The notes under the pieces: generated by a model
The model's database searches: none
The model's input: only the letters and a program-made list of their open reading frames with translations
What the model was told of the DNA's origin: nothing
Origin: an uncultured archaeon
GTDB lineage: Archaea > Asgardarchaeota > Thorarchaeia > Thorarchaeales > Thorarchaeaceae
Direction: 5' to 3'
NCBI GenBank assembly: GCA_964458565.1
Contig: CAYWJO010000049.1
Coordinates: forward strand, 1-25,032
DNA length: 25,032 nucleotides
Shown: positions 1 through 25,032 of the stretch, one piece after another
Layout: every line of letters starts with the position of its first letter
How positions within the stretch are numbered: position 1 is the first letter of the stretch
Position numbers and translations under genes: made by a program

Positions 1-77
1 GCTCTGGCGAGTGTCCTTGCTGGACTGTACGGATAGCAATCAGTGCTCGAGTGCTCAATTTCGCCCTCCTGAGTCAT
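1..77 (-). CDS. Possible 5' end of a divergently transcribed gene running off the window (MTQEGEIEHSSTDCYPYSPARTLAR...)
   Basis: ATG at 77-75 on the minus strand, preceded by GCAGGT and an AT-rich intergenic region (85-230). The frame is open to the window edge. No family recognised. Confidence 0.3.
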   Translation of the reverse strand, partial: MTQEGEIEHSSTDCYPYSPARTLAR

Positions 78-230
78 GTACCTGCCTATTTACTCGTTTA
101 TATATAAATATGCGGTCTTTTATTGTATTTATATGCATTTTTTAGTTTAATAGAATGCCTTTAAATATGCTTTATGACCGTTTTCAGAAAATTATCTTCA
201 TAAGTTTATTACTATTTATGTATAGAAATG

Positions 231-296
231 AGTGGGGATTATCACCTATCCTCCTGAATAAAGGATGAGTGAACCCCTCTGACCCAACAGGTCGGA
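231..296 (+). repeat. Structured left end / 5' leader of the TnpB element: two hairpins
   Basis: Imperfect stem GGGG..TCAC..ATCCT (from 234) / AGGAT..GTGA..CCCC (to 277), then TCTGACC-CAACA-GGTCGGA (278-296). This GC-richer island sits in AT-rich DNA. Confidence 0.55.
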
Positions 297-321
297 AGTT
301 TATTACTTTCAGGTGAGACGC

Positions 322-2115
322 ATGGGAACTTCAAAGGGTACGGTCATCAGTGTAAAAGTCCCGATAAAGTGGGATGCTATGACCGAGAGGCAGAAGACTC
401 GACTCTCTCGAATAACAAGTAGAGATACACGGGTGATTCAAGCCTTCCTTGGAGTGATTGCATATCACGAGAAAGAACTTCTTGTCGGAAAGAGAAACAA
501 GAAAGTCAACGGTGCGAAGCTGGAGAAGATAACACTCACAGCTGAGAGGTCTAGAGATGAGTCCAAACATAGGACTATTGTCCCTCATGACTTCAAAGAG
601 AGATTCCCGAATATATCATTGAATGAACTACAGGAATGCAGACAGGTCGCTGTTGCCATGTGGAACAGCTATCTTGCTCTGGAGGGCGAACATCCTATGA
701 AGAGCAAGGGATACAGACCCCGTAAACTTCCTAGATATGTATTCAATCGCAGGTTCAAGGTCATCTATACTCCTGAGAAAGAGATCAACCACTGGCTCAG
801 GCTCATGGATTCCCTCGACTCTGCAAAGACACCTGGGCACTACCACGACTACCTTATGATTCCTCTCAGTCCTTCCTCTTATCATCTGAATAAGATGAAT
901 GAAGGAAAGGTTACATCACTTCGCCTTCTCAAGGACAGAAAACGGAAGTGGTGGGCGGTCTTCTCTGTACGCGTCAATGTCCCCGATATCTCAAACGGTT
1001 CGAAGTCACCTGCTATCCTAGGGATAGACCTTGGAATAGACAAGGCTGTCTGTTCAGTGGTATTGACTAGGAGTAAGGTACGACATGCGAGATATTTCAC
1101 GCAGCATGATAAGGTGAAGCGAATCGAGAAATTAGATAGACGGGTAGACGCTCTACAACATGAGATGGACACACGATTGAACAATGGTATTCCAGCTGAT
1201 GATATTGTCCTAAAATTGAGAGCACTCAGCGGGAAACGGAAGAATGTCAGTATCGATGATGACAGAGTCTTAGTGAAACAACTCACTGAGCATATTCTTG
1301 AGTTATCAAAGAAATATGACCTCTACGTTGCTATAGGGAAACTTACGGGTATTCGTGACAGTGCCAATCGAGGTAGTGGGAAGAAAAAGTCCTTCCGCTC
1401 AAAAGTTGCCCGGTGGACCTTTGCACGATTCACAAACTGGCTCAGGCACTCCCTTGCTCAGCAGGGCTGGAAAGTCTCCGGTTACGGCTCGCGATTCTTC
1501 ACAATTCGTGAATATTGGACAAGTCGTACCTGCCACAAGTGTGGGCACATCGGAATCAGGCCAAAGCAGTCGTTGTTCATCTGTCACACGTGCGGATATC
1601 GTACCAATGCCGACAAGAACGGCGCTATCAACATAGCAAGGCGCCTTATCAGGTTCATACCCTCTCTGAGGGATGAAGACAATGGACTAGGGCAGTGGCT
1701 CTTGCCTCATGAGAGGTCGGGGTCAACCCTGAAGGCCTCAAGGAGCTCGCGCTCTAAGAGGAAGTCCAGACCCTCTTCGAAGTTGTCAGCTTCAGGAAGG
1801 GGGTCCGTGGCTGAGTGCCATACTCAGGCTTCTTTGACCGAGTTTGAGGGTACTACCGATCCAGCCATGGAAAGTGCCGCGGAAATACCGTCTGCCGCCG
1901 TTGACGCCCGAAAGGCAACTGACAGTCATGGCAGTACAGTGCAGCGGAGTGAAGCTCAGTGCCAAGAGAGAAGTGTTGCTTCGGTGACCTTGGACAAAGC
2001 CCGTGTACACGGGTCGGGAGCGGTCTCGACTCTTGCTGGTGACAGCAGTCGCGAGAAGGGTAGAACGCGGAAGTCAGAGGTCATAGAAGGGGTTCACTCA
2101 CCTTCTAAAGACTAA
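322..2115 (+). CDS. tnpB: TnpB/Cas12f-like RNA-guided endonuclease, RuvC-II-rearranged type, with long disordered C-terminal tail
   Basis: Numbering from the 313 ORF: RuvC-I ILGIDLG (D239), YVAIGKL (G342 at the usual Glu position), REYWTS (E400), zinc finger CHKC...CHTC, RuvC-III NADKNGAINI (D434). ATG 322 is preferred because AGGTGA lies at 311-316. Confidence 0.9.
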   Translation: MGTSKGTVISVKVPIKWDAMTERQKTRLSRITSRDTRVIQAFLGVIAYHEKELLVGKRNKKVNGAKLEKITLTAERSRDESKHRTIVPHDFKERFPNISLNELQECRQVAVAMWNSYLALEGEHPMKSKGYRPRKLPRYVFNRRFKVIYTPEKEINHWLRLMDSLDSAKTPGHYHDYLMIPLSPSSYHLNKMNEGKVTSLRLLKDRKRKWWAVFSVRVNVPDISNGSKSPAILGIDLGIDKAVCSVVLTRSKVRHARYFTQHDKVKRIEKLDRRVDALQHEMDTRLNNGIPADDIVLKLRALSGKRKNVSIDDDRVLVKQLTEHILELSKKYDLYVAIGKLTGIRDSANRGSGKKKSFRSKVARWTFARFTNWLRHSLAQQGWKVSGYGSRFFTIREYWTSRTCHKCGHIGIRPKQSLFICHTCGYRTNADKNGAINIARRLIRFIPSLRDEDNGLGQWLLPHERSGSTLKASRSSRSKRKSRPSSKLSASGRGSVAECHTQASLTEFEGTTDPAMESAAEIPSAAVDARKATDSHGSTVQRSEAQCQERSVASVTLDKARVHGSGAVSTLAGDSSREKGRTRKSEVIEGVHSPSKD

Positions 2116-2140
2116 GACAGGTCGGTGCATGCAGCCGAGA
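1690..2140 (+). ncRNA. Putative omegaRNA/sotRNA overlapping the tnpB 3' end
   Basis: Dense stems: GACCCTCTTC/GAAGGGGGTC, CTGAGT/ACTCAG, GCC-CGAAA-GGC, C(TTCG)G tetraloop, the palindrome CCCGTGTACACGGG, GTCGGGA/TCTCGAC and TAGAAGG/CCTTCTA. The encoded protein here is low-complexity. TnpB omegaRNAs are known to overlap the ORF 3' end. Confidence 0.7.
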
Positions 2141-2266
2141 ACATTAATGAGTAAGCCTCATCTTTGTATTGCAGATTCAAAAATATAGCTCATACAACCT
2201 GAAAATTAATCTATTATCCATAATATATATGACCAATCTTAGTAATTAGATTACAGGTGGTAGACG

Positions 2267-2734
2267 ATGGGTGAAACAAATCCAAAAATAACACTTCGAA
2301 TAAAAATCGATGAACTTGAAATAGAAGTTCAAGCAGATGGAATTTCAAATCTTGAGAGTGCTTATTTGTCACTCCTATATACGAGAACGAAGCTAGGAGA
2401 AATCAAGAGGAAGCACCAAGCTTTACTAATCGCTGAAGAGGCTAAAGAAAAGGCAAGTCGTTACTGGGTTGAAGCAGAAGGCAAAAGAAAACTCATTGGT
2501 ATTGATGATACACCCATCTCTATCATTTTATCTCTTTTAGACTCATATCCAGAGGGTAAGAAAGGTTCGACAGTATCTGAGGAAACTAGTGTCGGTCATC
2601 CAACAGTCAGCAAGTATTTTTCAGGTGCATACGGTGAACATGCAGCATTCTTTGAAAAGTGTAATAGTGAATGGAAACTTAGCTCAGAAGGTGTATTTTA
2701 CATACATAATTGGTTAAGCGAAAATGCAGAATGA
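2267..2734 (+). CDS. Hypothetical protein with probable C-terminal winged HTH
   Basis: SD-like CAGGTGG upstream. STVSEETSVGHPTVSKYFS is helix-turn-helix-like and WKLSSEG is wing-like. Confidence 0.6.
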   Translation: MGETNPKITLRIKIDELEIEVQADGISNLESAYLSLLYTRTKLGEIKRKHQALLIAEEAKEKASRYWVEAEGKRKLIGIDDTPISIILSLLDSYPEGKKGSTVSEETSVGHPTVSKYFSGAYGEHAAFFEKCNSEWKLSSEGVFYIHNWLSENAE

Positions 2735-2810
2735 ATTTTGATATTATGACTGAAAGGTTATATGTTGCTATACTGCCCCCCAGTTCAATACAGGAGGATT
2801 CCAAACAACT

Positions 2811-3221
2811 ATGCCCCCTAAGGATATGAACATCATCGTGTTGGGATGCATGCAATGTATGTATGCAGCAGCAGACCTTGCAGGAACGATGAAGCTGCAG
2901 TACGATGTGAGTGCGAGGATAATCCGAATGCCGTGTACCGCACGATTGGATCTCAACTTCATCCTGAAAGCACTGCAAGAGGGGGCAGATGGAGTACTGA
3001 TCGTTGGATGTCATCCTGGGGACTGCGCATACAAGACCGGAAACTTGGGGGCAGAACGACGTGTCAGATTTGCGAGGAAGTTGATTGCAAGCCTTGGAAT
3101 CGACGAGCGTCGCGTGAAAATGGTGTTTGTTTCAGCAGCGGAGGGCGATAAGTTTGCAGAAGAAGTCAACACCTTTGCTGACGAGATACGCGCAATAGGG
3201 CCAAATCCAATCAGATTATGA
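2811..3221 (+). CDS. mvhD: Hydrogenase/heterodisulfide reductase [2Fe-2S] subunit MvhD/FlpD (all-Cys form)
   Basis: CxxCxYAAADLAG, IIRMPCTAR, GADGVLIVGCHPGDC and SAAEG..F...GPNP motifs; GGAGG SD upstream. Confidence 0.95.
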   Translation: MPPKDMNIIVLGCMQCMYAAADLAGTMKLQYDVSARIIRMPCTARLDLNFILKALQEGADGVLIVGCHPGDCAYKTGNLGAERRVRFARKLIASLGIDERRVKMVFVSAAEGDKFAEEVNTFADEIRAIGPNPIRL

Positions 3222-3449
3222 GTTTCATACTGTATATACTGTAATCGTATCTGGATTGAAAACCAGCTGCTATATCTTACTTGATTATTGTGTCATTAGT
3301 GACTCCAGTATATGTTCTAAACATCCATAATTTACTATTAAAAAGTTTTAATATTCAATACATCAATAAAATAATGGGGAGCACACAAGTCAAACACAAG
3401 TCGTGATTTATCATAGATTGTGTAGTCATCTATAAAGGAGTAATGTGTA

Positions 3450-3647
3450 ATGAAAAATTCAAATAGGGAACTGATTGCCGTCTATGTACTGATGCCTCTC
3501 TTGACCCTATCTTTCTTTATGAGTTCATTAGTATTTTTAGTGAACCAATCTTCTAGAAATCAAGATAGTGACTTTTCAGGTCTTAGGGCATTTGCAACAT
3601 TGGAAATCCAATTAATGCGAGGGGGATTATCCCCCCTCTTTTCTTGA
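3450..3647 (+). CDS. Small single-pass membrane protein (putative)
   Basis: AAAGGAG SD upstream; hydrophobic stretch LIAVYVLMPLLTLSFFMSSLVFLV. Confidence 0.4.
   Translation: MKNSNRELIAVYVLMPLLTLSFFMSSLVFLVNQSSRNQDSDFSGLRAFATLEIQLMRGGLSPLFS
3619..3645 (+). terminator. Terminator-like hairpin
   Basis: GAGGGGG-ATTATC-CCCCCTC followed by TTTTCTT. Confidence 0.4.
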
Positions 3648-3648
3648 G

Positions 3649-5007
3649 TTGAACAACATGAACAAAACTATATCTCGAACTCCAAGGAAAACTCTATTGA
3701 TATTGCTCGTTGTTTCTATACTACAATCTACTTGTATATCGAATACGAGTATATCTTATCCAACACCTACTACACAAGTTCATGTGCACTTAAGCTATGC
3801 AACCACTCGAATAGATGCAATTACAGACTATATTTTATCTTTGTATTTGGATGAGGGCATGTTTTATGGATGGCTAAGGGACACACCACCAGACCTCAGA
3901 ATTGGATCCACTCCTAATATCTTCGATGTCTATGATGCATATCGAGTTCTTAATATGCTTGATAGAACAGATGTGCTTGATTGGACCAATTGTACCGAGT
4001 TTCTACGAAGTCTTGTGAACACCGACCCAGTCTCACCATCATATTATGGCTTGGTCAATCTTTCTATTACATCCTCGCCCAGTGTTATCTCATGTGATGT
4101 TGCAATTGAGTTGTTCCCAGAACTCGGTCTGGAGAGCTTGATTTTTGAACAAGAGATAGCTGAATATATAGTTCAGGCACAGACACCAAACGGTGGTTTT
4201 AGGTTGCGGCCGGATAATTCAGACCCGCCTGACATGATTACAACTTGGTCCGCACTGAGAGCAATGCACACACTCAATCATCTATCAGATATTGACACCT
4301 CAAAGGCAGTTGACTTCGTTATGTCTTGCTACACTGCGAACGGTGGCTTCTCGAATGTTCCTTATTATGACTCCAATCCGGATGTAGTTCCATTGGGCCT
4401 CTTTTGTTTAGAGCTTCTCAATAGGTTCGATCTCGTGAGAGTGACGAATACGACCAACTATCTCTTACAGTACTGGGACAACAATACTGGTCATGTTGTT
4501 GATGGCACATTGGTAAATACAGAACGGTTCGTTTGGTCACTTAAGACACTGGGTACACTCAGTCAAATCAATATTAACAAAACATTGGAATGGGTTTTGG
4601 CGTGTCAGAATACACGCAATGGTTTGTTTCTTCCAATACCAAATTATGACTATGATAGTGAACGACTTGAATGGTGTAGAGCTGCTGTACATATACTTGA
4701 TCTTTGCGACAGATTGGATCTGCTAGAAGAACCTATCACTCTGATTGAACATCCAGTATATACTACTCCCCAATGGTATATCGATTATATCAACGAGCAT
4801 TTTGGAACTCAAACCAACACAGGAAATGGTGTCCATCCAATATGGCCCAACATCGACATAGCTGCTTTCTTAGTCAATAGTCTTCCTCTTATGGGTATTG
4901 CATTCATTATATCTCTTCCAGCTGTCTATATAACATGGTCTAAACGAAAGAAACGAGATGAACGCAGAGAACAGCATGAAAGACGAAAAAAGATGAGGGG
5001 AAAGTAA
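3649..5007 (+). CDS. Prenyltransferase/squalene-cyclase-repeat protein, membrane anchored
   Basis: Repeats AQTPNGGF, CYTANGGFS and CQNTRNGLF with intervening helices. Hydrophobic N-terminal signal, and a C-terminal TM helix followed by a K/R-rich tail. Start could be ATG 3658. Confidence 0.8.
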   Translation: MNNMNKTISRTPRKTLLILLVVSILQSTCISNTSISYPTPTTQVHVHLSYATTRIDAITDYILSLYLDEGMFYGWLRDTPPDLRIGSTPNIFDVYDAYRVLNMLDRTDVLDWTNCTEFLRSLVNTDPVSPSYYGLVNLSITSSPSVISCDVAIELFPELGLESLIFEQEIAEYIVQAQTPNGGFRLRPDNSDPPDMITTWSALRAMHTLNHLSDIDTSKAVDFVMSCYTANGGFSNVPYYDSNPDVVPLGLFCLELLNRFDLVRVTNTTNYLLQYWDNNTGHVVDGTLVNTERFVWSLKTLGTLSQININKTLEWVLACQNTRNGLFLPIPNYDYDSERLEWCRAAVHILDLCDRLDLLEEPITLIEHPVYTTPQWYIDYINEHFGTQTNTGNGVHPIWPNIDIAAFLVNSLPLMGIAFIISLPAVYITWSKRKKRDERREQHERRKKMRGK

Positions 5008-5186
5008 TACTCATGGTTTTTGGTCACGAAAAACTGTATAATCTCCAATAAATCAAGAATCTAAACAAGCCAGATAGCCAGACAGATTGACAGAGTGATC
5101 CTGACTTCAAACGGTTCAATTATCAATAATCCGCTAATTCTAGTTCAAGATATTCAATTAGACTCTAATAATACTTAAACAGTGTT

Positions 5187-5735
5187 TCAAGATTTATGAT
5201 ATTTTCTCTCTCCTGCTCTAATAGGAAATTCCAACCAATTCTCTTGAGGAGTTATCGGACATGGAAATGATTCATTATAGGCACAAGCAAAATTGAACGA
5301 TTTGTTAAAGTCTAAAGTGATGATTTCTTGGTCTATTTCTTCAATGAGTAACAGCCGTCCATTAGGATAGCTCTCTGTACTACATGTAGAGTCCCTAAAT
5401 CCCACATAGTAGCCATCAGTTTGCTTATCATAAATAATGAACAAGCGAATGTCTTCATGTTCATATGTAAATTCTACATGGCCCGATTCAAGAAATGGAT
5501 CAGTTGGCGTTCCATCTGCCCTTGATAGGATTCTCTCTCTTTTGTCTTCGAATAGAGTTAGTCTAGCATTGAATTTAAACTTGGGATTAATTGGAAAGAA
5601 ATTCAGCTTCAGATCCTCGCGTTCAGATTCAGGAACCGGAGACCATAAGATATCCCCTATCATCACTCCTTTACTCAACTCCTTCTCTCGCTCTTTTCTC
5701 CACGCTATTATTTCATCATCATAAGACATAGGCAT
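5187..5735 (-). CDS. DUF1684 family protein
   Basis: Motifs WRKERE, FRDxTxxxESYxxGR, LDFNKxFNxxCAYN and CPxxPxENxL...AGE. Confidence 0.85.
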   Translation of the reverse strand: MPMSYDDEIIAWRKEREKELSKGVMIGDILWSPVPESEREDLKLNFFPINPKFKFNARLTLFEDKRERILSRADGTPTDPFLESGHVEFTYEHEDIRLFIIYDKQTDGYYVGFRDSTCSTESYPNGRLLLIEEIDQEIITLDFNKSFNFACAYNESFPCPITPQENWLEFPIRAGERKYHKS

Positions 5736-5803
5736 TACTCAGTCTGACATTATTTCAACAATGTGGTCAATTGTAGAGATACAAATAACAATGTCTTTTG
5801 AAT

Positions 5804-5901
5804 GCGTTTATGGATACAGCCAAGGGAAACAAGTTCGCAGAAGAAGTGAAGTGTCTACTGAGAAAATTCGGGTGATTGGGTCAAATTCGACAAGATTGTA
5901 G
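5804..5901 (+). pseudogene. Decayed copy of the mvhD 3' end (one frameshift)
   Basis: Translates AFMDTAKGNKFAEEVKC/TEKIRVIGSNSTRL* versus MvhD VFVSAAEGDKFAEEVNTFADEIRAIGPNPIRL*. Confidence 0.8.
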
Positions 5902-5969
5902 CCGCACTTAGACGAATCACATCGAATTTTTCTTAGGGATGTATTCTGTAATCCCATCACTGCTTGCGC

Positions 5970-6581
5970 TCATTGACTGAGGAATGCCATCACCTTCTCA
6001 ATTAAATAGCAAGGGGTCTTGCCCAATATCCTACTGACATTTCCCTTTGAGGTCCCAGTAGCTTCTGCAATCTCTGTGGTTCGTTCCTTTTTCCAGATGT
6101 AACGGAAGCAGTATCGCAGTTGAGTTGTGGTAAGACCGAGAAGTGCTACATATAACAAGATTGCATTGATCACAATATTACTCTCTTCATCTGATGTATT
6201 CTCAGCAAACTTGAATCCAGCAGACCTGCTCATGTATTTTGCAATCTTTATCTCATTGAGTGCCTCTCTTGCATTCCAGAAGACTGGTCCATCGCACTCA
6301 TCAGCGTTTTTCTTCTTGATGATGACCTCTCCTGTGCCAAATCCCACTCGGAACTCAAAGCCTTCCATCAGCAGATTATGAAATAGGAATATAGCCGGTT
6401 GCCAACTACCAATCAAGAGTTCTATGCTATCTCCCTGTGTAAGCGTGGGAATAGCAAGGCAGTCATCCTTGAATCGCTCATATGTGTGGTTCAACAGGTT
6501 ACGAATTGTTCTATCCATCTTCTGTCGTTCTCGTGTATCTAGACCTCTTGACGCCATGATGTCGGCAATGACTGCAATCAT
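5970..6581 (-). CDS. satD: SatD family protein (class III nucleotide cyclase-like domain plus C-terminal HTH)
   Basis: AVIADIMASR, TQGDSI, FRVGFGTGEV and DGPVFWNAR motifs; C-terminal TTEIAEATGTSKGNVSRIL HTH. Confidence 0.8.
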   Translation of the reverse strand: MIAVIADIMASRGLDTRERQKMDRTIRNLLNHTYERFKDDCLAIPTLTQGDSIELLIGSWQPAIFLFHNLLMEGFEFRVGFGTGEVIIKKKNADECDGPVFWNAREALNEIKIAKYMSRSAGFKFAENTSDEESNIVINAILLYVALLGLTTTQLRYCFRYIWKKERTTEIAEATGTSKGNVSRILGKTPCYLIEKVMAFLSQ

Positions 6582-6587
6582 GTCGTT

Positions 6588-7079
6588 TCACCCAGTCAAC
6601 AAAAATCTGAAGATCCACCATGAGAGTGCTAAGGCCATCGTGATGCTCATGAAGGTACCTAGAATGTACCAGTCCGCACATGAACGATCATTGGTCTCCT
6701 TACTTGAGTATCTGAAAATCGCCTTACCCGCAATGACGATCGAGAGAAAGCTAAGAATAGATGAATATGACAATGCGCTGTCGAAATATGCTATCACAAT
6801 TGTCAGGAATATCAAGCTCCTCTCAACACATCCTATCAAATATCCCCCATATCTTAGACCTCCGCATCTCAATCCAATGTCCTCTCCAGATTCTTTTCCA
6901 ATCCCTCCAAAGATCAAGTCAATCACCAAGCCTGGCAAGAACAATGTCAATAGGTATCCCCATAGAATTATGGATAGATATGGTTCCAATGGGAACGACG
7001 GATATGCAACGGTCAGATAGAGAAATACAGTACTGATCACTGTCACCAGTAAACCCAAGATCCTTTGAACCAGCTTCAT
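6588..7079 (-). CDS. Multi-pass membrane protein, DUF3307/SatE-like
   Basis: GYLIGCVERSLI, KAIFRY and ADWYILGTFMS resemble the partner usually found beside satD; 4-5 TM segments. Confidence 0.7.
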   Translation of the reverse strand: MKLVQRILGLLVTVISTVFLYLTVAYPSFPLEPYLSIILWGYLLTLFLPGLVIDLIFGGIGKESGEDIGLRCGGLRYGGYLIGCVERSLIFLTIVIAYFDSALSYSSILSFLSIVIAGKAIFRYSSKETNDRSCADWYILGTFMSITMALALSWWIFRFLLTG

Positions 7080-7117
7080 TATACTCTCGCTTACACCTAA
7101 TCTTTCATACTATTAAA

Positions 7118-7196
7118 TGTTTACTATTATTATCAACAATATTAAATGTTAACTAATATAGTTAACAATTATATTTGTTTACCTATACGGTAAATG
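7118..7196. promoter_or_regulatory. Three 7-7-7 inverted-repeat operators at exact 29-bp spacing
   Basis: TGTTTAC-N7-ATCAACA (7118), TGTTAAC-N7-GTTAACA (7147), TGTTTAC-N7-GTAAATG (7176), upstream of the membrane protein/satD operon. Confidence 0.7.
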
Positions 7197-7243
7197 CATT
7201 GGTGGGATTAACTTGACTGAATTAGATGTTCTTCAAGCTCTAA

Positions 7244-7324
7244 ATGAACAAGAGATTCGCTAACGAGATCAACCGGTTTGCTGATGCGATACGAGCAATA
7301 GGTCCGAATCCGATCAGGCTTTAG
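7244..7324 (+). pseudogene. Second copy of the mvhD 3' end (26-codon mini-ORF)
   Basis: MNKRFANEINRFADAIRAIGPNPIRL*; 18 of the last 22 aa are identical to MvhD. Confidence 0.9.
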
Positions 7325-7327
7325 TTG

Positions 7328-7762
7328 TCAGAGGTGCTTCTTCATCGCATATGCTCGTACTTCGAATCCCATTTTATCATACAGACGTTTTGCCTCAATG
7401 GCTTTAGCAGGACAGTGAAGAAGTACGTAGTCAACGTTCTCTTCTTTGAGGATTTCAAGTAGTCTATCAAGCAGATCTTTACCAATGCCTTGACTTCGAA
7501 ATGAAGGATCAACAACCAAGAGTTCGATCTGAGCCACTTTGGATGCGTCCCATCTTCTTAAGACCTCACCAGGGACCTCTCGTAGATATGCAAAGACAAA
7601 CCCAATAACTCTGCCACCATCCTCTGCTATTAAAAGGCCTCTGGTGAACGACCAAGCTGGTTGAAAATCTGCTTCAGAAACTTCTGAATCAAACGAAGCG
7701 TATCTATTCGCAAGAGTAAGGATGTGTTTGATGTCTTGAGGTTTGAAGGCACGTATATCCAT
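7328..7762 (-). CDS. GNAT family N-acetyltransferase
   Basis: LVVDPSFRSQGIGKDLL acetyl-CoA motif and AKRLYDKMGF. Start reassigned to ATG 7762 (AGGAG SD). Confidence 0.9.
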   Translation of the reverse strand: MDIRAFKPQDIKHILTLANRYASFDSEVSEADFQPAWSFTRGLLIAEDGGRVIGFVFAYLREVPGEVLRRWDASKVAQIELLVVDPSFRSQGIGKDLLDRLLEILKEENVDYVLLHCPAKAIEAKRLYDKMGFEVRAYAMKKHL

Positions 7763-7869
7763 AGTCGCAACTCCTGTAAACCTACAAACGTGTCCTCTGT
7801 AATAATCTAATTCATCCCTATGATGTCCGTACCAAAAACAACCCGCACCTAATTCGAAGGTAACATCAC

Positions 7870-8379
7870 TCAACCTGTGCTATTTGTAGTTATTCTTTCA
7901 TGAGCCTTCTCAAGTGCCACAATCACGTCTGGTTCATTTGGATATATCTTCAGGTATGCTGAAGAAAGGGTTTCCACTTTCTCCCAATCTTCTAATTCAA
8001 TATGGCAGCAGATTGCATAATAGAACGCACTCTGATAGTCTGGTACTTGATCAAGAATTTCTGTGAATATATCAAGTCCCTCAAGCCACTCACCCTCATC
8101 GTATTTTCTTACCCCCTCTCCAAGCCTTCTCCCGACACGATTTCCAAATACCCAGGAGCTATATCCCATTGCACCAAGAGCAACTAATACCAAATCATGG
8201 ACAAGCCCCACGCAGAAACCAACGAAAAAGGCTATTGGAATTTCACTATTGGCGAATCCAATAACGGCAAGTAGTGCAGCACCTATCCCCCAGATAATAG
8301 GTCGATAAACTATCTCTATTAACACTCGTAATCGAGTGGGTCTTTCCAGTTTCGACATTACATATCGAATGCAGTTCAT
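7870..8379 (-). CDS. Membrane protein with C-terminal TPR repeats
   Basis: Two N-terminal TM helices, then a TPR-like pattern (LxEGxxxYxxGxWxExLxxFxxILxxxP). Confidence 0.65.
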   Translation of the reverse strand: MNCIRYVMSKLERPTRLRVLIEIVYRPIIWGIGAALLAVIGFANSEIPIAFFVGFCVGLVHDLVLVALGAMGYSSWVFGNRVGRRLGEGVRKYDEGEWLEGLDIFTEILDQVPDYQSAFYYAICCHIELEDWEKVETLSSAYLKIYPNEPDVIVALEKAHERITTNSTG

Positions 8380-8481
8380 AATCCCTCACTTAATAGATGT
8401 CCCATGCGAGTAATTTCTGACGATATGTTTTCAAAACATTCTGGCTATCGAATCAAAGGCAAATCAGCTCTACCATAAACC

Positions 8482-8499
8482 TATTAACAATAGTTAATA
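8482..8499. promoter_or_regulatory. Palindromic operator upstream of the iron permease
   Basis: TATTAAC-AATA-GTTAATA about 25 bp before the start codon. Confidence 0.45.
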
Positions 8500-8523
8500 T
8501 ATTTAATTCTGAAGTGGGTCCTG

Positions 8524-9408
8524 ATGATAGTTACACCGACCATTGTATCATTGAGAGAGGGAGTCGAAATTGCCCTCATTTTAGCTATCATGCTATCTTA
8601 TCTACGGGGCACAAAACAACCCGAACTGAAGAGATACATCTATGGGGGTGCTCTGCTTGCAATCGTATCTAGTATCACAGTTGCATTCATATTAGGTGCA
8701 GTATGGGGAATATTCGAAGGTCCCGCCCTAGCATTGTTTGAAGGGTCAGTAATACTTGTTGCAGCCTTTCTTCTAACAACAATGGTTCTCTGGATGTGGC
8801 AGACCGGATCTGGCATAGCATCAGAGATTGAGGAATCCATGGCAGAGCAGGCGCTCGTAAAGAGTGGAGTAGGTCTCTTACTTCTAAGTTTCGCTCTTAT
8901 TTTGCGTGAAGGTGTCGAATTAGTCTTATTCACAACTGCATTAGTGATACAAGAAGGTGCAATCACATACCTAGGAGTTGCTCTTGGTCTGTCAATTGCT
9001 CTTGCTCTTGGTGTATTGATGTATTTAGGTTCTGTAAGAATTAGTATGAAAAAATTGTTCAATTGGACATCCGTGTTACTTGTATTATTTGCCGCAGGTA
9101 TGGTTGCTTATGGTATACACGAATTACAAGAGGCCGGATTGCTTCTATTTGGTCCTCTCGAGTTATGGAACATAAATCCTCCATTACTACCTGACGGAAG
9201 TTATCCATTATTACATGAGAATGGATTGATTGGTGGTTTGGCCAAGAGTCTGCTTGGATATAACGGAAACCCTTCAGCTCTTGAAATCATTGGTTACTTA
9301 GCATACCTGACAATCGTTTCTCTGTATTATTATTGGCATCAAATAAAAGCCGGTTCGTCATTCGAAACCACCAAAATGGAGAAGTCCAGTTCTATCCAGA
9401 CGGTATAG
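8524..9408 (+). CDS. FTR1/EfeU family iron permease
   Basis: Two REGVE (RExxE) motifs, GIHELQEAG, about 7 TM helices. Confidence 0.92.
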   Translation: MIVTPTIVSLREGVEIALILAIMLSYLRGTKQPELKRYIYGGALLAIVSSITVAFILGAVWGIFEGPALALFEGSVILVAAFLLTTMVLWMWQTGSGIASEIEESMAEQALVKSGVGLLLLSFALILREGVELVLFTTALVIQEGAITYLGVALGLSIALALGVLMYLGSVRISMKKLFNWTSVLLVLFAAGMVAYGIHELQEAGLLLFGPLELWNINPPLLPDGSYPLLHENGLIGGLAKSLLGYNGNPSALEIIGYLAYLTIVSLYYYWHQIKAGSSFETTKMEKSSSIQTV

Positions 9409-9425
9409 AAGATCGATTTTACTAA

Positions 9426-9451
9426 GTGGGGATTTCCTGTTTTTTCCCCAC
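9426..9451 (+). terminator. Hairpin downstream of FTR1
   Basis: GTGGGGA...TCCCCAC stem with a T-rich loop. Confidence 0.35.
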
Positions 9452-9563
9452 AAATTTCTCAATTTGTGCATAATGTGATACATTTAAGATAAAATCCCGT
9501 GTATTCAGACTTGTATCAGAAAAGTAATTGGCGAAATGTCGCCTATTCGGGGGATGATATACA

Positions 9564-10382
9564 TTGACAAAAAATAACAGACCACGTCAAACCCTAAAGG
9601 AAAGAGTACGACGATTATACAATGATAATAACTTATGTCAAATCGCATTTGATGCTCTAGAAGATGATATTGAAGTTCAGACACTGTTGGAAGATTCCAA
9701 TCGAATGGCTATTGATAGAATGGGATACTCTGATCATGGACACACACACTCACTCATAGTTTCAATGAATGGCACTAAACTTCTGAAAATGCTAAGCGAA
9801 GGTATTCAACCATCTGTTGTTCAAGAAGGAACTGGCACTTTGGAAGACGCCGAACTGATTGTTCTGCTTGGCTGCTATATGCATGATATTGGAATGGTTG
9901 TCGCTCGATATAATCATGATATCTTCACTGTGATGCTCATCAATCCTATACTTACCAAGATCCTTGAGAAAGTATACCCTGGCGATCTTAAAAAACAAGT
10001 CCATATTCGAACTCACATTCTCCATGCAATCTATTGCCATGACATAGCTGCAGTCCCACTTACAGTCGAGGCTGGTGTTGTTGGAATTGCAGATGCATTA
10101 GATATGACAAAAGGACGCGCAAGAATACCGTTTGAAGCTGGAAGTGTCAATATCCACTCTGCATCAGCAATGGCAATTGAGAAGGTCAATATACGAAAGG
10201 GCACTGATAAAACCGTCAGAATTGAAGTGATAATGAATAACGTATCAGGCATCTTTCAGATACAAGAGCTTCTTGAAAAGAAGATACGAAATGCACCAGG
10301 TCTCATTGAACATATTGAACTATATGCTGTAATGGCTCCGATATCCGATAAGATTCTAGAAGAGGAGTTACGAGTTCTCTAA
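9564..10382 (+). CDS. HD-domain metal-dependent phosphohydrolase (COG3294-like)
   Basis: MGYSDHGHTH, YMHDIG, HAIYCHD, ADALDMTKGRAR and NIHSASA motifs. Confidence 0.9.
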   Translation: MTKNNRPRQTLKERVRRLYNDNNLCQIAFDALEDDIEVQTLLEDSNRMAIDRMGYSDHGHTHSLIVSMNGTKLLKMLSEGIQPSVVQEGTGTLEDAELIVLLGCYMHDIGMVVARYNHDIFTVMLINPILTKILEKVYPGDLKKQVHIRTHILHAIYCHDIAAVPLTVEAGVVGIADALDMTKGRARIPFEAGSVNIHSASAMAIEKVNIRKGTDKTVRIEVIMNNVSGIFQIQELLEKKIRNAPGLIEHIELYAVMAPISDKILEEELRVL

Positions 10383-10522
10383 TTAAATGTAGATAATCAA
10401 TCAACAACATGACGATTTCAGTCGTTGATGGTAAGGATTTCGTTCATTAACGAAGTCTTATATGCAACTAATCGAGCAACGAGCCAGACACAACTCAAAG
10501 GGTTGTACCCCATGTTGGTGCA

Positions 10523-10957
10523 ATGTCAATGGCTCTTGATAAGATTGATGAACAGATTATCCGAATGCTACAGGATGATGGACGATGTTCCTACTCCGAG
10601 ATAGCTGAAACCGTTGGTCGCACAGAAGTAACTATCAGACGTAGAGTACGTCGGCTCATGAATCAGGGAGTAATCAAACGTTTTACTGTTGTTTTAGACC
10701 CTCTCAAAATGGGTCGGAATATCCGTGCGATGATCCGTGTGAAGACAATGATGAAAGAGGCTACGGACATTGCCAATAGCGTTCGAAAATATGACGAAGT
10801 CAGTGAAGCCTATTTCCTTGATGGGGCATGTGGACTTATGTTAAAAGTCACCGTCAAAGATTTGAACGAACTAAGGCAATTCTTAGAAAAGAAACTTGGC
10901 AATCTTCCTGAAGTAGAGACCTGCATTGTGCTTGAGGATATCAAGACACCCTTTTAG
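10523..10957 (+). CDS. Lrp/AsnC family transcriptional regulator
   Basis: LDKIDEQIIRMLQDDGR.SYSEIAE HTH, GVIKRFT and a C-terminal RAM domain. Confidence 0.93.
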   Translation: MSMALDKIDEQIIRMLQDDGRCSYSEIAETVGRTEVTIRRRVRRLMNQGVIKRFTVVLDPLKMGRNIRAMIRVKTMMKEATDIANSVRKYDEVSEAYFLDGACGLMLKVTVKDLNELRQFLEKKLGNLPEVETCIVLEDIKTPF

Positions 10958-10963
10958 GATGAG

Positions 10964-11386
10964 TTGAACTATTTGAGCTACAAGCTCCATATTTCCATAG
11001 CAGACATTGAATCTTTGGTGAAACATGCAGATTTGGGGTTCCCTCGAGAATCTGTTGCGCTATTATTTGGAACCATAGACCGATTTGATTATACGGTATC
11101 TACTGTTCACTGTATATCTAATGAAGCTGATTCTAGAACTACTTTCTCAGTCAATCCTGAAGAACAGTACATCTTGATGATGGAGGCTGAGTCACTTGGG
11201 CTTGAGTTGGTGGGTATATTCCATTCACATCCTGCGTCTATGTATCCTTCCAGTACTGATATGAAAAATATGCGACTTAATCCCGTTGTGTGGATGATTG
11301 CATCAAAGGAATCAGCCTCTTGGGAATATGCTGCATACTTACTCCTTGACGAAAACCTGATTGCAGTTCAGATTTCTGAAAAATGA
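10964..11386 (+). CDS. JAMM/MPN+ (Mov34, M67) metalloprotease
   Basis: PRESVALL (catalytic Glu) and GIFHSHP...PSSTD (HxH-x7-S-x2-D). Confidence 0.9.
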   Translation: MNYLSYKLHISIADIESLVKHADLGFPRESVALLFGTIDRFDYTVSTVHCISNEADSRTTFSVNPEEQYILMMEAESLGLELVGIFHSHPASMYPSSTDMKNMRLNPVVWMIASKESASWEYAAYLLLDENLIAVQISEK

Positions 11387-11387
11387 C

Positions 11388-11693
11388 TCATTTCTTAGCT
11401 CCTTTTATAGTTCCTGATGTTCTTAGAGGTTGGAATGATATCATTTCCCCATTGATTGATTCTATCAAAACGGCTGCCGCAAGGACTTGTTCTACTGTAT
11501 CCGATGTACAATGTAATATTCCTATTCCACTATTGGTGTCAAACTCATTAATGTAGAATCTTGAATCGGCTACTATAACTTCTCCATAGATTGAAAGTAA
11601 AGACTTTCTGAAAGCATATGACAGGTCTTTTTCATCTACTAAATCATTGGAATGCAGTTGGAATCTGACATACCTTCTTCGATAGTCCCTCAT
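11388..11693 (-). CDS. rnp2: RNase P protein Pop5
   Basis: RRRYVRF N-terminus, YGE and RTSGTIK C-terminus; operon context. Confidence 0.9.
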   Translation of the reverse strand: MRDYRRRYVRFQLHSNDLVDEKDLSYAFRKSLLSIYGEVIVADSRFYINEFDTNSGIGILHCTSDTVEQVLAAAVLIESINGEMISFQPLRTSGTIKGAKK

Positions 11694-12397
11694 GTTTCTT
11701 TTTCCCCCTCTAAAATCTCAATACCCTCAACAATGTATTTCCTATCCAGCTTTTCCTTATTCTTAGATATTATACTGGACGGAATATCTCTAACACTTCT
11801 TTTCGCATCAAGCATATCCATACCAAGCAGATACCCAATATACTGCATAGCTCTGGGGGATCGCATTGCTAATGGAATATCTGCATGACTTGACAAAACA
11901 ATAGGCATTCCTGCGGAGGATGCAGTTGCAACCGATTCTCGAAATGCTTTCAATATCCTTGCTCTTGCCATACCATTTGTTACGAGGAGTGGTCGAATTG
12001 GTATCTCTAATGCAGTATCCGCAGATGCAGCAAGTTTGGCCGTTGTTTTCCTTAGCTTGTATTCTGTATATGGTTCGACTAGTGTGAGCAAATCAATTCT
12101 ATTTTCTTCAGCAGCCCAATTGGCTAGTGAAATATCTAGTAATGGTGATGAAACGAGAACGACATTGTACCTAATTTTCTTTATTTGATTTCTCATAGCC
12201 ATCTTATTCTTTCGATGAAGATCGTACCGCTGTAATAACACAAACCCATCATCTCTTCTCTGAATAGGATTGGATATAACTCCTTGAACTGCAAATCCAT
12301 GAAAACCGAGACGTTTTGCCATCTCTATGAACGAATCAAGTTCGTCTTCGGACTTCACATTGATATTAAGATCATACAGTTCTGATATGAGAATCAC
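11690..12397 (-). CDS. rnp3: RNase P protein Rpp30
   Basis: YDLNI, AKRLGF, ALEI and VLSSHA...MRSPR motifs. GTG start at 12397 overlaps the upstream stop (GTGA). Confidence 0.9.
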   Translation of the reverse strand: MILISELYDLNINVKSEDELDSFIEMAKRLGFHGFAVQGVISNPIQRRDDGFVLLQRYDLHRKNKMAMRNQIKKIRYNVVLVSSPLLDISLANWAAEENRIDLLTLVEPYTEYKLRKTTAKLAASADTALEIPIRPLLVTNGMARARILKAFRESVATASSAGMPIVLSSHADIPLAMRSPRAMQYIGYLLGMDMLDAKRSVRDIPSSIISKNKEKLDRKYIVEGIEILEGEKET

Positions 12398-12849
12398 ATC
12401 CCGTTTTCTTTCAGACAATCGATAATGTAAGTGATTGCGTCCTCTTGTATACATCTAGGATATTGTCTGATATGTATACTTACACTTATGGAGTCTGGTC
12501 CATCAGAAAGTTTGACTTCTTCAAGAAATGAAATTTGCTTGTCAATCCTGAGAAAGAGTGTGCATTGGTCATCTACACGTAGTTCAATGGTTCTCATGAT
12601 ATGTCTTTTATCAAAAGTCGAGAGTCTTTTGAAAATAGAGCTTAGTGTGGTTTCACAACCTTTCTTATTTTCAAGAGTTGCAGTGATTACAATGATAGGA
12701 ACTCCATGATGACTCTCTGTCCTCACTTCTTTTACTTTCAAACGATTTCTATATTCCTCTGGATATAGATTGACAAGTGCAGACCTAACCCGTTCTAGGA
12801 CCTCTGTCGCTCGAGAGTATGCTCTACTTTCGATTCGTGCAACAAACAC
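12394..12849 (-). CDS. COG1325 (DUF54) RNA-binding protein of the exosome/RNase P superoperon
   Basis: ATEVLERV, HHGVPI and LFLRIDKQ motifs; lies between rpl15e and rnp3. Confidence 0.85.
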   Translation of the reverse strand: MFVARIESRAYSRATEVLERVRSALVNLYPEEYRNRLKVKEVRTESHHGVPIIVITATLENKKGCETTLSSIFKRLSTFDKRHIMRTIELRVDDQCTLFLRIDKQISFLEEVKLSDGPDSISVSIHIRQYPRCIQEDAITYIIDCLKENGM

Positions 12850-12884
12850 AATCGATTCCTCTTTCGAGGTTCCCTTTTTGGTAG

Positions 12885-13466
12885 TTATTTCCCAAGATTA
12901 CCCTTGGCACCAAGGGAGGGTCTTATTTTTTCAGCACCTTTACCTTTCTTTCTAAGACCTCTACTTTTTTTGCCAGCTGATGTGAGTCCTCGATTCTCTC
13001 TGCCTTTCTGTGTCGAATCACATATCCATGAGATATTAGGATCATTGTAGATAACTGGATGATTGGGATCCACCATAATCACCTCAAACCAGACCCACTT
13101 ATTATCTGCGCCAACCCAGTATGAATTCAGGACTCGAAGGTTTGGAAATTTTCTTCCAGCCCTTTCTTCTGCAATCCATCTTCTGGATTTCTGAGGTGTA
13201 TACTTGGTTACACCCATACTTCGAGGCTTTCGACCCATTTTTGGTCTTGGTTTTTCACGGGGTCCTCTGCCAGTCTTTATCCTAGCTATGATATATCCTT
13301 GCTTTGCTTTGTATCCAAGCTCTCTGGCACGTCCAAGTCTAGTAGGACGCTCCAATGTGACAATACTTCCTTGTTTTCTCCAGATAATGAGTCTGTTTCT
13401 AACAATATCAGAACGTTCCTTCTGTTCTTCCAGCCATGCTTGATTCATATGTTTGTATGCTGACAT
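12885..13466 (-). CDS. rpl15e: 50S ribosomal protein eL15
   Basis: [37 protein letters not shown] and [13 protein letters not shown]. Confidence 0.98.
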
Positions 13467-13495
13467 ATTCTACCATTCCTTGTCGTTATTACTTC

Positions 13496-13557
13496 GCTTT
13501 GTTTGTGGTTCAGCCCTGAAGGCCACATCCCTGCGGACGTATCCGCCAATACAAAGG
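13496..13557 (-). ncRNA. eL15 ribosomal-protein leader (cis-regulatory RNA)
   Basis: The minus strand folds as a multi-stem junction: outer stem CTTTGT.TT.GG/CC.A.AACAAAG, hairpin GCGGA-TACG-TCCGC, and GGGATGTGGCC-TTCA-GGGCTGAACC. This resembles, from memory, the described archaeal eL15 leader and lies directly 5' of rpl15e. Confidence 0.65.
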
Positions 13558-13638
13558 AAATGGTGCTTTTCGTCAATCTGACGAGAACAACTTTCACCCG
13601 CTTAGGTTTCCTTAAAGGTGTGTCGATTTAGCTTAATA

Positions 13639-14550
13639 CTACCTTAATTCAGCTATCATTTTACTTGCTGTAAGTTCCCCAACTCGGTCTTGTGCTTCAG
13701 ATGTCGATGATGACAAGTGTGGTGTAGCAATCAATTTTGAATGCTTAACTAAATCCCAATTTGATGTGGGCTCTTCTTCGAAGACATCCAGAGCCGCTCC
13801 AGCTATGTCTCCAGCATTCAATGCTTTCAGAAGTGCGTTCTCATCTACAACACCACCTCTTGAAGTATTGATGAGAAATGCAGTCTTCTTCATCTCCTTG
13901 AGCTGGTTCTCTCCAATCATCCCTTTTGTTTGAGGTATAAGTGGAACATGCAAACTAATGTAATCTGAATTTTGTATCAGATACTGCAAATCTACTCTCT
14001 CGGCACCAAGTGTATGGCAAATCTCGTCAATATCAAGCACATCATATGCTAGCACTCTCATATCAAATGCTCTCACTCTCTTACATACTTCTTGCCCTAT
14101 CCTTCCAAATCCAATAATCCCAAGTGTCTTCTCCCAAAGCTCCGTGCCGCTGAGTTTCTTCTTTTCCCAGAGTTCATTTTTCATTAGACTATCTGCCTGA
14201 GCGATGTTTCGAGCGAGAGCAAACATGAGAGATATTACCATTTCAGCAACAGAAACCGTTGGTGCCTCGGGTGTATTCAGAACTTTTACCCCCTTAGCTT
14301 TAGCAGCCTCCTGGTCCACATTATCAAGACCAACTCCTGCTCTTACCACGACTTTCAGGATATCTGCTGCATCTATGACCTCTTTCGAAATCACTGAGGC
14401 ACTTCTGACGATGACACCATCAAATCCCTTAATCTGTTCTTCAAGTGGTCCGTCTGCATCTTTGTTACGAATCACTACTTCTATTCCTGCTTCTTTGATA
14501 CTTTTTACAGCCGACTCGGCAATAGGATCAGCGACAAGCACACGTGACAT
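13639..14550 (-). CDS. serA: D-isomer 2-hydroxyacid dehydrogenase, SerA-like (no ACT domain)
   Basis: RAGVGLDNVD, GIIGFGRIG, INTSRGGVVDE, LDVFEEEP and TPHL. Start reassigned to MSRVLVAD. Confidence 0.8.
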   Translation of the reverse strand: MSRVLVADPIAESAVKSIKEAGIEVVIRNKDADGPLEEQIKGFDGVIVRSASVISKEVIDAADILKVVVRAGVGLDNVDQEAAKAKGVKVLNTPEAPTVSVAEMVISLMFALARNIAQADSLMKNELWEKKKLSGTELWEKTLGIIGFGRIGQEVCKRVRAFDMRVLAYDVLDIDEICHTLGAERVDLQYLIQNSDYISLHVPLIPQTKGMIGENQLKEMKKTAFLINTSRGGVVDENALLKALNAGDIAGAALDVFEEEPTSNWDLVKHSKLIATPHLSSSTSEAQDRVGELTASKMIAELR

Positions 14551-14650
14551 AATAACAGTCTCCAATATTATTGAGCTCAGGCCTTTTGAGCTTAAACTTA
14601 AATCTGCGCATTCAACACTTTCATTAACCAGAACTAACCCTCCAAATATC

Positions 14651-15184
14651 ATGAAGAAGCTACTTAGAGGATCAACTTCCCTTGTTCCATGCCCTGCCAC
14701 ACTCCTGAGTGTCGCAGGACCTGATTATCCGAATATCATAACTCTATCATGGGTTGCCAATGTATGTAGTGATCCCCCGAGCGTAGCTGTGGGGATACGT
14801 ACACAGCGTCACAGTCACCAGCTCGTGAAAGAAGCAGGTGATTTCGTCCTGAATGTTCCATCATCTGAATTGATTGAGGCAACAAAGTTCTGTGGAAGCA
14901 AATCTGGTCGCGACCATGATAAATTCAAAGAATGTGATCTTACTGCTATTCCTGCAACGAAGATAAAATCTCCAATAATTAAGGAGTGTCCAATTAATTT
15001 AGAGTGTAAAACGTCAAAGGTTGTGAATGTTGGTGTTCATGACTTGTTCATTGCGGAAGTGGTTGCAGTACATATGGATGAGGCTATTTTGGATGAAAAA
15101 GGGCATCCAGATATATCAAAGCTAAAGCTTTTCACTTATCAGCCAATATCAGGGGAGTATTGGACCATAGGTGAGTTACTATAG
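14651..15184 (+). CDS. Flavin reductase family (flavoredoxin-like) protein
   Basis: NIITLSW, GDFVLNVP, CGSKSGRDHDKF, ECPINLEC and GVHDLFIAEV. Start at ATG 14651. Confidence 0.9.
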   Translation: MKKLLRGSTSLVPCPATLLSVAGPDYPNIITLSWVANVCSDPPSVAVGIRTQRHSHQLVKEAGDFVLNVPSSELIEATKFCGSKSGRDHDKFKECDLTAIPATKIKSPIIKECPINLECKTSKVVNVGVHDLFIAEVVAVHMDEAILDEKGHPDISKLKLFTYQPISGEYWTIGELL

Positions 15185-15191
15185 GGTTAGT

Positions 15192-15653
15192 TCATAGGGG
15201 GACTTCGACTTCAATCTCGAATTCATCATCGTCAAACAACTGAGTAGGTTGTACCTGAATTACAGATCCATCTGGCGAGGCATCGACTACTACCCAACTG
15301 CCCGGTGGAACATGTGATTCTCTAAGAAAGATGTCATACGCACCCCTATTGCGATATTCAACTATCACCGGATTATACCCTAGTATTTTGAATAGACCAC
15401 AGGCATCTTTAGCATTTCCAATCGAATCCAATCTGGCAAGGATTGGTACCCATTCACTATCGATATCATCGAGCCCTCCTGTTGCAATACCCACCCACTT
15501 GAGAAGTGGCCAGGCTGTCGGTGGTGGCATCTCATTTCGTTCGAGAACAAAATATTCGCAGTCTTCACTTTTGTATATAGTTGGAAAGGCACCTTGTCTT
15601 GCTAATTTCTTGCCTTCGATTTTTGCCTGTGTCAATGTTTCATAGACTAGCAT
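15192..15653 (-). CDS. Hypothetical protein with two internal repeats
   Basis: Fits the intergenic gap; two ~50-aa units share AK..G..P.I..Y..PP..W. Confidence 0.65.
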   Translation of the reverse strand: MLVYETLTQAKIEGKKLARQGAFPTIYKSEDCEYFVLERNEMPPPTAWPLLKWVGIATGGLDDIDSEWVPILARLDSIGNAKDACGLFKILGYNPVIVEYRNRGAYDIFLRESHVPPGSWVVVDASPDGSVIQVQPTQLFDDDEFEIEVEVPL

Positions 15654-15839
15654 CTAATCACCATGGAATCTTGTTTCTTTCAATACTATATACAATATAC
15701 AGTCGGTTGAATTCTATAGAATCATTAGGAGTTGTTTTGATGCGATTTTACGTCTTCATGACGTCATTCGCCAGAAGCTTTACACATTTTTCCAATACGG
15801 GTTTATTAGGTCTCAAATCGAAGAGTATTGTTTGAAGAA

Positions 15840-17063
15840 CTATTTCGAGCCTTTTGCACTGACAATCTTAATCACATCACGGTCCTTCAGTTCATGCTTA
15901 TCTGAAATTCTCATATTCGTACGAGCGTCAATAGCATGAATAAAACTCTCCATTAAATCTGTGTGAATGTGACCCGCAAACTCCTTTGCTGTAGTGCCCT
16001 CTGGTACTAGAAAGACATCCGGTAGTATATTACCATCAGTATCTGAAAGACTCGAAACATCATGAACTGGATAGACAGTGATCATGTTAAGAAAATCAAA
16101 TACTGCACTATTGAGTATCTTTTGTACTCCGGTTCCGTTATATCTCTTCAGAATTTGGTCTCTTATTTTGTCGAGTTGCGAAATTTCAGCTTCTTTGAGT
16201 TCGTCTTTCTTCAAAACCTCAAAGTCATCGTCGCCTGGTATGTACTTGATCACACCTTTCCTATCCAAATCTTTCAGAGCGCGTTCAGCCAAGGCGCTTA
16301 CAGGTACAATTAGAGTATCGGGATAATTTTCTTTCAGTCTCTCGTAATTCTCATTCGCACCAGGTCTATCAATTTTATTGGCTGCAATAATAATTGGCTT
16401 TGCAATCCGTTGTAAATCTGATACAAACTGTTTCATTTCTTCTTCCGTCCACTTGTCTGCAGTTTCAGGCTTTAGGTCGGATTTTCTTATTGCTTTCAAG
16501 ATATCTCCACGACTAATCTTGAGACCTGAGAGCTTTTCAAGGAGCAGCTCATCAAGCTTAGCGCCTTCTGATCGAACTCGTCCAGAAATCCTACGCCAGT
16601 CCTTTGATATTATTCCTAACATCCATTGAGTAATCTCCTCCTCAAGGAATCTCACATCTTCCAATGGGTCATATGTTCCAGTACTGACTTCCTGACCCTC
16701 CGCATCCAATGCTCCACTCGCATCAACAATGTGAATCAGAACATCTGCTTGTCGCAAGTCATCCAGAAACTTGTTTCCCATACCTCTCCCTTCATGTGCA
16801 CCGGGAACTAGTCCTGCAACATCAATCAGTTTTACAGGAACCAACCTGATACCATCAATGCAAATAGAGTTCTGTGGGTTATCTTCGACATCAAAATCTC
16901 GACATGCACATTGAGTTCTTACATGAGTAACCCCAACATTGGCATTTATGGTAGTAAATGGATAACTCCCGACCTTGAAATTGGTCATACACGCTGCATT
17001 AGTAAATGAAGTCTTTCCGCAGGATGGTTTTCCTACTATACCAATACTGAAACCGTTTCCCAT
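15840..17063 (-). CDS. ychF: Archaeal YchF/OLA1-family Obg-like NTPase with TGS domain
   Basis: GKPSCGKT, YPFTTI, DVAGLVPGA, NKID and HIHTD...DVIKI (TGS). Confidence 0.92.
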   Translation of the reverse strand: MGNGFSIGIVGKPSCGKTSFTNAACMTNFKVGSYPFTTINANVGVTHVRTQCACRDFDVEDNPQNSICIDGIRLVPVKLIDVAGLVPGAHEGRGMGNKFLDDLRQADVLIHIVDASGALDAEGQEVSTGTYDPLEDVRFLEEEITQWMLGIISKDWRRISGRVRSEGAKLDELLLEKLSGLKISRGDILKAIRKSDLKPETADKWTEEEMKQFVSDLQRIAKPIIIAANKIDRPGANENYERLKENYPDTLIVPVSALAERALKDLDRKGVIKYIPGDDDFEVLKKDELKEAEISQLDKIRDQILKRYNGTGVQKILNSAVFDFLNMITVYPVHDVSSLSDTDGNILPDVFLVPEGTTAKEFAGHIHTDLMESFIHAIDARTNMRISDKHELKDRDVIKIVSAKGSK

Positions 17064-17149
17064 GTTGTTTTACTCCTAGGGTACTCTTTGATGATACTCC
17101 GAGATAAATAAGCCGTTTCTTCAGCAAATTTCGTCATAACATCCTTTTT

Positions 17150-17169
17150 TTATGTGCATAGTTACATAA
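17150..17169. promoter_or_regulatory. Putative operator of the NifX-like operon
   Basis: TTATGTGCATAGTTACATAA, an imperfect palindrome similar to 20036-20055. Confidence 0.55.
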
Positions 17170-17196
17170 TTATGACAACAATCAGGTGATTATCTT

Positions 17197-17613
17197 ATGA
17201 CGCTGGTATGTATCACATCTTCTGGCTATGATTTGGACTCGCCTCACGACCCTAGGTTTGGTCGATGCTCGTATTTCATACTGGTAGATTCCGAATCAAT
17301 GGAATTTGAGGCAATACAAAATGATGCTGTTAATACATCAGGTGGTGCAGGCATACAAGCTGCACAGACAATAGCCTCAAAAAATGTTGAAGTATTGATA
17401 ACTGGTAGTGTGGGTCCAAATGCATATGCTGCACTTGAGAGTTCTGGAATCAAAATGTTTTCAGCTCAAGTGAAAACTGTACTAGATGCAATAAATCTGT
17501 ACAAGCAGAGAAAACTCACTGAAATCTCTATGGCTGGTCCAGCCCACAAAGGAATGGGCCGTGGTGGCGGACTAGGTGGTGGTCGAGGACAAGGGCGTCG
17601 AGGTGGTAGATGA
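17197..17613 (+). CDS. NifB/NifX family (FeMo-co-binding-like) protein with G/R-rich tail
   Basis: RFGRCSYF, GGAGIQAAQ and ITGSVGPNA motifs. Confidence 0.9.
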   Translation: MTLVCITSSGYDLDSPHDPRFGRCSYFILVDSESMEFEAIQNDAVNTSGGAGIQAAQTIASKNVEVLITGSVGPNAYAALESSGIKMFSAQVKTVLDAINLYKQRKLTEISMAGPAHKGMGRGGGLGGGRGQGRRGGR

Positions 17614-17614
17614 T

Positions 17615-17983
17615 ATGATGCGTAGAATACTGATTCCTGTTGATAGTTCTGATGGTAGACAACTCGCACAACACTTTGGAAGAGCACCTTACTTTGCGGT
17701 TTTCGATTTCAATGAAGATGGTACAGTAGCAAAGAGCAATGTTCACCCAAATTCAGGGGAACATTCAGGTGGTAGAGGTCATGCTCATGACAATGTCTTG
17801 AAACTGAATCCTAATGTCGTAATTGTACATGGGATGGGGCCTCGAGGAATTGCGAATTTTCAGAACCATAATATTGCAGTATTAAAAGCCAGTAGTGGTC
17901 AGGTCGATGAAGTGTTAAGTGTGTACCATCAGGGTGGTCTAACAGAGCTGACTGAAGGATGCGCTGACGCTCATCATAAGTAG
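17615..17983 (+). CDS. NifB/NifX family protein
   Basis: HFGRAPYF, GMGPRG and C-terminal C...HH. Start reassigned to ATG 17615. Confidence 0.88.
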   Translation: MMRRILIPVDSSDGRQLAQHFGRAPYFAVFDFNEDGTVAKSNVHPNSGEHSGGRGHAHDNVLKLNPNVVIVHGMGPRGIANFQNHNIAVLKASSGQVDEVLSVYHQGGLTELTEGCADAHHK

Positions 17984-18010
17984 ACCAATATCGACAAGAG
18001 GCACATTATT

Positions 18011-18847
18011 TTGATCGTGGCAATTGCAAGTGGCAAGGGCGGTACTGGAAAGACTACTGTGGCAGTGAATCTCGCACTCTCAATTGATAATGCGACACTT
18101 CTTGATTGCGATGTGGAAGAACCGAACTCTCACCTCCTCCTAAAGATTGACAAGACCGAATCCGAGCCTGTATCACTTCCCACACCTGTTGTAGATCAAG
18201 AAAAATGTACATTATGTGGTGATTGTGGTGCATTTTGCGAATTCAATGCAATATTCGTAGGTAAGAAACGAGTACTCGTCTATGATGAGATATGTCATAG
18301 TTGTGGTGGTTGTAAAATCGTCTGTCCTGAGAATGCAATAAGTGAAGTCGATAGAGAAGTAGGCTCTGTCTTTCATACGAAAGCCGGTAAATTGAAACTG
18401 ATCTATGGTCTCCTGAATATCGGCGAGCCTATTGCTACTTCCATCATCAAATCTGTGAAATCTCATATTGGAACAGACGGGAATTATATAATCGATGCAC
18501 CTCCAGGTACCGCATGTCCCGTTGTCGAAACGGTTCGTGACTCTGATTTTGTGATCCTGGTTTCTGAGCCTACTCCCTTTGGTCTGCATGATCTTTCTAT
18601 GACCGTTGATGTGATGAGAGAACTTGACACACCTTTTGGTATTGTGATCAATCGTGCTGGTATAGGTGATGACAGCATTAAACAATATTGTTTGGAGAAC
18701 AATATTCCTATACTAATGGAGATTCCCTTTGATAGGAAAATAGCAGAACTGTATTCTCAAGGAATTCCATTCACTGAGGAGATGCCTGAATGGCGTGAGA
18801 AGTTTTACGAACTCTATGATTCACTAAAGGAGCGCGTCCACAAATGA
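18011..18847 (+). CDS. MinD-superfamily P-loop ATPase with inserted 2[4Fe-4S] ferredoxin (COG1149)
   Basis: ASGKGGTGKTT, DCDVEEPN, two CxxCxxCxxxC clusters, DAPPGTACP and EPTPFGLHDL. Confidence 0.92.
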   Translation: MIVAIASGKGGTGKTTVAVNLALSIDNATLLDCDVEEPNSHLLLKIDKTESEPVSLPTPVVDQEKCTLCGDCGAFCEFNAIFVGKKRVLVYDEICHSCGGCKIVCPENAISEVDREVGSVFHTKAGKLKLIYGLLNIGEPIATSIIKSVKSHIGTDGNYIIDAPPGTACPVVETVRDSDFVILVSEPTPFGLHDLSMTVDVMRELDTPFGIVINRAGIGDDSIKQYCLENNIPILMEIPFDRKIAELYSQGIPFTEEMPEWREKFYELYDSLKERVHK

Positions 18848-19710
18848 TCTCACAGATTGGAATCGTCAGCGGTAAAGGTGGTACCGGAAAATCAACTATC
18901 GCAGGTTCATTTGTTGCAATTGCTGGTGACTTAATCATTGCAGACTGTGACGTCGATGCACCAGATATGCACATTCTTCTCCAACCAGAAATCAAAACCA
19001 CACAAGACTATCAGGGCTCAAAATTGGCGGTAATCGACACAGACCTTTGTACTGAGTGTGGAATCTGTGAAGAAAACTGTCGCTTTGATGCTGCACACCC
19101 TCCAAAAATAGATTCTATCGCATGTGAGGGCTGTGCTGTTTGTGCGTATGTTTGCCCTGAAGATGCTATTCAAATGATAGACAATGTTTCAGGTCAACTC
19201 TTTAGTTCCATGACACGATTCGGCCCAATGGCTCATGCTAAATTGAACGCCGGAGAGGGTAACTCAGGGAAAATGGTCACAGAGGTCAGAAAACTTGCGG
19301 AAAAACTCGCAGAAGAAAACAATAAGCAGTATCTCTTGATTGACGGTTCACCAGGTATCGGCTGTCCTGTTATTTCCACTGTGACAGGATTGGCACTTGC
19401 CATTATCGTTACAGAACCCACCCCTGCAGGTATCCATGATATGAAACGAGTTCTTGATCTACTTGACAGGTTCAATGTCCGAAGTACCGTAATAATCAAC
19501 AAGTACGACCTTAATGTGGAAAACACAGAATCCATAGAAGGTATATGCAAGGATAGAGGTGCGGAAGTTCTCGGTAGAATCCCCTTCGATTCAATTACCA
19601 CAAAATCGATGGTGGCTACCCAGACGCTACCTGAATTTGCACCTGAGCATGATATAACAAAAAGTCTAAGGAAAATGTGGAATCGCGTTCTAGAGATTCT
19701 TGATCAATGA
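18844..19710 (+). CDS. MinD-superfamily P-loop ATPase with inserted ferredoxin (COG1149), paralog
   Basis: SGKGGTGKS, DCDVDAPD, two Fe-S motifs and DGSPGIGCPVI; ATGA overlap with the upstream gene. Confidence 0.92.
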   Translation: MISQIGIVSGKGGTGKSTIAGSFVAIAGDLIIADCDVDAPDMHILLQPEIKTTQDYQGSKLAVIDTDLCTECGICEENCRFDAAHPPKIDSIACEGCAVCAYVCPEDAIQMIDNVSGQLFSSMTRFGPMAHAKLNAGEGNSGKMVTEVRKLAEKLAEENNKQYLLIDGSPGIGCPVISTVTGLALAIIVTEPTPAGIHDMKRVLDLLDRFNVRSTVIINKYDLNVENTESIEGICKDRGAEVLGRIPFDSITTKSMVATQTLPEFAPEHDITKSLRKMWNRVLEILDQ

Positions 19711-19727
19711 ATGCGCATGAACATCCA

Positions 19728-20015
19728 CTATTCATCCTGTTCAATACTTCTCAATCGATCCTCGATTTGTTTGAGGTGTTCTTGAATCATATTGAGTTGA
19801 TTCTCTAAAACTTCTTTTTGCTGTTGAAGCACATCAACATTGGCGGCAGGAAGATTCACATTTGTAGGTGGAGGTATTGTTCGATATCCCATATACCAGC
19901 AACTACCTGGTCCATATAACCAACCAGGTCTCTCCCATGGTGGTAAATCTCGAAATGGGCCGTTTCCTGGCCATCGTCCTCTTCCGCGGCTGCCTCGTCC
20001 GTAACCGTATCCCAT
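19728..20015 (-). CDS. DUF5320-like protein (G/R-rich N-terminus, coiled-coil C-terminus)
   Basis: GRGRWPGNGPF..LPPWERPGW and LQQQKEVLENQL...IEDRL; context in the NifX/DUF134 cluster. Confidence 0.7.
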   Translation of the reverse strand: MGYGYGRGSRGRGRWPGNGPFRDLPPWERPGWLYGPGSCWYMGYRTIPPPTNVNLPAANVDVLQQQKEVLENQLNMIQEHLKQIEDRLRSIEQDE

Positions 20016-20035
20016 ACTTTTCACGTTCTACTTAA

Positions 20036-20055
20036 TTTTGTGCTTAAGCACACAA
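20036..20055. promoter_or_regulatory. Putative DUF134-regulon operator
   Basis: TTTTGTGCTTAAGCACACAA with a perfect 14-bp core TGTGCTTAAGCACA, between divergent genes. Confidence 0.55.
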
Positions 20056-20151
20056 TTATTATTAGCTTATGAACAAATATAAGCATGTCGGAAACACGAC
20101 CGAAAGAGATAGTATCTTATGTAAGTGGTTACCATTTGTAATTGAACCACG

Positions 20152-20451
20152 ATGCATCGTAGAAGAAGAGGCAGAAGAGGCAGAAGGCCAATACAACCCG
20201 ATATAGCAAGACGTCCTGCCATCGAACGCTTTGACCCTTATCCACCATCGAAGAATGATCCTATATTCATCGATCTGGCCGAAGCTGAAGTGCTACGTCT
20301 TGTTGATCTAGATGGATTGTATCAAGAAGAAGCTGGTTTCAGTATGGGTGTATCTCGTGGTACTATCTGGCGTTTACTAGCATCTGCAAGAGAAAAAGTT
20401 ACAAGAGCAATATTCGAAGGACGTCCTCTTGTCATTGGCCATCCAGAATAG
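20152..20451 (+). CDS. DUF134 family DNA-binding protein
   Basis: EAEVLRLVDLDGLYQEEAGFSMGVSRGTIWRLLASAREKV. Confidence 0.92.
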   Translation: MHRRRRGRRGRRPIQPDIARRPAIERFDPYPPSKNDPIFIDLAEAEVLRLVDLDGLYQEEAGFSMGVSRGTIWRLLASAREKVTRAIFEGRPLVIGHPE

Positions 20452-20637
20452 CATATGGCCAAATGTTAAGATGTGCTAATTTCCGATGTGACATATATTT
20501 TTTGACCGTTTGTTAAGAACTGCCAATTGTCAACGTTACGTATAGAAACAAGCTCGACCCAACTGCATCATTTCCGAGTCTCTCCCACTTGAACTTCCTG
20601 TTAGAATGAGTTTCTGAGCATTCTCTGGACAACATTT

Positions 20638-21129
20638 ATGTGCTACACCCGCTTATATGGAGATTTTCAGCTTCATTCTGTGGAGAAGATGCGTATGCCC
20701 CCTGATTTCCCACTTGGAATGGAAATGGTTGGTGACTCGATTCTAGTTAGACGACCAGCTCTACCTCGATGGTGGGATCCGGTCGCACGTCCACATGTCG
20801 CAATTGTCTTCGAGGATCCTAATACACAGACAGTGATTCGATATTATCTTTCAGTGAAGGGTACCACCTCGATTAATGGAAGGATAGGACTCGATATTGC
20901 TGAACTAGATGAGATTGCATCGACGCTCACAGACGGTACAATTCTCGAAGTACGTTTCAGCGCGACCAAAGCTAACCTCTACAAACTGAAGTTGATTGAT
21001 GGCATTCCCTGTTGGAGATGGGTCGGTCGTTGTAGGGGGCTCTGCGATTTCGAATATCCTTCTACAATAGATTGGAATTGCGTGCTAAGCGAACATGCAC
21101 TGGCTTCCCCTAATGGGATTATAGCATGA
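20638..21129 (+). CDS. Hypothetical protein (start uncertain)
   Basis: 163-codon ORF with globular composition; no family recognised. Confidence 0.55.
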   Translation: MCYTRLYGDFQLHSVEKMRMPPDFPLGMEMVGDSILVRRPALPRWWDPVARPHVAIVFEDPNTQTVIRYYLSVKGTTSINGRIGLDIAELDEIASTLTDGTILEVRFSATKANLYKLKLIDGIPCWRWVGRCRGLCDFEYPSTIDWNCVLSEHALASPNGIIA

Positions 21130-21373
21130 ACTTGGGAATGAGTCACTTTTTACAGCTTAGCAGAACCCAGAATATTACTTTTCAGACATCAAAAGGATAC
21201 ATTCCAACGCCGCGGATGGTGCCCCATTTACTATCTGGGATTAGTGCCGTTTGATTCCCGGTGATGAGAATGATATTGAAGAATGCCAAGAAGATGGTAT
21301 GGCGTGTGCATTGCTTAGTTGTATATTCCGAATAGACGGAACCATATCAATAGATAAGGATAGCAATAGTTAT

Positions 21374-21409
21374 ATGTAAAGTATACTTTACGTAAAGTAT
21401 ACTTTACAT
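21374..21409. promoter_or_regulatory. 36-bp perfect palindrome made of two tandem 16-bp palindromic operators
   Basis: AT-GTAAAGTATACTTTAC-GTAAAGTATACTTTAC-AT, 11 bp before the XRE start codon. Confidence 0.8.
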
Positions 21410-21420
21410 GTGTGATGTGA

Positions 21421-21657
21421 ATGATTGTCAACAGACTGAAAGAAATTCGTGAACAAAAAATGTCGGAATCAACTAGTTCTGAACTATGGACACAGGAAGG
21501 TCTTGCAAAGCGTCTGGGTGTCACCAGACAGACTCTAATTTCAATGGAGAAGGGAAAATACAACCCTTCTCTCGAATTAGCATTCAAGATTGCACATGTA
21601 TTTGACTTGACTATAGAGGAGATTTTCGAGTATAGGAGTAGTAATCATGAAGGATAA
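21421..21657 (+). CDS. XRE/Cro-C1 HTH transcriptional regulator
   Basis: TQEGLAKRLGVTRQTLISMEKGKYNPSLELAFKIA. Confidence 0.93.
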   Translation: MIVNRLKEIREQKMSESTSSELWTQEGLAKRLGVTRQTLISMEKGKYNPSLELAFKIAHVFDLTIEEIFEYRSSNHEG

Positions 21658-22024
21658 AATCATGGTTGGAGCCGTGTTTGCCCTAACATTTGTGATTGTG
21701 ACACTTGTAATGTGGTTCTTGTTTCCGGGTATAAGCGGAGACCAATCAATAGCTGGTCTATCTGGTGCCTTTGGAGGTGCAATTGGGGGTATTATGGGAA
21801 CGATGTATCTCAGTAAATTCAGAGATGAACGATTTACTAAGATTGAGAATCGATCTGCACATAATGCATTCATATTTCTCTTAATCGTGCTTCCTATTAG
21901 CAGTGTAGTAATTGGTGTATCAGAAAATTCTACGATACAGTTTGCGATGATTATTGTTCTTGGTACATGGTTGTTTTCACTAGCGATATTTGGAATATCA
22001 CTAGTTTACTATTATAGAAGATAG
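21647..22024 (+). CDS. DUF2178-like membrane protein
   Basis: Four TM helices, RDERF..I..RSA motif, YYYRR end. Confidence 0.75.
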   Translation: MKDKIMVGAVFALTFVIVTLVMWFLFPGISGDQSIAGLSGAFGGAIGGIMGTMYLSKFRDERFTKIENRSAHNAFIFLLIVLPISSVVIGVSENSTIQFAMIIVLGTWLFSLAIFGISLVYYYRR

Positions 22025-22036
22025 AGATGATATAGG

Positions 22037-22426
22037 ATGACTAAAGAAGTATCGAATAAATCGCTCATCATTCTGTTGATTGTTTTTACTATTTCATGGA
22101 TTCTAAGCATGAGTATTATGAGCCTACTCAGTCCAAGTTCACCTATACCTTTCTCGCCAATATCAATCCTAACAGGTGTTGTATTCGTTAGTGTCTATAT
22201 GGGTTTCATGATCTATCGGTTGAGAATTCGAGATGAGCGCGCAATCCAGATATCTGACAGATCTGCTAGAAACGGGTTCGGATTTGTCTTGTATGGTATT
22301 CCTATACTCATCATATTTCTGTCTGTGACCGGTGCTGTTCCTGAAACGCTTCTGGTTCTATTGCTTATCTGGTTTGGAACTGTGATTATAGCAGGATTGT
22401 CAGCATTCTACTACTATTGGAAATAA
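22037..22426 (+). CDS. DUF2178-like membrane protein (tandem paralog)
   Basis: Four TM helices, RDERA..I..RSA motif, YYYWK end. Confidence 0.75.
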   Translation: MTKEVSNKSLIILLIVFTISWILSMSIMSLLSPSSPIPFSPISILTGVVFVSVYMGFMIYRLRIRDERAIQISDRSARNGFGFVLYGIPILIIFLSVTGAVPETLLVLLLIWFGTVIIAGLSAFYYYWK

Positions 22427-22723
22427 TAGAAATTGTTGCTTAGTCTGTTTCATCTTGAAATCTTGTCAAAATATAGCGGGTTGGGGAGAGAAGTATATTG
22501 TTTACATATTCTTCCTGCATAGAAAAAATAGACACTTTTCAAGAAGAAGATGATAGCGGGTGTAGGATCTCCAAGCCCTTGGATGGAAATCATCCGAGCA
22601 GAACCTACTATCACTCTATTAAGACGACGAGGTATCATTCTTCGTCAACAGGTAGTTACTTCCATCCATTGGAGCAATAAGTTATATGGTTCATCAATAC
22701 TTACTCGTTCGGATATGTGTATA

Positions 22724-22870
22724 ATGACAGGATGCAAATGTGAGAAAGAAGAACATCATAAAGAGATGAATAGAGCTGAACAAATAGCCCATCTTGAGAG
22801 TTGTATGGCTGAAATCATTCATCGATTGGAATGCATCAAGGATGAACTGAGTGGGCTGAGGACTCACTAA
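22724..22870 (+). CDS. Small Cys/His-containing coiled-coil protein
   Basis: MTGCKCEKEEHH...EQIAHLESCMAEIIHRLECIKDEL, the 3' part of ORF 22550-22870, directly upstream of the ABC genes. Confidence 0.45.
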   Translation: MTGCKCEKEEHHKEMNRAEQIAHLESCMAEIIHRLECIKDELSGLRTH

Positions 22871-22899
22871 TGACACTCTTCGGTGAGGTTTGACTTAAG

Positions 22900-23835
22900 T
22901 TGGTCCTAGTTGCTATTGTTCAAGACCTCGTGAAGAAATATGACGATATCTGTGCAGTTGATGGAATCAGTCTCTCTATTCAACGCGGAGAGATATTCGG
23001 TCTCCTAGGACCAAACGGAGCAGGCAAGACAACAACAGTGCGCATGCTCACCGGAGTAATCTCACCTACATCAGGATCCATCTCAGTCCTGGGTCTTGAG
23101 ATGCCAAGACAAGCAAACGAAATCAGATATAATATAGGAGTTCTTCCTGAAACGGCGAATGTCTATGTCGATCTAACCGGACAACAGAACATGAACCTGT
23201 TCGGAAACCTCTATGGTCTGAAAAAAGATATTGTGGTGAAGAGATCCACGCATCTTCTCAAGAAAATGAATATCTATGAGGCAAAAGATAGAGAAGCGAA
23301 GACCTATTCTAAGGGAATGAAACAGCGACTGAGCCTTGCAATGACGCTCATGACCGATGGGGAAGTCCTCTTCCTTGATGAACCAACATCAGGTCTCGAT
23401 GTGGAGAGTTCACAAGAGATTCGAAGAGTCATCTCTGAGATGGCTGCTGAAGGACGTACAATAATCCTGACTACCCACAATATGCAAGAAGCCCAAGACC
23501 TTTGCTCACGAGTAGCTGTAATAAACAAAGGAAAAATCGCTGCAATTGACACGCCGATGAACCTGAGAAGAACTTTTGAGAAACGACAGAGTGTTGTCGT
23601 GAATCTTTCAGAACCTATTCCCCGTGAAAGTATACAGGCATTGTCCAATGTTGAAGACGTGCATATTAGTGGTTTGACAATTCGATGCTACTCACCAGAC
23701 CCTGGAAGTGTGTTGATGGGACTAGTAGAGCTGGCTAAGAGCCAAGGAATTAAGGTCCTCTCTGCATGTACAGAGTCTGCTGATCTCGAGAGTGTCTTCC
23801 TTGAGCTAATCCGACTGAGGAGGGAATCAGCCTGA
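22900..23835 (+). CDS. ABC-2 type exporter ATP-binding subunit
   Basis: GPNGAGKTT, YSKGMKQR, LFLDEPTSGLD and TTH switch. Confidence 0.95.
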   Translation: MVLVAIVQDLVKKYDDICAVDGISLSIQRGEIFGLLGPNGAGKTTTVRMLTGVISPTSGSISVLGLEMPRQANEIRYNIGVLPETANVYVDLTGQQNMNLFGNLYGLKKDIVVKRSTHLLKKMNIYEAKDREAKTYSKGMKQRLSLAMTLMTDGEVLFLDEPTSGLDVESSQEIRRVISEMAAEGRTIILTTHNMQEAQDLCSRVAVINKGKIAAIDTPMNLRRTFEKRQSVVVNLSEPIPRESIQALSNVEDVHISGLTIRCYSPDPGSVLMGLVELAKSQGIKVLSACTESADLESVFLELIRLRRESA

Positions 23836-23837
23836 GT

Positions 23838-24584
23838 ATGTTTCCTAAGCTCTGGTTCCGTCAGATATTTACCATAGCTCTGAAAGACATGAGAGTCTAC
23901 TATACAAAGGGACCTACACTGATTTTTGGCCTCCTTTTCCCATTCTTCTTCTTTCTCTCTTTCATTGTAGGAAGGAGTATGGACCCAACGTCATTAATAC
24001 CTGGTCTTATTGCCATGGTTGTCTTCTTCTCTGCAACAGCTGTTGGACCTATAATCTTCCCCACTGAAACTAGAGCTTATACTCTGGAGAGGCTAATTTC
24101 CATGCCTGTACCTCTCTGGTGTATTCTTATGGGTGACAGCCTTGCATCAGCGACATTCTGTTTCATCTCGAGCTTTGTCCCACTTGTCCTTGCATTCGCA
24201 CTTATAGAATTGAGCTTCATTCAAGTGGGACTAACAATCGTAGGCATTATTATAGGGGGTATTTGCTTTGCATTCTTTGGGCAACTGATGTCAGCACCTC
24301 CTGTAGATCAGACATCTACTATCATGATGATTACGACCATGGTGAAATTTCCTCTCATCTTCATCAGCGGCATCTTCATTCCCTTGGCAGCATTGCCTGA
24401 GATAGTCCGTTTTATCGCACTTCTATCGCCGTTGACTTACGTTACGGACTTATTCTGGGCATCGGTGGCTGGTGCCTCTGTGTTTCATCCCTTCGTCAAT
24501 ATAGCAGCAATTGTAGGATGGACGGTGCTTCTTGTGGTGGTGTCATTCTTGGCACATAAGAAGACTTTGGAAAAAAGACTGTGA
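23838..24584 (+). CDS. ABC-2 type exporter permease
   Basis: Six TM helices, ETRAYTLERL, FISGIFIP and SPLTY. Confidence 0.92.
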   Translation: MFPKLWFRQIFTIALKDMRVYYTKGPTLIFGLLFPFFFFLSFIVGRSMDPTSLIPGLIAMVVFFSATAVGPIIFPTETRAYTLERLISMPVPLWCILMGDSLASATFCFISSFVPLVLAFALIELSFIQVGLTIVGIIIGGICFAFFGQLMSAPPVDQTSTIMMITTMVKFPLIFISGIFIPLAALPEIVRFIALLSPLTYVTDLFWASVAGASVFHPFVNIAAIVGWTVLLVVVSFLAHKKTLEKRL

Positions 24585-24657
24585 TATCGAAAACTCCTCT
24601 GGTTCTCTGACTGTTGCGTATATTAAAGAGGAGAGTTTCAATGTTTCCAAGCTCAAA

Positions 24658-24976
24658 TTTCAGCTTCTCAAGCTCTAGGTCAAGATGGTGTAATTCACAC
24701 CACCGACGAAGAACTACCATCTCATATTGAAGGTCGCAGGAGCCAAAACCTGAGCTCTCTCAGTCACAATTCTCTCTAGGTCAAGGAAATCAACACTGTC
24801 CAATCGGATGCATACTTCCTGAATAGGACATCGAGTACCTGTCCATATCTATCGAGAGTCTTTAGACTCATTACCCTCTTAGAACGGTGTTTGCAGATGC
24901 TCTTGAACGCCTGCATGAACTCTTGAGGAGATGTGTTTGATGTCAGAGAGTTGCTGCGGCCTTTCATACCGCGCAC
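24658..24976 (-). pseudogene. Frameshifted remnant of a tyrosine recombinase N-terminal (core-binding/SAM-like) domain
   Basis: Joining three frames gives SLKTLDRYGQVLDVLFRKYASDWTVLIS/DLERIVTERAQVLAPATFN/EMVVLRRW, matching the XerC/D pattern S..T...Y...L..F...LAPAT.N...LR. Confidence 0.55.
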
Positions 24977-25032
24977 CCTCCTAACGGGATTTCACTAAAA
25001 TCATTCTGTTTATTCTCAAGTACCTGTATCGC

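What the first reader, a model, noticed from the sequence alone, without database searches (positions are those of the whole stretch)
231..2125. The two ends of the TnpB locus are complementary: possible RNA switch or self-targeting of the promoter
Seen: TGAGTGAACCCCT (266-278) is the exact reverse complement of AGGGGTTCACTCA (2088-2100), with imperfect extension on both sides (AAGG, GACC). Each copy is also sequestered in its own local hairpin (234-277; TAGAAGG/CCTTCTA at 2084-2107). ACAGGTCGG follows both ends as a direct repeat (287-295, 2117-2125). Established: IS200/IS605 and IS607 elements lack terminal inverted repeats. Three inferred explanations: (a) mutually exclusive folds couple translation to omegaRNA maturation by looping out the ORF; (b) the RNA guides TnpB to its own leader by 13-nt partial pairing, giving autorepression; (c) these are subterminal repeats recognised by a different transposase acting in trans.
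Basis: partly seen in the sequence, partly recalled or inferred. Interest (0 to 1): 0.8.

Follow-up and report, generated by a model that had tools for sequence, protein, structure and literature searches.

The report
Leader mini-guide pairs with TnpB guide-RNA end
The two complementary "ends" are real and conserved across relatives: the tnpB mRNA leader carries a short guide-RNA-like unit that can pair with the tip of the large 3' guide RNA and whose 12-base guide copies the gene's own promoter, so this Asgard-archaeal RNA-guided nuclease probably switches itself off.

Summary
Observation confirmed. The 13-mer at 266-278 is the exact reverse complement of 2088-2100, and it occurs nowhere else in the 3.7-Mb Thorarchaeota genome. 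ACAGGTCGG follows both copies.

This is not a standalone IS200/IS605 element. It is the published Asgard "aCas1-TnpB" type of locus, with a giant divergent partner gene and a GTTCACTCA motif at the tnpB 3' end.

In 42 relatives, leader TGAGTGAA and 3' TTCACTCA are near-invariant. Flanking bases co-vary within loci, with an excess of G-U pairs over C-A. The 3' motif sits in a hairpin loop. Metatranscriptome contigs cover only 1695-2000, which fits a stable 3' guide-RNA scaffold.

New point: the 10-17 nt directly after the leader's ACAGGTCGG (296-307 here) copy the BRE/TATA about 95 nt upstream (202-213), directly after TTCAT/TTAAT. This holds in 36 of 42 loci, with 31 different sequences.

Best reading (about 50%): the leader unit acts like a crRNA. 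It pairs with the 3' scaffold as repeat to anti-repeat and aims TnpB at its own promoter with a match too short to cut.

The transposase-repeat idea is not supported.

This scan reached the same self-targeting reading on other genomes. No experiment exists.

The parts
1..77 (-). First 25 codons of the giant divergent partner gene (1400-1900 aa in relatives; the published 'aCas1'). It is cut by the contig start.
   Evidence: The translation ends ...CYPYSPARTLAR and matches the N-terminus of P0002. The partner gene is adjacent and divergent in relatives.
197..201 (+). TTCAT, a motif like a TAM (target-adjacent motif), directly 5' of the promoter copy.
   Evidence: Across 36 loci position -4 is T, -2 is A and -1 is T in all 36; -3 is C or A; -5 is T in 30 of 36.
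202..213 (+). Target-like 12-mer AAGTTTATTACT. It is a BRE/TATA-like element placed to start transcription at about 231-236.
   Evidence: Exact copy of 296-307, and the only two copies in the genome. The same relation holds in 36 of 42 loci. The promoter role is inferred from archaeal TATA-to-start spacing.
231..295 (+). Leader RNA module. It holds a long imperfect hairpin (234-277) containing TGAGTGAA (266-273; 13-mer 266-278), a mini hairpin CTGACC/GGTCGG (279-295), and the scaffold-end motif ACAGGTCGG (287-295).
   Evidence: Folds. On alignment A4, 86% of cells are paired against 25-46% when the partners are slid, and the mini hairpin has many U-G pairs. The module is conserved in paralogs and relatives.
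296..307 (+). Guide-like 12-mer directly after the leader's scaffold-end motif. The match to the promoter stops here, and the Shine-Dalgarno GGTGA follows at 312-316.
322..2115 (+). tnpB ORF (597 aa). RuvC-I D236, RuvC-II position G339 (rearranged type), RuvC-III D431, and a CxxC...CxxC zinc finger. The tail from about aa 450 overlaps the guide-RNA gene.
1695..2125 (+). Inferred omega-RNA scaffold, about 430 nt. RNA contigs cover 1695-2000. The conserved block GGTGACAG...GAAC lies at about 2036-2066.
   Evidence: Four metatranscriptome runs have contigs only at 1695-2000, with two starting at 1695/1696. The 3' boundary follows from flanks diverging after ACAGGTCGG in paralogs. GC is 57% at 1801-2100.
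2079..2112 (+). Terminal hairpin of the 3' RNA. The stem is TAGAAGG/CCTTCTA (2084-2090 / 2101-2107) plus outer GTC/GAC. The loop GGTTCACTCA (2091-2100) carries the invariant motif. The 13-mer is at 2088-2100.
   Evidence: The stem sequences differ between loci while the loop stays constant. This is the 'hypervariable region + GTTCACTCA' of PMC10691335.
2117..2125 (+). ACAGGTCGG, the 3' end of the scaffold (right-end boundary).
2126..2141 (+). Flank that would serve as the ordinary cis guide (TGCATGCAGCCGAGAA). It is a remnant of the 5' end of an mvhD-like gene read on the minus strand (..NVLGCMH).
2811..3221 (+). Intact mvhD/FlpD gene. It is a conserved downstream neighbour in 15 loci and serves as context, not as part of the element.
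   Evidence: Pfam PF02662, E 4.9e-46. 83-88% identity across loci.

Best explanation
The complementarity is most likely an RNA-RNA contact of the repeat:anti-repeat kind, inside a TnpB system that uses two guides.

Components:
- The 3' part of the locus (about 1695-2125) encodes a large omega-RNA scaffold.
- Its last hairpin exposes the invariant loop TTCACTCA. It is followed by a mini hairpin, ACAGGTCGG and the flanking DNA, which acts as the ordinary guide.
- The tnpB mRNA leader (about 231-311) is a short crRNA-like unit. It holds TGAGTGAA plus a few locus-specific bases, the same mini hairpin, the same ACAGGTCGG, and then a 12-nt guide.

Proposed steps (inferred):
1. The exposed loop acts as a toehold.
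2. The leader strand pairs with the loop and with the 5' arm of the terminal hairpin (13 bp exact here, about 23 bp with bulges), displacing the scaffold's own 3' arm and guide.
3. The leader's mini hairpin and guide then occupy the guide position of the TnpB ribonucleoprotein. This could happen in trans, or in cis on a full-length transcript.
4. The leader guide equals the BRE/TATA of the tnpB promoter, which lies directly 3' of a TTCAT/TTAAT motif. This is the geometry of a 5' TAM followed by a protospacer.
5. The complex would sit on the promoter and lower tnpB and leader transcription.
6. The match is only 10-17 nt, so it would bind without cutting. The Shine-Dalgarno sequence 5 nt downstream could also be occluded.

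Shown: the sequence relations, their conservation and co-variation, and an abundant RNA from the 3' region.
Inferred: the pairing in vivo, TnpB loading, the TAM, and repression.
For: 1. Exact 13-mer, unique in the genome.
2. Leader (T/G)GAGTGAA and 3' TTCACTCA are near-invariant in 42 loci with 43-100% protein identity.
3. The bases next to the core co-vary within loci. Position +1 shows C-G 22, A-U 7 and U-G 4 of 39. Position +2 shows U-A 14, U-G 10, C-G 7 and A-U 2.
4. Own-locus pairing is 4.87 of 7 against 3.59 cross-locus, reached by 0 of 10000 permutations.
5. Duplex energy is -25.8 own-locus against -20.2 kcal/mol cross-locus, reached by 0 of 5000 permutations.
6. U-G and G-U total 40 against 25 for C-A and A-C overall. 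At +1 and +2 the counts are 14 against 3. This favours RNA over DNA recognition.
7. The 3' motif lies in a hairpin loop whose stem differs from locus to locus.
8. The leader's 3' arm matches the 3' loop 8 of 8, although its own 5' arm has drifted to TTATCAC.
9. Cofolding puts the intermolecular helix in the minimum-energy structure for the window and 7 of 11 other loci tested.
10. The leader part after the core has the same layout as the 3' end after its loop: a C-rich arm, a GAC...GTC mini hairpin, then ACAGGTCGG.
11. Guide-target relation: in 36 of 42 loci the sequence directly after the leader's CAGGTCGG copies the promoter 92-105 nt upstream.
12. Positions 1-10 are identical in 36 of 36 loci. 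Positions 11 and 12 use all four bases yet match in 34 and 32 of 36. From position 15 on, identity is at chance level.
13. There are 31 distinct 12-mers, and the preceding motif is T-T-(C/A)-A-T.
14. All 24 loci with the giant gene upstream have the match. The 6 loci without the match lack that gene.
15. The paralog on contig C79 has a 15-nt match after TTAAT.
16. RNA contigs from four metatranscriptome runs cover only 1695-2000.
17. Precedents for short-guide binding without cleavage, as cited in PMC10705468: Cas9 long-form tracrRNA and TldR 9-11-nt guides.
Against: - There is no RNA evidence for the leader unit, for its ends, or for any leader/3'-end chimera. The RNA data are assembled contigs only.
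- The TAM is inferred only from the self-targets. I could not confirm it from an empty transposon site.
- The co-varying positions trace to a few clades, so independent events are few. In the most distant clades pairing shrinks to about 9-10 bp, and 3 of 12 cofolds keep the two RNAs apart.
- The leader motif is itself buried in a stable hairpin (-20 to -30 kcal/mol).
- The register of the leader hairpin is not uniform, and RNAalifold found no consensus structure.
- Locus-specific similarity of the leader and 3' tails is weak (246 of 5000 permutations).
- An exact 12-nt direct repeat in 2.1 kb is not rare on its own. A second one exists at 791/1436.
- The nuclease is probably active, because the RuvC-II Gly belongs to the rearranged type. 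Self-targeting without damage therefore rests on an untested length threshold.
Confidence: 0.5

Rival explanations
1. Self-contained mini guide. The leader hairpin is a short stand-alone guide RNA, with its own 5' arm acting as a built-in anti-repeat. It still targets the promoter. Its complementarity to the 3' end is only a by-product of descent from a duplicated 3' end and has no function.
For: The leader's 5' arm resembles the 3' hairpin arm plus loop (GGAGTTCA.. / GTGGAGATTATCA..). The leader folds stably on its own. In some loci the leader extension fits its own 5' arm better than the 3' end, for example L022.
Against: The leader core stays 8 of 8 complementary to the 3' loop while its own 5' arm has diverged. 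The extension co-varies with the 3' hypervariable arm. About 65 nt is far smaller than the roughly 430-nt scaffold that the same protein appears to use.
Confidence: 0.17
2. Cis 5'-3' pairing of the full-length mRNA. This acts as a riboswitch-like control of translation and/or omega-RNA processing, which is the first reader's option (a). The promoter copy has another cause and there is no guide function.
For: Both segments lie on one predicted transcript. Mutually exclusive local and long-range folds are predicted. The Shine-Dalgarno sequence lies 5 nt after the 12-mer. TnpB processing of its own mRNA is known (cited in PMC10705468).
Against: It does not explain why the sequence after ACAGGTCGG copies the promoter, with sharp boundaries and an adjacent conserved TTMAT, in 36 loci. 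It also does not explain why the leader repeats the scaffold's last 25 nt.
Confidence: 0.15
3. DNA-level inverted repeats. The two motifs are binding sites, or relict terminal inverted repeats, for a transposase such as the Cas1-like partner.
For: Published work notes that aCas1-TnpB loci are often flanked by repeats and proposes aCas1 as the transposase (PMC10691335). Inverted repeats also co-evolve.
Against: The 'left' copy is internal, lying between the two genes, and conservation continues upstream through the promoter. No TGAGTGAAC was found beyond the far end of the giant gene in three full loci. The G-U excess and the U-G-rich mini hairpin point to RNA. 5'-truncated copies keep only the 3' end.
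Confidence: 0.1
4. Chance similarity.
For: A single 12-13-mer match in 2 kb is not astronomically rare.
Against: The match is conserved, positioned and co-varying across 42 loci.
Confidence: 0.01

Closest known systems
Asgard aCas1-associated TnpB loci (Cas1H-Asgard-1/2; Altae-Tran et al. 2023, PNAS, PMC10691335)
   Same: The host is a Thorarchaeota MAG. tnpB is paired with a giant gene. A hypervariable stretch is followed by the conserved GTTCACTCA at the tnpB 3' end, exactly as that paper describes.
   Different: The paper suggested that the hypervariable stretch might be the guide. Here it behaves as the 5' arm of a hairpin, pairing with the sequence after the motif and with the leader. The leader complement, the leader mini-guide and the promoter self-match are not in that paper. 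Cas1 homology of the partner gene was not confirmed here; only motif-level resemblance was seen.
Type V tracrRNA:crRNA guides and transposon-CRISPR intermediates (TranC; Jin et al. 2025, as cited in PMC13565253)
   Same: A short RNA with a 5' repeat part and a 3' guide would pair through an anti-repeat with a longer scaffold RNA of a TnpB/Cas12-type protein.
   Different: There is no CRISPR array. A single unit sits in the gene's own 5' leader. The scaffold keeps its own cis guide. The target is self.
Cas9 autorepression by long-form tracrRNA (Workman et al. 2021) and Francisella scaRNA (Ratner et al. 2019), both as cited in PMC10705468
   Same: An active RNA-guided nuclease would be aimed at a promoter by a natural guide with a truncated match, so it binds without cutting. 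In the Cas9 case the promoter is its own.
   Different: The protein family differs (TnpB, archaeal). The target is a BRE/TATA box. The guide lies in the mRNA leader. Nothing has been tested experimentally.
TldR, TnpB-like nuclease-dead repressors (Wiegand et al., PMC10705468)
   Same: A TnpB-family protein would use short guides (9-16 nt) to sit on promoters next to a TAM.
   Different: TldRs have lost catalytic residues or RuvC-III. Here D236 and D431 are invariant, and the RuvC-II Gly is the 'rearranged, probably active' type. The family is multi-copy and looks mobile.
IS200/IS605 and IS607 TnpB/omega-RNA elements
   Same: A 3' omega-RNA overlaps the end of tnpB, with the guide taken from the flank. 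Flanks diverge right after the scaffold end.
   Different: No Y1 TnpA is in the genome. The protein (597 aa) and scaffold (about 430 nt) are much larger. The partner is a giant gene rather than TnpA. A second guide-like unit sits in the leader.

Membership tests
TnpB (OMEGA RNA-guided nuclease) | RuvC-like split nuclease domain plus zinc-finger (TNB) domain | tested here: met
   Pfam Cas12f1-like_TNB, 51 bits against a cut-off of 26. PDB TnpB/Cas12f matches down to E 6e-11. NCBIfam guided_TnpB scores 90.6 bits, below its cut-off of 100. CxxC...CxxC is invariant.
TnpB (OMEGA RNA-guided nuclease) | Catalytic D-E-D triad | tested here: inconclusive
   D236 and D431 are invariant. The RuvC-II position is an invariant Gly in 42 of 42 sequences. 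Published work treats E-to-G with the NADxN motif as a rearranged, probably active site. No alternative Glu was located here.
TnpB (OMEGA RNA-guided nuclease) | Omega-RNA encoded at and overlapping the 3' end of the gene | tested here: met
   RNA contigs in four runs cover only 1695-2000. Nucleotide conservation runs through in-frame stops in relatives. Strand and ends are not shown.
IS200/IS605 | Y1 (HUH) TnpA transposase in the element or genome | tested here: not met
   PF01797 has no match in the 93%-complete assembly, while the control genomes are positive.
Asgard aCas1-TnpB loci (Cas1H-Asgard) | Hypervariable stretch followed by GTTCACTCA at the tnpB 3' end | tested here: met
   GTTCACTCA is at 2092-2100, preceded by a variable stretch, in 42 loci.
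Asgard aCas1-TnpB loci (Cas1H-Asgard) | Adjacent Cas1-homologous gene | tested here: inconclusive
   A giant divergent gene is adjacent. There is no Pfam, NCBIfam, PADLOC or PDB-profile match to Cas1. hhalign against the genome's own Cas1 gives only an 18-column motif match (E 0.014, probability 3%). By eye, N..L.N and H...D..D..R motifs resemble Cas1. Models of aa 380-900 show a PD-(D/E)xK domain plus a RecA/KaiC-like domain, and aa 880-1799 show TPR-like repeats. The N-terminal 380 aa were not folded.
TldR (nuclease-dead TnpB repressors) | Loss of the catalytic triad or of RuvC-III, in an immobile single-copy context | tested here: not met
   D236 and D431 are kept. The family is multi-copy, with up to 15 matches per genome.
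Type V CRISPR-Cas (tracrRNA:crRNA) | CRISPR array of repeats and spacers | tested here: not met
   The leader-type unit occurs only three times in the genome, each in a tnpB leader.
Type V CRISPR-Cas (tracrRNA:crRNA) | Repeat:anti-repeat complementarity between a guide-bearing RNA and a scaffold RNA | tested here: inconclusive
   The pairing is predicted and co-varying, but no RNA-RNA data exist.
TIR transposons carrying TnpB (DDE-associated) | Inverted repeats at the two termini of the mobile unit | tested here: not met
   The leader copy is internal to the two-gene module, and homology continues upstream of it.
Archaeal bulge-helix-bulge processing site | Two 3-nt bulges on opposite strands separated by a 4-bp helix | tested here: not met
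   The leader/3' helix reads 4 bp, a 1-nt bulge, 13 bp, a 1-nt bulge, 2 bp, a 2-nt bulge, 4 bp (read).

The most novel reading that the evidence does not exclude
A transposon-type TnpB naturally runs on two RNAs. One large scaffold serves two guides through toehold-mediated exchange at its terminal hairpin. The flank-derived cis guide serves the element's maintenance. A leader-encoded crRNA-like guide represses the element's own promoter. Sitting next to a Cas1-like gene, this would be a living intermediate between single omega-RNAs and tracrRNA/crRNA systems, with built-in RNA-guided autoregulation.
Probability: 0.35. Interest if true: 0.85.

Novelty: new variant of a known kind. Interest (0 to 1): 0.72.

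Why it matters
How TnpB nucleases are kept in check is largely unknown. How single omega-RNAs became split tracrRNA/crRNA guides is an active question.

If this reading holds, the locus offers three things:
- A natural, conserved example of guide splitting outside CRISPR.
- A self-targeting guide with a deliberately short match, which suggests a cleavage-versus-binding threshold for this family.
- A concrete explanation for the published but unexplained "hypervariable region + GTTCACTCA" of Asgard aCas1-TnpB loci.

It also gives simple, testable design rules for programming these large archaeal TnpBs: the TAM TTMAT, the scaffold end ACAGGTCGG, and an anti-repeat loop.

Tried and rejected
- Rfam scan of 1-4000: nothing relevant.
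- RNAalifold on the 3' hairpin and leader alignments: no consensus structure, because stem registers differ between clades.
- Search for a genomic target of the 3' cis guide. There is no other site with at most 1 mismatch in 12. The 11-nt hit inside mvhD (2844-2854, minus strand) lacks the TTMAT motif, has an 8-nt palindromic core, and always mismatches at position 9. I read it as shared ancestry with an mvhD-like target gene, not as a target.
- TAM confirmation from an empty site. The far end of the element could not be delimited in L073-L075. A tRNA-flank approach gave no clean empty site.
- Bulge-helix-bulge or intron-like excision of the ORF: the geometry does not fit.
- TldR-like dead repressor: rejected, because D236 and D431 are invariant and the Gly is of the rearranged type.
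- Aloposons (PMC8813620): a different kind of element, with 3000-6000-aa tandem genes, tRNA integration and no TnpB mentioned.
- Cas1 identity of the giant gene: Pfam, PADLOC, NCBIfam, PDB phmmer and profile searches, the ESM Atlas and two structure models gave no Cas1 match.
- Leader RNA expression: the four RNA runs have no contig over 1-1694. Contigs cannot show absence.
- Locus-specific similarity of the leader and 3' tails: weak.
Full report
**1. The observation**

- TGAGTGAACCCCT at 266-278 is the exact reverse complement of 2088-2100.
- AAGG/CCTT and GACC/GGTC extend the pairing, with small bulges.
- ACAGGTCGG follows both copies, at 287-295 and 2117-2125.
- The repeat finder returns the inverted pair as arms 244-278 / 2088-2122.
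- In the whole 3.73-Mb assembly the 13-mer occurs only at these two places.
- Both local hairpins are predicted.

**2. What the locus is**

The ORF at 322-2115 encodes a 597-aa TnpB-family protein.
- Pfam finds the TNB domain.
- PDB TnpB and Cas12f chains match.
- NCBIfam guided_TnpB scores just under its cut-off.

The window is contig C49 of a 93%-complete MAG. Relatives are labelled Candidatus Thorarchaeota.

The protein family is strongly expanded. It is found in 54 of 86 genomes of the taxonomic family, with up to 15 matches per genome.

tnpB is regularly paired, head to head, with a giant gene of 1400-1900 aa. The window holds only that gene's first 25 codons, at 77 to 1 on the minus strand.

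This fits the published "aCas1-associated TnpB" loci of Asgard archaea. For those loci Altae-Tran et al. (PMC10691335) describe a hypervariable region followed by a conserved GTTCACTCA downstream of tnpB. They left its meaning open.

I could not confirm Cas1 homology of the giant gene.
- No profile or fold match to Cas1 was found.
- A model of aa 380-900 shows a PD-(D/E)xK domain plus a RecA/KaiC-like domain.
- A model of aa 880-1799 ends in TPR-like repeats.
- Only short Cas1-like motifs appear in the N-terminal part.

There is no Y1 TnpA in the genome.

The canonical RuvC-II glutamate is an invariant glycine in 42 of 42 relatives, while D236 and D431 are invariant. The literature treats this as a rearranged, probably active site.

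**3. The 3' end**

Paralogs and relatives share a conserved block (GGTGACAG...GAAC). It is followed by a hairpin whose stem differs from locus to locus while its loop keeps (G)TTCACTCA. Then come a small GAC...GTC hairpin and A(C/T)AGGT(C/T)(G/A)G. After that the flanks diverge.

The published "hypervariable region" is therefore the 5' arm of this terminal hairpin.

Four salt-marsh metatranscriptome runs contain contigs identical to the window only over 1695-2000. Two of them start at 1695/1696, and none covers the first 1370 nt of the ORF. This fits a stable omega-RNA scaffold of about 430 nt. Contigs show neither strand nor true ends.

The flank (2126-2141), read on the minus strand, encodes ..NVLGCMH, which resembles the N-terminus of the neighbouring MvhD (..IVLGCMQC).
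- Fifteen loci with TnpB identities of 43-100% sit upstream of mvhD, whose products are 83-88% identical.
- In two of them the junction lies 4 nt further along.
- I therefore read the flank as target-derived and place the right end at 2125.

**4. The 5' leader**

The region upstream of the start codon is conserved in paralogs C79 and C68 and in relatives. In order, it contains:
- a promoter-like BRE/TATA;
- about 20 nt of spacer;
- a long imperfect hairpin whose 3' arm carries (T/G)GAGTGAA;
- a mini hairpin CTGACC/GGTCGG;
- the motif ACAGGTCGG;
- a Shine-Dalgarno GGTGA;
- the start codon.

On a 20-sequence alignment, 86% of the proposed pairs form, against 25-46% when the partners are slid. 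The mini hairpin is 91% paired, with many C-G to U-G exchanges, as expected for RNA. The register of the long hairpin is not uniform between clades.

After its core motif the leader has the same layout as the 3' end after its loop. In effect it is a copy of the scaffold's last 25-30 nt, with the 8-nt motif inverted.

**5. Is the complementarity selected?**

I parsed 42 loci.
- The cores are near-invariant, so they carry no covariation information.
- The neighbouring positions do. At +1 the pairs are C-G 22, A-U 7 and U-G 4 of 39. At +2 they are U-A 14, U-G 10, C-G 7 and A-U 2.
- Own-locus pairing exceeds cross-locus pairing (4.87 against 3.59 of 7, reached by 0 of 10000 permutations).
- Own-locus duplex energy is -25.8 against -20.2 kcal/mol cross-locus (0 of 5000 permutations).
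- Wobble-compatible mismatches outnumber C-A and A-C mismatches, 40 to 25 overall and 14 to 3 next to the core.
- Cofolding places the intermolecular helix in the minimum-energy structure for the window (-52.1 against -44.3 kcal/mol) and for 7 of 11 other loci.

Caveats: clades share states, so independent events are few. In distant clades only about 9-10 bp remain.

**6. The further finding that gives the pairing a purpose**

The 12 nt directly after the leader's ACAGGTCGG (296-307) are an exact copy of 202-213. That copy is the BRE/TATA-like element, and it directly follows TTCAT (197-201). These are the only two copies in the genome.

The same relation holds in 36 of 42 loci.
- The match starts at the first base after the scaffold-end motif and at the first base after T-T-(C/A)-A-T.
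- Positions 1-10 are identical in 36 of 36 loci.
- Positions 11 and 12 use all four bases across loci, yet agree within a locus in 34 and 32 of 36.
- From position 15 on, identity is at chance level.
- There are 31 distinct 12-mers.

All 24 loci with the giant gene upstream have the match. The six loci without it have lost that upstream region.

This is the geometry of a type V or TnpB target: a 5' TAM followed by a non-target strand identical to the guide. The match is truncated.

The upstream copy is placed to start transcription at about 231-236, the first bases of the leader hairpin. This is inferred from archaeal TATA-to-start spacing. The downstream copy lies too close to the Shine-Dalgarno sequence and start codon to serve as this gene's promoter.

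**7. Mechanism proposed**

The leader would be a crRNA-like unit. Its repeat part pairs with the exposed loop and the 5' arm of the scaffold's terminal hairpin, with the loop acting as a toehold. That puts the leader's mini hairpin and guide where the scaffold's own 3' arm and cis guide normally sit. TnpB carrying this guide would bind the TTCAT-adjacent TATA box of its own promoter without cutting.

Precedents for short natural guides that give binding without cleavage are the Cas9 long-form tracrRNA, the Francisella scaRNA and TldRs with 9-11-nt guides (cited in PMC10705468). Splitting of omega-RNA into tracrRNA and crRNA is documented for TranC systems (cited in PMC13565253).

Everything beyond the sequence relations and the 3' RNA is inference.

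**8. Rivals**

- The leader is a self-contained mini guide, and its complementarity to the 3' end is inherited.
- The pairing acts only in cis on the mRNA, for translation or processing control.
- The motifs are DNA sites for a transposase.
- Chance.

The first two remain open. The third is disfavoured, because the leader copy is internal to the module and the mismatches carry an RNA-type signature. Chance is excluded by the comparative data.

**9. Relation to earlier work of this scan**

Notes on other genomes (e1-5518076, e1-5518068, e1-1238532) had reached the self-targeting leader-guide reading. I had reached the same reading from this window before consulting them. They pointed me to PMC10691335. 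They are not independent evidence.

**10. Verdict**

This is a new variant of known kinds, namely the TnpB omega-RNA, split guides and short-guide autoregulation. It rests on comparative evidence from 42 loci, but has no experimental support yet.

Noticed in passing
window 2126-2145 (minus strand) and 2811-3221: The DNA just past the tnpB 3' end encodes, on the other strand, ..NVLGCMH. This resembles the start of the neighbouring intact MvhD (..IVLGCMQC). Fifteen loci from different genera have a TnpB (43-100% identical) at this same place upstream of mvhD. Two of them have a junction shifted by 4 nt. This suggests repeated or very old insertion into an mvhD-like gene.
   Followed up: partly
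L026, L027, L030, L088 (3' ends): Some relatives carry two CAGGTCGG scaffold-end motifs about 40-50 nt apart downstream of tnpB, like a two-unit mini array. In L026 the second is followed by GGATCACCTCC, the sequence of the 16S rRNA 3' end.
   Followed up: no
L029, L035, L075, L088 3' flanks: A second clade shares a conserved flank ACGTCCCTGCTTCTTGC after the scaffold end. In L035 part of it forms an 8-bp palindromic hairpin. This is either a conserved target or a longer scaffold in that clade.
   Followed up: no
G000 contigs C7:50096-50138, L034, L036, L093 3' flanks: Other copies are followed by (T)CATAGCCAAGCT, which looks like the 5' part (D-arm) of a tRNA gene. These copies therefore appear to be inserted at the start of tRNA genes.
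   Followed up: partly
window 1650-2115 and relatives: The last 150 or so codons of the ORF overlap the guide-RNA gene. In the closest clade the frame stays open to 2115. In other clades protein-level similarity runs through an in-frame TGA, so the conservation there is probably at the RNA level.
   Followed up: partly
L073:7229-12628 (giant partner protein P0002): The giant protein has no family match. It contains a RecB/Cas4-like PD-(D/E)xK motif set (D402, D430-x-K432, Q486xxxY490), then a RecA/KaiC-like fold without a canonical P-loop lysine, and a TPR-like C-terminus. Its N-terminal part has N..L.N and H...D..D..R motifs reminiscent of Cas1.
   Followed up: partly
run X6, record 3: The same metatranscriptome holds a 306-nt RNA contig of a paralogous 3' scaffold (...CAGGAGTCTCTTGCAGTTCACTCACAATT). 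Several family members therefore seem to be expressed as RNA in that habitat.
   Followed up: no
G000 contigs C79, C68, C5 (ends): Paralogous tnpB copies break the assembly right after codon 450, where the guide-RNA region begins. Contig C5 ends in a stretch 87% identical to window 1990-2074. The conserved scaffold is a repeat that fragments the MAG.
   Followed up: no
window 791-802 and 1436-1447: An exact 12-nt direct repeat ACTGGCTCAGGC lies inside the ORF, with both copies encoding WLR. It is probably chance, and it shows that a single 12-mer repeat is not significant on its own.
   Followed up: no
window 2267-2734: A 155-aa ORF between tnpB and mvhD has no Pfam match and is shared only with locus L021.
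   Followed up: no

Follow-up and report, generated by a model that had tools for sequence, protein, structure and literature searches.

TnpB proteins with a rearranged RuvC-II site have been published as the RIIr clades (PMC10691335) and TnpB2 (PMC10530073). As described there, they carry a Gly at the position of the canonical catalytic Glu, an alternative Glu before the zinc finger, and intact RuvC-I and RuvC-III Asp residues—all features that recur in the protein discussed here. For proteins of this type, RNA-guided cleavage of double-stranded DNA has been reported for the Fanzor2 ApmFNuc, where a mutant was tested and E467 is essential for cleavage, and for TvTnpB, where activity was found (PMC10530073). 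TvTnpB resides in an IS605 element together with TnpA; the locus described here instead has a predicted scaffold RNA of ~430 nt, a leader RNA in addition, and a guide other than the element's flank.

Several other systems resemble this locus in part. The Cas1H-Asgard-1/-2 groups (PMC10691335) share with it, as far as the main text of that paper describes them, an Asgard host, a GTTCACTCA motif downstream of tnpB, flanking complementary repeats, and a giant partner with weak Cas1-like motifs. That main text does not describe targets, a TAM or a self-promoter guide; it suggests a hypervariable stretch preceding the GTTCACTCA motif as the guide. At the present locus the corresponding stretch forms a stem whose sequence co-varies with that of the leader RNA, and the guide begins ~25 nt after the motif. 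Outside the TnpB family, the free-standing homing endonucleases (phage T4 Seg/Mob, collaborative homing; PMC13565253) offer a nuclease gene beside a conserved gene, a self allele protected by sequence differences, and a variable island between conserved genes, as here. [quoted passage not shown] Finally, Cas9 represses its own promoter using the 11-nt guide of a long tracrRNA (10.1101/2020.05.21.102756)—again a short own-promoter guide, placed beside the PAM or TAM and below cleavage length. The differences are that the protein here is a TnpB, that the target is an archaeal TATA box, and that the guide lies in an mRNA leader that probably borrows the 3' scaffold.

Here we describe a locus at the start of a 25,032-nt contig stretch (the window) from an uncultured Thorarchaeaceae archaeon. 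With moderate confidence, we read the RuvC-II-rearranged TnpB of the Asgard aCas1-linked group as an autorepressed, RNA-guided free-standing ("intronless") homing nuclease. Literature searches, whose coverage lay outside most subscription journals, returned no description of these guides. The features are as follows.

3–77, minus strand: probable first 25 codons of a giant, divergently transcribed partner gene, truncated where the contig ends; it probably encodes an aCas1 with a PD-(D/E)xK nuclease
197–201, plus strand: TAM-like TTCAT overlapping the BRE (TTAAT 35 times and TTCAT 17 times among 57 promoter matches)
202–213, plus strand: TATA-box target of the leader guide in the element's own promoter, an exact 12-nt repeat of 296–307
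230–295, plus strand: structured leader RNA (fold z=-2.2)
296–307, plus strand: putative 12-nt self-promoter guide, matching 202–213
322–1720, plus strand: TnpB folded core (WED, REC, RuvC and zinc finger) with rearranged RuvC-II, from homologs, model and structural matches
1690–2125, plus strand: predicted ~430-nt RNA scaffold beneath a disordered translated tail (no codon-position signature; fold z=-2.5 against shuffles); the 5' limit of 1690 is approximate and the ORF stop lies at 2115
2092–2100, plus strand: GTTCACTCA motif in a hairpin loop, marker of Cas1H-Asgard TnpB loci
2126–2142, plus strand: putative 17-nt 3' guide, an antisense copy of V-L-G-C-M-Q codons from a different mvhD allele
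2267–2734, plus strand: cargo ORF of 155 aa that separates the guide from mvhD; it occurs in 8 loci and has no Pfam match
2811–3221, plus strand: mvhD, the linked target gene, encoding the hydrogenase delta subunit FlpD (Pfam PF02662, E=5e-46)
2838–2858, minus strand: target site in the linked mvhD, with a TAM ending in AT at 2858–2855 and the protospacer at 2854–2838
5970–7079, minus strand: SatD-family/HTH gene and small partner gene in the cassette region

The tnpB reading frame spans 313/322–2115 (plus strand) and encodes 597 aa counted from ATG 322, with D236 (nt 1027), G339 (nt 1336), E397 (nt 1510), D431 (nt 1612) and a C4 zinc finger formed by C404, C407, C421 and C424. An earlier note on this DNA named the right residues; its numbers (G342, E400, D239 and D434) count from GTG 313 and have been replaced. 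The rearrangement that it saw is real and both Asp residues are intact, as it said: across 120 homologs, D236, G339 and E397 are 100% conserved and D431 99%, which also answers its proposed check on the conservation of E400 (= E397). G339 aligns with the catalytic Glu of AsCas12f. In mimivirus Fanzor2 (chain 9b0l), the IGKL motif aligns with the G339 motif, and E467 (residue number counted from the printed alignment) with E397. In the AlphaFold model, which is mostly confident up to about residue 465, E397 lies just after strand 392–396 (DSSP) in a confident region. The protein has the TnpB/Cas12f fold with split RuvC and C4 zinc finger. Because the model matches Cas12f, TnpB and Fanzor2 chains across residues 7–445, the N-terminus is an ordinary WED/REC lobe rather than the divergent one that had been proposed.

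The comparison with Fanzor2 (ApmFNuc, PDB 9b0l) extends to the same rearranged motifs; however, RuvC-I here reads DLG, the host is archaeal, and Cas12f chains score equally well or better in both sequence and fold. The protein is not a Fanzor by host, a term that calls for a eukaryote or eukaryotic virus—gene neighbourhood and homologs are archaeal—and type V CRISPR-Cas was likewise set aside, with no CRISPR array beside the effector in positions 1–2400 of the window. The earlier assignment to a RuvC-II-rearranged TnpB, predicted to be active, in an Asgard host holds: homologs and loci are mostly named Thorarchaeota where they are named at all, and 30 of 36 same-family genomes have a match. 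A fresh origin of the rearrangement does not hold, since Gly or Ser with the alternative Glu occurs in 81 of the 92 nearest 50%-identity clusters and the clades are published. The 11 canonical clusters form one outer group in a quick-search tree that has no bootstrap and no Fanzor rows. Taken alone the rearrangement is ordinary: its class is already catalogued, and within a broad radiation it is the ancestral state.

The family is present in several copies and forms. The genome itself holds six further full or partial members (on contigs C79, C68, C7, C39, C55 and C11), that on C79 retaining leader, promoter target and partner and that on C68 being without the promoter target. A subfamily (L037, L108, L113, L157 and L158), 33–38% identical and short-tailed, has neither leader RNA nor giant partner; it is multi-copy with sharp ends and is possibly an ancestral mobile form.

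The remainder of the reading frame behaves differently from the core. Residues 468–597 have pLDDT <50, identity by codon position in the tail is 0.74/0.70/0.66 as against 0.77/0.84/0.48 in RuvC, and the ORF stop varies from 40 to 270 codons past D431 across homologs. Since the tail lacks protein constraint while its DNA folds, the product is best described, from sequence and model, as a ~465-aa nuclease, with a ~430-nt scaffold under the translated tail. The "unusually long" protein of the earlier note is thus withdrawn; its span of 322–1650 does cover the folded core, and the folded core only. As a weak hint of transcription, RNA contigs from two metatranscriptomes cover 1696–2000 and 1731–1955 with no differences; no exact RNA piece over the TnpB core was found among the matches listed for these two metatranscriptomes, and mapping, with contigs only, showed no joint across the element. 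The GTTCACTCA motif downstream of tnpB is found here and in many relatives, and Rfam has no match for leader or scaffold. Motifs resembling RNase P were considered and discarded, with no Rfam match and with the genome's own RNase P RNA located elsewhere.

Scaffold pieces also occur beyond this copy. Contig C5 of the same genome carries broken pieces of a closely related scaffold at 141578–142199, split by a small insert; they lie at the contig end, 4 kb past a cupin gene, and are probably the left part of the same island, with no mvhD 5' stub after the cupin gene on that contig. In the closest homolog (L289, 82%), positions 1–140 hold a second scaffold 3' end fused directly before the leader; there the promoter target is lost and two mvhD guides lie downstream.

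The evidence that carries our reading is the relationship between the 3' guide and mvhD. Among 33 distinct guides, variation falls mostly at wobble positions and likeness to mvhD ends after position 17 (positions 1–8 are partly fixed by the search pattern, whereas 9–17 are free). As a copy of mvhD codons, the window's guide departs from the linked allele at wobble positions. This allele retains an AT TAM and an 8-nt seed match, and mismatches the guide at positions 9, 12, 14 and 15; the best foreign allele, sampled like the others from other species, has 2 mismatches in 17 nt. In 28 mvhD-linked loci, not one guide is identical to its own allele across the first 11 nt, where 6.7 would be expected (permutation, P=8e-5; related loci are not wholly independent in the statistics given here). 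Over 17 nt, 3–7 mismatches separate a guide from its own allele and 0–3 from the best foreign one, and the match to the linked allele breaks at position <=6 in 13 of the 28 loci. Linked alleles are more often without the AT TAM (18/28 vs 9/27, P=0.03) and have more amino-acid changes at the target site (1.7 vs 0.8). Ancestry alone is insufficient to explain this avoidance, because sister loci flip reciprocally at position 9 (L001/L264, L015/L016 and L011/L229). A second TnpB lineage at mvhD uses a register shifted by 4 nt, also behind AT and also mismatched. The own genome has no AT-flanked site with a prefix match to the guide of >9 nt.

Self-avoidance of this kind is what selection against self-cleavage would leave, and we regard this footprint as the best indirect evidence for in vivo activity of the rearranged site. 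It also departs from IS200/IS605 logic, in which the guide is the right-end flank; that model was rejected because the guide copies, in inverted orientation, another allele of a gene that lies 700 nt away. Eight further loci (L211, L213, L218, L222, L242, L249, L255 and L257) have mvhD-directed guides upstream of mvhD and no tnpB in the fetched DNA, which is as short as 0.4 kb (L242); their guides are still mismatched to the linked allele, and L218 has three.

The surroundings of mvhD fit a mobile island. The gene occupies a variable slot that is bounded by a conserved acyl-CoA dehydrogenase/cupin pair and by conserved downstream genes, lies 0.1–0.8 kb from the guide across mvhD-linked loci, and in one empty locus (L221) directly follows the cupin gene. 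In L269, L272 and L288, mvhD 5' stubs lie 1.8–13 kb upstream and break at codon 10–11, inside the guide target. These loci hold the marks of free-standing homing: an adjacent conserved target, a differing self allele, susceptible alleles, and empty loci. Further along the window, extra copies of the mvhD 3' end (5804–5901 and 7244–7324) separate cargo cassettes; many relatives, whether or not they have TnpB, show similar mvhD tails, so the mvhD 3' end appears to be a second insertion hotspot.

The recurrent upstream neighbour of tnpB is a giant gene of ~1600–1800 aa, divergently transcribed and present in 73 loci. In the window, frame 77–3 (minus strand) is the top match of the partner N-terminal HMM (E=0.036 among 106,736 six-frame genome segments); since the profile ranks this frame first, the contig likely starts in the partner gene and tnpB here is probably not the solo gene that it had been called. 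The left end of the island lies beyond the assembled contig. The partner carries an invariant PD-(D/E)xK motif set together with invariant H172, D179 and D182 and an N..N motif in Cas1-like spacing; it is a putative aCas1, its Cas1-like motifs being weak. A single-sequence fold of the partner (pLDDT 38) was not used, and PDB and ESM Atlas searches were uninformative. The canonical Cas1 of this genome is encoded on a different contig and matches none of the TnpB loci.

This partner opens an alternative to homing, RNA-guided integration, in which the giant Cas1-like protein would insert the element, together with a recoded replacement 5' end, at a site that TnpB has marked or cut. The invariant partner motifs speak for it, as do mvhD stubs that break inside the target and a family spread over many unrelated sites, which homologous repair alone leaves unexplained. 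However, likeness to Cas1 is weak (hhalign E=0.079, probability 0.7%; no Pfam or NCBIfam match), several guide-bearing mvhD loci are without the partner or without TnpB as well, and no conserved terminal sequence was defined. As a replacement for homing we think integration unlikely, though the strongest of the rivals; because the family occupies many unrelated sites, partner-mediated integration may operate as well as homing.

Relatives also carry guides for other genes. The rRNA genes of relatives were used because no rRNA is assembled in the own genome. Relatives located 1–11 kb from a 16S gene have up to four guides matching 16S over 12–27 nt, behind AT-ending motifs, and their resident 16S carries ~30-nt inserts within the guide targets; guides of other relatives match tRNA genes, and relatives carry 2–4 irregular handle-plus-guide units. 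A genome-wide guide search gave a modest AT enrichment (9/57 vs 8/177) with an uncertain guide register, and an unconstrained search of guides against short flanks returned mostly noise. Guides of L049 and L150 are similar to 16S variants that contain an intron at the 1492 site, a hint that intron alleles compete. The guide of a relative, L119, matches 13–16 nt of a sequence that occurs five times in the genome of the window (C1 and C64), not behind AT.

Such targets might also suit a nuclease that kills or excludes competitors: it would destroy incoming DNA, or fusing cells, carrying mvhD or 16S alleles unlike its own, and would not itself be copied; this would leave the same self/non-self pattern, and the targeted genes are conserved and important. 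Killing needs no targeting of a neighbouring gene, yet the targets are adjacent to the nuclease (mvhD and 16S at the distances given above), and IMG/VR holds no exact match to guide plus TAM. We judge this explanation improbable.

The second guide lies in the leader. The 66-nt leader RNA shares its final handle with the 3' RNA, and it is followed by a 12-nt copy of the TATA-box region whose only TAM-flanked copy in the assembly is 202–213. Among 82 distinct loci, 56 show an exact match between leader guide and promoter of at least 10 nt, as against 3.5% in a cross-locus control, and the match never exceeds 15 nt; TTAAT or TTCAT (TTMAT) precedes it in 52 of 57 cases. Within a locus, identity is 0.89–0.98 at positions 1–12 and falls to background by position 15, while between loci it is 0.25–0.53 at variable positions. 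Leader positions 267–285 are complementary to the terminal stem of the 3' scaffold, and this complementarity co-varies by locus: the cognate duplex reaches -23.0 kcal/mol and non-cognate ones -18.5, with no permutation below -20.0. We infer a pairing in trans, with the leader standing in for the 3' arm of that scaffold stem, much as a crRNA pairs with a tracrRNA. Twelve to 16 bp are enough for cleavage by ISDra2 TnpB (PMC12803034), and therefore the leader guide is safe only if the present enzyme needs a longer duplex. In one genome, L133 and L135 are 92% identical across partner gene and leader up to the start codon and differ in their TnpB genes, which suggests module swapping at the leader.

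A purely regulatory role has to be weighed at this point, with TnpB binding without cutting and both guides tuning its own promoter and mvhD through partial matches. The conserved leader guide is consistent with it, as is the 8-nt seed with AT TAM retained at this locus, a combination that permits binding by ISDra2 TnpB (PMC12803034). A regulator, however, would keep its match to the host allele, and the seed breaks and TAM losses counted among the 28 loci run against this; moreover, the catalytic residues are invariant and inserts in the host's own 16S block the 16S guides. Regulation as the only use is in our view slightly less probable still than competitor killing.

Cas1-type integrases make duplications of ~14 bp. 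That the "guides" are such target-site duplications of an ordinary mobile TnpB, or that the leader copy, ~26 nt before the ATG, is a second TATA box, is very improbable and largely refuted, given that the copies co-vary at locus-specific positions and that the 3' guide is inverted relative to mvhD, 700 nt away, and systematically unlike the linked allele.

We return, then, to the autorepressed homing nuclease. One promoter would give rise to the leader RNA, tnpB, the long scaffold and the 3' guide. TnpB with the 17-nt guide would cut the mvhD alleles of other cells behind an AT-ending TAM. Synonymous mismatches would protect the linked allele, in many cases together with amino-acid changes or a lost TAM. 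With the donor copy as template, repair would then bring in the resistant allele along with the neighbouring tnpB, partner gene and cargo; in some cases a 5' stub of the former mvhD would stay behind, such as those seen in relatives. Meanwhile, the leader RNA may pair with the scaffold's terminal stem in place of its 3' arm, so that a leader guide of 12–14 nt would park TnpB on its own TATA box without cutting and repress it. Because the short guide matches its own promoter and the longer one matches only the mvhD of other strains, TnpB probably spreads like a self-limiting natural gene drive.

A bolder version is possible, and we hold it only tentatively: a reprogrammable chromosomal gene drive of Asgard archaea, in which the Cas1/Cas4-like partner would write 17-nt guides from rival alleles of a neighbouring conserved gene (mvhD, 16S or tRNA), TnpB would cut those alleles and spread the island, and the split leader RNA would repress the nuclease, with the conflict driving synonymous recoding of mvhD and mini-introns in rRNA.

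The RNA parts described here give the uncharacterised aCas1-TnpB group a testable function, and they supply predictions—a short AT-ending TAM, the end of the scaffold, and guide lengths of 12–14 nt for binding as against 17 nt for cutting. If the homing reading is true, this TnpB has departed from transposon-flank logic to become an RNA-guided free-standing homing nuclease; it would account for the variable islands beside mvhD and the mini-introns in Thorarchaeota 16S, and it would show a step towards the splitting of tracrRNA and crRNA and towards multi-guide arrays.

What the first reader, a model, noticed from the sequence alone, without database searches (positions are those of the whole stretch)
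1690..2140. Oversized (~450 nt) structured RNA hidden under a translated disordered tail
Seen: after RuvC-III the frame stays open for about 150 S/R/A/G-rich residues, while the DNA forms at least eight stems, including a 10-bp stem (1770-1805), a C(UUCG)G tetraloop and a perfect 14-bp palindrome. Established: typical TnpB omegaRNAs overlap the ORF end but are shorter. Inference: this is a new large omegaRNA class that may carry extra domains. The guide would lie just beyond the right end, somewhere after about 2110.
Basis: partly seen in the sequence, partly recalled or inferred. Interest (0 to 1): 0.7.

Follow-up and report, generated by a model that had tools for sequence, protein, structure and literature searches.

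The report
Long guide-RNA scaffold inside TnpB tail
The last ~440 bases of this Asgard-archaeal TnpB nuclease gene are conserved as a folded RNA, almost certainly the nuclease's own guide-RNA scaffold, and not as protein; this is a well-supported but expected kind of element.

Summary
After the nuclease core, ORF 322-2115 runs on for about 130 residues that AlphaFold leaves unfolded, and the DNA beneath them is a conserved structured RNA.

- **No coding signature:** in 40+ homologues the tail has no codon periodicity (third-position identity 0.60-0.71, against 0.42-0.47 in the core).
- **Covariation:** 12 helices (60 pairs) are 96.8% paired, against 39-47% in slid controls. 41 pairs show compensatory changes.
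- **Frame independence:** a 1-nt indel puts the two subfamilies in different frames over the last third. One subfamily stops about 130 nt before the conserved RNA ends.
- **3' boundary:** the scaffold ends in a subterminal hairpin with a GUUCACUCA loop. Conservation stops at 2123, so the guide starts at 2124.
- **Expression:** salt-marsh metatranscriptome contigs cover only 1695-2000, not the gene core.

It is therefore a TnpB omegaRNA of about 440-470 nt. "New large class" is overstated, because processed omegaRNAs of 79-466 nt are published and the GTTCACTCA motif was already noted in Asgard TnpB loci. The UUCG "tetraloop" is not a loop, and the 14-bp palindrome is lineage-specific.

One unusual feature is that the frame is kept free of stop codons by selection (0 observed, about 31 expected) without amino-acid constraint. 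First readers of this scan noted similar dual-coding scaffolds in two other genomes.

The parts
322..2115 (+). tnpB ORF (597 aa from the ATG at 322). The folded core ends at about residue 465 (nt ~1716). Residues 467-597 are the translated tail.
   Evidence: ORF list. Pfam Cas12f1-like_TNB, E = 1.5e-13, above cut-off. AlphaFold2 pLDDT below 50 for residues 467-597.
1655..1680 (+). P0 hairpin (UUCAU...AUGAA enclosing CCCUC/GAGGG). This is where nucleotide-level constraint begins, still inside the last helix of the protein core.
   Evidence: Third-codon-position identity rises from about 0.45 to 0.68-0.83 from ~1650. The stem changes from CUCAU/AUGAG to CUCAC/GUGAG to UUCAU/AUGAA between subfamilies, read by eye on the alignment.
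1683..1870 (+). 5' domain of the scaffold.
- P1: 1683-1688:1763-1768, enclosing a variable hairpin (~1697-1729), 1736-1737:1760-1761 and 1743-1745:1752-1754.
- P4: 1771-1776:1798-1803.
- P5: 1805-1811:1864-1870, with inner helix 1815-1819:1849-1853.
   Evidence: RNAalifold gives the same helices for subfamily A (15 sequences) and subfamily B (26 sequences) folded separately.
1877..2070 (+). 3' domain, closed by the long-range helix 1877-1881:2066-2070. It encloses 1888-1895:1941-1947, 1954-1956:2059-2061, hairpin 1970-1974:1978-1982, and 2000-2007:2048-2055 with a hypervariable tip.
   Evidence: The long-range helix is 100% paired in 41 sequences, with 4 of 5 pairs compensatory (CUGUG/CACAG, CCGCG/CGCGG, CCAUG/CAUGG). 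Helix 2000-2007:2048-2055 has 7 of 8 pairs compensatory.
2073..2118 (+). Terminal (right-end subterminal) hairpin: core stem 2084-2090:2101-2107, loop 2091-2100 GGUUCACUCA, outer pairs 2079-2082:2110-2113 and 2073-2075:2116-2118. The ORF stop codon TAA (2113-2115) lies in its 3' side.
   Evidence: Single-sequence folds of the last ~55-70 nt of all 41 homologues mostly give a hairpin with a variable stem and the UUCACUC motif mostly unpaired, ending roughly 8-12 nt before the boundary in most. The same motif was reported for Asgard tnpB loci in PMC10691335.
2119..2123 (+). Last bases of the scaffold and element (AGGUC), the end of the conserved ...ACAGGUC / ...UAGGUU motif.
   Evidence: Conservation across homologues stops after this motif. 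In L050 and L058 the next bases are the end of a tRNA gene.
2124..2143 (+). Predicted guide: flanking DNA transcribed 3' of the scaffold. The length of about 16-20 nt is assumed from other TnpBs.
   Evidence: The sequence here differs in every locus. The exception is L010, which shares GTGCATGCAGCCGA and sits next to the same gene, mvhD. Function as a guide is inferred, not shown.
261..284 (+). 5'-UTR segment complementary to the terminal hairpin region (to 2073-2080 and 2088-2104). A possible anti-scaffold or switch partner; this belongs to another finding of the scan.
   Evidence: Read directly from the sequence. The complement changes in step with the 3' motif in L013, L011, L010 and L012. 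A locus's own 5'/3' pair ranks 1st or 2nd of 20 by duplex energy in the divergent lineages.

Best explanation
Window ~1655/1683-2123 (+ strand) encodes the scaffold of the omegaRNA (guide RNA) of the TnpB nuclease encoded at 322-2115. This is a Thorarchaeota-family lineage of TnpB-only IS200/IS605-like elements.

Proposed mechanism (inferred from published TnpB systems):
1. The RNA is transcribed as the 3' part of the tnpB mRNA.
2. It is released as a stable fragment whose 5' end lies near 1683-1696.
3. It folds into two multi-helix domains. The second is closed by a ~190-nt long-range helix.
4. It ends in the right-end subterminal hairpin, whose loop is GGUUCACUCA.
5. It continues into flanking DNA from 2124, which serves as the guide that directs TnpB to the matching empty site.

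What is shown: nucleotide-level rather than protein-level conservation, covarying helices, strand specificity, a sharp scaffold/guide boundary, and RNA-library contigs restricted to the scaffold.

What is inferred: binding to TnpB, 5' processing, and guided cleavage.

The scaffold is also translated. The TnpB frame is kept free of stop codons, and all indels are multiples of three, for roughly the first 320 nt of the scaffold, although the amino-acid sequence itself is not under coding-type constraint. Ribosome passage, or the mere presence of an unfolded basic tail, therefore seems to matter. Why it matters is unknown.
For: 1. **Codon-position test.** Core identity at positions 1/2/3 is 0.67/0.74/0.42 (subfamily A) and 0.75/0.82/0.47 (B). 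In the tail it is 0.63/0.65/0.60 and 0.74/0.74/0.71. The switch occurs at ~1650-1700.
2. **Covariation on alignment A2 (41 sequences).** Of 60 pairs in 12 helices, 96.8% of cells are paired, against 38.7-47.1% when partners are slid. 41 pairs have changes on both sides (12-20 in slid controls), in 294 cells (21-59 in controls). None of 500 shuffles reaches the observed values.
3. **Independent folds agree.** The two subfamilies folded separately give the same architecture.
4. **Frame independence.** A 1-nt indel at A2 column 327 puts subfamilies A and B in different frames downstream. B stops at a conserved UGA (column 349), while the conserved RNA continues about 130 nt. The part translated only in A is as conserved as the rest: A-B identity 0.64, and B-B 0.77 although untranslated in B.
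5. **Strand specificity.** Many conserved G-U pairs occur (for example 39 of 41 sequences at one pair). The alifold energy is -55.7 forward against -31.0 for the reverse complement.
6. **3' anatomy matches published omegaRNAs.** A subterminal hairpin lies close to the boundary, followed by locus-specific sequence (PMC10278001).
7. **Expression.** In four salt-marsh metatranscriptome runs, exact contigs cover 1696-2000 (305 nt, depth 19), 1695-1966, 1735-1966 and 1731-1955. None covers the core 322-1690. A relative's 306-nt contig spans its 3' domain through the GUUCACUCA hairpin.
8. **The scaffold outlives the gene.** Internally deleted tnpB copies (C11, C55) keep a whole scaffold, and gene-less fragments exist on C32, C52, C5 and C11.
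9. **Distribution.** The scaffold is detectable by DNA search at 63-78% identity in 33 of 76 genomes of the same family.
10. **Protein identity.** The protein has the TnpB/Cas12f TNB domain.
Against: - There is no direct evidence that this RNA binds TnpB or guides cleavage.
- The RNA evidence comes from assembled contigs, not reads. They show presence, not ends, and none of the exact contigs reaches the last ~120 nt or the guide of this particular copy.
- The contigs start at 1695/1696, which would leave out the 5' strand of helix P1 (1683-1688). That may be thin coverage at a transcript end, or it may mean P1 is not part of the mature RNA.
- The frame is under selection to stay open: 0 in-frame stops against 31.2 +/- 3.8 expected from column shuffles, minimum 21 in 200. 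A role for the translated tail therefore cannot be dismissed.
- The covariation controls do not fully remove phylogenetic relatedness, and the structure was derived from the same alignment it was counted on.
- No Rfam family matches, so there is no independent model to score against.
Confidence: 0.85

Rival explanations
1. The tail is primarily a functional protein segment, such as a conserved basic, disordered C-terminal extension. Under this reading the RNA structure is incidental.
For: The frame is open in all 41 homologues for 91-145 codons, while the other frames carry 1-7 and 4-18 stops. All indels up to A2 column 327 preserve the frame. Column shuffles predict about 31 in-frame stops and 0 are seen. 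Short motifs such as DPAME.TVE align at the amino-acid level.
Against: There is no codon periodicity. Compensatory base-pair changes occur in 41 of 60 pairs. The two subfamilies read the last third in different frames, or not at all, while the nucleotides stay conserved. The region has pLDDT below 50 and no predicted structure. Gene-less scaffold copies persist.
Confidence: 0.04
2. The conservation reflects DNA-level signals of the transposon right end, that is, single-stranded DNA hairpins read by a transposase, and not an RNA.
For: IS200/IS605 right ends carry a subterminal hairpin used by TnpA, and the last ~50 nt here fit that description. The 5'-UTR segment 261-284 and the right-end region form an imperfect inverted repeat that co-varies, as transposon ends do.
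Against: Known right ends are tens of bases long, not ~440. The covarying helices span 1683-2070, far from the end. RNA-library contigs cover exactly this region and not the gene core. No Y1 TnpA is found in this 93%-complete genome. Cas1 is not linked to these loci. G-T pairs are tolerated in DNA, so the wobble pairs alone do not exclude this reading.
Confidence: 0.05
3. It is a structured RNA of another kind, for example a ribozyme, an intron, an RNase P-like RNA, or a 3' regulatory element of the tnpB mRNA. In that case it would not be a guide RNA.
For: It is large and multi-domain. An earlier first-reader note (e1-5543946) saw RNase P-like motifs. The 5' UTR can pair with its 3' hairpin, which would suit an mRNA switch.
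Against: No Rfam family reaches its threshold. The only weak hit in the region is group-II-D1D4-1 at 18.4 bits against a 35-bit cut-off, E = 2.3, and there is no RNase P hit. Its position, its end exactly at the element boundary, and the locus-specific sequence that follows are the defining layout of omegaRNAs.
Confidence: 0.05

Closest known systems
TnpB omegaRNA / reRNA of IS200/IS605 elements (ISDra2, AmaTnpB and the 59-orthologue survey of Nety et al. 2023, PMC10278001)
   Same: It is encoded on the tnpB strand, overlaps the 3' end of the CDS, ends at the transposon right end, has a subterminal hairpin close to the guide, and takes its guide from flanking DNA. Reported processed sizes are 79-466 nt, and this one is about 440-470 nt.
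   Different: Here the overlap with the CDS is almost total in subfamily A (the stop lies 8 nt before the scaffold end) and about 70% in subfamily B. The frame is kept open by selection. The sequence family is not in Rfam. No TnpA partner is found in the genome.
Asgard aCas1-associated TnpB groups (Cas1H-Asgard-1/-2) of Altae-Tran et al. 2023, PMC10691335
   Same: Both are Asgard-archaeal TnpBs with a conserved GTTCACTCA motif downstream of or at the end of tnpB (window 2092-2100). That paper left the nature of the conserved regions open.
   Different: That paper describes a hypervariable stretch upstream of the motif and a link to aCas1. Here the motif is the loop of the terminal hairpin and the variable guide lies about 23 nt downstream of it. 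No Cas1 is found next to these copies: one Cas1 elsewhere in G000, and none in the genomes holding L010 and L014.
Haloarchaeal sense-overlapping transcripts (sotRNAs) of IS1341-type tnpB genes and archaeal omegaRNAs (PMC12558985; the sotRNAs are recalled from the reporter's own knowledge)
   Same: These are archaeal, TnpB-only elements with a stable RNA that overlaps the 3' end of the gene on the sense strand.
   Different: They belong to a different phylum and sequence family, and as far as recalled they are shorter. Circular isoforms were not examined here.
mRNA cis-regulation of AmaTnpB (Nety et al. 2023, PMC10278001)
   Same: A segment of the tnpB mRNA is predicted to pair with the omegaRNA scaffold. 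Here the 5' UTR 261-284 pairs with the terminal hairpin region.
   Different: There the inhibitory segment lies inside the CDS near RuvC-II, whereas here it is in the 5' UTR and co-varies with the 3' motif. No functional test was made here.

Membership tests
TnpB omegaRNA (OMEGA guide RNA) | Encoded on the tnpB strand, overlapping the 3' end of the CDS and running to the element's right end | tested here: met
   Nucleotide-level constraint runs from ~1655 to 2123 on the + strand, and the ORF ends at 2115.
TnpB omegaRNA (OMEGA guide RNA) | Sharp drop of conservation at the scaffold/guide boundary, followed by locus-specific sequence | tested here: met
   Alignments of 16 (A) and 30 (B) tail regions lose all conservation after ...AGGU(C/U), which is window 2123.
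TnpB omegaRNA (OMEGA guide RNA) | Subterminal 3' hairpin within about 10 nt of the guide (PMC10278001) | tested here: met
   In the window the core stem is 2084-2090:2101-2107 and the outer pairs reach 2118, 5 nt from the boundary. Single-sequence folds give a comparable hairpin in most of the 41 homologues.
TnpB omegaRNA (OMEGA guide RNA) | Conserved secondary structure supported by compensatory changes | tested here: met
   Of 60 pairs, 96.8% are paired, and 41 show changes on both sides against 12-20 in slid controls. Both subfamilies fold alike.
TnpB omegaRNA (OMEGA guide RNA) | Accumulates as a discrete RNA distinct from the full mRNA | tested here: inconclusive
   Contigs from four metatranscriptome runs cover 1695-2000 only and not the core. 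These are contigs, so true ends, strand and abundance are not shown, and the last ~120 nt of this copy are uncovered.
TnpB omegaRNA (OMEGA guide RNA) | Binds TnpB and directs TAM-dependent DNA cleavage | not testable with these tools
   This needs biochemistry or a cell-based assay.
TnpB (RuvC nuclease of IS200/IS605/IS607 elements) | RuvC fold with zinc-finger/TNB domain | tested here: met
   Pfam Cas12f1-like_TNB scores 51.1 bits against a 26.3-bit cut-off. OrfB_IS605 scores only 14.2 bits, below its cut-off. The GIDLG, CxxC...CxxC and NADxN motifs are invariant. The catalytic triad was not examined in detail here.
Autonomous IS200/IS605 element | Y1 HUH transposase TnpA in the element or genome | tested here: not met
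   There is no PF01797 match in the 93%-complete genome. The element is TnpB-only (IS1341-like), and what mobilises it is unknown.
aCas1-associated Asgard TnpB (PMC10691335) | Neighbouring Asgard Cas1 gene | tested here: not met
   One Cas1 lies on contig C66, not beside any tnpB copy. None is found in the genomes holding L010 and L014.
aCas1-associated Asgard TnpB (PMC10691335) | Conserved GTTCACTCA motif at the 3' side of tnpB | tested here: met
   The motif lies at window 2092-2100 and is nearly invariant in 41 homologues.
Any Rfam 15 family (RNase P, group I/II introns, IS605-orfB RNAs and others) | Score at or above the family's gathering threshold | tested here: not met
   There is no hit in the tail at gathering thresholds. 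With E up to 10 the only hit in the tail is group-II-D1D4-1 at 18.4 bits against a 35-bit cut-off.

The most novel reading that the evidence does not exclude
The scaffold may be a true dual-use sequence with a built-in switch. Under this reading, ribosomes must read through roughly the first 320 nt of the guide-RNA scaffold; the frame is kept open by selection although the peptide is not conserved as protein. One possible reason is to protect or complete transcription up to the guide. In addition, a co-varying ~25-nt segment of the 5' UTR would pair with the terminal GUUCACUCA hairpin and decide whether a transcript serves as mRNA or matures into guide RNA. That would be a translation-coupled control of guide-RNA biogenesis not described for TnpB.
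Probability: 0.25. Interest if true: 0.6.

Novelty: new member of a known kind. Interest (0 to 1): 0.4.

Why it matters
This gives a covariation-supported secondary structure and exact boundaries for the guide RNA of a TnpB lineage spread through one Asgard (Thorarchaeota) family. The scaffold was found in 33 of 76 genomes searched in that family. A 2023 survey had flagged the conserved GTTCACTCA motif of Asgard tnpB loci but left its nature unexplained.

It is also a clear case where a long "disordered C-terminal tail" in protein annotation is really an RNA gene. That is useful for annotation pipelines and for anyone wanting to test this nuclease. The selection that keeps the frame open, without protein-type constraint, offers a small and testable puzzle about coupling between translation and guide-RNA production in archaea. 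It does not change the established picture of how TnpB systems work.

Tried and rejected
- **Rfam searches** at gathering thresholds and at E up to 10 found nothing relevant in the tail. The RNase P-like reading of an earlier first-reader note is therefore not supported.
- **RNAalifold on the first MAFFT alignment** recovered only part of the structure. An all-against-all column scan and folding the two subfamilies separately were needed.
- **One script call returned no answer** and was repeated.
- **Makarova 2020 (PMC7307682)** could not be read, because the paper is not held. No supplement of PMC10691335 is held either. Membership in the Cas1H-Asgard groups could therefore not be checked by sequence.
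- **No covariance model was built.** An nhmmer profile was used instead for the genome search.
- **A first attempt to count pairs for hairpin P0** used the wrong columns. The helix is supported only by reading the alignment, not by a formal count.
- **Metatranscriptome coverage:** no contig covers 100-351 (the 5' UTR), the core 322-1690, or 2116-2600 in the four RNA runs. Holes in contig coverage prove nothing.
- **Extra open frame in subfamily A:** for columns 328-428, 0 stops were seen against 5.0 +/- 1.7 expected, and some shuffles also reach 0. This is not significant on its own.
Full report
**What is there**

The window carries one long ORF, 322-2115 on the + strand. Its product has the TnpB/Cas12f TNB zinc-ribbon domain (Pfam PF07282, E = 1.5e-13) and the GIDLG, CxxC...CxxC and NADxN motifs, which are invariant among relatives. 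AlphaFold2, run with a shallow 9-sequence alignment, folds residues up to about 465. It leaves residues 467-597 with pLDDT of 25-34 and no secondary structure. Over the same stretch G+C rises to 0.55-0.58, against 0.44 in the core and about 0.35 in the flanks. The sequence 1690-2140 folds better than dinucleotide shuffles (z = -2.67).

**Relatives**

- The genome is about 93% complete with 93 contigs. Public hits indicate it is related to Thorarchaeota MAGs.
- It holds paralogues at 44-51% amino-acid identity on contigs C79, C68, C39 and C7, plus degraded copies.
- A genome-collection scan gave 6 near-full-length relatives.
- A metagenome scan gave 340 relatives, of which 79 loci were kept.
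- All complete tail regions recovered (about 45 loci) are open in the TnpB frame. They fall into two types. Type A is long (120-145 codons or more) and includes the window. Type B is about 100 codons and ends ...GGIPSR*.

**RNA or protein?**

Five tests point the same way.

1. *Codon periodicity.* In the core, identity at codon positions 1/2/3 is 0.67/0.74/0.42 (A) and 0.75/0.82/0.47 (B), the normal coding signature. In the tail it is 0.63/0.65/0.60 and 0.74/0.74/0.71, and amino-acid identity is lower than in the core. A sliding window places the switch at about 1650-1700.
2. *Extent.* In type B the ORF stops at a conserved UGA, but nucleotide conservation continues about 130 nt to the same 3' block that ends type A: GGUGACA..GGC...GGGUGGAACACAG...GUUCACUCAC...AGGU.
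3. *Frame.* Up to alignment column 327, all 41 sequences share the codon phase in every column sampled (every tenth column). A 1-nt indel then shifts type A relative to type B, which is why type A reads through the UGA. The part translated only in type A is at least as conserved as the rest. A-B identity there is 0.64 against 0.54 elsewhere, and B-B identity is 0.77 although the region is untranslated in B.
4. *Covariation.* Types A and B folded separately give the same architecture. On the 41-sequence alignment A2, the 60 pairs in 12 helices are 96.8% paired, against 38.7-47.1% when partners are slid by 1-3 columns. 41 pairs have changes on both sides (12-20 in controls), in 294 cells (21-59 in controls). 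None of 500 shuffles reaches the observed values.
5. *Strand.* Conserved G-U pairs are frequent, and the consensus fold energy is -55.7 for the + strand against -31.0 for its complement.

**Anatomy in window coordinates**

- *P0 hairpin:* about 1655-1680. This helix was read by eye and not formally counted.
- *5' domain:*
  - P1: 1683-1688:1763-1768, enclosing a variable hairpin, 1736-1737:1760-1761 and 1743-1745:1752-1754.
- P4: 1771-1776:1798-1803.
  - P5: 1805-1811:1864-1870, with inner helix 1815-1819:1849-1853.
- *3' domain:* closed by the long-range helix 1877-1881:2066-2070, seen as CUGUG/CACAG, CCGCG/CGCGG or CCAUG/CAUGG in different lineages. It encloses 1888-1895:1941-1947, 1954-1956:2059-2061, hairpin 1970-1974:1978-1982, and 2000-2007:2048-2055 with a hypervariable tip.
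- *Terminal hairpin:* 2084-2090:2101-2107, with loop GGUUCACUCA.
- *Linker:* ends at ACAGGUC (2117-2123).

Conservation ends at 2123. The sequence from 2124 is different in every locus.

The "UUCG tetraloop" is part of the 3' strand of hairpin 1970-1982. The 14-bp palindrome 2001-2014 is confined to this sublineage. There it is supported by a compensatory change in the C5 paralogue (CCCGUGUACACGGG becomes CUCGUGUACACGAG), but it competes with the family-wide helix 2000-2007:2048-2055.

**Expression**

Five salt-marsh metatranscriptome runs hold part of the stretch. Contigs from four of them lie only on the scaffold:

| Contig span | Note |
|---|---|
| 1696-2000 | exact match, 305 nt, depth 19 |
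| 1695-1966 | exact match |
| 1735-1966 | exact match |
| 1731-1955 | exact match |

No contig lies on 322-1690. A relative's 306-nt contig runs through its own 3' domain and GUUCACUCA hairpin. DNA carry-over would not be expected to select the scaffold alone, so this is a hint of a stable RNA. Contigs cannot give ends or strand, and the last ~120 nt of this copy are not covered.

**Independence from the gene**

A profile search of the genome finds five whole scaffolds. Two of them (C11, C55) sit behind internally deleted tnpB genes. It also finds gene-less pieces on C32 (about 310 nt), C52, C5 (split by an inserted small zinc-ribbon ORF) and C11 (about 95 nt of the 3' end). By DNA search alone, the scaffold is found in 33 of 76 genomes of the same family and in 1 of 224 genomes from other families of the phylum.

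**The frame is nevertheless kept open**

- In the TnpB frame there is no stop in any of the 41 sequences over 91-145 codons. The other two frames carry 1-7 and 4-18 stops.
- Shuffling letters within alignment columns keeps RNA-level conservation but breaks codons. It predicts 31.2 +/- 3.8 in-frame stops for columns 12-327 (minimum 21 in 200 shuffles), while the other frames match expectation.
- Translation through roughly the first 320 nt of the scaffold is therefore selected, without selection on the residues themselves.
- For the extra stretch read only in type A, the signal is weak (0 observed against 5.0 expected).
- The reason is unknown. Possibilities include ribosome passage protecting or completing transcription up to the guide, or a need for a basic unfolded tail. 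These are guesses.

**Comparison with what is known**

The layout is that of a TnpB omegaRNA: on the gene strand, overlapping the CDS end, ending at the right end, with a hairpin just before a flank-derived guide. Nety et al. 2023 measured processed omegaRNAs of 79-466 nt and found the 3' subterminal hairpin to be the one shared feature (PMC10278001). About 440-470 nt is therefore long but within the known range.

Altae-Tran et al. 2023 reported a conserved GTTCACTCA motif downstream of Asgard, aCas1-linked tnpB genes and left it open (PMC10691335). Here that motif is the loop of the terminal hairpin. No Cas1 lies beside these copies, and no Y1 TnpA is found in the genome. The elements are therefore TnpB-only, and what mobilises them is unknown. 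No Rfam family matches.

**Verdict**

The finding is real and the core interpretation is right: a structured guide-RNA scaffold under a translated, unfolded tail. The claim of a new class is not warranted. It is a new, well-defined member of a known kind. Its one unusual property is selection for an open frame without protein-type constraint. First readers of this scan independently noted similar "dual-coding scaffold" observations in two other genomes; I did not test those.

Noticed in passing
window 261-284 versus 2073-2080 and 2088-2104: The 5' UTR is an imperfect reverse complement (~25 nt in two blocks) of the terminal hairpin region of the scaffold. The complement changes in step with the 3' motif in L013 (GAGGAAAC/GUUUCCUC), L011 (an extra A/U) and L012. 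A locus's own 5'/3' pair ranks 1st or 2nd of 20 by duplex energy in the divergent lineages. It could be an mRNA/guide-RNA switch or a DNA-level inverted repeat.
   Followed up: partly
window 196-213 and 287-307: The 12-mer AAGTTTATTACT (BRE/TATA-like, preceded by CTTCAT) occurs upstream at 202-213. It occurs again at 296-307, directly after a hairpin ending ...ACAGGTCGG, which resembles the right-end terminus. In homologues both copies differ between loci but match within each locus.
   Followed up: partly
window 2124-2150; L010:~4800-4830: The flank after the right end translates as VHAAENINE*, which resembles MYAAADL... of the mvhD gene at 2811-3221. L010 shares the 14 bases GTGCATGCAGCCGA after its right end and sits directly upstream of mvhD.
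   Followed up: partly
G000 contigs C79:8-1372 and C68:11197-12561: Two paralogous tnpB copies end at contig ends exactly at the core/scaffold junction (about residue 451), and C5 and C52 end inside scaffolds. The scaffold appears to break the assembly, as a repeat would.
   Followed up: no
G000 C11:78784-79481, C55:14034-14600, C32:24562-24870, C11:44889-44982, C5:141557-142199: There are degraded derivatives. These are internally deleted tnpB genes that keep a whole scaffold, gene-less 3' scaffold pieces, and one scaffold (C5) interrupted by a ~330-nt insert encoding a small zinc-ribbon protein.
   Followed up: partly
L044:624-1206: Two tnpB elements lie in tandem. The right end of the first (type A) is followed at once by ...TCAG|AAGTTTATTAGC..., the proximal 5' part of the second (type B). 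The second lacks the usual ~100-nt upstream module.
   Followed up: no
L050:~1320-1400 and L058:~2205-2280: In these two loci the scaffold ends directly against the 3' end of a tRNA gene on the opposite strand (TGGTGCGGCC...GGATTTGAACC), so their guides would match tRNA genes.
   Followed up: no
L024:~1530-1720: A second, partial scaffold copy lies downstream of the first and is in the same open frame, giving a 220+-codon tail. The motif ACAGGTCGG recurs several times downstream in L024, L013, L051 and L011.
   Followed up: no
window 13502-13546 (- strand): Rfam eL15-Euryarchaeota ribosomal-protein leader, 47.5 bits against a 33.7-bit cut-off.
   Followed up: no

What the first reader, a model, noticed from the sequence alone, without database searches (positions are those of the whole stretch)
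3123..7324. Cassette array punctuated by repeated copies of the mvhD 3' end
Seen: the last 25-32 codons of mvhD (3123-3221) recur in the same orientation at 5804-5901 (frameshifted) and 7244-7324 (intact). In the latter, IRAIGPNPIRL is identical while 6 of its 11 codons differ synonymously, so it diverged under protein-level selection. Each copy is followed closely by the stop codon of a convergent accessory gene (satD 5970, GNAT 7328). Inference: repeated additive integration at the mvhD tail, where incoming DNA supplies a replacement 3' end plus cargo and displaces the old tail. This gives an integron-like gene-capture site anchored on a metabolic protein gene rather than a tRNA, with no integrase nearby. 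It could work by an integrase in trans or by homology-anchored recombination.
Basis: partly seen in the sequence, partly recalled or inferred. Interest (0 to 1): 0.8.

Follow-up and report, generated by a model that had tools for sequence, protein, structure and literature searches.

The report
Cassette array anchored on archaeal mvhD
In Thorarchaeota (Asgard archaea) the small hydrogenase-subunit gene mvhD is a hot spot where accessory-gene cassettes pile up: each arrival leaves behind a copy of the gene beheaded at the same base, inside the sequence that a neighbouring RNA-guided nuclease (TnpB) is aimed at, and no ordinary integrase is found at the locus.

Summary
The two mvhD tail copies are real: 5807-5900, frameshifted, and 7255-7323, intact with only synonymous changes in its last 11 codons.

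Comparison with about 80 Thorarchaeota loci supports repeated additive insertion. The region downstream of mvhD ranges from 117 nt to about 8 kb, and 24 of 59 loci carry extra same-strand mvhD pieces.

The anchor is not the tail. At least 17 long fragments, behind at least 10 unrelated left flanks, begin at nt 40 (codon 14). The window's tails are decayed remnants of such fragments.

Cargo is small: toxin-antitoxin pairs, GNAT, defence-type nucleases and transporters. No integrase was found among the cargo proteins sampled.

In one genus pair the extra cassette sits exactly at nt 39/40 of the leading gene.

The upstream TnpB's guide (2126-2141) is the reverse complement of mvhD nt 29-44 as written in other genomes. 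It spans the junction and has at least 2 mismatches to its own allele.

My best reading is a nuclease-linked, integron-like accretion of displaced alleles plus cargo. The enzyme that makes the nt-39/40 junction is not identified, and the known TnpB cut position does not fit.

Earlier scan notes had found the TnpB-mvhD guide link on this and other genomes. The link to the fragment arrays is new here.

The parts
313..2115 (+). TnpB-like RNA-guided nuclease gene (600 aa), syntenic upstream of mvhD in many Thorarchaeota
   Evidence: PF07282 Cas12f1-like TNB domain, E 1.5e-13. Orthologues at 43-69% identity lie in the same position in relatives.
2092..2125 (+). 3' end of the omega-RNA scaffold (GTTCACTCA ... 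ACAGGTCGG)
   Evidence: Conserved in 33 units of 29 loci. The GTTCACTCA motif is noted for Asgard TnpB loci in PMC10691335.
2126..2141 (+). Putative 16-nt guide, TGCATGCAGCCGAGAA. It is the reverse complement of mvhD nt 44-29 as written in other genomes.
   Evidence: A 13-nt exact match to 11 foreign alleles spans nt 39/40. It has 4 mismatches to the window's own allele and 1 to the nearest foreign allele.
2267..2734 (+). 155-aa ORF of no known family, lying between the guide and mvhD. Also present in G016; absent in most loci, where the guide lies 90-110 nt from mvhD.
2811..3221 (+). Leading, intact mvhD. The junction site nt 39/40 is at 2849/2850. The own-allele equivalent of the protospacer is 2839-2854 and of the putative TAM is 2855-2859.
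3222..5803 (.). Cargo 1: 65-aa ORF (3450-3647 +), membrane-anchored prenyltransferase-like protein (3649-5007 +), DUF1684 protein (5187-5735 -)
   Evidence: Pfam PF00432 and PF07920. A DUF1684 homologue also lies in the G022 array.
5804..5901 (+). Tail 2: frameshifted remnant of a displaced mvhD copy (about nt 313-411)
   Evidence: nhmmer E 1e-6; the two frames are shown.
5902..7226 (.). Cargo 2: SatD-family protein (5970-6581 -) and a 163-aa membrane protein (6588-7079 -) with their AT-rich upstream region
   Evidence: PF16264. No family found for the membrane protein.
7227..7324 (+). Tail 3: remnant of a displaced mvhD copy (solid from 7255, nt 342-411), with intact reading frame and stop
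   Evidence: nhmmer E 1e-10; tblastn E 6e-6. It is slightly closer to foreign alleles (55/69) than to the window's own leading copy (47/62).
7328..8379 (-). Cargo 3: GNAT acetyltransferase (7328-7873) and a TPR membrane protein (7870-8379). The GNAT stop abuts the mvhD stop, as in relatives' cassettes.
   Evidence: Pfam. The same 5-nt GNAT-mvhD spacing occurs behind full copies, nt-40 fragments and tails in other loci.
8524..9408 (+). FTR1 permease: first gene of the conserved right flank (FTR1-HD-Lrp-JAB-Pop5-Rpp30)
   Evidence: Synteny in about 40 loci.

Best explanation
The 5' end of mvhD in Thorarchaeota is a polar, site-specific hot spot where accessory genes accumulate.

Incoming DNA carries its own mvhD body plus whatever lay downstream of it. 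It takes over the resident promoter-proximal position. The old gene body is left downstream, beheaded exactly at nt 39/40.

Repeated rounds give arrays of [mvhD nt 40-411 + cargo]. Displaced copies then homogenise with the leading copy, acquire frameshifts, and are deleted from their 5' side down to short tails. The window's two tails are the end state of this decay.

No classical recombinase was found at the locus. The process is coupled to the TnpB/omega-RNA unit directly upstream. Its guide matches mvhD nt 29-44 of other genomes' alleles but not its own, so TnpB is expected to break foreign alleles at this site. The break is then repaired by taking in the resistant allele and its neighbours.

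Shown:
- the arrays
- the fixed junction
- front-end addition in one genus pair
- the guide-site complementarity

Inferred:
- that TnpB makes the break
- the repair route
For: 1. Backbone synteny is conserved while the gap after mvhD ranges from 117 nt to 7964 nt. Six loci are essentially empty (gap under 310 nt).
2. 24 of 59 loci with a full copy hold extra pieces, all same-strand and downstream, up to 5 per locus.
3. At least 17 long fragments start at nt 40 (+/-1) behind at least 10 unrelated flanks.
4. G001 differs from its congener G016 by one extra [mvhD 40-411 + 3.8 kb] block. In G001 the colinear 3.2-kb match to G016 starts at the second fragment, and in G016 it starts at nt 40 of the leading gene.
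5. Fragments keep 82-88% amino-acid identity at about 76-85% nucleotide identity, so they were under purifying selection before displacement.
6. The GNAT stop lies 5 nt from the mvhD end behind full copies, nt-40 fragments and tails alike, so tails are decayed fragments.
7. No integrase appeared among roughly 50 cargo proteins scanned, which included representatives of the main clusters. G000 has one PF00589 hit, on another contig, and no Y1 or serine recombinase hits.
8. The guide is the reverse complement of nt 29-44 in 33 units. Its variable positions are the gene's synonymous sites. Thirteen guide-allele pairs match perfectly, and own-allele mismatches are never below 2.
9. Codon 14, which is the guide seed, is recoded to CAA, ACT or AAC in six alleles, which looks like escape.
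Against: - A related TnpB with the same rearranged active site cuts 21-22 nt from its TAM (PMC10530073). That would place the break near nt 23-24, not at 39/40.
- Many arrays lie in loci where I found no guide or TnpB within reach (one search compared), and some empty sites have a guide (L041).
- Avoidance of the own allele is statistically weak: P about 0.01 for at most 2 mismatches, and the genomes are related.
- Most fragments are closest to their own leading copy. That also fits local duplication or gene conversion.
- Front-end addition rests on one genus pair and could instead be a loss in G016.
- TnpB activity was not tested.
Confidence: 0.5

Rival explanations
1. An unidentified site-specific recombinase or integrase acts in trans (or is encoded by the giant ORF upstream of TnpB in relatives). 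It excises and inserts [mvhD 40-411 + cargo] circles at a core site around nt 39/40, as an integron integrase does at attI and attC. On this reading the TnpB guide merely exploits the one part of mvhD that the fragments lack.
For: - One fixed junction behind at least 10 unrelated flanks.
- Compact cassettes and front-end addition.
- A 1650-1830-aa ORF lies divergently upstream of TnpB in L079, L093, L095 and L096. It is multi-copy in some genomes, and pieces lie at contig ends in G000.
- The guide junction (nt 44/45) and the fragment junction (nt 39/40) are offset by 5 nt, as a 5-bp staggered strand transfer would leave.
Against: - No conserved half-site or inverted repeat lies on the cargo side of the junction.
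- No target duplication flanks the inserts, and upstream 5' fragments end raggedly at nt 24-36.
- The giant ORF has no Pfam domain, no Cas1 HMM hit and no fold match.
- G000 has a single tyrosine recombinase hit, elsewhere in the genome.
Confidence: 0.25
2. Homologous recombination only. One ancestral 5'-truncated duplicate arose once. Arrays then grew and spread by unequal crossing-over, Campbell-type insertion of excised circles and gene conversion, with cargo turning over inside the cassettes.
For: - Copies recombine: the G016 leading copy and its fragment are 92-98% identical over nt 40-130 but 72-75% in the middle.
- Most fragments are nearest to their own leading copy.
- The DUF3368 junction is shared by at least 7 loci.
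Against: Cargo turnover would have to replace sequence right up to the same nucleotide at least 10 times, and no bases are shared before nt 40. It also does not explain the TnpB guide on this site or the recoding of codon 14.
Confidence: 0.12
3. One reading: integration happens at the mvhD tail itself, and each event supplies only a replacement of the last 25-32 codons.
For: In this window only tails are present, and tails almost always keep the stop codon.
Against: Tail 5' ends are scattered (profile nt 249-373) with no common breakpoint, whereas long fragments share nt 40. The same GNAT cassette occurs behind a full copy, an nt-40 fragment and a tail.
Confidence: 0.05
4. Decayed whole-gene tandem duplicates with fixed gene order, or assembly artefacts.
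For: The genomes are MAGs, and repeats can be misassembled.
Against: - No fragment retains nt 1-39.
- Gene order is not fixed.
- The same junction appears in more than 15 MAGs from different studies and assemblers, on contigs of up to 590 kb.
Confidence: 0.03

Closest known systems
Integrons (IntI, attI, attC cassette arrays)
   Same: Small, compact, mostly single-operon cassettes (GNAT, toxin-antitoxin pairs, transporters). Addition at the promoter-proximal end. One repeated element per cassette. Variable content among relatives.
   Different: No IntI and no attC. The repeated element is a 372-nt fragment of a housekeeping gene, and the insertion point lies inside that gene's coding sequence. 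(Integrons in Archaea have been reported; this is from my own knowledge and was not checked here.)
Tandem genomic islands and integrative elements that target a gene end and carry a replacement for it (tRNA, tmRNA or protein-gene targets; tycheposon-type islands)
   Same: Direct repeats of the target-gene portion flank each insert. The displaced original piece lies distal. Arrays grow at one site.
   Different: Those elements carry, or recently carried, an integrase and share an identical att core on both sides. Here the cassettes are 0.7-4 kb with no integrase in about 60 loci. The replaced part is 90% of the gene, and only the gene side of the junction is conserved. (Comparison from my own knowledge.)
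IS200/IS605 TnpB-omega-RNA homing (OMEGA systems; PMC10055086, PMC8612924; Asgard TnpB groups in PMC10691335)
   Same: TnpB with a 3' omega-RNA whose guide matches DNA next to the element. The predicted role is cutting alleles that lack the element so that repair copies it in.
   Different: No TnpA was found in the genome. The TnpB is syntenic across genera. The guide targets a neighbouring host gene as written in other genomes. The outcome proposed here, stacked displaced alleles plus cargo, has not been described (0 papers hold both TnpB and MvhD).
Orphan C-terminal module arrays of CDI and Rhs toxins; silent pilS-type cassettes
   Same: A full gene followed by same-strand 5'-truncated copies that share a homology block with it.
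   Different: Those fragments are hypervariable and serve diversification, paired with immunity genes. The mvhD fragments are conserved and decay, and the intervening genes are unrelated cargo. (Comparison from my own knowledge.)

Membership tests
Integron | IntI tyrosine recombinase gene next to the array | tested here: not met
   No PF00589 domain in the locus proteins scanned. The single PF00589 hit in G000 is on contig C53.
Integron | attC imperfect palindrome at the end of each cassette | tested here: not met
   Cargo-side flanks of at least 10 junction types share no motif. The potential hairpin at nt 38-56 is no better than shuffled sequence.
Integron | New cassettes enter at the promoter-proximal site | tested here: met
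   G001 compared with G016: the extra block lies exactly at nt 39/40 of the leading gene. This is one pair, and the direction is inferred.
Integrative element or genomic island at a protein-gene target | Direct repeats of the target-gene segment bound each insert | tested here: met
Integrative element or genomic island at a protein-gene target | Integrase encoded in the element | tested here: not met
   None among roughly 50 cargo proteins scanned, which included representatives of the main clusters (Pfam).
IS200/IS605-type TnpB/omega-RNA (OMEGA) | TnpB protein with the RuvC/TNB architecture | tested here: met
   PF07282, E 1.5e-13. I did not check the catalytic residues. An earlier scan note reports a rearranged RuvC-II.
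IS200/IS605-type TnpB/omega-RNA (OMEGA) | Guide at the 3' end of a conserved scaffold that matches a DNA target with an adjacent TAM | tested here: met
   Scaffold end GGTCGG followed by the reverse complement of mvhD nt 44-29 in 33 units. There are 13 perfect guide-allele pairs. The 5 nt next to the target read NRCAY in all alleles. Cleavage was not tested.
IS200/IS605-type TnpB/omega-RNA (OMEGA) | TnpA (Y1) transposase and mobile left and right ends | tested here: not met
   No PF01797 hit in G000, which is 93% complete. The TnpB is syntenic across genera.
CRISPR-type or casposon-type Cas1 integration | Cas1 integrase encoded at the locus | tested here: not met
   PF01867 hits only canonical cas1 genes on other contigs in G000 and G001, and does not hit the giant ORF at E up to 1. 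Pfam finds nothing in the giant ORF. Fold searches of its C-terminal 504 aa were inconclusive.

The most novel reading that the evidence does not exclude
A domesticated TnpB/omega-RNA acts as a natural allele-specific gene drive on a host metabolic gene. Each successful attack on a foreign mvhD allele leaves that allele's beheaded body, plus DNA that hitch-hiked with the winner, stacked behind the gene. An RNA-guided nuclease, rather than an integrase, would thus build an integron-like accessory-gene array. The guide lies on the only part of the gene that the displaced copies lack, so they are spared.
Probability: 0.4. Interest if true: 0.9.

Novelty: new variant of a known kind. Interest (0 to 1): 0.8.

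Why it matters
It would be a gene-capture platform in Asgard archaea that needs no integrase and is anchored inside a conserved metabolic gene.

It would also give TnpB, one of the most abundant prokaryotic genes, a concrete evolutionary consequence beyond keeping its own transposon: shaping a defence and toxin-antitoxin island.

The displaced fragments are dated fossils of past alleles, so the history of sweeps can be read from genomes.

The prediction is directly testable with purified TnpB and synthetic mvhD targets.

Tried and rejected
- **Viral contigs.** No relative of this MvhD was found, so there is no sign of a phage or plasmid carrier.
- **tRNAs.** None in the window.
- **Hairpin at the junction (nt 38-56).** The energy is no better than shuffled sequence: z -0.4 to -2.0.
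- **Giant ORF as Cas1, as earlier scan notes say.**
  - Pfam finds nothing.
  - The Cas1 HMM does not hit it.
  - The PDB sequence search and the ESM Atlas find nothing.
  - The AF2 model of the C-terminal 504 aa (pLDDT 75) gives only weak, below-noise hits to RNase-H-like folds.
  - Its nature stays open.
- **TnpB presence against arrays.** There is no clean correlation. Arrays occur without a detected guide, and an empty site (L041) has one.
- **Other giant-ORF + TnpB units (L150, L151, L153, L155).** They lie away from mvhD, some next to tRNA-like sequence, with no fragment arrays.
- **Other gene-tail arrays in G000.** Same-strand local repeats on C54, C64 and C1 are intergenic elements, not gene tails.
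- **A second mvhD-directed guide in G000.** None found.
- **Literature.** No paper holds both TnpB and MvhD. Papers on Asgard mobile elements describe integrase-bearing elements, not this.
Full report
**What is in the window.**
- The window is a whole 25-kb contig of a 3.7-Mb Thorarchaeota MAG.
- mvhD is 2811-3221 + (FlpD domain).
- A nucleotide profile of 18 orthologues finds two further same-strand matches: 5807-5900 (profile nt 316-410, E 1e-6) and 7255-7323 (nt 342-410, E 1e-10).
- Copy 3 also scores E 6e-6 by tblastn against the whole genome. None of the eight other MvhD paralogues was detected in this downstream region, and by eye their tail sequences resemble tail 3 less.
- Copy 2 is frameshifted. 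Copy 3 keeps IRAIGPNPIRL* with six synonymous codon changes.
- The genes between the copies are:
  - a prenyltransferase-like membrane protein and a DUF1684 protein;
  - then SatD and a membrane protein;
  - then GNAT and a TPR membrane protein.

**Relatives.**
- The backbone [TnpB]-mvhD-...-(FTR1)-HD-Lrp-JAB-Pop5-Rpp30 is conserved in about 80 Thorarchaeota loci.
- The stretch after mvhD runs from 117 nt (L050/L033) to 7964 nt. Six loci are essentially empty.
- 24 of 59 loci with a full copy carry extra mvhD pieces. All are downstream and on the same strand, up to five per locus (G022).
- Cargo families include:
  - VapBC and UPF0175/DUF3368-PIN toxin-antitoxin pairs;
  - AbiV-HEPN, a cytidine deaminase, a DNA methylase and a NucS/Shedu-like nuclease;
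  - GNAT, MFS, isochorismatase, a DNA-alkylation repair protein and methyltransferases.
- No integrase appeared among roughly 50 cargo proteins scanned, which included representatives of the main clusters.

**The junction.**
- Long fragments do not start in the tail. They start at nt 40 (codon 14, ...TGY|ATGCARTGYATGTAYGC).
- At least 17 fragments do so behind at least 10 mutually unrelated left flanks, with no shared bases before nt 40.
- Tails nearly always keep the stop codon but have scattered 5' ends, at profile nt 249-373.
- The GNAT gene ends 5 nt from the mvhD end behind full copies (G016, L070), nt-40 fragments (G001, L047) and tails (window, L052, L066).
- The window's tails are therefore decayed nt-40 fragments.

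**Polarity and origin.**
- G001 and G016 belong to the same genus.
- They are colinear over the TnpB region (89% identity). In G001 the colinear 3.2-kb match to G016 starts at the second fragment, and in G016 it starts at nt 40 of the leading gene (79% identity).
- G001 has an extra [mvhD 40-411 + 3.8 kb: deaminase ... AbiV] block in front.
- G001's second fragment is closer to G016's copies (82%) than to G001's own leading copy (76%), so the leading copy came from elsewhere.
- Fragments retain 82-88% protein identity, so they were working gene bodies until displaced.
- Copies also recombine with each other: G016's two copies are 92-98% identical over nt 40-130. Most fragments are nearest to their own leading copy.

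**The nuclease link.**
- An earlier scan note said that the upstream TnpB's guide matches other strains' mvhD. I tested this.
- Directly after the conserved scaffold end (GTTCACTCA...ACAGGTCGG; the motif is noted in PMC10691335), window 2126-2141 reads TGCATGCAGCCGAGAA. This is the reverse complement of mvhD nt 44-29 in other genomes' alleles.
- A 13-nt exact match to 11 alleles spans nt 39/40.
- 33 such units occur in 29 loci, with two or three in tandem in L081, L090, L091 and L105.
- Guide variation falls on the gene's synonymous positions: guide positions 6, 9 and 12, which are the third bases of codons 13, 12 and 11.
- Thirteen guide-allele pairs match perfectly. Own-allele mismatches range from 2 to 6 and are never 0 or 1. 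This is weak statistically because the genomes are related.
- Six alleles recode codon 14, the guide seed, to CAA, ACT or AAC.
- The fragments keep the putative TAM and guide positions 1-5 but lack positions 6-16, so they cannot be targets.

**What does not fit.**
- A related TnpB with a rearranged active site cuts 21-22 nt from its TAM (PMC10530073). That would be nt 23-24 here, not 39/40.
- Rare upstream 5' fragments (L057, L062, L069, L098, L101) end raggedly at nt 24-36. One side of the break is therefore fixed and the other is not.
- The guide boundary (nt 44/45) and the fragment boundary (nt 39/40) are offset by 5 nt and share ATGCA. A 5-nt staggered cut would leave this pattern. This remains unexplained.
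- G000 has one tyrosine recombinase hit, elsewhere in the genome, and no Y1 or serine recombinase hits.
- A giant ORF lies divergently upstream of TnpB in some relatives, and pieces of it lie at contig ends in G000.
- That ORF is not recognisably Cas1 or any other known fold.

**Verdict.**
- The anchor point and the nature of the tails were misread, and the adjacent TnpB was missed.
- I put 0.5 on a TnpB-linked, break-and-repair accretion.
- I put 0.25 on an unknown site-specific enzyme.
- I put 0.12 on spread by homologous recombination alone from one ancestral junction.
- No paper in the library links TnpB and MvhD.

Noticed in passing
window 313-2145; L081, L090, L091, L105 upstream of mvhD: Some relatives carry two or three tandem scaffold-end + guide units upstream of mvhD, each aimed at a different synonymous variant of codons 11-13. 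They resemble a miniature repeat-spacer array without CRISPR.
   Followed up: partly
L098 (G006) 640-760 and about 5769 (-): An mvhD 5' fragment (nt 1-30) is fused to the 3' part of a guide unit, and the TnpB with the rest of the guide lies inverted about 5 kb away. This looks like an inversion between the guide and its inverted match in mvhD.
   Followed up: partly
L079, L093, L095, L096 upstream of TnpB; G000 C79:1791-5126 and C47:24598-26112: A giant ORF (1650-1830 aa) with no Pfam domain lies divergently next to TnpB and is multi-copy in some genomes (18 of 81 searched). Invariant Cys, His and Asp residues lie in the C-terminal 500 aa. Earlier scan notes call it Cas1-like, which I could not confirm.
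   Followed up: partly
window 2267-2734: A 155-aa ORF of no known family is inserted between the TnpB guide and the mvhD promoter. It is shared only with G016 (42% identity). In most loci the guide is 90-110 nt from mvhD.
   Followed up: no
G000 contigs C54 (1-171, 6047-6244, 10201-10346, 17407-17603 ...), C64 (1-126, 4777-4917, 10409-10506, 15246-15387) and C1 (240966-255090, about 4.5-kb spacing): Families of 70-200-nt intergenic direct repeats at 80-95% identity recur every few kb. They may be leader or regulatory RNAs or miniature elements. They are not gene tails.
   Followed up: partly
L155 (G081:C80) about 15258 (-); L152 about 11657 (-): Other TnpB scaffold ends of the same family are followed by tRNA-like sequence (for example GTAGCTCAGACTGG and GGTTCAAATCCC). 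Sister units may therefore be aimed at tRNA genes.
   Followed up: no
window 5970-7079: The SatD-family protein plus a 163-aa membrane protein form a compact two-gene module. It was found only in this genome among the mvhD arrays examined.
   Followed up: no
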